Below are positions 1 to 37,791 of a stretch of 37,791 bases of DNA, piece after piece; the stretch's first letter is position 1; the number at the start of each line of letters is the position of its first letter. This DNA is from Vitrella brassicaformis CCMP3155 (lineage: Eukaryota; Protista; Chromerida). The position numbers and the translations under genes are program-made. The stretch is from the NCBI GenBank assembly GCA_001179505.1, contig CDMY01000638.1, positions 1 to 37,791 of the forward strand. Reading direction: 5' to 3'. The notes under the pieces are model-generated. The model ran no database searches and had not been told where the DNA came from. It saw only the letters and a program-made list of their open reading frames with translations.

Positions 1-1009
1 CATGTGGACAGCGCAGACGTCCCTTTCTCGTTGCATGCGCAACAGGGGGGCCCGCCGCCGTCTCGCGGGATGAGGGTAGGTGGAGGGGGTTGGGTGTAGT
101 CCGATACATGCTCGCTCATCCGAAAAGGAGGAGAAACAGCCGAGAAATCACCAACTCAATCATGGGGGGTGCTCCTTTCTGGTTCCCTGGCAATCCCTGG
201 CGCTCAACGACACCGACCAGGAGGTGGCCAGATTGCAGACCAGCAACCACATACGCAGATTATCGTGGTTTGGTGCGTTATGTTGCTGTGACTGATGGCG
301 GCAGCTGCTGGGACAATCCGCCAAAGTCCGCCAACGGTAGGCAATCCACCTACAAGACATCCCTCCTCATCCGACGGCCATTCGCCTTGGGGCGTATGTG
401 TCTTTTGTCAGCCGCCCACTACTGATTTGGTTGGGCGTCATCTTGACCTGGCGCGAAGAGGACGGCAGCCATCTGTGCGAGAGGACGCATCGGCAGCAAC
501 GGCCAAGGCGCCGCGCAAGTATCGGCATGAATGTAACCCGAATGCATAAACACCAACACAATCACTCGCAAGTAAATGTTGGCGCCATTCTGGTCTCTCC
601 TGTGCTGTCCGACAGACGTCAACGGTAGGGCAGCCGGGGAGGAAGCCACTTCCCCCTGGCTGGGACAAGCCTATCGCTTTAGGCGCCAGACACTTTGACA
701 AACAAACCCAAAAGTAAGTGACATTACACATTTCCAGCCCATCACAGAGTCACACAGAGCACTGTTGCTTTGTTTTCCCTCCCCTTTCACATCAGGCCAT
801 TGGCACAGAAAGAGGTACCACACGAAGAGGACAATCGACTCCATCTCATGAAGCCGATTTTATCATCGTCTCTCTCTCTTTCCCTCTGCTCACAGGAACG
901 TCAAGAAAAAGAGGTGCGGAAGTTGCCGGCGGGCCGTGGGTTTGCCATCCATTCCTGTCAGTGTCCATGCGCGTGTGTTGCTGCTATGGTGTGCCTGTCA
1001 GACCGTGAG

Positions 1010-1712
1010 ATGAAGGTCAGCGAGGCGGAGAAAGCGGTGGAGATTGAACGGAGCAGCAAGTGCGAGATCTCGAGACGGGACAGAGGCGCTACGTGAGGGA
1101 ACGGAGGCCGACCAAATACACAGACGTACACCACTTATCTCGTCTCGATACGTGTGTGTGTGTTTAATGTGTGGTCGGTGCAGGAGATTCACAAGGAGGG
1201 ACTTCAAGGCAAATGGAGGTGGAGTTCGCCGGGGGCGCCGCCGAGCAGTAACTGCTCGAGGAGGCCATCCGAATGGGCATGGGCATCGACTGGTCTGCCG
1301 AGGAGGAGAGGGAGGCGGAGGACGACGAGGAGGAGGAGGCCATCGCGGGCGGCGAGGAGGGCAACGACAATGTGGCTGAGAAGGAGAAGAAAAGGACAAA
1401 GAGAATGAAAAAATCATCATCATCATAATCATCTGGTGCTGTAATGGCATGTAAGTGAAGCGTCAAATCATGTCCCTCATCCATGTGTGCATCGTTGCTT
1501 GTCGTGAATTGTGTGTGTGTGTCTGTTCCTGACGCACCGTGACTGCAGCATCATCATCATTATCATTATTATTATTTTTCTCATCATGGTGGCGGCCATG
1601 CGGACAGAGAGGGGCAAAGACTGCAGGCAAGAGCTGGAGACACTAAACGGCTACGTGTAAGTCTTGACGCAGCTAAGGCGTGTTGCTGTGTCTTTATGTA
1701 TCTCTCTCTCTT

Positions 1713-1744
<32 letters not shown>

Positions 1745-1780
1745 TTTGTGTATTTCTGGCTGCAGCAAGGCACACAGTCC
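1010..1780 (+). pseudogene. Decayed partial copy of the neighbouring unknown gene (acidic tract, Lys run, poly-Ile hydrophobic hairpin exons)
   Basis: Exons and introns are collinear with 2216-2980 (EIHKEGL..MEVEFAGG..EEAIRMGMGIDW vs HIRKEGL..MTVEFAGG..DEAIRAGMGVDW; IIIIIIWCCNG; IIIFLIMVAAMR..ELETL). It has a 1-nt frameshift near 1210, an in-frame TAA at 1249-1251 and further frameshifts near 1410 and 1645. Homology stops near 1780. Confidence 0.75.
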
Positions 1781-4058
1781 ACCGATATCAGGGGGAGAAG
1801 GGCAATCGGACGGACCATAGCCTGTTCGTCATGGCTGGCGCCAAGGAGCGTCATGATATGGGTAACATCCTCGGCGCACATCCAGTGCAATACTACGACG
1901 TAAGCCAGGGATGAGGGCGGGCGCGAAGGCATGTGATGCATGCATGAAATTCACTCCTCACTGCGTGGGCGTTGTGTTGTCATTTATGAGTGCAGCAATC
2001 CAGCCATGTGCACAAGGTGGCCAAGCGAGAGCAGCGTCCAAGTATGATAGCGATGGATACGCCACGAGCATCACGGAGCTGTTCAAGCCGCAGATGGCAC
2101 AGGAGAAGGCGACGGTGGTAGGTCACTCAATCAACCTGGCCAGACAGCCCTTTGTGGACACTCTCGTCCCTTCGCCTCATTGTTTGGTCCTGTTGCTGAC
2201 TGGCTGTGTGTGCAGCATGTGAGAGTGGACCGCGCCGAAGCGCCCGACAAGAATCTCCTTTACACCAAGGGCGAGAGGCGCTATGCGAGGGATCGGCGGC
2301 CGACCAAATACACAGACGCACACCAACTCATGGAGGTGAATGCCACAAGCAATTAAGCGATCAACTTGATCATTTATCTCGTCTTAACACGTGTGTGTGT
2401 GTGTGTGTGTGGTTTGTGCAGCATATTCGGAAGGAGGGCCTGAAGGAAAAGATGACTGTAGAGTTCGCCGGGGGCCGCGCCGAGCCGCAGATGCTCGACG
2501 AGGCCATCCGCGCGGGCATGGGCGTCGACTGGGCGGTGGAGGAGAGAAACGTGGACGTGGAGGAGGAGGTGGACGAGGAGGAGGCCATCGACGGCGGGGA
2601 GGAGGGCGACGGCACTATGGCCGAGAAGAAGAAAAAGAAGAAAAAGAAGATAATCATAATCATCATCATCATAATCATCTGGTGCTGCAACGGCATGTAA
2701 GTGACCGGAGACTCTCGAAATGTCCCTCGGTCTCTACATGGGTGATCGGCGTGATGTGTGTCTGTGTCTGACTCGTTGCAGTATCATTACCATCATCATT
2801 TTTCTGATCATGGTGGCCTACATGCGCCTGGAGGCGGGGGAGGACTGCACACACGAACTAGAGACACTCAAGAGACTACGGGTAAGTCTAATTCACCACC
2901 GATGGATGAGTGGATGGTTGACACATGTGTTTATCCCTCTGCGTGTGTGTATTTGGCTGCAGCAGGGCACACAGCCCGGTGTGAAGGGCAAATGCGACCT
3001 CACCGACCCCAACAAGGTATGCACACACCAACACAAAAGGACGTACCCACACCAACTCACCCACTCATCGGTATGTCTCCCTGTATTTTGTGTCACAGTG
3101 TATGAGTACATCAAGAAGGAGTTCCCCAGCCTGACGCCGTGTAAGCACCAGTCAAACACACATACCTGTGTGGTCCACACATCCATCCCCATCGATATCA
3201 TGTGTGTCTCTGTCTGTCGTGTCTCACTCACCACAGTCGGCTTCCTGCTGTCGGCCATGATTAGCGGCGGGCAGATGGTGTCCGAGTTCTTTACGAGCTG
3301 GCACAAGGCCATGGGGATCGTCCAGGCATGTGACAACGACCTGCACCAGGTGAGTGCCTGCCACGAGAGACCCACACTCGCACACCGACAGACATAGATT
3401 GATGCTGTGTGTTGTGTTGTGTTGTGTGTGTGTCAGGTGGTGAGGCACATTGAGGCCAACTGCAGAGGCCCGTTCCCCCGCCAGCTACCGGAGCTGCTGA
3501 TGGATGAGATCAACTCTCTCCTGGCGCAGCCGGTGCTGGCGGGAACGAACGACAAGGGCGAGGAGGTACGCACACCGAGAGCCGTGAAAGCAGACACACA
3601 TACATATAGCTCACCACTCACGCGTCTGTCATTACTTATGCAGCTGGTAAGGTCATTCATACCTATCTCGAAGAAATACTGGGCCGCCTACCTCAGCGTG
3701 GAGCTATACGAACGCCCCAAACAAGACTTCATCCGCCTGGGTATGCATGTGTCACGCACCACCTGACTGCCCATGTTTTTTATCTGTGTCTCCTATTGGT
3801 GTGGCATGTGCAGGCGTTGGTGTGCCCTGCCAGGTGACAGTCCAGCAATACAACAAGGGCATCCCCGCTGCCGTCCGTCCCACCGCCCTGCCGCCATCAC
3901 ACCTGTCCGACGAGCAGCTCGCCGCCCACGCGGCACTAGGCCGGATCCGCGCTCCCGAGGCCACCGAGCACCTGGAGCGGCGGCGTGCCCGCCAGGCTGC
4001 TCAGACAGTCAATCTGGCCGTCACTGATGGCGCCAAGGAGGATGCGGGAGAGACTTAG
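1780..4058 (+). pseudogene. Multi-exon (about 11 exons) gene of unknown function, probably disrupted
   Basis: Spliced GC3-rich frames read ...EKATV|HVRVDRAEAPDKNLLYTKGERRY|HIRKEGLKEKMTVEFAGG...K8-I10-WCCNGI|IITIIIFLIMVAYMR...|QGTQPGVKGKCDLTDPNK|VYEYIKKEFPSLTP|FGFLLSAMISGG...|VVRHIEANCRGPFP...|LVRSFIP...|GVGVPCQV...AGET* with the stop at 4056-4058. There are phase breaks near 2030 and at the 3098/3099 acceptor, and a GC donor at 2285. The lesions could be sequencing errors, and the 5' end is uncertain. Confidence 0.6.
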
Positions 4059-5224
4059 CAGAAGGGCGGAAGGCCATCGCAGTGTGTGAGAGGGCCACAG
4101 CCATCCCTAGCTACTGTCCATCCATCCCATCCCGTTGCAGACAGATCCTAGAAGATCCTCTTCTATTCTATCGTGTTTGTCGTTGGGGGCTGCCAAGTCA
4201 GTGGCGGATGATCCAATTCGTGGATCGCTGCTTACATTTTATATCCGTTGGTTGTTTGACTTCCAGCACGGGTGGGTGCCGTAATGAGAGACAAAGGACG
4301 CACGAACGATCTTGACCGTCACGACTGCAATTCCGGCTCATGACGTGAAGGAACGTGTCTCTGTCTCTTACCATAGCATCATGCATGTCTCACTGCACAC
4401 CAATTAACGACTTACAAAAGGGCCAGGACGCTCCACGTCCCTCCGTCATGCCCACCCCTCCCTCAGTCTGCATTGCTATCAGCGTGTGTTGGATGCTAAC
4501 CTTCCTCCAACCGCTGCCGCCAATTTTTAATTGAAGTGATGTCCCCCTCACTTTCGGCTGAGTGTAGTGTCTGTGTGTTGGTCTGATGAATGAGTGCAAT
4601 GAACACAACAATATGCGGCTGACCGACATGCGGCGGTTCTGTTTCAATGACTGCGTTGGTGACGTGTGGCGAGGGGTCGACGTGCTAGTGACTTTAAAGC
4701 GTGCCGTTGATGGACTTCTTTGATGTGTCCATCTGTGAGTAATCTGACTGATATCTATGTGTGGGATCTGTGACTGACTGATTGACTGACTGACCGACCC
4801 ACAGGCTGGCTGATTGCTGCCCAGTGAAGACATCCACGTGATCTGGAGGATGCAGACATTAAATCGCAGCCACTCACTCAGGTATGTTTGTATACACCAT
4901 CGATATGCACACGCATCAAGCTCTAAGCACACACACAGCGAAGTACCGCACAGCCAGCCACTGTGAGCCGTGGTGGCTGCGAGGGAAGCCCTCTGTTCCC
5001 GCTAACCAGCCACTCACTCATCTGTCTGTCTGTCCTCCCACCCCACCGCTATAAGCTGCACCCCGTCGAGGTGTTGTCTCACACCAGCATCCATCCCTCT
5101 ACGGCTGTCTCAGCAACCTTGGACATGGGCCGCTGAGTGACCATTTGACAGGCGACACACACAGCCAGCCAGACAGACACTCAAGGCACGTCGTGGGTTG
5201 TGGTGTGTGTGATGTGTGTCGTAC

Positions 5225-7957
5225 CTATGTGGCGGCACTGCGGCGCTCGACCCACAGCCCATCGGCATCGAGGCTGAGCTTGTATGGCCCGCTGTTGAGG
5301 AGGCTGATGCCCGCCTGCTGAGCCATGAAGCGCCGCTGGAAGTCGGTGCACAGGTCATCGTCCCACAAACGCACATATGCCTTCTTGTGACCCTGTCGCA
5401 GCCAAGCGGACGAATGGCGTACCCACGCTGCCTGACAGCTGTGTCGGTAGTGTGGTGTTCTATATGACTTACCTTGAGCTCGTCAGTGAAGGAGGTGATC
5501 GTGGCCATGATGTTGTCGCAGAACTTCTCAAACTGGTCATCCTGTACACCATCTAAAGCAAATCAACAAGCACCCTCACTGCCTGCTGGTTCTCCCATGC
5601 GCTCCCACCCCCTCACCAAGCACGGTGATCGTCACTTCCTCGACCGGCGGCAAGTTGCCGTTGGTGCGACGCCCCCACAGACAGGGGCTCTGGTCAGTGT
5701 GCACGGGCTCCGCGACTGCACTTGCCGACAGATACCAATACACCACCGACAGGCTCCTCTCCTTGCCCCTGCTGACCAACGCCGCCTGCAGCCGCTCGAG
5801 GAACCGCCACACCTCCCCCGCCGGGGCATCCAGCTGTAAGCCGAATTCCAGGTCTCCTATGTCGACGCACGACAGCCTCGGCATGTGCGAGGCGATCTCG
5901 ACTGCGCGTCTCACGTTGCCCTCATTGGCGAGGGCACCATCAAAGAGCAGCAGTGTGTGGGCGGCGGGGAATGTGTCGGCTGTGGCGGCCACACGATGGG
6001 TCTCGTCCCCTCCCCTGTATGTCACTGTGCCGGCTCTCTTGGCGAAGTCGCGAATGAGCTGCTGGGCGGCGGCGGGGCCGGTGCTGCTGCGCGAGAGGAG
6101 CTCCGCGTCAATCCGTCCACACCCGTTGTTGTGGAGCTTCAAGACGCCCTTCTGCACTGCCTCGGGATGGGCGATGGCGTCACTGATCGAAGGCAAAGCA
6201 CAGGAATGAATTGAGCTGTCTGCATTTCCCCGCCCCTCTCTCTCTGTTGTGTCCTTACATGAGCCGTGCAACTCTTTGCGACCGCTCCACAGTCTCATCC
6301 CACATCCACCCCATGTCGATCTCGAGCTCGCGAATGGACCGGCTGACGCCCCTCGCCACCATCACCTCACGCAGCCTGTCGATGCCCGCGAGACTGCTCT
6401 CATCCATCCAGACGCCCCGGAGTGTGCGAAGCGCCGCGAGTGACTGGCCGTCGGCGGGCAGCCCACTCAGCACACCGGCCACCTCGTCTGCGTCCAATAC
6501 GTCAGCGAGGTCGAGCACCTCAATGGCCTCACCCGCCACCCATGACCTCGCACCCTCCACTGACGGCAACCACAACCGTTGCGTGGTGAGCGACTTGACG
6601 GCAGGTGTGCGCCACTGGCGGCCCACGCGAGCCGACAGGAAGGGATTCGGGATGTTGTCGACGGTCTTGAGTGCCGGCAGGTGGACGGGGGCGGCGGGGG
6701 CGGGGGGCAGACGATACGAGGGGCGCGGGTCGGGGATGTCAACGCTGTCGTCGAGCTCGACGTGCTCGAATGCCAACACCTCCAATGTGCCCTCGTCAGG
6801 CGAGTGGCTGCCGTTGTCATCTTGCGCCATCGCCGCAGCGTCAGCTGTCCCCTGCGCTCCCTCCCTCTCTTGTCTCTTCTTCTCTGCGATGGCCTTCCGC
6901 CCGTTGGAATGACCCTCCACCAATGCCACCCACGTCCCGCGGCACCATTCGCCTCGCCACCGGGTGGGGTAGCGGTGCTTGATCTCTCGCACGTTGGTCG
7001 CCCTCTCACCCCATCTCTGGGCCACGGCCAGCGGCATGGTCTCCCACATGCGCCGCGCCGTGTCGTCCTCACAGTCGATGACCAGGTGGGTGTAGTTGGC
7101 GGCCGACTGATGGAAGAGGGGCGTGCCGAGACGCCGGCGGTGGCGCGTCAGCTCCCAGGGCTGCAGGTGGCCGAACACGTTGGCCAACTCGTCACGGGAC
7201 AGCCGACGACGGGCCTGAAGTGACAATCAACAGGACATCAAAGTAAGGTCAAGATGGTTCGATGTATCACATGTATCATGGTGTCGTCCTTACCGGTCCT
7301 TGGTTGTTGACAGGTGGAGGGTTGCCCCTTCGATGGATCAGACGATAAGACGGACCACTGGCCACAGGCGCCTGCAATGCAACAAGACAACATGACAGCA
7401 ACAACAAGGCAGAGGGCGGATCTATGCACATATGGCAATGGACGGCCACCCACTCCACCTCACCTGTGGCTCTGTGTGTGCGGCCCCCGATGCAGCAGCA
7501 GCAGCGGCGTCGGTGGTCGAGGTGGGTGCATCTACAGCTACAGCACTGGCGAGGCTGGGCTCTCTCTGCTGGAGCTTCGGGGGAAGAGTATCCAGGAGGC
7601 AGGCCACGGAGCCCAGCTGATAACTCAACGCCAACCCCACCGGCGACGATGCCTGCACCAACGAAGGACACAGTGAGCGGCTCCTCTGTGATCCAGGCCT
7701 CTCCGTCAGTGAGTGTTATCCACCTGTGCAGCGATGGTGGCGGGATCTTGGTCGAGGTGCAGCGCCAAGCTGTCCTTCACAGTACGGGCATTCGCAACAA
7801 ACTGAACGCTGAGAGAACAAAGCACGTCAAAAAGGAGAAATCGAAAGAACGGCGAAGGCGCCTTTTTCCGCCTGAGTTCTCTCCTGTATGTGTGTGTCGC
7901 CCTGTGCCCTGCCTTGTGAGCCTTCCCGCGTCGCACATTCACCTGATTGACGTCCAT
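5225..7957 (-). CDS. F-box-like/LRR-like expanded-family protein, copy A (8 exons)
   Basis: Exons splice in frame: MDVNQ (7957-7943)|FVANARTVKDSLALHLDQDPATIAAQ (7801-7724)|ASSPVGLALSYQLGSV...|APVASGPSYRLIHRRGNPPP...|ARRRLSRDELANVFGHLQPWELTRHRRRLG...|IDAIAHPEAV...|DGVQDDQFEKF...ELK|GHKKAYV...ERRSAAT* with the stop at 5225-5227. The F-box/LRR call is inferred from the L..DELANVF.HL...EL motif and repeated LxxLxxL/IxxLxI segments. Confidence 0.8.
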
Positions 7958-8224
7958 CAGATGTGCTGGATGTGGAGAACCAGCCACAAAGCTATCAGAC
8001 AGCAAAGGCGGCAGCAATCAAACCCCTGCAATGAGAATGCATCCCAACTCGCAAATGGGAAGTTACACGCCGGTGGGTTAGTGTCCTGTTCTCGCGATGA
8101 TTTGAACAGCATGTAGAACCATCGCGAGAACAGTGCAACACCTTCCATCCATGCAAACATGCAACACCCGTATCCACCGGCCGGCCGAGAGACAATCAGA
8201 CAAACATGCAATGACATCCAACGT

Positions 8225-8524
8225 NNNNNNNNNNNNNNNNNNNNNNNNNNNNNNNNNNNNNNNNNNNNNNNNNNNNNNNNNNNNNNNNNNNNNNNNNNNN
8301 NNNNNNNNNNNNNNNNNNNNNNNNNNNNNNNNNNNNNNNNNNNNNNNNNNNNNNNNNNNNNNNNNNNNNNNNNNNNNNNNNNNNNNNNNNNNNNNNNNNN
8401 NNNNNNNNNNNNNNNNNNNNNNNNNNNNNNNNNNNNNNNNNNNNNNNNNNNNNNNNNNNNNNNNNNNNNNNNNNNNNNNNNNNNNNNNNNNNNNNNNNNN
8501 NNNNNNNNNNNNNNNNNNNNNNNN
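8225..8524. other. Assembly gap (300 N)
   Basis: Run of N. Confidence 1.
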
Positions 8525-9883
8525 TCTCTTGTCTCTTCTTCTCTGCGATGGCCTTCCGCCCGTTGGAATGACCCTCCACCAATGCCACCCACGTCCCGCG
8601 GCACCATTCGCCTCGCCACCGGGTGGGGTAGCGGTGCTTGATCTCTCGCACGTTGGTCGCCCTCTCACCCCATCTCTGGGCCACGGCCAGCGGCATGGTC
8701 TCCCACATGCGCCGCGCCGTGTCGTCCTCACAGTCGATGACCAGGTGGGTGTAGTTGGCGGCCGACTGATGGAAGAGGGGCGTGCCGAGACGCCGGCGGT
8801 GGCGCGTCAGCTCCCAGGGCTGCAGGTGGCCGAACACGTTGGCCAACTCGTCACGGGACAGCCGACGACGGGCCTGAAGTGACAATCAACAGGACATCAA
8901 AGTAAGGTCAAGATGGTTCGATGTATCACATGTATCATGGTGTCGTCCTTACCGGTCCTTGGTTGTTGACAGGTGGAGGGTTGCCCCTTCGATGGATCAG
9001 ACGATAAGACGGACCACTGGCCACAGGCGCCTGCAATGCAACAAGACAACATGACAGCAACAACAAGGCAGAGGGCGGATCTATGCACATATGGCAATGG
9101 ACGGCCACCCACTCCACCTCACCTGTGGCTCTGTGTGTGCGGCCCCCGATGCAGCAGCAGCAGCGGCGTCGGTGGTCGAGGTGGGTGCATCTACAGCTAC
9201 AGCACTGGCGAGGCTGGGCTCTCTCTGCTGGAGCTTCGGGGGAAGAGTATCCAGGAGGCAGGCCACGGAGCCCAGCTGATAACTCAACGCCAACCCCACC
9301 GGCGACGATGCCTGCACCAACGAAGGACACAGTGAGCGGCTCCTCTGTGATCCAGGCCTCTCCGTCAGTGAGTGTTATCCACCTGTGCAGCGATGGTGGC
9401 GGGATCTTGGTCGAGGTGCAGCGCCAAGCTGTCCTTCACAGTACGGGCATTCGCAACAAACTGAACGCTGAGAGAACAAAGCACGTCAAAAAGGAGAAAT
9501 CGAAAGAACGGCGAAGGCGCCTTTTTCCGCCTGAGTTCTCTCCTGTATGTGTGTGTCGCCCTGTGCCCTGCCTTGTGAGCCTTCCCGCGTCGCACATTCA
9601 CCTGATTGACGTCCATCAGATGTGCTGGATGTGGAGAACCAGCCACAAAGCTATCAGACAGCAAAGGCGGCAGCAATCAAACCCCTGCAATGAGAATGCA
9701 TCCCAACTCGCAAATGGGAAGTTACACGCCGGTGGGTTAGTGTCCTGTTCTCGCGATGATTTGAACAGCATGTAGAACCATCGCGAGAACAGTGCAACAC
9801 CTTCCATCCATGCAAACATGCAACACCCGTATCCACCGGCCGGCCGAGAGACAATCAGACAAACATGCAATGACATCCAACGT
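8525..9883. repeat. Exact 1359-bp direct duplicate of 6866-8224, including exons 1-5' of copy A (ATG at 9616); likely false duplication
   Basis: Constant offset of 1659, identical ORF translations in both copies, and both copies end exactly at the gap edges. Confidence 0.9.
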
Positions 9884-10465
9884 TGTGAGTGACAGGATCC
9901 AGTGAGATATCAGGAGACAGACAAGGCAAGCCATGCAAACAGGAGGCAGCCAGCAAGCGAGAAAAGAACACTTCACCCACCCAGGCAGGCAGTAGGATCT
10001 GTCCTCACTGACGCACACATCCATTCCACTGCAGACGCCCACGCACACCAACCGGCGTGGATGAGTGAATGGGCGAGGAACGTCTCTCTACCCATCCATA
10101 AGCAGCTGCCACCGCCCGGCCCGCCCATGACAGCACAGGTGGACCGACGGGGCCGTGGGTGTGTCCTTACTGTTTGTCTGTCTGTGTGTCCCCTGTCTGC
10201 CAATCTCCGGGGTGAATGTCAACCATCCGATGCCCAATTGAAACGAAACAAGAGGGTCTCACGTTCCCTCACAGAGACACGAACCCACACACATTGAAGG
10301 TCTCCAGGCATCAACAGACTTAGCTCGATCAAGCAGAAAAAGTCGTCGTCGGACCAAGCAATAAAATCACATGGTACAACCTACTCATACACTGACTCAT
10401 CGATCCCGTCACCCGTCCACACACACGAACTGGATGGGCGGGCTGTGTGGTGTGAGAGATAGAGC

Positions 10466-10544
10466 CAGGCAGCTCGCTATTCATCGGGCTGGGCCGCTCC
10501 CTCCAAGGGTTGCGCAGCCGTCAGCCGTCACTCGCGGCCCCCTG
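10466..10544 (-). promoter_or_regulatory. Eukaryotic SECIS element (type II, GUGA variant) in the 3' UTR of the deiodinase-like gene
   Basis: Minus strand reads CAGG-G-GGC-CGC GA GUGAC GGCUG-AC-GGCUGC GC AA CCCU-UGG-AGGG A GCGGCC-CAGCC CGAU GAAUA GCG-A-GCU-G-CCUG. It shows the UGAC/CGAU non-Watson-Crick quartet, an 11-bp helix II, unpaired AA, an apical mini-stem and a 10-bp helix I. It lies about 215 nt after the stop codon of a gene with an in-frame UGA. Confidence 0.88.
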
Positions 10545-10747
10545 TCACTAATTCACACGCACATGGCAGCAGACGTCACATAGCATGTTATCTATGTGTG
10601 TGTGTGTGAGTGGATGGGGTGTTGGGACGTCGAGGTCAGATACAGAGATGCAGCAAGGGCGCAGCGATTGCATACATTTCCACTGGCCTAAACTCATTCA
10701 TTAGAAACGTACAAAAGCATGTGCGGCCAGCAGCAGCTATGGCCTGT

Positions 10748-11119
10748 CTATGCGGTGATAACATTCTTCCGTAGGAATGCATTGATCTCCATCGACTCGT
10801 ACAGAATGCCGCCGTCGGGCAGACCCAAAGCAGGCACCTGACTCACACAGACACACACACACACGCACACACACCATCCATCGGCCTTGCACATGTGAGT
10901 GTAACAGCACAGCACCTCCTACCTGTGTGAGTCCGCCCCTCTGTTTGAGTTGGTCCTTCTGCGACGGGTCGCCCTTGACGTCCACCAGCGGCAACATGCC
11001 CTGCAGCCCCAAAGCAGTCAGCTGGTCCAGCACATGGACGCAGAAGGGACACTGGGGCATGTAGAAGAGGCAGTAGCCCTCCTTCGACAGATCCTGCACA
11101 CACGCAGCCCACACAATCA

Positions 11120-11153
<34 letters not shown>

Positions 11154-12579
11154 TGTCATCCCATTGCCCACCGTGGCCTTGACACGTTTCATGTTTTCGA
11201 CAAGCGGTGCGGGCGGCGCGTCCTTGCGAGAGGCCTTGACCTCGCTGATATAGTCGCGGCCCGTCTGCTTGCCCATCCACTGCAGCACGGCGTCAAACGA
11301 GTAGTCGAATGGACCAGGCCCACCTGCACCAACGACGCACACACCGCACACAGACCCATTCCCCCTCATAAGTGTGTTTGTTTCCTCGATCTCTGGCCGA
11401 CCGATGAATGCCAGAGTGCCATCGGGTTTGAGGACCATGAGGCGGTCGGGCCAGGCGGCGTAGGCCACGCAGGCCTCGTCGTCCATGCCGTCGATGAGCA
11501 GCTCGCCAGTGACGCCCTTGCCGGCGAAGAAGTCCACCGCCAGCTTGGTCCGCTCGGCGAGGCTCGTTGTCTGCTTGACCTTCAGATTCCCATACACCGC
11601 CCACTCATCAGTCGGGTGGGCCTCCTGTGGCCACACACACACACAGACATGGAGAGATGGCCGCAGTCGTCACCCACAACCTCTGCTGGTGCGTGTGGTG
11701 TGTGCTGTTGAGTTACCCTCATGTAGATGGTGACGAACTTGGCGTCGTCCTTGAGCAGCTGTTGGGCGACCATCAGGTCGTCCATAACAGCCGCAAACTG
11801 ACATGCCAATCAATCAAGACATACAAACAGGGGGAGAAAGGGGCCACTCTCGAGCAAACCGAGGAGGGAGGCGGATCGGTCTCCTCTCTCTCGTGGCACT
11901 TACCGGGGGTCAGCTGCAGCTGCCGAAGTTGAGCACCAGGAACTTGGTGGCGTCGAGGAAGTCGTAGATGTAACGCCTCTCACCCTCAGTCGTGTACACC
12001 ACACAGTTGGGCGCCTTGCGGCCCTCTCTCAGGGTCCAGCGGCCACGTCTGCACACACAACACACACACAGCGTCTCCCTCCCTCCCTCTCTTCCTCGGC
12101 CCCGCGCCCACCTGTGAAGGCGCACATAGATCCAGATGCGGTGGTAGAAGGCGGGATTGGTCAGCGTGTGCCACATGGTCTCGCTGAGGTCATGTCGCAG
12201 CGGGTTGGGCTTCTCGGCGCCCAGCTCTCCGACGCCTTGTCGGTTGGTCATCGGGCCGGGCAGCCCGGTGACCTTGACGCCCAGCTCTCGCGAAGTGGGA
12301 GCATCCGGCTTTGTCGAAGCAGGAGCCTCCTTCCAGCCGAGCAGTCCCTTGATGAAACCCATAACGCACTTGAGAATGTAGCCCTGACAGCAGACAGACA
12401 AGGCACACACACCAACAAGCATGCATCTCATCCTCCCAATGGCATGCTGCTCATCAGCTCAGAGACGTCGCCGACGGACTGACCTGTGTCAAGAATCCGA
12501 CCATAATGGCAAACCTGATGACGTCCAGTGGCAGGTACGCCACCTCCCACAGCTGCTCTGACACCGACGAGGCCCTCAT
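10748..12579 (-). CDS. Iodothyronine deiodinase-like selenoprotein fused to a C-terminal glutaredoxin-like (CPFC) domain, 409 aa, Sec169
   Basis: Exons 12579-12484, 12383-12112, 12048-11904, 11797-11717, 11624-11402, 11323-11172, 11093-10923 and 10837-10748 (1230 nt, all GT-AG, phases consistent). Deiodinase motifs: G..APN, LVLNFGSCS(TGA 11912-11910)PPF, IYMREAHPTDEW, LIDGMDD...AYAAWPDRL, GGPGPFDY. There is an N-terminal hydrophobic anchor. Grx/GST-N motifs: CPFC (11051-11040), TQVP, LYES. Confidence 0.9.
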
Positions 12580-12786
12580 CTTGTGTGGAGGAAGAGATCA
12601 GCACAGCAGTCGACGACCTACACCATGCAGACCGCCGACCACCAGATCCAGGCGCTTGCCGACACCTCTCCGATGCCGCTGGCTAGCGAAAGAATGGATG
12701 AATTGGGAAAGTCCTTCTCTTGGAGCTGAGCTCGCAAACCCCCAAGCTCGCAGCCCGCTCTCCGATTTTCGACGGAAAGGCCAGCG

Positions 12787-13961
12787 ATGATAGCGGCGAT
12801 TGAGGTGCTGTCAGCTCACACGCTGCGGATCGGCGCCATTCTCGAGCTGATCTCCGTGATCTTTGCCCACACCCTGTTCGTCTCCGGATGCCTTTCCCCT
12901 ATCTATGACGTGTATGCGGCGTCCATGACGGGCCAGCCCGTCGATGACTACGATGCCAAGATGAAGGCCGCCGTTGCAGCCGCCCGCAAATGGAGTCTGC
13001 CCTCCCTCTATGGGCAGGTGCCGTGGATGACGGGCGCCCTGTTCATTCTCGGCTTCCAGGTGAGCATTCCACTGCAGACAGAGCGGAGGTGAGCTGTGTG
13101 TGTGTGTGTGTCGCGTCAACAGGTGAAGCTCACTGCAGACCCCTGGCTGTCCTCTCGGCATCGTCTGTTTCGGCTGGGAATCGGAGTGCTGCAGATCGGT
13201 GCCTTCCTGGACGTCACCTGGAACCTCGTCAGTCTCGCCGAGTGGTCAGCTTGAGGGCGTCCCAGATCCCATCGAGGGTGGCACGTGTATGCGTGTGTCT
13301 GTGTGTGTGTGCAGGGTGATTGCCGTCAACTATGTGAAGGCCTCCGACGCGACCGTTACCGCCCTCATTGAAGGAGGGTTCTTCTGGTGGCCTGAGATGC
13401 TCTTCGAGTGTTTCTTCTCGCTGCAGGCACTGGTGAGTGAGCGCGAGTGACGGTGTGGTGCCCGTACGTGTGTGTCGCGCGTAGTTGTATGGTGTGGCTT
13501 TCATGCTGCTGGATGTGCATCATCCGGAGGGCGGCAGCACCTGCCTGGCCTGGACCCTCCTCGTCTCGTGGACACTCACAGGCACCACCGGTACACACAC
13601 ACACAAACAGGCACACACAGGGACACACAGAAACGGTGCACATGGATGTGTGCGTTTGCATTCAGCCTTTCTCCGTCTGCTGGTGCCCCCCTCGTTTGCA
13701 CCGCTGAGCGTTGTGGTGCCCCTGGACACGCTGCAGCCCTTCTCTCTCATCCTATCTCTCACCCTCACTGTCGTCTGGTCTTTCTTATTCGAGCCGGCCG
13801 TCAACAGAGGCATGGACGCTGAGGCTGGTGGTGCTGATGAGTATGGTGGCCAGAGCATACCCAGCCATCCAGTGTGGCAATCGGCTGGTGTGAGTTACGG
13901 CCCTCTGAATGCTGCTGCTGCCCCGCCACACGCATACGAGATGGGTCAGGCGTATAAGTAA
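12787..13961 (+). CDS. Multipass membrane protein of unknown function (5 exons, roughly 6-7 hydrophobic segments)
   Basis: In-frame splicing: MIAAIEVLSAHTLRIGAILELISVIFAHTLFV...ALFILGFQ|VKLTADPW...IGVLQIGAFLDVTWNLVSLAEW|VIAVNY...FFWWPEMLFECFFSLQAL|LYGVAFMLL...LAWTLLVSWTLTGTTA|FLRLLVPP...FSLILSLTLTVVWSFLF...QAYK*. The start codon is uncertain. Confidence 0.7.
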
Positions 13962-14304
13962 AGGAGAGCGGGACAGTGAGTGGATGGAGGTGTGCTGATG
14001 TGTCGTTGCAAAGGGACAGTGTGTCCATTTAGCCAGGTGTGTATATGGCTTGCGTTGCGTTGAGGAGGCTATTTGACTAGGTGAGTGCCATTTAGGTTTA
14101 TGCGATGCGATGCAATGTGAGGGTATTAGTGGTGCGTTTCGGTGTGTGTCCTCCCTCCCTTAAGGTGTAAGGTAAGGTGTGTTTCTGCCTGCTTTATCCG
14201 TCCGTGCAATGCGATGGCGCCTGTGTGGGTCACCGACCAATGGACCAGAACGACAGTGTAGACGCATGCATTCGTTTGCAGGGTTGCCCATCAAACCAAT
14301 AAGA

Positions 14305-15642
14305 TCAGATCATCACCGAGTCCAGATTTGAACCAATCAGCAGGCAGGGCTTGCACCGTCGCCCACTTTCATCCAATACCTTCACACAACGACACAGAGA
14401 GAGACAGCACACACACACATACAAAACATCAAGAAGCGCTGTCGTCCTCCCCTCTGCGTACCTGTCTCACAGCTGCCTCCAAGGCAAATCTCAGCGTCAG
14501 GTTGTGGCCATTCCCGAACCAATCCACCACTGCCTTCGCAAACAACGACGTGCCATCTCCTCCATCCCCCTCCCCACCGGTCCCGCACACCAGGCCGCGA
14601 TTAGGCATATGCGACAGCAGCACGGCAAGCCGGCGATTGCGGGCAATGTCGGCGTCCGGCATCAGGCCAGGCCTGAAATGGCTCAGAGGCCGCCCTGGCT
14701 CACCCCAGAGCGGAGACACGTGACGCACGAGAGACACTTCATTGGCACACTTGTTGGGAAAGGCGTGTCTCAACGCCTCGGTTGAGAAGCCTACGATCCG
14801 GTCAGTGGGCTGGACGGGGGGCGAGAGGAGGGAAGGGGGAATGGGGATTTGGATGGGTGTGCATGGGCGCAAGTTCCGTCGGTCTGCCGGACTGCCGTCC
14901 ACAGGTGTCACCATGCGTGTCTCCGGCGGTCTTGTCGCCGTCTCTTGACACCGCAGCAGGCTCGCAGGCGGGTTGTGCGGTGTGCAGCAGCGATCGCCAC
15001 CAACAGGACTCGACTGGGCCACTTTCGCCGTGAGCCCCAAACCATAAGACACCTTCCAGTCGGGAAGAGCAGCAGATGGTGACGGCGAGTGGCCGTCGAT
15101 CACCACGACGCTCGGGCCACACGCTTCTGGCGGCGGCGAGCTGCCGTTTCTCGATACGCGATCCGACAGCCGCTGCGCCACGTAGTCGAGCGTCAGGTAT
15201 CCGGTGAGCGGGGCTTGGGGCAGCAGAGTGGAGACTTCGAAAGGCGAGTCGATGCCGTGCAGAAGTGTCGTTCCGTCATGCTTCTGGCTGCCCAGGCCAG
15301 TGAAATAGAAGAGAGCAACGTCATCAGGCTGAACAGTGGCCACAAACCGGTCGAGGTCGTCCCGCATGGCCGCAGTCATCCGGTCCGTCAGCACTTGAAC
15401 GGTGAAGTCGAGCGAAGAGAGGTGGAGGGCGACAAGTTGCGCGTCTGGGTGGGATGCGGGCAGGCGTCGGTCATGGCTGCCTCTGTTGGCGATGATAAGG
15501 GCTGCAAGGAGAAAAGGGAATCCATCAATCATCTTGGCCATATCATTCTCCCCCATTTGCTTCTCCCCCCACCTCGCTTGCCACGGCGTTCGGACTCATA
15601 ACCCTTCAGCCCCAAGCAAATTTCGGGTTCTTCGCAGCTCAT
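14305..15642 (-). CDS. Caspase-family (peptidase C14) homologue lacking both catalytic residues
   Basis: Exon 1 (15642-15573) joins 15501 to give GKRALIIAN. The p20-like core reads DAQLVALHLSSLDFTV..LTD...MRDDLDRFVATVQPDDVALFYFTGLG...VVVIDGHS. A p10-like region reads LVCGT..DGTSLFAKAVV, and the last exon (14379-14305) reads VLDESGRRCKPCLLIGSNL. Internal splicing around 14810-15010 is unresolved. Confidence 0.75.
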
Positions 15643-15856
15643 CGCCGTCCTCTGTCGGCCTTCCGGCTCCACGGGCGTGACGATCGTTCTGCGAGCTCAT
15701 CTCAGAGGTCCCAGATGGGACAATCCTCTGGGTTCTTTCCGGGAGCTGGAATGCTCAAGGTAGCATTCACATACACAGATTTGATACACACGACTGTCCA
15801 TTTGTATGTGGCTGGTGATGTTCAGATGTTGCCGTGTCTGAGGTCTGATGTGAAGC

Positions 15857-17548
15857 ATGGTGGATAAAGTCCCGCTGATCAGGGTGTCTGGGAGCTCGTG
15901 GAGGGACCTAGGGCGGCAACACGGGGCGGCTCTTAAGGACCGGATCCACGCAAGCGCCTCGTTCTATTTGGGCTTTTTCCAGGACAAGTGGCACTTCACT
16001 GAGGACGAAATCGAGGAGCAGTGCCGCGGCTACGCAGAGGCCATCCGGTCATTCAACGGCGATTACACAGAGGAGATCGAGGGAATCGCAGAGGCGGCCC
16101 AGCTGCCCGCATGGAAGGTCAATCAGAGCGCACATACGACTCACGGGGATGACCTCTACACGCTAAGTTTTGCTTCTGTTGGATGCCTGCAGGTGTATGC
16201 CCTGAATTGCAGGACAGAGCTCCTCAACTGGAAGAAGAGCGTCACCGAAGCGGCAGCACCACAAGCACGTCCTGAGGATCCAGTCGACGTCGACAGCTCC
16301 TCGTCTGTTGTGGGGGGAGAGTGCACTGCTCTGTGCAATGCTAGTGCGGGGCTGCTGGCACAGAACTGGTATGTGCCCGTCTAGCATACGCATACAAACG
16401 CCGCTGCATACGTACGCGTGCACGTGGGCTGTGGTGCACAGGGATTGGGACGTACGCTTGGAGGATCTGGTGGTGGTCCTGCTGATGGACAAACCTGACG
16501 GCTCACAAATCATGATGCTCACCGAGCCCGGCGTGATTGGAAAGGTGCGTCTGCACACGAACAGGCGAACGGCACATGGGAAAGACGGCAAGATGACCGC
16601 GTGTGTCTGACTTGTCATGCGTGTGGTTCAGATAGGCATGAACAGCGCTGGCGTTGGCGTCACACTACAGCTGCTGCATTGCCCCTGTCCGCGAGCGCCC
16701 CCCGGCACCACCGTGGCTGCTCGTCAGCCGACAGAGGACAGCCACGGCATTCCTATTCACATTCTGCTGAGGACAGTGCTGGACTCGCACTCGGCCACTG
16801 AGGCCTTCACCAAGCTCAGGGGTCTGCCGCAGGGCAAGAGAAACACAGCCAGCTGCATTATCATGGCCGACAAAGGAGGCAACTGCCACACGCTCGAGTT
16901 CGCCAGAGGAGGTGAGTCATGCCATCACCAGCACACTGCGAAGCCATTCACAGTGTCCCAATGACATTTCCTGTGTGTCAGCGATGGACGACATCAAGTG
17001 TCTTCCCGCAACGGACAAGCGCGCCTGCCGCCCCTTCCCCCACTGCACCCCCATCCACACAAACCACTACCTGGGCTGCGGGCTGGAGTGCCAAACGACG
17101 GGGAGCGAGACATCGTATGCGAGGTTCGACACGATGGAGAGGCTTCTGCAGGAGCTGAGCGGCCCGCCGATGCTTGAGGACATCAAGCGGGTGCTGGCGG
17201 ACCGGTCAAATGCAGAGTTGCCCATCCAAAGGCCGTACAAACATGACAAGTAAGTATTTCAGCACCGATGGCGCATTTGGGTGGTTTATGGATATAGACC
17301 TGCTGTGTGTCTTGGTCGGTTGCCGTGTGTGCAGGAAATACGGCCTGATGGGAGGCACAGTGGCCACAGTCATCCTGGAGCTGCAGAAAGGCGTCTTCCA
17401 TGTCACGCGAGGTAGGTCTGTGTGTCGAGGAAAGAGGCTCTTGGCCACGTCTCACTTTTCGTGCATCTGCATTGTGTGTGTGGATGTGGGTGCAGGGAAT
17501 CCCTATGAGCATCCGCTCGAGGCAATTTCGGCGCCGTGGGCGGCATGA
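15857..17548 (+). CDS. Peptidase C45 / acyl-CoA:6-aminopenicillanic-acid acyltransferase-like Ntn hydrolase (7 exons)
   Basis: Family motifs: G..HG...K..I, EEIEGIAEAA, ALNCRTEL, the GE/CT autoprocessing site (Cys codon 16322-16324), AQNWDW, TEPG.IGKIGMNSAGVGV, GIPIHILLRTVL, HTNHYL, S..RF, TVATVILEL. All six introns are GT-AG and in phase. Confidence 0.88.
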
Positions 17549-17994
17549 GAATACATTAATTGTGGATACGCATATTTTTGTAGTACCAGTGGGATGCGTG
17601 TGAAGCCATGTGTGTGGGACCGGTGATTGGCAGACCATTGTGATGATCGTGAGAATCAATATGCACGATAAGATCCATTGCATGCCACGTAGATTGTCCT
17701 AAGGCCGGACGTCCACGCATGAACGTGCACGTGCACATTGAAATCCGTCTCCCATCCACACTCCATTCGCACAACCCATGCATCATTCAATGGTCAGCCA
17801 CTATGAAATCGTCGTGTGTCATGGATACGCAGCAGCATAATGTGGGCTCTAAGAAGCACCCACCTCTCGGCCATCACAAAAGCACATATTCAGCCATCGC
17901 TGGCTTAGGGGTTTGACGGGCAACATGTCCCTAAGGCGCCCCCAAAACCAAACCATGGGTTCCTTGGACATGGCGTAGGTGGCGCAACTCGCAC

Positions 17995-19458
17995 GTGTGT
18001 CGGAAAGGTTGTCCCGAATCGAATGACATTGAGGAGATCTCCTGTGCGGATAATGATGGGAGAAGTGCCAGACCTGTTGTTGCTGTTCCGCTCCCTGCCG
18101 ACGTCTACTCTGCGGCCATTCTACCCTTCTTACCTCTGGATGATGCTGTGAAGGTTCGCCCCACCAGCAGGACGCTCAGCAAAGCCGTCGATGAGGCCTT
18201 CCTGATGCGCCACATTGGCAGATGCCTCGCACAGCAGCGGCTGAACGGCCTCGTTGATGTGGAGAGGAACACACAGCCAGCCGCTCCGTCCCTTTTCCGC
18301 TTTGGGAATCTATGTCGGTGCGCTCACATAATCGACAGGGCGGCTGGGTGGCGCCACATGGCCACTGTGGTGCGGCTGGCGAGTGCCTGTGGTGCGGTGA
18401 GGGGCGGCCGGCTGCCCCTGGTAATGTCGGCTGAGTGGCTCGTGGCGCATTATCTGCCCGACACAGCGACATCCGACGGGCGGCCGAGGGGGGCGACCAA
18501 AGGCTCACTCAGATACGTCCGGGCAGTGTGGAACATGCTGACAGGTGGCAGTGACACGTCATCCGAGAGTGTGGCCATCAAGCAGACGGACAGTGAGGAG
18601 GAGGTGAAGCTCATGACCTACTGGCCTGAGCAGCTGCAGCACCGCTGGTTTTGGTTTGAGCTGTTCTGTTGGCTCTGTTGTCCATCCATCGTGGCGGCGT
18701 TCATTGGCGGTGCCCGCGTGGCCATGCAGCGCCCTTTTAACTGGATCGGTGATCTGCTGCTGTTCCTGTGGTTCCTGGCGATGATGATCTTTCCTTTCTC
18801 GGCCGCTGGGCTCAGGATGCTCGAGGATCTCGAGGGCCCGCAGTGCTCCATGCCTTGGCTGACCATCGGCGGGAAGCGATTCCGCGTCGTTCCACGGGAA
18901 GAGATGTGCAGGTGGCACCCTTTCTGGCGAGACTACGACGAATTCGACCCGCCCATCCGCTGCGGCCAATGGTTGTATCCCTCCTGCACGTCATTCATCG
19001 CCTACACGTTGCTGGACAGCCTGGAAGTAAGGCAGCGGATGACGCATCTATACTCGATAAGCGCTGACCATTGGAAGCCGCTGTACCTTGGTGACGCTAA
19101 CCATTGGGAGCCGCTATACCTTGGTGACATCACTGGGGTCGCTGGGGAGGCGGACATACTTGCTACGTTTGAGGCGCCGCAAGACTTCGGCAGGATAAAG
19201 CGTTTCGAGGTACATCCGGTCAGGTTTTCGAGGAAGATCGTGTTCCTCCTAGGAGGGTCCGGTGGACCTATTGTGCTGGTCATTTTCGTCAGTAGCCTTT
19301 CCGTCAACGACGGGCCTTCTGTCAACGACGGAAAAGTTTGGCGGGTGGACACCAGTGAGGAGCCGGTGGCTGGTGGCCGGACTCTCGACGAGCGTCTCCC
19401 CGTTACTATGGCTCGGCTGAAGCGGTTCCTGTGGCGATACGGTGGTGGGGTGGACTAG
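17995..19458 (+). CDS. Intronless F-box-like protein with a two-helix hydrophobic insert
   Basis: 487-codon uninterrupted ORF. It has an N-terminal LPADVYSAAILPFLPLDDAVKVRPTSR F-box-like motif and hydrophobic segments WFWFELFCWLCCPSIVAAFIGG and WIGDLLLFLWFLAMMIFPFSAAG. No ATG is in frame at the 5' end, so the true start is unresolved. Confidence 0.7.
   Translation: MCRKGCPESNDIEEISCADNDGRSARPVVAVPLPADVYSAAILPFLPLDDAVKVRPTSRTLSKAVDEAFLMRHIGRCLAQQRLNGLVDVERNTQPAAPSLFRFGNLCRCAHIIDRAAGWRHMATVVRLASACGAVRGGRLPLVMSAEWLVAHYLPDTATSDGRPRGATKGSLRYVRAVWNMLTGGSDTSSESVAIKQTDSEEEVKLMTYWPEQLQHRWFWFELFCWLCCPSIVAAFIGGARVAMQRPFNWIGDLLLFLWFLAMMIFPFSAAGLRMLEDLEGPQCSMPWLTIGGKRFRVVPREEMCRWHPFWRDYDEFDPPIRCGQWLYPSCTSFIAYTLLDSLEVRQRMTHLYSISADHWKPLYLGDANHWEPLYLGDITGVAGEADILATFEAPQDFGRIKRFEVHPVRFSRKIVFLLGGSGGPIVLVIFVSSLSVNDGPSVNDGKVWRVDTSEEPVAGGRTLDERLPVTMARLKRFLWRYGGGVD
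19063..19128 (+). repeat. In-frame 33-bp tandem duplication (ADHWKPLYLGD / ANHWEPLYLGD)
   Basis: gctgaccattggaagccgctgtaccttggtgac followed directly by gctaaccattgggagccgctataccttggtgac. Confidence 0.9.
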
Positions 19459-20029
19459 CTAGCTGAGTGGGGTCATTTCGCCAAGTGTATATTGTGCAGC
19501 GCGTGTGTGAGTAGGTAGCTAGGACTGCTGCTGGATCGGGGGCGGGTGCTCGGCTGAGTGTGTCTCGAGGAACAGCCAGGCCTTGAGTTAGTTATTTGGA
19601 GGACAGAAAGTGTCACTCGAGCAGGACACGGCTCACAAAGGAATCAAAAGAAACTCATCAACGAACCAAACCATTCACGGAAGCGAATGAATTGAAGCGC
19701 ATTAGTGAGAAGTCTGAGTCCAACATGTAACGATCCAATACAATGCGCTTCCATGTGCGTACGTATATGTCCACATATGCACTTATCTACATATACACAT
19801 ATATACACATCGACACGCATACGCAGTGCCAAAAAGGACATCACATGATATGACAAGCAACCAACACACGCCTCACTACTAAAGCGACGTACGCCGTCCT
19901 TCCGCTGTCTGCTCGGTGCGGTCCAGTCCACTGCAGTGCATTTCTAAATCCCTATGTCTCTTTTTTCCAAGAGCGACAAATGTTGTACCGGATAAATCGG
20001 CCACTCTGTCATCCCTACTAATCCCAATT

Positions 20030-21620
20030 GCCTACACCCTTTCGTCTCCCATACGATCTGCGGCGACATCGCCATTGCCACCAGACTCAGAGCCTCCCTT
20101 TCCGGCAGCACACGTCGCTCGTATCCACATACTGCCGATGGCCGCGCATCCAGCAGCCGCCACAATCGCCGACACACGAAACCGGGTAGCTAAGGCGAGT
20201 CCCGCAATACCAGCACACTTGGTAGCCGCGCTGTGTCGAATAGCTGGGCCACGACGACAGGCAAGAGGCAGAATGCCGCACCAGAAGAGACGCCGTACAC
20301 GCGCAAACAAGACAAGCTGCCAGAGACGGCGGGCGATCGTCAGGGAGGCGATGTCAAGAGCCATCACAAGAAACCCAACCCACAAGACGCCGATGCGGCC
20401 GAACAGATCAGCGAGCTTGCCCACGATCACCCTGCCGACGGTAGATGCGATGCCGAACGCTGTCACAGTGAGAGCGGCTCGATCCGACGACAACCCGTTC
20501 TCTATGCCCCTGATAATCGCATCACAAGAACACATGTGGCGTCCTACGATAGTGCCGCTCTGCGCGTCGACTTACCAGTTGGGAAAATGAGCGAGGATGC
20601 CCAAGTAGGCGTACGCCCAACAAAAGTACCCAACCGATAGCAATACGAGCCAGGAGTCGCAGAAAGAGACCACTCGAACGCAGATGGTACCGTCCGGCGC
20701 ACCGAAGCCGGCTCTTTCCGCTCCGCATTGCAGGTGTGCCAGTCAGATGATGTCGGCAGCTTATTGGCTGGACTCCCTTCTTTGCCGTTCTCGGGTGCGA
20801 CAGCAACAACCAGACAGCCTCCTTTGTTGTCTGCTCTCCAGGAAGAGACGAGGAGCCCTTGGCCTCTGCTTTTGGGCGCCCTTGTAGATGTTGGTGGCTC
20901 TCACGTGGCCTGGACACGGAATGTTTCCTTCCAGCCGACATTGGTCAGGAGAGCGTCGAACAGCGGGGCAAATGCGAGAGTGCCGATGCCGCTCCCAGAT
21001 ATAGCCAGGCCTGCAGACGAGCACAGACGAGAAGAGGTTACAGTTGTGCGGTTGGTTGTCAGTCCGCTCACCGGTGGCAAACGCCATGTGCTTGTCGAAG
21101 TGGAGTGGGATGATGGTGATGGCAGCCATCCTCGCTCGGCCCCAGCCGAGTCTGCTGACGACGCCCCAGGCGAGACAAAGGTGCCATAAATCAGTGGCGA
21201 AGGAGCAGAGAAGCAGACCGGGGACGAGCACGCCGCCCCTAGAGCCATCCTGACCACAGAGACAACAGCGCCACCGTTGCCGCACTTGCCCAGTGAGTGT
21301 CACACTTCTCCCACTTCTGAGTCCGTATCTCCCGCACTAAGACGCCATTGGTGAAAGCAAACAGCAGGAAGCATGCTCCTGCCAAACAAACAACAGTGTG
21401 CGTGTTACTCACCCATGATCTATCCGGTGCTGGCCCGCTGAGTGCGTGTTGGTCGTGCAGACACGCACCGCCACCCAATCGACAGTCATGGGAGAGGCTC
21501 AGTCGATGATGCTGGCCGCGGGCGCTGCCACGTACCTGCGGCGAAGACCAGTGATAAGCGCCCGCGTCGCGCCGCAGGCCTCCTGAATCGCAGGAAAGAA
21601 CACGCCCTGAATCACACACA
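20030..21620 (-). pseudogene. MFS monocarboxylate-transporter (SLC16/MCT-like) gene with several frameshifts
   Basis: MCT-like segments: GLLLCSFATDLWHL..AWGVV, IIPLHFDKHMAFATGLAISGSGIGTLAFAPL, SVGYF, AFGIASTVGRVIVGKLAD, VYGVSSGAAFCLLPVVVAQLF. Keeping the homology needs frameshifts at about 20300 (FA/VYG) and about 20210 (PSVL/GIAG). The 5' exons are degenerate. Confidence 0.7.
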
Positions 21621-21933
21621 CACGCGACGTCAGCAGAAGCGCATCATCTCCCGTGGCATCACTCACAAATGTATTCCGAGAGCCAACCAGCCACGAACAA
21701 ACAAGAATCAGCCATCCTCGCCTCCAGACGTTTCTGTGTTCCTTGAATCGCGTTGCACGATCAACCCTAAGGCGAGAGACACGAACCGCGGGCTAGGATA
21801 GTTGCCCAGCAACCCGTGAATGTATCCGTCCAGAGTCGCTTGCCGCATTCAAACCAGGGATGAAGGCAACGATGACATGACGCGAGTCCACAGACATGAT
21901 GCGAGTGCAAGGTGAGCAGACGCTCCTCCTTCA

Positions 21934-24591
21934 ATGCCTGTCGGTCGTGTCAGTGCGTGGCTCACTGGCTAACGGTGACCAGCAGTGAAGCAGCGAGCAC
22001 AGCGCTGCAGCAGAGGCATGATGCACACCCAGGCAGCCATATACTCGTGTTCCGTTCCATACAGCAGCTGTTGAGTCTTCCTTCGCCCTCTGACTGCTTC
22101 TCTCTCTGTGTGTTGTGTGTTGCAGTTGAAGTGCTTTTCTCGGTGGAAGACCCCCGGGATGTCATTTTTGGTGCGTCGGGCACTGTCCGATGTGACCCAT
22201 CGACGAAGCGCGTGCGGGTCGATGACTGCATGGCGCTGCTCGAACAGGGACATAGACGCCTGCAGCACGGTGGGTGGGGTGGGGTGGGCAGAGGGGAGCA
22301 GATACCACACACACAGCTGGTTGTGGCGGGGAGGGCTCTTTCACTTGTCTGTTGTGTGTTCCGGCGTGTTTGCTTATCTTCTTTGCAGGCAAGTTTGATG
22401 TGTATTTGCCTGTGACGGATGGCGAGCTGCCGCAATACCTCAGCTCCCTGCCGTGTAAGTGGCTGTGGCTCATGGCTCATCAGTGCAGCACTGCAAGCAG
22501 AGGCAGATCGGTGTGCTGTCCTGTGTGTGCAGTGTCAAAGCAGATCCCCGAGCCAGATGGCCTCGACCGGTGGGTCGACGTGGAGGAGGACAAGAAGGGC
22601 CTCTTCCTGAGACTGCACTTGACGCAGGTGCGTTCACAACACACACTCACACACATTGCAATGTCAATCAGGCTGTTCACATCACATGTCCTTCCTCTTC
22701 TGCTCTGTGCAGCCTGAGCCGTCCGGCAACGGTTCATCGGACAAGAACGCCAGTGCGCCCAGCGTCAATGGCAACGGCAGCAGCGGCAGCCAGACGGGCG
22801 TCCAGAACCGCAACACCTCGGCATCCAGCACCACCGACCCCAGCGGCCCCACCAACGGCAGCGGGAGCATCATCGCCCCGCCCAAGAAGAAGGACCGATG
22901 CATAAGTACGGACACACACACACACACACTGCACACACCAAGGAGAGGCAGAGGGTCACATTTGGGGACTTCGTGTGTCTAATGTGTGTGTCAGCGTTGG
23001 GAGACTGGCGTCGAAAGATTCAGTTGGTTGAGGAGAAGCGCCAGACGGAGAAGGCGCGCATCACCGAGATATGCAAGTCAGTCGACTGGAGCCAACCCAG
23101 GTGAGTCAGCAAGCAATGAAGGAATGACTGCACCGACATGCATCCCACGCATCATGTGTGCCTGCGTGTTTCCCGTGTGTGTGCCTGCAGGCTGTCAGAT
23201 GCCGTCAAATACATGAATATGGCGCAGCGCTTCATCAATGACGTCAAGTGAGCACGCACAGACACACAAACGACCGCTGCCGCCCACCCGAATCTGTTTT
23301 ATGAGTTTTTTGCTTGTGTGTGTGCAGCCTGCCTGCTGAGCGCCGCGAGAACATCCGAAGCCTGCTGCAGAGCGACCAGACGCACATCCGCACGCTCAAG
23401 CGGGCTGTGGATGACGCCACGGCACTCCTGACGCAGCTGAATGGCACCGCACCCAAGCCCTCCCCGGCGCGGTCCCCCACCCCTTCGCAACACGGCCATC
23501 GAACACAGGCAAGCAGAAGGCGCACGGGACCGAATCTGCATCGTCATGTGTGTCCTCTGTCTGTCTGTCTGTCTGGGTGTATGTGTTTTCAGTCGATGCC
23601 TGCGTCGAGCGACCCGCCATCCTACTCGGTGCCGAGATCAGCATTCCACTCCGGTGAGCATCTCCACACCAGAGCAGCCTGCATGAATGGATGGAAATTC
23701 TTAAAAAAAGTGAATGCCGTCTCCCTCTTTCTCGTTGTGTCTTTCTCAGTTCCTTCCCGCGTTAGCCCCTTTGCGCCCGTGTACGAGCCACCACCACCCG
23801 CTCAATCATACGTCAACGGCGGATGGGGGGGCCATCCCCCCGTCGGCCGCTCTGTGGTGCCCCCCGCCTTTCTCCCGCCCTCGATGCATCAGCAGTCTTT
23901 CTTCCCCCCACACGCCCATCCACCACACGGATATTACCCGGCGTACGGCCCCCACTACGGCCACAACCATTTCGCGGCCGGCATTGCGGCGAGCGGGCCG
24001 TATGGCTACCCCCCACAGCACCATCACCGTGGCGTGGCTGCTGCCGGCATGAACATGCCCATCGAGGAGGGCCAGTCTTTCGGCTACTATGTGCCGGGTG
24101 GAGGTGCGATTGGCGTTGGGGGCCAGATGGTGATGCAGGGGCCGCCGATGGGGATGGAGGTGGTGGTGCCGATGGAGGACGACGAGCTGGCCAAGAAGGA
24201 CGCCAACGGCAACGGCAATGAGTCCAACATGACCAACAGCACCTACTGGCCGGGCACTCGCTCCAGCAACCCATCCAACGGCAACAGCAATGGCAACGGC
24301 AACAGCGACGAGAGCGGCTCGCAAGGCAACTCGGGAGGCTCCGAGCAGAAGGAGGGGTCCGAGGGAGACACCACCGGCAACGATGTGTCCAACCAGTCGG
24401 CCCCCAGCCACAGCCACACCCCCTCTCCCTACCACCCACACCCGCCCCCAGAGGCGCTAAGGGAACAGCAGGGCATGCAGGCCGGCCATCGCCCGAAACT
24501 CGCCATTCCGGAGCATCCCGTCTTGCAGGACGTCACTGTGGCTGCTGGGGCGGGTGGGGGCGGAGGGGGCTGGGCGCGAGGGAATTCCTGA
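21934..24591 (+). CDS. Multi-exon protein of unknown function with a globular N-terminus, coiled middle and Pro/His/Gly/Asn-rich low-complexity C-terminus
   Basis: Splices MPV|VEVLFSVEDPRDVIFG...LQH|GKFDVYLPVTDGELPQYL...|VSKQIPEPDGLDRWVDV...LHLTQ|PEPSGNGSS...|ALGDWRRKIQLVEEKRQ...|LSDAVKYMNM...|LPAERRENIRSLL... and ends in a GC3-rich low-complexity exon. Start and 3' splice details are tentative. Confidence 0.65.
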
Positions 24592-25500
24592 CGTAGTGTC
24601 CGTCTGCCTGCCTGGCTGTATGTCGAGAGCCGGCGGCCATTCTGGTGTCGTGTTGTTGGCTACTGCTAATGTTTGCGTGAACCGGACACGTCGGCGGCTT
24701 GTCGGTGTGTGTGGGGGTGCGGTGCTTTTTGCCTTTGTTTTTGTTCTTGTGCGTGGAATGGAATGGTGTGTACAGCGTACTGCACAGTAGAGGCAGTGGG
24801 GGGCAATTGCACGACCCGTCTTGACTTTCTTCACTGGGCGGCCCGACGCCGTCCTTCTGGTTGTTCCATGGGGCCCACCTGGTGCCCAACTGGCTAACTC
24901 CTGTGTGCATGGATACTGGCTCATTTGTTTGTAGCTTAAAGGTGTCATGTGCGTGTGCGTGAGCCCCACTCATGCGAGCGATTTGCCTCCATTAAGAGAC
25001 GGAGACTATGTGGGTGCCATCGATATCGACCAGTTGCGTATCCGTGTGTCTCTGTGGGTGTGTATCTGTAACAGGGATCGGGGGAGGAGAGAGCGGGTTT
25101 TAAGATCCTGCTGGCTACATATCCATCGGCGAAGTGTCCTCACTCTCTTCCTAGCCCCTCCTGGCTGGCTGGCTGGCTGTCTCGTCTCGTCTATGTCGGA
25201 CTGATGTGCAACACTCTCTCTCCGTCAGCGTCCGAGTGGCTACTGTCACGCAAACACACTGAGTGTCTGGTTGTCTCTCAGCCGGTGGTGGATGTGGGCG
25301 TTGCATGTTTGCGTGTGTGGATGGTGAACACTGACTGAATGCGTGCATGAGCCCTGACTAAAGGGTGGCCAAATCCAAGCACCACAACTTATGAACACTA
25401 GCCCACGCTAACCCACCCGTGTAACTTTCCATTGGCAAGCCGAGACACGCCCCCTGTCCGATAGCTTTGTGTGGCTGGTTCCCCACCACCAGCACACCTG

Positions 25501-28500
25501 ATGGACGTCAATCAGGTGAGCGTGCGACGCGGAGGGCTCACAAGGCAGGGCAGAGGGCGACACGCACATACAGGAGAGAACTCAGGCGGAGAAAGGCGCC
25601 TTCGCCGCTTTTTCGATTTCTCCTTTTTGACGCGCGGTTCTGTCTGCGTTCAGTCTGTTGCGAATGCCCGTGCTGTGAAGGACAGCCTGGCGCTGCTCCT
25701 CGACCAAGATCCCGCCACCATCGCCGCACAGGTGGGCAACACTCACTGGCTGAGAAACATTGCCGAGGAGCCGCTCACTGTGTCCTTGGTTGGTGCAGGC
25801 GTCGTCGCCCGAGGCATGGCTGGTGAATCATCAGCTGGGCTCGATAGCCCCACTGCTGAGCACCCTCACGAGCCGGCTTCAGCAGGGAGGGCCCAGCCCC
25901 ACGAGTACTGTAGCTGTAGATGCACACACGGCGACCACTGACGCCGCTGCTGCTGCATCGGGAGCGGCATACACAGAGCCACAGGTGAGGTGGAGTGGGT
26001 GGCCGTCCATAGCCATCTGTCCACGGATCCGCCCTCTGCGTTGTTGTGGCTGTCATGTTGTCTTGTTGCAGGCGCGTGTGGTGAGTGGTCCATCGTATCG
26101 TTTGGTTCATCAAAGCGGCAACCCTCCCCCCGTCAACCAAGGACCGGTAAGGACGACACCATGACAGATCTGATACACCGAACCATCTTGACCTTACTTT
26201 GATGTCATGTTTATTGTCACTTCAGGCCTGTCGTCGGCTGTCCCGTGACGAGTTGGCCAAAGTGTTCGGCCACCTGCAGCCCTGGGAGCTGACGCGCCAC
26301 CGCCGGCCCCTCGGCACGCCCCTCTTCCATCAGTCGGCCGCCAACTACACCCACCTGGTCATCGACTGTAAGGACGACACGGCGCGGCAGATGTGGGAGA
26401 CCATGCCGCTGGCCGTGGCACTCAGATGGGGCGAGAGGGCGACCAACGCCCGAGAGATCAAGCACCGCCACCCCAAGTGGCATGATCTATGGTGCCGCGG
26501 GACCTGGGTGGCCCTCGTGGAGGGTCATTCCAGCGGGCTGGCGGCCATCGCAGACAAGAAGAGACGGGAGAGGGAGGGAGGGGAGGGGACAGCTGACGCT
26601 GAGGCGCGAGACGATGACCGCAGGCGGTCGGCTGATGAGAGCACATTGGAGGTGTTGGCATTCGAGCAGGTCGAGCTCGACCGGAGCATCCGCATCCCCT
26701 ACCCTCCCCCCTCATGGGCTCTGCCCGCCGCCCCCTCCACCTCCGTCCGCCTGCCGGCACTCAAGACCGTCGACAACATCCCGAATCCCTTCCTGTCGGC
26801 TCGCGTGGGCCGCAAGTGGCGCACACCCGCCGTCAAGACGCTGATCACTGAAGGAGCGGAGGGCGGGAGGGAATGGGTGGAGGGCGCGAAGGCGTTGCAG
26901 GTGCTCGACCTTGCTCACGACTGGGACGCAGACGATGTGGCCGGTGTGCTGAGTGAGCTGCCCGCCGACGGGAAGTCACTGCAGTCGCTTCGCACACTGC
27001 GCGGCATCCGGCTGCTTGTTGGTACCCACGCCGACATCGACAGGCTGCGTGAGGTGCTGGTGGCGAGGGGCGTCAGGCAGTCCATTCGCGAGCTCGAGAT
27101 CGACATGAGGTGGATGCTGAGCATTGGTTGGACTGTGGAGCGGTGCCAGAGCGTCGCACAGCTCATGTAAGGACGCAAAGAGGGACAGAGAGAGAGAGAG
27201 AGAGAGAGGAGAGAGGAGAGGGGGGGGGGGGGGGGGGGGGNNNNNNNNNNNNNNNNNNNNNNNNNNNNNNNNNNNNNNNNNNNNNNNNNNNNNNNNNNNN
27301 NNNNNNNNNNNNNNNNNNNNNNNNNNNNNNNNNNNNNNNNNNNNNNNNNNNNNNNNNNNNNNNNNNNNNNNNNNNNNNNNNNNNNNNNNNNNNNNNNNNN
27401 NNNNNNNNNNNNNNNNNNNNNNNNNNNNNNNNNNNNNNNNNNNNNNNNNNNNNNNNNNNNNNNNNNNNNNNNNNNNNNNNNNNNNNNNNNNNNNNNNNNN
27501 NNNNNNNNNNNNNNNNNNNNNNNNNNNNNNNNNNNNNNNNAGGGGCTGCAGAGAGATGGTCCAATTCCTTCCTGCGCTTTGCCTTCGACCAGTGACGCCG
27601 TTGCGGATCCCGAAGCAGTGAAGAAGGGCGTCTTCAAGCTCAGCAACGACGGCACGCGTGGACGCATTGACGCGGAGCTCCTCTCGCTCAGCAGCAGCGG
27701 CCCCGCCGCCGCTGAGAAGCTCATTCGTGACTTCGCCAAGAAAGCCGGCAGCGTGACTTACAGCGGAGAGGACGAGGCCCATCCTGCAGCCATCACCGAC
27801 GACACATTCCCCGCCGCCCACACCCTGCAGCTGCTGGGTCATGCCCTCGCCGATGAGGCCAAGAAGAAGCGGGCAGTGGAGATCGCCTCTCACATGCCCA
27901 GCCTTTCGCGCATCGACGAAGGGAGTGCTGCTGATGACGGCGTGGTGTTGCATGCCCCCGTCCGTGACCTGTGGCGCTGGCTCGAGCGGCTGCACGTGGA
28001 GTTGGTCAGGAGGGGCAAGGAGAGGCGCCTTACCCTGGGCCTCGAGCTGAGTCCTTCCGCATTCCTCGAGCCCCTGAGCGACCAACAGAGTCCCTGCCTG
28101 TGGGGGTGGGACTCTCCTGACAAGCTGCCGCCGATCGAGACAGTGTACGTCAACATCGATGGTGAGCTCACCAACCATCGTATTGGGACGGCCATTGGCC
28201 ATGGCATTTGTGTATGCTGTATGTGTCTATTCGTTTCAGGCACTTCGTTGCCTGAAGACGATGATCGACATAGAGAGAATGCCAAGTTGAAGACATTCTA
28301 CCGGCATGTGATGGCAATGTTGACTTCATTCAACCAAAAGCTCAAGGTACGCCGCACACCACACCCTCACACAGGTAACTGTGTCTTTGACTTGTCGTGG
28401 CTGAATGAATGACAGGGCCACAAGAGGACTGAGGTGCGCAATATCAGCAGGGTCCTGGGGCCCGACTTTGAGCGGCGTTTCCTGGATCAGCAGGCCTCTC

Positions 28501-28598
28501 TCAACTTCAGCGGCGGAGCATACGAGTTTAGCATCGCTAACACTTCCCTGACTGTGGAGCGCCGTGATGCCGCTGGTCAATCCAATGGCTCTTCGTAG
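25501..28598 (+). CDS. F-box-like/LRR-like family, copy C (8 exons; intron 5 contains a gap)
   Basis: Same exon structure as copy A: ATGGACGTCAATCAG|gt at 25501, ACRRLSRDELAKVFGHL exon, DAVADPEAVKK exon after the gap, last exon GHKRTEV...SNGSS* with the stop at 28596-28598. Confidence 0.78.
27241..27540. other. Assembly gap (300 N) after a (GA)n/poly-G tract, inside intron 5 of copy C
   Basis: Run of N. The flanks match the two ends of the short orthologous intron in the other copies. Confidence 1.
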
Positions 28599-29091
28599 GT
28601 AAGAAAACGCGAATCTCACACACCAGCCGCCCAGCTGCCCGCCGAAGTGCCTGTCTGTCTGTCTGACTGAGGTCTGTCAGATTAAATATCGGGCACCACA
28701 GACAGGTGCTGCAGCTGGTAGCCACCAACCGATGGATGGATGCTGCGTGAGAAGGCTGCTGACGGCGTGGCGCGGCATCATCTGTATGTCCGTGTGGTGC
28801 ATAGGGGAGGCACTCACTCACGGCCGTCAGACACTGGATGGACAGCGGGTGTTGGTGTGTGCGCGGCCGTCATCTGTCTGATGGCTTCACGATGATGCTT
28901 TTCGTCGGTGTCTGCTTCGGCGGATTCGTATGCGAAACTATCCACTCATTCCACTCCCACTCGAGGCCAAACGCAAGCTCAAACAACACCCCTCCCGAGT
29001 TTCACTCATCCCAGCGGTCGACTGCTGCCGTCTTTGTTGCTTGATAGCTCTGTGTCTGGTTTTCCCTCGCCAGCACACGTCGCCGTCCGCC

Positions 29092-31817
29092 ATGGACGTC
29101 AATCAGGTGAGTTCGGACACTCGAGGGCTCAGAGGCTCAGAGGGCAGAGCAGAGGATGACACACGCACGAACAGAAGCACGCCACCATCCTCCGATTTCT
29201 CCTCTTTGATGTGTTCGGTTCTGTCTGCGTTCAGTTTGTTGCGAAGGCCCGTGCCGTGAAGGACAGCTTGGCGCTGCTCCTCGACCAAGATCCCGCCACC
29301 ATCGCCGCACAGGTCGGCAACACTCGCTGATGGAGAGGCCTGGATGACAGAGGGGCCGCCCACTGTGTCCTTGGTTGATGCAGGCGTCGTCGCCGGTGGG
29401 GTTGGCGTTGAGTTATCAGCTGGGTTCCGTGGCCTGCCTGCTGGATACTCTTCCCCTGAAGCTCCAGCAGAGAGAGCCCAGCCTCGCCAGTGCTGTAGCT
29501 GTAGATGCACACACCTCGACCACCGAGGTTGCCGCTGCATCGGGAGCGTCAGACACAGAGCCACAGGTGGGGTGAAGTGTGTGGCCGTCCATTGCCATAT
29601 GTGCATAGATCCGCCCTCTGGCTTGTTGTGGCTGTCATGTTGTCTTGTTGCATTGCAGGCGCCTGTGGTGAGTGGTCCATCGTATCGTCTGATCCATAGA
29701 AGCGGCAACCCTCCCCCCGTCAACCAAGGACCGGTAAGAACTGAGAACGACACCATGATACATCTAAACCATCTTGACCTTTGTGTCATGTTGGTTGTCA
29801 CATCAGGCCCGTCGTCGGCTGTCGCGTGACGTGTTGGCCAACGTGTTCGGCCACCTGCAGCCTTGGGAGCTCACCCGCTACCGCCGGCCCCTCGGCACGC
29901 CCCTCTTCCATCAGTCGGCCGCCAACTACACCAAACTGGTCATCGACTGTGAGGACGACACGGCGCGGCAGATGTGGGAGACCATGCCCCTGGCCGTGGC
30001 ACACAGATGGGGCAAGAGGGCGACCAACGTGCGAGAGATCAAGCACCGCCACCCCGAGTGGCGAGGCGAATGGTGCCGCGGCACCTGGGTGGCCCTCGTG
30101 GAGGGTCATGGGAGTGGCCGGGCGGTCATCGCAGACAAGAAGCGACGGGAGAGGGAGGGCGGGGAGGGCACAGCTGACGCTGCGGCGATGCGAGACGGTG
30201 ACGACCCCAGATCGGCTGACGAGGGCACATTGGAGGTGTTGCCATTCGAGGAGGTCAAGCTCGACAAAAGCGTTGACATCATCGACCCTCGCCCCTCATA
30301 TCGTCTGCCCCCCGCCCCCGCCGGCCCCATCCACCTGCCGGCACTCAAGACGGTCGACAACATTAGCAGCGAGTGCCTGTATGCTCGCGTGGGTCGCCAG
30401 TGGCGGACGCCCGCTGTCAAGACGCTCACCATTCGAGGCGATTTGCATGAGTCAGAGGTGGAGGGTGCGAGGGCGTGGCTGGGTGACTGTGAGGCGATCG
30501 AGGTGCTGGACGCAGACGAGGTGGCCGGTGTGCCAGCCAGTGTGCTGAGTGCGCTGCCCGCCGACGGGAAGTCGCTCGCGGCGCTTCGCACACTGCGCGG
30601 CATCCGGCTGCTTGTTGGTACCCCCGCCGAGATCGACAGGCTACGTGAGGTGCTGGTGGCGAGGGGCGTTCGGCGGTCCATTCGCGAGCTCAAGATCGTG
30701 TGGAACACACTGAGCAACACAGACGAGGACTGGGAGAGACTGCAGAAGACCGCACAGCTCGTGTAAGGACACATCAGAAGGGAAAGGGGTCAAGCCTAGA
30801 TGCGCTGCGTCTTTTGGTGGTGCATTTCTGCAGTGACGCCGTCGCGCATCCCGAGGCGTTGTCGGGCCGCGTCGTGCGCAAGAGCTGGGGGTGTGGACAC
30901 ATCGACGCCGAGTTCCTCTCGCGCACCAGCAGCGCCGGCAGTCCCACCATGCAGAGGATCGTCGATGAATTCGCCAAGACAGCCGACACCGTGAAATACA
31001 AGGGAGGCGACGAGCCCGTCCCTGCAGCCATCACCGACGACACATTCCCCGCCGCCCACACCCTGCAGCTGCTTGGCGGTGCCCTTGCCGATGACGCCAA
31101 GGAAGAGCGAGCGATCGAGATCGCCTCCCACATGCCCAGCCTTGCGCGCATCGATGTAGGAGACGCAATCTACGGAGCGCATCTGGACGCGCCCGCTGAT
31201 GAGGTGTGGGTGTTCCTCGAGAGGCTACAGACGGCGCTGGTCAGCAGGGAGCGGGAGAAGAGCCTTTCGGTGGGTCTCGGTCTGCCGGCGAGTGCATTCC
31301 TCGAGCCCCTGAGCGACCAAGAGAGTCCCTGTCTGTGGGGGCGGGACAGCAATGACAAGCTGCCGCCGATCAAGGACGTGGCGATCAACGTGTTTGGTGA
31401 GGGGAGATAGGAGGAAATGGACAACCAGTACGCATGGCGTCTCAGTGTATTGTGTCTGTGTTCATGTGCTTCAGACGATGTAGCGGATGCAGGCGACCTG
31501 GAGACCTTCTACCAGCACGCGATGGCCTCGGTGGCGTCATTCAGCAACGAGCTCAAGGTGGGCCTCACACAACCCACACACAGATGATTCACTGCCGGGC
31601 GATATGTGTGTGCCCACTGTCATGTTGGCTGAATGAATGACAGGGTCACAAGAGGACCGGAGTATACTTTCACGAAAGTACTGATCTGTGCCAGGACTTC
31701 GAGCGGCGTTTTGTGGCTGAGCAGGGCGGCCTCAACTTCGCTGGCGGGCCGTACAAGTTCAGCTTCGTTGATGACACTTTCTCAGCGCCTCACCTGTTGG
31801 TCGAGCGCCGCACGTGA
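29092..31817 (+). CDS. F-box-like/LRR-like family, copy D (8 exons)
   Basis: ATGGACGTCAATCAG|gt at 29092, exons collinear with A and C, last exon GHKRTGVYF...LLVERRT* with the stop at 31815-31817. Confidence 0.8.
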
Positions 31818-31989
31818 CCCTCTAGGTGAGGACACCGAAGGAGATTGGCAAGAGGGCGGTCAGCCCCTGTCTGTCTCCCTCCCTCCCTATGTGTGTTGTC
31901 AGATCTGACGGCAGCTGTGGGTGCTGGCCTGGAGGGGGAGATGCTGCACGAGGGAGCAGCTGGTAGCGGGGTGTACAGATGGAGGATAG

Positions 31990-32058
31990 ACAGACCGACC
32001 AACAGACACACAGACAGACAGACACACAGACAGACAGACAGACAGACAGACAGATAGA
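31990..32058. repeat. (GACA)n/(CA)n microsatellite
   Basis: Visible gacagacagacacacagacagac... run. Confidence 0.85.
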
Positions 32059-32866
32059 CAGCATAGCTGGACCGAGGGGGCAGGGCCCCTCGGTCCAGCT
32101 ATGCTGTCATGGGCGGGCCGGGCGGTGGCAGCTGCTTATGGATGGGTAGAGAGACGTTCCTCCCTCATTCATTCATCCATCCACGCTGGTTGGTGTGCGT
32201 GGGCAACTGCAGTGGAATGGATGTGTGCGTCAGTGCGGATCGGTCCCACTGCCTGCCTGCCTGGGTGGGTGGGTGAAGTGTTCTTTTCTCGCTTGCTGGC
32301 TCCCTCCTGTCTGCATGGCTTTTGCGTTGTCTGTCTCATGGTATCTCAGCGGCGGCTGTCACGCACCAGTGTCGGGTGTCATTGTGTGACTATCTGGTGA
32401 CCGGTTGGATACGGGTGCTGCATTCCTACATGATGAACACTGGCTGAATTCATGAGCCCTGACGTGTTCACACACACACACACACACACAAAGTCGACAA
32501 TTGGACACTAACCCACCACCGTATAACTTCCCATTTGCTGAGGAGAATGGCGTGTGCGAGGATTTAGACTCATTCCGATTCATCGCAGGGAGTGATTGCT
32601 GCCGCTTTTGCTGTCTGATAGCTTTGTGGCTGGTTCCCCACCACCAGCACGCCTGATGGACGTCAATCAGGTGAATGTGCGGACGCGGGAGGGCTCACAA
32701 GGGCTCACAAGACAGAGGATGACAGACGAGCACAGCAGAGAGAATGCAGGCAGAGAAAGCCGCCTTTGCCATGCTTTCGACCACTCTGATCTGCTGTTCT
32801 GGCATGGTTGCAGGGGGTCTCTTACGGTTCGTCGCGGCTTGTTCTTAGCAGCATAAGAGCGGCGCC

Positions 32867-35784
32867 ATGAGTGTAGCTCAGGTGAGCGGCGGCCTGGCGG
32901 CCAGGAGAGGGCAGCATCTCCCATTCACCGCCGGGTGTGTCCTTGTGTGTGCTGTGTGTGGTGTTCAGTTGAAGCAGCAGGCGGCGGGCGTCAAGCAGGG
33001 CTTGGACCAGCTGCTCCAGCTCCACTCGGAGGTAGCAAGGGCTGACACAACTGACAGGCCTGACATCTCATTGGTTGAATCGTGTATGTGTTGTTCGCTG
33101 CCATGTTCTGTCGGTGAGTCAGGTGGGTGCATCTGTGTCCCAGATCAACCAGCTGGACCCTGCCTATCACCCTGCCGAGGTACACACATAGCCTGCACAA
33201 GGCCACCGAGGAAGGCGTTCCACCAGATGGTGTCTGCTGTTCCCTCTGCTGCTGGACAACCGCAGGCGTCATCGAATGAGTCGCTGCAGGTGCACGTGCA
33301 GCTGTCCCTCGCCGCCGCCCATGTCAACAGCGCCGTCACTCAGCTGTCGTCCGTCAGGTCGGGCCTCTCGGGAGCCGTTGGTGCGCTGAGGGCGACAGGC
33401 GCACCACCACCAGTCATTAGCTCGGCAGCTGAAGGGACCGATCAACAGCCACAGGTACAGATCATGCAATGCACAGAGTCAGTAGAAAGCATTTCATCGA
33501 TTGCCCCCCCATGTGTTGGTCACAGACCCGGCGCCCATCGTATCGTCTGATCCATCGAAGCGGCAACCCTCCCCCCGTCCACCAAGGACCGGTCAGACTG
33601 ACCATGACAGATCTGATACACCGAACCATCTTGACCTTACTTTGATGTCATGTTGGTTGCCACATCAGGCCCGTCGTCGGCTGTCCCGTGACGAGTTGGC
33701 CAACGTCTTCGGCCACCTGCAGCCCTGGGAGCTGACGCGCCACCGCCGGCCCCTCGGCACGCCCCTCTTCCATCAGTCGGCCGCCAACTACACCCACCTG
33801 GTCATCGACTGTGAGGACGACACGGCGCGGCGCATGTGGGAGACCATGCCGCTGGCCGTGGCACACAAGTGGGGCAAGAGGGCGACCAACGTGCGAGAGA
33901 TCAAGCACCGCCACCCGGCGATGCGAGACGGATGGTGTCGCGGGACGTGGGTGACGCTAGTGGAGGGTCATGCCATCGGGCGGGCGGTCATCGCAGACAA
34001 GAAGCGACGGGAGAGGGAGGGCGGGGAGGGCACAGCTGCTGCCGCGGCAGAGCAAGAGGACGATGGCAGCTGGTCGGCTGACGAGGGCACACTGGAGGTG
34101 CTGTCATTCGAGGAGGTCAAGCTCAACCACAGCATTGACATCCCCTACCCTGTCCCCTCATCTGCCCTGCCCGCCGCCCCCGTCCACCTGCCCGCACTCA
34201 AGACCGTCGACAACATACCCGGCGAGTACATGAAGACTCGCGTCGGCCGCCAGTGGCTGACGCCCGCTGTCAGGACGCTCATCATTCGAGACCCCTTAGC
34301 TGAGGTGGCGGGTGCGAGGGCATGGGTGGCCGACTGTGAGGCCATTGAGGTGCTCCAACGCCGTGGGTGGGGCGCTGAGGATGCGACGAATATGCTGAGT
34401 GCGCTGCCCGCCGACGGGAAGTCGTTCGCAGCGCTTCACACACTGCGCGGCATCCGGCTGGGTTTTGGTACCCCCGCCGAGATCGACAGGCTGCGTGAGG
34501 TGCTGGTGGCAAGAGGCGTCAGGCGGTCCATTCGCGAGCTCAAGATCGTGTGGAACACACTGAGCAACACAGACGAGGACTGGGAGAGACTGCAGAAGAC
34601 CGCACAGCTCGTGTAAGGACATATGAGCAGAGGAGGAAGTTCAGCTCTGCGTGGCATATACCAGATGTGCTCGTCTTCTGGTGCATTACTGCAGAGACGC
34701 CGTCGCGCATTCCGAAGCTCTGTCGAGGCGCGTTGTGGGCAACATCAGGGGGCGTGGAAGGATCGACGACGAGCTCCTCTCGCGCACCAGCAGCGGCGGC
34801 ACTCCCACCATGCAGAGGATCATGCACGAATTCGCCAAGACAGCCGGCATGGTGACTTACAGCGGAGAGGACGAGGCCACCCCGCCGGCCATCTCGGACG
34901 ACACATTCCTCGCCGCCCACACCCTGCTGCTGCTGAACGTTGCCCTCGACGATGAGGCCAAGAAGAAGCGGGCGGTCGAGATCGCCTCACACATGCCCAG
35001 CCTGTCGTATATCGAGGCAGGAGACTACCAGAACGATGTGCCGCTGGATGCACCCGTCCGTGAGGTGTGGCGGTTCCTCGAGAAGCTGCAGACGGTGCTG
35101 GTCAGCAAGGGGAGGCAGAACATCCTGACGCTGTACCTTGCCGTATCTGCCGCCGACTTCACAGCACCCCTCAGCCATGGCCGGAGCCCATCGCTGTGGG
35201 GTCAGGGCGTGAACGCCAAGCGGCCGCCGATCGAGAAAGTGTATGTCTCTGTTGATGGTGAGCGGGAATGGGAATAAGCAGGGACCGCCATTGGCCGTGT
35301 CGTCTCTATATGACGGTAATGTTTGTCGTTCAGGCCATGTAGAGGAAGACAAGCTGGAGAGATTCTACCAGCACGCGATGGCCTCGATCAACTCATACAA
35401 CCACAAGCTCAAGGTGCGCCGCGCACCACCCACACACAGATGACTCACTGCCGGGCGATGTGTGTGTGCCCTTTCTCGTGTTGCTTGAATGAATGACAGG
35501 GCCACAAGAGGACCGAAGTGTGCTTTATGGACGACGCCGTGGGCACCGACTTCGACCGGCGCTTCCTGGCTCAGCAGATTAGCCTCAACTTCAGCGGCGG
35601 GCCATACGAGTTCAGCTTCAATGCCGACGGGATGGTTGCAGAGCGCCGCGACGTGGAGGTAGGGACAACGGCTCATACACAAAGCGTTTGCACCCCCCCG
35701 AAGTGCCTTGAGCGTCTGTCAACCTGTGTGCGCTGTGCTCTGCTGTGCTGTGCTGTCCTGAGTCAGATCGGCACAGAAGGATGA
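32867..35784 (+). CDS. F-box-like/LRR-like family, copy E with a different N-terminus (MSVAQ|LKQQAAGVKQGLDQLLQLHSE...) and an extra terminal exon
   Basis: The family MDVNQ micro-exon at 32656 is followed by an exon with an in-frame stop. A second ATGAGTGTAGCTCAG|gt at 32867 leads to unrelated exons, and homology with the family resumes at PSYRLIHRSGNPPP (about 33535). It ends ...ERRDVE|IGTEG*. Confidence 0.7.
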
Positions 35785-36235
35785 CACCGGTAGAGCTGGC
35801 CACTTGTGGGTGGATGGATGGATGGCTGCTGCCGTGAGTGAGCAGCTTGATGGCGTGTACAGGCGGTGGACAGTGGACAGGTAGATAGACAGACAGTTAG
35901 ACCCCTAGATCGACGGCCGGATGGAGGGGTACTTTACTCATCCATCGCTCATGCCCACCACGGCCCAGACACGACAGGCCTGTGGGCGATTCTGCATGTG
36001 TAACTGCTTGTTTTCTTGCTTGATGCGTGCGTGCATTGCTGTTGGTGTCCATGACCTTCCTGCCGCATCACTGATGTGCGTGTGAATGAAAGTGCATGCA
36101 TCTGTGCCTTCCCAAATCAAAGCAAGTCAGGGCCTCTATAGGAAGGCGTGTTAGGTATTGCAATTCAACACTTGTCGTTAATGTACACACACGCTGCACG
36201 TCACCCTGGTCCCTCACACCTCACAGACACTCCAG

Positions 36236-36420
36236 TTAATCACCTCCTCCCATAGTAGCTACCATCACGATGCCCCCGTCCCTCTCCCACCCATCCCTCT
36301 GCCGATATCTCCGATCACGGTTGCCGCGCAAATCGCGGTCAGGTGTGTGGCGGCGCCTGTCACGGTCTTGCACGGGCTGCCGACGGGGTGGCGGGGCATA
36401 AAGCTCAATCGGCTCCTCCT
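36236..36420 (-). CDS. Possible terminal exon of a small unresolved gene (EEPIELYAPPPRRQPVQDRDRRR...)
   Basis: Good acceptor (ttgtgcag|gaggag), an open R/D-rich frame to TAA, and a candidate 21-nt micro-exon upstream near 36551-36571. I could not build a complete model. Confidence 0.3.
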
Positions 36421-37339
36421 GCACAACCACAAGAGACATCCATAGGTGGATGGCAGGCAGGCCTGTTGTGTGCGTGTGTGAACATCGGTAAGCACATTTT
36501 GAGGTGCCCGTGAATGTCGCATTCATTCTTCATACTGAATGAATGCTTACTGATCAGCTATGCCCTTGCAACTGTGACACATACACACGGACGTACTGAC
36601 AAGAGAGACAAGATTAGATATAGCCGGAAACCCCACACGGCACAACACATGAGCCGCAACACATGACCACCGTCGACATGCAATTTTGGGCCCTGCATTC
36701 AGGAGGCAAAACACACAAACAAGCACGTGCAGTGATTGCTTGTGTTGCTTGTCTGCGTGTCTCTGTGTCCGTCTGTGTGTATCTCGACCCAGCAGGCTTT
36801 TCCCGCACACTCATCCGTGATGCTGTCTTGGCCATTCTCAAGGGGGATGCAGGGAGGCGGCGCACTCATGCGTCTGTTGTGCTGTCAGTGGCTGGCACAT
36901 GTCCTTCTATGTGTGTGTGGTGCATGCCATGGATGGGTGAGAGAGCCCAAGAGAGACGAAGACGGACAGAGAAACACCAGAGACAGACAGCAATTCCGAC
37001 AAAACGGACAGCAGGCAGTAATTCACGTACGTGTCCATCCCATCGACACATGCAGACACAGCGCAGCCTGTGTGTGCCTTCTCTCGCCTTCCAGGCACCG
37101 ACATACAGACATATGTGGACACGATGTCTGTCTACATGCTTGTGTATGGCAGTGGACATCGCTTCCATGATGAAAGAGTACTTACGTCTGACCAGTTCGT
37201 TCTCATGAATGCGGCGAGCCACTCAACATCCGCCATCCATTTGTTTGCAATTGCTCCAGCCACCCAGCCACCCACCCAGCCACCCAGCCACCACGCACCA
37301 CGCACCTTGCCGGCGACACCGTCCCGTCTTCATATCCTT

Positions 37340-37791
37340 CTACACCAGCGACACATAGCGCTGGACAAACGCACACAAACCAATGGCATGCAGCAAATGT
37401 CTGGCTGCACGCCGAATAGCTGTATGGCTCACCACTCCGAATATTTTTTTCTGTCTGGTGTGTCCGCTGGCGTCCTTGGTGACCTCATACAGGTCCTGCG
37501 GGCCTTCCTTTGGACCCACAGGGATCACCATCTTGCCACCTGCATCCACCCCAGGCACCAATCGCAATGGTGAGTGAGACATTTGCAGCACTCTTTGGCG
37601 GCACGTACCAGGTTTGAGCTGGTCGATCAAAGCCTAGCAGGGGCAAGAAACACACGATCCAATACGTGCGAGAAAGGCCGTCATTCTGCATCCGTCCGAT
37701 GTCTCACTTGTGGTGGGACGGAGGGAGCGGCGGCTGCCACGTGTATGGCGTCGTAGGGAGCGAAAGGAGGAAAGCCCTTCCGCGCGTCGCC
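37340..37791 (-). CDS. PCMT1: Protein-L-isoaspartate O-methyltransferase (PIMT), 3' part; the gene runs off the window end
   Basis: Spliced sequence GDARKGFPPFAPYDAIHVAAAAPSVPPQ|ALIDQLKPG|GKMVIPVG...|RYVSLV* matches the PIMT signature (GDG..G....APYDAIHV.AA...P..L..QLKPGG.MVIPVG...V.YVPL). Confidence 0.9.

What the first reader, a model, noticed from the sequence alone, without database searches (positions are those of the whole stretch)
10466..11912. Hidden UGA recoding: in-frame TGA at the catalytic position plus a canonical SECIS
The ORF track stops at ...NFGSCS*, but TGA (11912-11910) is followed by CCC CCG|gtaag, and the next exon continues with F, giving U-P-P-F exactly as in Sec deiodinases. 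About 215 nt after the real stop there is a hairpin with a GUGAC/CGAU quartet, 11-bp helix II, AA, an apical mini-stem (type II) and a 10-bp helix I. GUGA rather than AUGA is the variant often seen in protists. Automated annotation would probably truncate, split or mis-splice this gene. It also implies working Sec machinery in this organism.
Basis: partly seen in the sequence, partly recalled or inferred. Interest (0 to 1): 0.8.

Follow-up and report, generated by a model that had tools for sequence, protein, structure and literature searches.

The report
Hidden selenocysteine in deiodinase-glutaredoxin gene
A gene of the alga Vitrella brassicaformis for a relative of animal thyroid-hormone deiodinases, joined to a glutaredoxin domain, carries a UGA "stop" that almost certainly encodes selenocysteine; the public annotation splices the active site out, but selenoproteins of this kind are already known in protists.

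Summary
TGA 11912-11910 (minus strand) lies in frame in exon 3 of an 8-exon gene. Five independently assembled transcript contigs keep it, and the reading frame continues behind it for 240 codons. The codon falls exactly on the catalytic Sec of mouse Dio3 (4TR3). The public model CEM27681.1 uses another donor and deletes 33 nt (VLNFGSCS-U-PP), which removes the active site.

The 3' UTR holds one SECIS-like hairpin (10544-10466), 216 nt after the TAG stop and inside the mRNA. It has a GUGA/GA core, an 11-bp helix II, AA, a mini-stem and a 10-bp helix I. It is good but not canonical:
- helix II has a 2-nt bulge;
- the K position of the core is C;
- no Rfam SECIS model matches it;
- the three genomic copies show no compensatory changes.

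The genome encodes tRNA-Sec, SepSecS and SelD. A candidate eEFSec was found; PSTK was not.

The protein is a deiodinase-like selenoprotein of about 409 aa with a C-terminal CPFC glutaredoxin domain. Among the 150 best HMMER hits, this fusion appeared only in Vitrella paralogues.

The recoding itself is an ordinary new case. The scan had already noted this stretch and its paralogues elsewhere in the genome.

The parts
12484..12708 (-). Exon 1: 5' UTR plus start of the CDS (ATG 12579-12577). Encodes the hydrophobic N-terminal stretch.
   Evidence: 100% match to transcript L031 with GT-AG intron borders. Kyte-Doolittle 19-residue window reaches 1.69 at residues 13-45.
12112..12383 (-). Exon 2. 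The deiodinase-domain match begins at about 12188.
   Evidence: PF00837 profile positions 44-112 in P0002.
11904..12048 (-). Exon 3, ending ...NFGSCS-TGA-PP. The real donor follows 11904. The public model instead uses the GT at 11936-11935.
11910..11912 (-). In-frame TGA, read as selenocysteine (catalytic position).
   Evidence: Kept in 5 transcript contigs. Falls on residue 57 of 4TR3, the Sec170 position. TGA at the same site in the paralogues on C386, C768 and C255.
11717..11797 (-). Exon 4 (FAAVMDD...IYMR).
11402..11624 (-). Exon 5 (EAHPTDEW...), second half of the deiodinase fold.
   Evidence: PF00837 E = 1.1e-08 for this exon alone.
11172..11323 (-). Exon 6: end of the deiodinase domain (about 11268) and the linker.
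10923..11093 (-). Exon 7: first part of the glutaredoxin / GST-N domain. CPFC codons at 11051-11040.
   Evidence: PF00462 30.6 bits, PF13409 32.5 bits, PF13417 29.1 bits; all above their cut-offs.
10126..10837 (-). Exon 8: end of the glutaredoxin domain, TAG stop at 10750-10748, and a 3' UTR of at least 622 nt.
   Evidence: L031 matches at 100% down to 10126.
10466..10544 (-). SECIS-like type II hairpin. Core GUGAC 10531-10527 and CGAU 10486-10483, AA at 10511-10510.

Best explanation
This is a nuclear gene of Vitrella brassicaformis. It encodes a deiodinase-family selenoprotein of about 409 residues (about 45.7 kDa) that is probably anchored in a membrane.

The UGA at 11912-11910 is read as selenocysteine in the motif C-S-U-P-P-F. 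Recoding is most likely directed by the GUGA-type, type II SECIS hairpin in the 3' UTR, about 940 nt downstream in the mRNA, using the organism's tRNA-Sec, SepSecS, SelD and eEFSec machinery.

Shown here:
- the mRNA keeps the UGA and contains the hairpin;
- the frame continues into the conserved second half of the fold;
- the UGA sits at the family's catalytic Sec/Cys position;
- core Sec machinery genes exist in the genome.

Inferred: the Sec attacks a substrate that is still unknown (a halogenated aromatic compound or a peroxide). [quoted passage not shown] The fused C-terminal CPFC glutaredoxin domain, working with glutathione, reduces that bond again. This would make the enzyme self-recycling, by analogy with peroxiredoxin-glutaredoxin hybrids.
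For: Gene model: it reproduces transcript L031 base for base over 1981 nt, with GT-AG introns.

Transcripts: five contigs from JGI/MMETSP and Logan show ORF1 (168 aa, ending NFGSCS), then TGA, then ORF2 in the same frame.

Pfam: PF00837 matches both sides of the TGA at abutting profile positions. PF00462, PF13409 and PF13417 match at the C-terminus, all above their cut-offs.

Solved structure: 4TR3 aligns to both sides and leaves residue 57 for the TGA.

Paralogues:
- The C768 paralogue (P0006) is 40% identical to the post-TGA part (E = 4.8e-38). It has the same TGA and the same glutaredoxin fusion.
- The C386 paralogue keeps the TGA. dN/dS against it is 0.25 upstream and 0.43 downstream of the TGA, and the exons have no indels.

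SECIS:
- It is the only candidate in the UTR.
- The hairpin sequence occurs only three times in the 72.7-Mb genome, all in the 3' regions of this gene pair.
- 97% of cells pair, and the core and AA never vary.
- Copy C386b differs from the window copy at roughly 27% of unpaired columns against 10% of paired columns (my own count on the alignment).
- GUGA_AA SECIS elements are documented in green algae and sponges (PMC3473315, PMC2375036).

Machinery:
- tRNA-Sec at 71.6 bits, confirmed by ARAGORN with anticodon TCA.
- SepSecS in six exon matches.
- SelD in four exon matches.
- A GTPase exon whose best match is selB.

Recycling chemistry: the DIO1 Cys124-Sec126 selenenyl-sulfide is reduced by GSH (PMC9141512).
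Against: - There is no direct evidence of selenium incorporation.
- No Rfam SECIS model matches the hairpin.
- Helix II has a 2-nt bulge and its 5' strand is longer than in published patterns.
- The base before the 3' GA is C, not G or U.
- The fold energy is no better than shuffled sequence (z = -0.63).
- The three copies show no compensatory double changes. The window and C386a copies lie within an 87%-identical segmental duplication, so their similarity says little on its own.
- PSTK was not found. SBP2 was not searched. The eEFSec call is narrow (selB 106.6 bits against eIF2-gamma 96.3 bits).
- The downstream dN/dS rests on only 22 differences.
- The substrate and the role of the glutaredoxin domain are inference only.
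Confidence: 0.87

Rival explanations
1. The TGA is a true stop. The transcript would then yield only a 168-residue N-terminal fragment, or the gene is decaying, and the downstream frame is not translated.
For: By default UGA is a stop, and gene callers split the transcript into two ORFs. There is no protein-level evidence.
Against: - The downstream frame stays open for 240 codons and encodes the indispensable second half of the deiodinase fold plus a glutaredoxin domain.
- The same arrangement is kept in a paralogue only 40% identical.
- The TGA sits exactly at the family's Sec/Cys position.
- Sec machinery and a SECIS-like hairpin are present.
Confidence: 0.04
2. The public gene model is right: the alternative donor at 11937|11936 is used. 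The protein is then a 398-residue Sec-less protein lacking VLNFGSCS-U-PP.
For: A GT dinucleotide exists at 11936-11935, and the frame is kept after removing 33 nt.
Against: - All five assembled transcripts use the donor after 11904 and keep the TGA.
- The deletion would remove the family's catalytic motif.
- The same 'fix' appears in the model of the paralogue (P0004), which is typical of gene predictors avoiding an in-frame stop.
- A minor isoform cannot be excluded from assembled contigs.
Confidence: 0.04
3. The UGA is recoded as Sec, but the hairpin at 10544-10466 is not the working SECIS. The real element would be elsewhere, or the hairpin is a structure that merely travelled along in a recent duplication.
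For: - No Rfam match.
- Non-consensus K position, bulged and long helix II, and energy like shuffled sequence.
- No covariation.
- The surrounding duplication is 87% identical anyway.
Against: - No other candidate exists in about 950 nt after the stop, even with relaxed rules.
- The hairpin alone was duplicated a second time in the C386 UTR, and there changes concentrate in unpaired positions while the core and AA are untouched.
- Rfam SECIS_1 finds only one weak hit in this entire selenoprotein-bearing genome, so its silence says little.
- SECIS candidates of the other paralogues have the same type II build.
Confidence: 0.1

Closest known systems
Vertebrate iodothyronine deiodinases DIO1-3 (PF00837; mouse Dio3 catalytic domain 4TR3, human DIO2 9H48)
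   Same: - Thioredoxin / peroxiredoxin-like fold family, with the active-site motif FGSC-x-U-PPF.
- A proximal Cys two residues before the Sec.
- The EAHP-x-D-x-W motif.
- A hydrophobic N-terminus.
- UGA-encoded Sec with a 3' UTR SECIS.
   Different: - Only about 30-40% identity over the alignable parts.
- The host is a chromerid alga with no known thyroid hormone, so the substrate is unknown.
- It carries an extra C-terminal glutaredoxin domain.
- The SECIS has a GUGA core rather than AUGA.
Deiodinase-like selenoproteins of protists and bacteria, e.g. Dictyostelium discoideum DI (PMC2375036) and DIO in algal selenoproteomes (PMC7539508)
   Same: Sec-containing deiodinase homologues outside animals, with type II SECIS elements. 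They are usually mis-annotated because of the UGA.
   Different: - The papers read here do not describe a glutaredoxin fusion for this family.
- Vitrella is absent from the searchable selenoprotein literature.
Peroxiredoxin-glutaredoxin hybrid proteins (bacterial AhpC-TSA + Glutaredoxin clusters seen; Haemophilus influenzae PGdx from my own knowledge)
   Same: A peroxiredoxin-like catalytic domain followed on the same chain by a dithiol glutaredoxin domain, which recycles the oxidised catalytic residue with glutathione.
   Different: - Here the catalytic domain is of the deiodinase subfamily and uses Sec.
- This is functional analogy only, not homology of the fusion event.
GUGA_AA type II SECIS elements of green algae and sponges (PMC2375036, PMC3473315)
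   Same: G before the UGA/GA quartet, unpaired AA after helix II, an apical mini-stem, and a 3' UTR location.
   Different: - Helix II carries a 2-nt bulge, giving 16 nt between UGA and AA.
- The position before the 3' GA is C in this copy (U in copy C386a).
- Rfam models do not recognise it.

Membership tests
Iodothyronine deiodinase family (Pfam PF00837) | Profile match above Pfam's gathering score. | tested here: met
   Cut-off is 27 bits. Scores: P0002 31.0 bits; post-TGA piece 68.3 bits; exon 3 alone 32.2 bits; exon 5 alone 35.1 bits.
Iodothyronine deiodinase family (Pfam PF00837) | Catalytic Sec or Cys in the motif FGS-x-x-U/C-PPF. | tested here: met
   NFGSCS aligns to NFGSCT (residues 51-56) and PPF to residues 58-60 of 4TR3. 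The TGA therefore takes residue 57, the Sec170 position.
Iodothyronine deiodinase family (Pfam PF00837) | Reductive dehalogenation of iodothyronines or related substrates. | not testable with these tools
   Needs an enzyme assay. No thyroid hormone is known in chromerids.
Iodothyronine deiodinase family (Pfam PF00837) | N-terminal single-pass membrane anchor. | tested here: inconclusive
   Hydropathy windows reach 1.62-1.69 at residues 13-45. No dedicated transmembrane predictor was available.
Eukaryotic selenoprotein gene (UGA recoded through a 3' UTR SECIS) | In-frame UGA kept in the mature mRNA, with a conserved frame continuing behind it. | tested here: met
   Five transcript contigs keep the UGA, and 240 further codons lie in frame.
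Eukaryotic selenoprotein gene (UGA recoded through a 3' UTR SECIS) | SECIS anatomy: UGAN/KGAW quartet, helix II, unpaired AA, helix I, inside the 3' UTR. | tested here: inconclusive
   Present: UGAC...GAU, AA, an 11-bp helix II, a 10-bp helix I and a mini-stem, all inside the transcript. Deviations: K is C, there is a 2-nt bulge, and the spacing is 16 nt (consensus from PMC3753652 and PMC2375036).
Eukaryotic selenoprotein gene (UGA recoded through a 3' UTR SECIS) | Recognition by a curated SECIS covariance model (Rfam). | tested here: not met
   No SECIS hit at E <= 10 on 10200-10900, and none at gathering score. The same model finds only one weak hit (29.3 bits) in the whole genome, so it is insensitive here.
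Eukaryotic selenoprotein gene (UGA recoded through a 3' UTR SECIS) | Sec machinery in the genome. | tested here: met
   - tRNA-Sec: 71.6 bits, and ARAGORN calls SeC with anticodon TCA.
- SepSecS: found.
- SelD: four exon matches.
- eEFSec: a candidate only.
- PSTK: not found.
- SBP2: not searched.
Eukaryotic selenoprotein gene (UGA recoded through a 3' UTR SECIS) | Selenium actually incorporated at the UGA. | not testable with these tools
   Needs 75Se labelling or mass spectrometry.
Glutaredoxin / GST N-terminal domain (PF00462, PF13409, PF13417) | Profile match above cut-off and a CPxC active-site motif. | tested here: met
   PF00462 30.6 bits (cut-off 22.9), PF13409 32.5 bits (25) and PF13417 29.1 bits (22). 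CPFC at 11051-11040. The sequence also shows a VP (cis-Pro) and ES, read directly.
Glutaredoxin / GST N-terminal domain (PF00462, PF13409, PF13417) | Glutathione-dependent disulfide or selenenyl-sulfide reduction. | not testable with these tools
   Needs biochemistry.

The most novel reading that the evidence does not exclude
The deiodinase-glutaredoxin fusion may be a chromerid-specific invention. It was seen only in Vitrella paralogues (this gene, C386 and C768) among the 150 best hits of an exhaustive HMMER search. In this reading the tethered CPFC domain is the dedicated reductant of the Cys-Sec selenenyl-sulfide. If so, it would be a natural 'Rosetta stone' showing that glutathione/glutaredoxin is the physiological recycling system of deiodinase-type enzymes. 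That question is still open for the animal enzymes (PMC9141512).
Probability: 0.4. Interest if true: 0.55.

Novelty: new variant of a known kind. Interest (0 to 1): 0.4.

Why it matters
Annotation: public records CEM27681.1 and CEM08771.1 lack the catalytic motif. They should be corrected to proteins of about 409 residues containing Sec.

Biology: this adds to the evidence that Vitrella, a free-living relative of apicomplexan parasites, keeps a working selenocysteine system and a small family of deiodinase-like selenoproteins. The searchable literature does not describe a Vitrella selenoproteome.

Mechanism: the in-chain glutaredoxin domain, together with the C-x-U motif, gives a testable hint about how deiodinase-type enzymes are re-reduced. 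This point is unsettled for the human enzymes.

The recoding itself follows the textbook mechanism and would not surprise a selenoprotein specialist.

Tried and rejected
- Rfam. Scans of the UTR at E <= 10, and of the window plus paralogue loci at gathering score, gave no SECIS hit. A genome-wide SECIS_1 search gave one weak hit. Rfam is therefore uninformative for this organism.
- Organism-specific covariance model. I planned to build one from independent Vitrella SECIS elements. The GPx (C296) and Rdx (C104) loci gave no SECIS candidate in my scan. SelK and Sep15/SelM profiles found nothing. MAFFT could not align the three independent candidates (C768, C255, C249) in structural register.
- Word-index protein search with the intron-containing ORF. 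It found only the gene's own cluster.
- Exon versus intron divergence against the C386 paralogue. The duplication is too recent to be decisive: several introns are 94-99% identical outside microsatellites.
- An alternative register of the SECIS core, CUGAC at 10524. It lacks a matching 3' GA next to its helix, so I rejected it.
- A glutaredoxin domain in the C255 paralogue. Only an 8-residue chance-level match was found.
- Joined searches. The pieces were searched apart, by reference (window exons, natural transcript pieces, P0002/P0003). Exons were concatenated in a script only to test equality with the natural transcript L031.
Full report
**What is in the sequence.** On the minus strand, ORF 11910..12431 ends ...NFGSCS followed by TGA at 11912-11910. 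After the TGA come CCC CCG and a GTAAGT donor.

**Organism and public model.** The word-index search returned one cluster. Its representative, P0001, is CEM27681.1 of Vitrella brassicaformis CCMP3155, on a 37,791-base contig, which is this window. The assembly has 72.7 Mb in 1064 contigs. P0001 (398 aa) reads ...DATKFL|FAAVMDD.... The model therefore uses a GT at 11936-11935 and drops 33 nt encoding VLNFGSCS-U-PP. The model of the paralogue, P0004 (CEM08771.1), has the same deletion.

**Transcript evidence.** The same protein cluster holds MMETSP transcript ORFs of 168 aa (P0002, ending NFGSCS) and 234 aa (P0003, starting MDDLMV...). Five transcript contigs, L031-L035, come from two JGI/MMETSP samples and two Logan runs. 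Each carries both ORFs in the same frame, 18 nt apart. L031 reads ...tgc agc tga ccc ccg ttt gcg....

I rebuilt eight exons with GT-AG introns:
- 12708-12484
- 12383-12112
- 12048-11904
- 11797-11717
- 11624-11402
- 11323-11172
- 11093-10923
- 10837 to at least 10126

Together they reproduce the first 1981 nt of L031 exactly. The exons were concatenated only inside that script, to test equality with the natural transcript.

It follows that the TGA is kept in the mRNA, the annotated donor is not the one seen, and the 3' UTR runs at least 622 nt past the TAG stop (10750-10748). That is well beyond the hairpin.

**Family and position of the TGA.** PF00837 (T4_deiodinase) matches the upstream piece at profile positions 44-112, ending one residue before the TGA. 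It matches the downstream piece from position 115. All scores are above the cut-off.

Against solved structures, NFGSCS aligns to residues 51-56 and PPF to residues 58-60 of mouse Dio3 (4TR3). Residue 57, the catalytic Sec170 position, is left for the TGA. Bacterial homologues have Cys there (FGSLTC).

In the exhaustive HMMER search, most hits are proteins of 110-140 residues that start just after this position. That is what gene callers produce when they cut a selenoprotein at its UGA.

The genome holds three more deiodinase-like loci (C386, C255, C768). C386 and C255 show a TGA at the equivalent site. For C768 the TGA was seen in its transcript.

**Conservation behind the TGA.** The region 13862-10413 is an 87%-identical segmental duplicate of C386:46725-43136. 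The exons have no indels. dN/dS is 0.25 upstream of the TGA (9 differences) and 0.43 downstream (22 differences). This fits purifying selection, but the counts are small.

The stronger evidence is the C768 paralogue. Its post-TGA ORF, P0006, is 40% identical over 217 residues (E = 4.8e-38). Its transcript reads ...NFGSCS-TGA-GPF....

**The hairpin.** My motif-plus-fold scan looked for [A/G]UGAN, a helix II, unpaired AA and a 3' GA. It finds exactly one candidate in the roughly 950-1450 nt after the stop. The core is 10531-10483, with 11 bp, one 2-nt bulge and -20.7 kcal/mol. Only one other hairpin of comparable quality occurs in the whole window on either strand. The full fold adds a 10-bp helix I.

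The 79-nt sequence occurs three times in the genome: here, and twice in the 3' region of the C386 paralogue. On the three-copy alignment:
- 97% of cells pair.
- GUGA, the 3' GA and AA never vary.
- Three pairs change by wobble.
- No pair changes on both sides.

Copy C386b is a duplicate of the hairpin alone. By my count on the alignment, it differs from the window copy at about 27% of unpaired columns against 10% of paired columns.

The SECIS candidates of the C768 and C255 paralogues, and the single weak Rfam hit in the genome (C249), have the same type II build. GUGA_AA elements are documented for green algae and sponges (PMC2375036, PMC3473315).

**Reservations about the hairpin.**
- No Rfam SECIS model matches it, although SECIS_1 is nearly blind in this genome.
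- The published core consensus is UGAN/KGAW (PMC3753652). Here K is C.
- The 2-nt bulge puts 16 nt between UGA and AA.
- The fold energy is like that of shuffled sequence.

'Canonical' is therefore too strong. 'Well-formed GUGA-type, type II SECIS candidate' is fair.

**Sec machinery.**
- tRNA-Sec on C270: 71.6 bits (gathering score 47); ARAGORN calls SeC with anticodon TCA.
- SepSecS on C544: six exon matches covering profile positions 3-371.
- SelD on C464: four exon matches.
- A GTPase exon on C473 whose best match is selB, narrowly ahead of eIF2-gamma.
- PSTK was not found with the eukaryotic model.
- SBP2 was not searched.

**The C-terminal domain.** Residues 157-229 of P0003 match Glutaredoxin, GST_N_2 and GST_N_3 above their cut-offs, with a CPFC motif encoded at 11051-11040. 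The fusion is on one continuous ORF in the transcripts.

P0006 (C768) has the same build, with CKFC. Among the 150 best of 1375 HMMER hits in 1.84 billion representatives, the only other two-domain hits are bacterial tandem deiodinase-like proteins. No ESM Atlas cluster among those returned combined PF00837 with a glutaredoxin family, whereas bacterial AhpC-TSA + Glutaredoxin clusters did appear. The algal selenoproteome paper lists other fusions but not this one. A weaker fusion further down the hit list cannot be excluded.

**How it most likely works.** Shown: there is a UGA-containing mRNA with a SECIS-like element, in an organism that has Sec machinery.

Inferred: Sec insertion gives a protein of about 409 residues with an N-terminal hydrophobic anchor, a deiodinase-type catalytic domain and a glutaredoxin domain. 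Human DIO1 forms a selenenyl-sulfide between Sec126 and Cys124, and glutathione reduces it (PMC9141512). This protein has the same C-x-U spacing. The fused CPFC domain is therefore a plausible in-chain recycler, analogous to peroxiredoxin-glutaredoxin hybrids. The substrate is unknown.

**Novelty and earlier notes.** Deiodinase-like selenoproteins outside animals have been known since 2007 (PMC2375036), so the recoding is an ordinary new case. The glutaredoxin fusion is the variant feature.

Earlier notes of this scan had already flagged this stretch (s1-235820), the fusion on other pieces of the genome (s1-197151, s1-218421), other deiodinase-like selenoproteins (s1-239418, s1-212031), and a double SECIS that fits what I saw on C386 (s1-218445). 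I re-tested each point here. Those notes are not counted as evidence.

Noticed in passing
window 17505-17551 (+): A second SECIS-like hairpin: AUGA...AA...GA, 13 bp, -17.9 kcal/mol. It lies about 250 nt downstream of a plus-strand gene (15857-17250) whose ORFs match PF03417, the acyl-CoA:6-APA acyltransferase family. No in-frame TGA was looked for, so it may be chance.
   Followed up: partly
window 10413-13862 and L028 (G000:C386:43136-46725): A segmental duplication of 3.6 kb at 87% identity covers this gene and part of its upstream neighbour. The C386 copy carries two copies of the SECIS hairpin about 400 nt apart (43252-43203 and 42853-42804); the window copy has one.
   Followed up: partly
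window 7220-7263 and 8879-8922 (+); 26220-26168 and 29801-29762 (-): A dispersed repeat of about 44 nt or more, starting GUGACAAUCAACAGG..., turned up four times in the hairpin scan. The tail of transcript L031 (nt 1992-2380) also matches several window sites (32080-32384, 10154-9781, 8224-8122). This suggests a repeat family and a possibly chimeric end to that assembly.
   Followed up: no
window introns 12111-12049, 11401-11324, 11171-11094: Three introns are multiples of three (63, 78 and 78 nt) with no in-frame stop. A 301-aa ORF (10737-11642) therefore runs straight through two of them. ORF-based reading overstates the exon content here.
   Followed up: yes
L027 (G000:C249:99750-99800, +): The only Rfam SECIS_1 hit in the whole genome (29.3 bits, below gathering score). 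It is a clean AUGA-type hairpin with a 10-bp helix II and AAA. The gene it serves was not identified.
   Followed up: no
L033 (JGI 3300017148 transcript contig): This contig matches the window copy at 100% through exon 7, then switches to 100% identity with the C386 paralogue in the last exon. It is probably an assembly chimera, but it shows that the C386 copy is also expressed.
   Followed up: no
G000:C467 (L004, L006, L008, L039): This contig carries an intron-less EF-Tu (560 bits to TIGR00485) and several tRNA-like hits. It is probably an organellar contig.
   Followed up: no

Follow-up and report, generated by a model that had tools for sequence, protein, structure and literature searches.

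A deiodinase-family gene with an in-frame TGA codon and a fused glutaredoxin-like domain in the chromerid alga Vitrella brassicaformis

The vertebrate deiodinases DIO1-3 (PF00837; structures 4TR3 and 9H48) combine an N-terminal anchor with a thioredoxin fold whose selenocysteine (Sec) lies in the motif FGS-C-[ST]-U-PPF, with a proximal Cys at -2, and they share an EAHxxDxW insertion and xxP[DE]RL and GGxGP motifs, while their 3' UTR carries a SECIS element. Candidates put forward for their cellular reductant are glutathione, thioredoxin, glutaredoxin and peroxiredoxin 3 (PMC9141512). Sec-containing deiodinase homologues are also found outside animals, for example Dictyostelium didA and the deiodinase family of algae, and no fusion with a glutaredoxin (Grx) has been reported for those. 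The substrates of the protist homologues are not established, and didA is not the DIF dechlorinase. A survey of algal selenoproteins listed other fusions (SELENOM-pVHL, SELENOM-ShKT and GST-MSRA), and chromerids were not included in it.

The nearest named architectures are the peroxiredoxin-glutaredoxin (Prx-Grx) hybrids, such as Haemophilus influenzae HI0572 (PDB 1NM3) and the bacterial clusters that pair AhpC-TSA with Glutaredoxin or GST_N_3. These proteins begin with a thioredoxin-fold enzyme in which every turnover oxidises the active-site chalcogen, and they end with a glutaredoxin domain that couples this enzyme to glutathione; the Grx domain regenerates the Prx domain. A selenoprotein fused with a glutaredoxin domain likewise has a known precedent in TGR/TXNRD3. 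Finally, the Cys-type GST N-domains and Grx2 (LigG, 4G10; YibF; Leishmania TDR1; Grx2, 7TBS) have in common a Cys that opens alpha1, a cis-Pro within VP, and an E/D-S motif.

We analysed a window of 37,791 nucleotides (contig CDMY01000638.1) from Vitrella brassicaformis CCMP3155, a coral-associated alga. Chromerids are the free-living relatives of the apicomplexan parasites, and an earlier note on this DNA, made from its letters alone, had rightly placed it in a probable chromerid alga. On the minus strand of the window, an eight-exon gene runs from 12579 to 10748, with 409 codons and a TAG stop (CDS of 1230 nt), seven GT-AG introns of 100, 63, 106, 92, 78, 78 and 85 nt, and a single internal TGA in the whole spliced frame. 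The earlier note had described eight in-phase exons forming one open reading frame, and all of the motifs that it quoted lie in this one spliced frame: NFGSCSUPPF (residues 163-172), EAHPTDEW (199-206), AYAAWPDRL (252-260), GGPGPFDY (273-280), CPFC (338-341), TQVP (379-382) and YES (393-395). We read the gene as coding for one 409-residue chain in which a putative N-terminal membrane anchor is followed by a deiodinase-family domain with Sec169 and then, after a linker some 39 residues long, by a C-terminal CPFC domain of the glutaredoxin or Cys-type GST-N kind.

The transcript evidence consists of assembled RNA contigs. Spliced contigs from two runs (1602 and 1552 nt) extend from the 5' UTR to the 3' UTR with all seven introns removed and the TGA kept. 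The 5' UTR occupies at least 12580..12708, the upper limit being the reach of RNA contig X1 record 2, and no start codon lies between the ATG at 12579 and the in-frame stop that precedes it. The coding part of exon 1 (12484..12579) opens with the start codon and leads into the putative hydrophobic anchor, which exon 2 (12112..12383) completes before running through a spacer into the deiodinase domain; the joint of the two exons, 12382/12483, is present in both RNA runs. Exon 3 (11904..12048) encodes the beta1 strand and the active-site motif NFGSCS-U-PP and is covered by RNA contigs with no differing letter, and the joints flanking exon 4 (11717..11797), at 11797/11904 and 11623/11716, were again found in both runs. 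Exon 5 (11402..11624) carries EAHPTDEW and AYAAWPDRL, aligns with DIO3 (4tr3) and DIO2 (9h48), and matches Pfam T4_deiodinase at 3.3e-10, while exon 6 (11172..11323) carries GGPGPFDY, completes the deiodinase domain and supplies most of the linker. The end of the linker is in exon 7 (10923..11093), which continues through beta1-CPFC-alpha1 as far as TQ, and the coding part of exon 8 (10748..10837) adds the VP of the cis-Pro motif and then YES, and ends in the TAG stop (10750-10748). The 3' UTR (10075..10747) extends at least to about 10075 in RNA contigs covering 10505-10835, 10219-10531 and 10075-10539, and RNA depth persists past that limit to about 9768. All of these features are on the minus strand.

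The earlier note had singled out the 11172/11093 junction as the place at which to look for a single mRNA, and exactly that junction is present in the RNA contigs: X2 record 5 passes directly from exon 6 to exon 7, its positions 498/499 joining 11092 to 11171 (with a 1-nt alignment ambiguity). One mRNA joins the deiodinase and glutaredoxin-like domains. Two structural details required revision. The linker, given previously as 30 residues, spans about 39 (292-330); and the proposed N-terminal anchor does correspond to a hydrophobic stretch (residues 13-48), but one that is only moderately hydrophobic, with a borderline best 19-residue Kyte-Doolittle mean of 1.69 (residues 13-31), compared with 2.39 in the related transcript L001 described below.

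Pfam profiles detected both domains above their cut-offs, in agreement with the assignments made in the earlier note. T4_deiodinase (PF00837) matches the public protein model at 3e-21 (76.3 bits against a cut-off of 27) over profile positions 46-235 of 237, and sequence matches include DIO3 (4tr3, 1.2e-10) and DIO2 (9h48, 5.4e-10). The C-terminal part of the same model matches GST_N_2 (PF13409; 7.9e-8, 33.2 bits against 25), Glutaredoxin (PF00462; 9e-7, 29.4 bits against 22.9) and GST_N_3 (PF13417; 2.7e-6, 28 bits against 22). Exon 7 alone suffices for Glutaredoxin (24.4 bits, cut-off 22.9), and exon 8 alone matches GST_N_2 at 0.0061. An AlphaFold2 model of this domain has a thioredoxin/glutaredoxin fold (pLDDT 84) in the order beta-alpha-beta-alpha-beta-beta-alpha, and its Foldseek matches are LigG, Grx2, GST-N domains and Grx. 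For LigG, the sequence and fold comparisons gave 1.3e-7, 30% identity and a TM of 0.62. Judged from the sequence, CPFC (11040..11051, minus strand), QVP (380-382) and ES (394-395) are the CxxC at the start of helix 1, the cis-Pro motif and the glutathione gamma-glutamyl site; the first is also found in the strain variant P0003, and the three are conserved in L001 as CKFC, QVP and DS. The domain shares with the Cys-type GST-N and Grx2 proteins, which are its best sequence and fold matches, the Cys at the start of alpha1, the VP cis-Pro and the E/D-S motif, but it differs from them in having a dithiol CPFC in place of CPFS or CPFA and in lacking the helical GST_C domain: the protein ends at residue 409, just after the N-domain, and Pfam gave no GST_C match. 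On the ground of this absence we rejected a full GST-type dehalogenase of the PcpC/DrcA kind as a reading of the domain. Its matches to TGR are weak; there the Grx domain stands at the N-terminus, before a flavoenzyme whose Sec is C-terminal, and the catalytic domains of TGR and of the Vitrella protein are not homologous.

We then asked how widely this pairing occurs. A further transcript, L001, encodes a protein 40% identical to that of the window with the same architecture, in the order anchor, NFGSCS-TGA-GPF, then GCKFC, QVPAL and YDS, and with a SECIS-like element; this architecture is present in three independent assemblies of L001. In an unrelated eukaryotic contig, L004, the motif NFGSWS-TGA-PCF precedes a Grx of the classical type, marked by CQYC, TVP and GGCDD; here the proximal Cys is missing, with Trp at -2 and a Cys at +2. 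The fusion was found in 3 of the 150 best matches, and no Atlas cluster of at least 50 members holds both families. A metagenome scan (alignment A1) gave 80 deiodinase-only loci, mostly from soil and not including the L001 contig; none of the 80 was fused to a Grx or had one within 3 kb, and tblastn of the three Grx domains against these loci yielded no matches. Searches of a protein word index, with the window ORF, P0002 and P0127 as queries, returned only the queries themselves and one deiodinase fragment. The fusion is a rare architecture. In a tree of the deiodinase domain (116 columns) the Vitrella protein adjoins L001, and the tree does not settle whether L004 shares the origin of the fusion. 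The literature searched contained no description of a DIO-Grx fusion and no paper naming both Vitrella and selenoproteins, in line with the earlier note, which knew of no such fusion; deiodinase-family selenoproteins as such were already known in algae (PMC7539508). The new element is the fusion only, and its design principle is already known from the Prx-Grx hybrids and TGR.

The earlier note had interpreted the gene as a Rosetta-stone fusion in which the CPFC domain reduces the oxidised selenium. Support for that inference comes from the recurrence of the pairing in L001 and, with another class of glutaredoxin, in L004; the relay itself is proposed by analogy with the Prx-Grx hybrids, and on that analogy we consider that the Grx domain probably acts as one. 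The substrate would oxidise Sec169, either in the dehalogenation of an aromatic compound or in the reduction of a peroxide, and the proximal Cys167 (C-S-U) would resolve the oxidised selenium to a selenenyl-sulfide. The tethered CPFC domain could then reduce this bond, within its own chain or between the two chains of a dimer, and would in turn be reset by two glutathione molecules. Such an enzyme would be wired to the glutathione pool and not self-sufficient, and calling it self-regenerating, as had been done, is an overstatement, for the Grx domain still requires glutathione. The premise that thioredoxin and glutaredoxin systems can recycle deiodinases in vitro is also only partly right. In human DIO1 the selenenyl-sulfide between the proximal Cys and Sec is the species that glutathione reduces, and glutathione alone was enough, the thioredoxin and glutaredoxin proteins having failed to reduce the enzyme (PMC9141512); coupling to Grx is therefore no family-wide rule.

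The nature of the reaction is less clear than the layout of the protein. The Vitrella protein has the features listed above for DIO1-3, though its anchor is a borderline one, including the catalytic core S-C-S-U-P-P and the deiodinase-specific insertion that starts AHxxDGW, seen here as EAHPTDEW, with the E, H and W of EAHxxDxW conserved; the corresponding Glu200, His202 and Trp207 of DIO3 have a functional role (PMC7506546). Unlike DIO1-3, it has the extra C-terminal domain, its distal Cys is in another column, and its host is an alga without a known thyroid-hormone system. It also has Pro (in GGPGP) and Thr (in KQTTS) at the equivalents of DIO3 Arg275 and His219, the residues proposed to hold thyroxine or to relay protons; at these two positions L001 has His and His, and L004 has Lys and His. 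These substitutions, and the fact that the protist homologues have no established substrate, weaken the earlier designation of the enzyme as a dehalogenase, and we regard a halogenated substrate as a tentative proposal that falls somewhat short of even odds. The same fusion logic could serve another chemistry: the enzyme would then be a selenoperoxidase or thiol oxidoreductase that depends on glutathione, in effect a Prx-Grx hybrid with selenium, and would remove no halogen. Many deiodinase-family relatives match AhpC-TSA and Redoxin in addition to their own profile, and among named architectures the Prx-Grx hybrids come closest. Conservation is lacking at the positions that hold the amino-acid end of thyroxine, and the Dictyostelium homologue, as noted, is not the DIF dechlorinase. 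Yet the Vitrella protein itself has no AhpC-TSA or Redoxin match in Pfam at E<=1, and it keeps both the EAHxxDxW insertion and the S-C-S-U-P-P core, which ordinary peroxiredoxins do not have. We think a peroxidase or oxidoreductase of this type somewhat unlikely. By its domain content, the protein resembles the Prx-Grx hybrids in layout without being a member: its catalytic domain is of the deiodinase family and not AhpC/Redoxin, its active-site residue is Sec and not Cys, and it is eukaryotic and has a putative membrane anchor.

It could also be argued that the glutaredoxin-like domain does not recycle Sec and has some other role, such as deglutathionylation of membrane proteins, redox sensing for regulation, or partner binding. 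The linker is long, DIO1 needs no Grx protein, and two of the four between-strain differences within the domain change the residue (over all exons, 9 of the 17 differences in runs X3/X4 do so, including P257L in WPDRL). However, the same enzyme family has been paired with two glutaredoxin classes, which is hard to explain unless their shared glutathione-dependent redox activity matters, and the domain retains its glutathione-site motifs (CxxC, cis-Pro and E/D-S). We consider a non-recycling role quite improbable, and we prefer the reading of the domain as a relay to glutathione.

The public annotation obscures the active site on which this reading depends. The in-frame TGA (11910..11912, minus strand) is codon 169, within NFGSCS-U-PPF, and it aligns with the Sec/Cys column of the deiodinase relatives. 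Compared with the RNA-supported CDS, the public model P0001 splices out residues 161-171 (11904..11936, minus strand); it drops these 11 codons to avoid the TGA, hiding the selenocysteine. The TGA is unaltered in all four runs compared and is conserved in L001, L004 and a divergent-strain fragment (P0024, which ends ...NFGSCS).

A SECIS-like hairpin of form 2 (10466..10545, minus strand), identified from RNA folds, is present in the 3' UTR about 200 nt downstream of the stop codon, with GUGA at 10531-10528, unpaired AA at 10511-10510 and GA at 10485-10484. It was the sole match of a custom SECIS scanner on either strand of the window, where shuffled windows lead one to expect 0.8 (per 75.6 kb), under a helix-I rule that was relaxed to an energy rule after the candidate had been seen. 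The initial scanner, which required five consecutive helix-I pairs, missed this hairpin and flagged a plus-strand site at 17505-17550; that site was lost under the energy rule and was rejected as a SECIS, and the L004 element also drops out under the same rule. SECIS-like elements are likewise present in the 3' UTRs of L001 and L004, that of L004 being a textbook AUGA...AAA...GA. Rfam detected no SECIS in the window, L001 or L004, and we take this as low sensitivity and not absence because the textbook L004 element was missed too. The window holds none of the Sec machinery (tRNA-Sec, eEFSec, SBP2, SepSecS).

The Rfam result could be cited, along with the splitting of the L001 and L004 transcript frames at the TGA by gene callers, in favour of the TGA being a true stop, in which case the product would be truncated at 168 residues and the downstream domains would either be left untranslated or be translated on their own from an internal start. 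Against this, deiodinase homology runs on in frame across the TGA, with T4_deiodinase matching on both sides (1.6e-6 for the piece that ends at the TGA, on the exon 3 side); the TGA falls exactly in the Sec/Cys column and is conserved as described; and all three genes combine a SECIS-like hairpin with TAG as the real stop. A true stop is thus very improbable, and we are highly confident that the product is a genuine Sec-containing fusion protein. That the fusion is an artefact of chimeric assembly or of read-through between two neighbouring genes is scarcely credible: assembler contigs can be chimeric, and contigs were the evidence, but the same spliced contig came from two runs, no stop codon separates the domains, genome and public model agree on the join, and the architecture recurs in three independent L001 assemblies and in L004.

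With this work, a public annotation that hid a selenocysteine is corrected, and deiodinase-like proteins are added to the selenoproteins of chromerids. The fusion suggests that glutathione restores such an enzyme after every reaction. The in-cell reduction of oxidised deiodinases is unsettled, and a natural fusion with two glutaredoxin classes is an independent evolutionary pointer to glutathione. The fusion further lends itself to a construct, soluble and self-contained, for dissecting the reducing half-reaction by mutation of CPFC and the proximal Cys. A broader reading, which we hold to be doubtful, is that the protist deiodinase-family selenoenzymes are glutathione-driven reductive dehalogenases of natural halogenated phenolics (such as reef halotyrosines and bromophenols) with the Grx domain as an obligatory built-in reductant and, because two different glutaredoxin classes were recruited to the family, that the glutathione/Grx system was the ancestral physiological reductant of all deiodinases. 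If the latter were true, it would provide an evolutionary answer to the question of the "endogenous cofactor" of DIO1-3.

The gene runs from 12579 to 10748 on the minus strand and is divided into eight exons (12579-12484, 12383-12112, 12048-11904, 11797-11717, 11624-11402, 11323-11172, 11093-10923 and 10837-10748, all on that strand) by GT-AG introns of 100, 63, 106, 92, 78, 78 and 85 nt. Joined, the exons give 1230 nt, or 409 codons and a TAG stop, and no start codon lies between the ATG at 12579 and the in-frame stop upstream of it. The sole internal stop of the spliced frame is a TGA at codon 169 (11912-11910), within NFGSCS-U-PPF. An earlier note, made from the sequence alone, had proposed a single frame of eight exons, and every motif that it quoted is found in one spliced frame.

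Nine public runs contain the gene stretch, and we compared four of them with the window. Two RNA runs, X1 and X2, each yielded one spliced contig (1602 nt and 1552 nt, respectively) with zero mismatches to the window and with all seven introns absent. Five of the seven junctions are given in the table of splice joints; the remaining two, 10835/10921 and 11092/11171, adjoin microsatellites and are consecutive positions in record 5 of X2 (326-327 and 498-499). For the junction predicted in the earlier note, 11172/11093, the second of these joins and the GT-AG rule give exactly the same site. The (GT/CA)n and (GA)n microsatellites, at 10836-10883, 11110-11163 and 10170-10194, occupy introns 6 and 7 together with some of the 3' UTR, and for this reason two joints are missing from the table and the contigs are broken. 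Because the contigs lack introns across all junctions, there is a single mRNA that begins at or upstream of 12708 and takes in the TGA exon and the sequence for both domains before entering the 3' UTR, where overlapping contigs continue to 10075 and RNA depth to approximately 9768. The TGA is unchanged in all four runs compared. Assembled contigs attest presence rather than absence, and therefore leave room for minor alternative transcripts.

Among database proteins only one comes close: P0001 (398 residues), entered as an "unnamed protein product" of Vitrella brassicaformis CCMP3155. It is identical to the spliced model save that residues 161-171 (VLNFGSCSUPP, window 11936-11904, minus strand) are missing. 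Its annotation takes an earlier donor site that cuts out the TGA, a splice contradicted by the RNA contigs. Because this unsupported donor drops 11 codons, the public record shows neither the selenocysteine nor the active site. We conclude that the gene is genuine and expressed, and that its annotation is wrong.

A diverged copy of the gene is present in two further runs, X3 and X4, and in a 3211-nt ENA contig (window 10920-12286; proteins P0003 and P0024), with protein fragments 85-92% identical. The X3 and X4 contigs, which resemble DNA of other strains because they cover introns, show 17 exonic differences from the window, nine of which alter a residue, including P257L in the conserved WPDRL; none of the 17 touches the TGA or CPFC. 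Set against the roughly threefold excess of nonsynonymous over synonymous sites, nine residue changes in this small sample of 17 fit moderate purifying selection. The diverged copy points to a second Vitrella-like genotype.

The earlier note's assignment of both domains held when profiles were applied, with T4_deiodinase, Glutaredoxin and GST_N_3 all matching P0001 above their cut-offs. Pfam T4_deiodinase matches both sides of the TGA (1.6e-6 for the piece ending there, 3.3e-10 for the piece after) and the whole of P0001 at 3e-21 (76.3 bits, profile positions 46-235 of 237), and the closest solved structures by sequence are mouse DIO3 (4tr3, 1.2e-10) and DIO2 (9h48, 5.4e-10). Alignment with full-length relatives shows that the core is kept: S-C-S-U-P-P, Y-x-x-E-A-H-P-x-D-x-W, D-x-M-D, A-W-P-D-R-L and G-G-x-G-P. 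In DIO3, Glu200, His202 and Trp207 are part of the conserved AHxxDGW stretch (PMC7506546). All three are retained in the Vitrella protein, whereas His219 is replaced by Thr and Arg275, which holds the thyroxine carboxylate, by Pro (GGPGP). Judged from these aligned residues, the protein resembles deiodinases in its catalytic centre but departs from them in the detail of hormone binding. Nor does the distal Cys share a column with that of the vertebrate enzymes, Cys250 lying nine positions later. N-terminal residues 13-48 are moderately hydrophobic (best Kyte-Doolittle mean 1.69).

The C-terminal domain (P0001 residues ~321-393, ~331-404 of the true protein) is matched by GST_N_2 (7.9e-8), Glutaredoxin (9e-7) and GST_N_3 (2.7e-6), all above curated cut-offs. 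A two-sequence profile matches LigG (4g10, 1.3e-7), YibF, pig and human glutaredoxin 1 (~5e-4 to 1e-3), Leishmania TDR1 and Grx2. An AlphaFold2 model (pLDDT 84, pTM 0.77) follows the fold's order of elements, beta-alpha-beta-alpha-beta-beta-alpha, and resembles small thioredoxin-like proteins, LigG (TM 0.62, 30% identity), Grx2, GST N-domains and a Chlorella glutaredoxin. By sequence correspondence, CPFC (338-341), QVP (380-382) and ES (394-395) would be the redox cysteines, cis-proline and gamma-glutamyl site of glutaredoxins and GST N-domains. The protein has no GST_C domain, and its C-terminal part is not a transferase but a self-standing module of the glutaredoxin type.

To find the fusion elsewhere we searched 1.84 billion representative proteins exhaustively with HMMER and obtained 1300 matches at E<=1e-3. 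The best 150 of these are mostly short deiodinase fragments beginning right after the presumed Sec codon; among them, the gene's own protein and P0003 aside, a CxxC domain follows the deiodinase part in two more, P0002 and P0127. P0002 (1.6e-37, 40% identity) covers query residues 178-394, from the post-Sec part to the C-terminus. Its transcript, L001 (13-1615), occurs in an MMETSP assembly and in two SRA runs, ERR558152 and SRR646408. In one frame it encodes 374 residues with the layout of the Vitrella protein: a strong anchor (Kyte-Doolittle 2.39), NFGSCS-TGA-GPF, EAHPTDGW, AAWPDRL, GGHGPFGY, a linker, GCKFC, QVPAL and YDS, then TAG; the counterpart of Cys250 is missing. L001 may represent a paralogue within Vitrella or the orthologue from a relative. 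P0127 is encoded by L004 (1-1400), a genomic Logan contig from SRR23287147 that belongs to another GC-rich eukaryote and has a chaperonin-like gene as neighbour. Its frame reads NFGSWS-TGA-PCF, with Trp at -2 and Cys at +2 around the Sec, then EAHPTDEW, a linker and a classical class-I glutaredoxin (CQYC, TVP, GGCDD) ending in TAG, with one intron (~1029-1112) between CQYC and TVP.

In a deiodinase-domain tree the window protein groups most closely with L001 and L004 stands apart, with support too weak to count origins. The glutaredoxin modules are of different subfamilies, and therefore either there were two fusion events or the partner was swapped. Further additions in the deiodinase family are EF-hands, DUF3179, BNR repeats and tandem deiodinase domains (the tandem doubles being Cys forms), none of them a thiol reductase; metagenomic proteins with such layouts are P0004, P0005, P0051; P0082, P0048, P0104, P0149; P0090, P0098; and P0110. 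Atlas clusters also hold fusions to ubiquitin (Mucoromycota) and TPR, neither a thiol reductase. PF00837 and PF00462 occur together in no Atlas cluster of at least 50 members, and among 80 metagenomic deiodinase-like loci none was fused, and no glutaredoxin could be detected within 3 kb of any of them. Although real and found more than once, the fusion is rare.

Rfam 15 detected no SECIS in the window, L001 or L004, even at E<=10, the canonical element of L004 included; a negative result from it carries little weight for SECIS in protists. That L004 element is a textbook AUGA...AAA...GA at ~1325-1390, and L001 has a SECIS-like element at ~1555-1615. The Vitrella 3' UTR folds into a stem in which GUGA (10531-10528) faces GA (10485-10484) on the minus strand, with an 11-pair helix II carrying a 2-nt bulge, unpaired AA (10511-10510) preceding a mini-stem of 4 pairs, and a helix I that is interrupted. 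A SECIS core beginning with G in place of A is an accepted minority form, and the AGUGAC core is common to the L001 and Vitrella elements. A simple scanner, its helix-I rule relaxed once a first version had missed this hairpin, reported it as the sole site on both strands of the window; thirty dinucleotide shuffles averaged 0.8, from which we computed a chance of ~0.005 for a site within a 500-nt 3' UTR on the correct strand. A weaker ATGA...AA...GA pattern at 17505-17550 (plus strand), at the end of a plus-strand gene region (~15857-17550), passed the first scanner, failed the second and is probably due to chance.

One mRNA encodes two folded domains in one frame and carries signals for Sec insertion. 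In the mechanism that we propose, Sec169 would be oxidised and Cys167, kept also in L001, would then form a selenenyl-sulfide; the tethered CPFC domain would reduce this, in cis or across a dimer, and be restored by two glutathione molecules. The term "self-regenerating", used in the earlier note, is too strong, because glutathione still supplies the electrons. The closest working analogy is the peroxiredoxin-glutaredoxin hybrids, which among named architectures also came nearest in the Atlas searches, and thioredoxin glutathione reductase is a selenoprotein precedent with a fused Grx domain. Family membership suggests a halogenated aromatic substrate; Prx-like relatives and the absent thyroxine-binding residues suggest a peroxide or disulfide. 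The Dictyostelium homologue didA is not the DIF dechlorinase (PMC3205185).

Sec-containing deiodinase homologues were already known in algae (PMC7539508), and likewise in Dictyostelium. The algal survey (PMC7539508), in which chromerids do not feature, gives fusions of other selenoproteins, the deiodinase-glutaredoxin fusion not among them. In the literature searched, outside which most subscription journals lie, no paper combines Vitrella with selenoprotein or "deiodinase-like" with "glutaredoxin domain", and we found no described DIO-Grx fusion, in keeping with the earlier note. Papers pairing deiodinase with a Grx domain analyse vertebrate selenoproteomes or review selenoproteins, and none, judged by title and abstract, concerns a deiodinase fusion. 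The protein joins two well-known families in a new arrangement of domains that follows a design principle already known. For human DIO1, GSH by itself was enough, glutaredoxin 1 and thioredoxin were unneeded or ineffective, and the family's physiological reductant is still debated (PMC9141512). The fusion offers a useful clue, one that can be tested, that deiodinase-type enzymes are reduced by glutathione.
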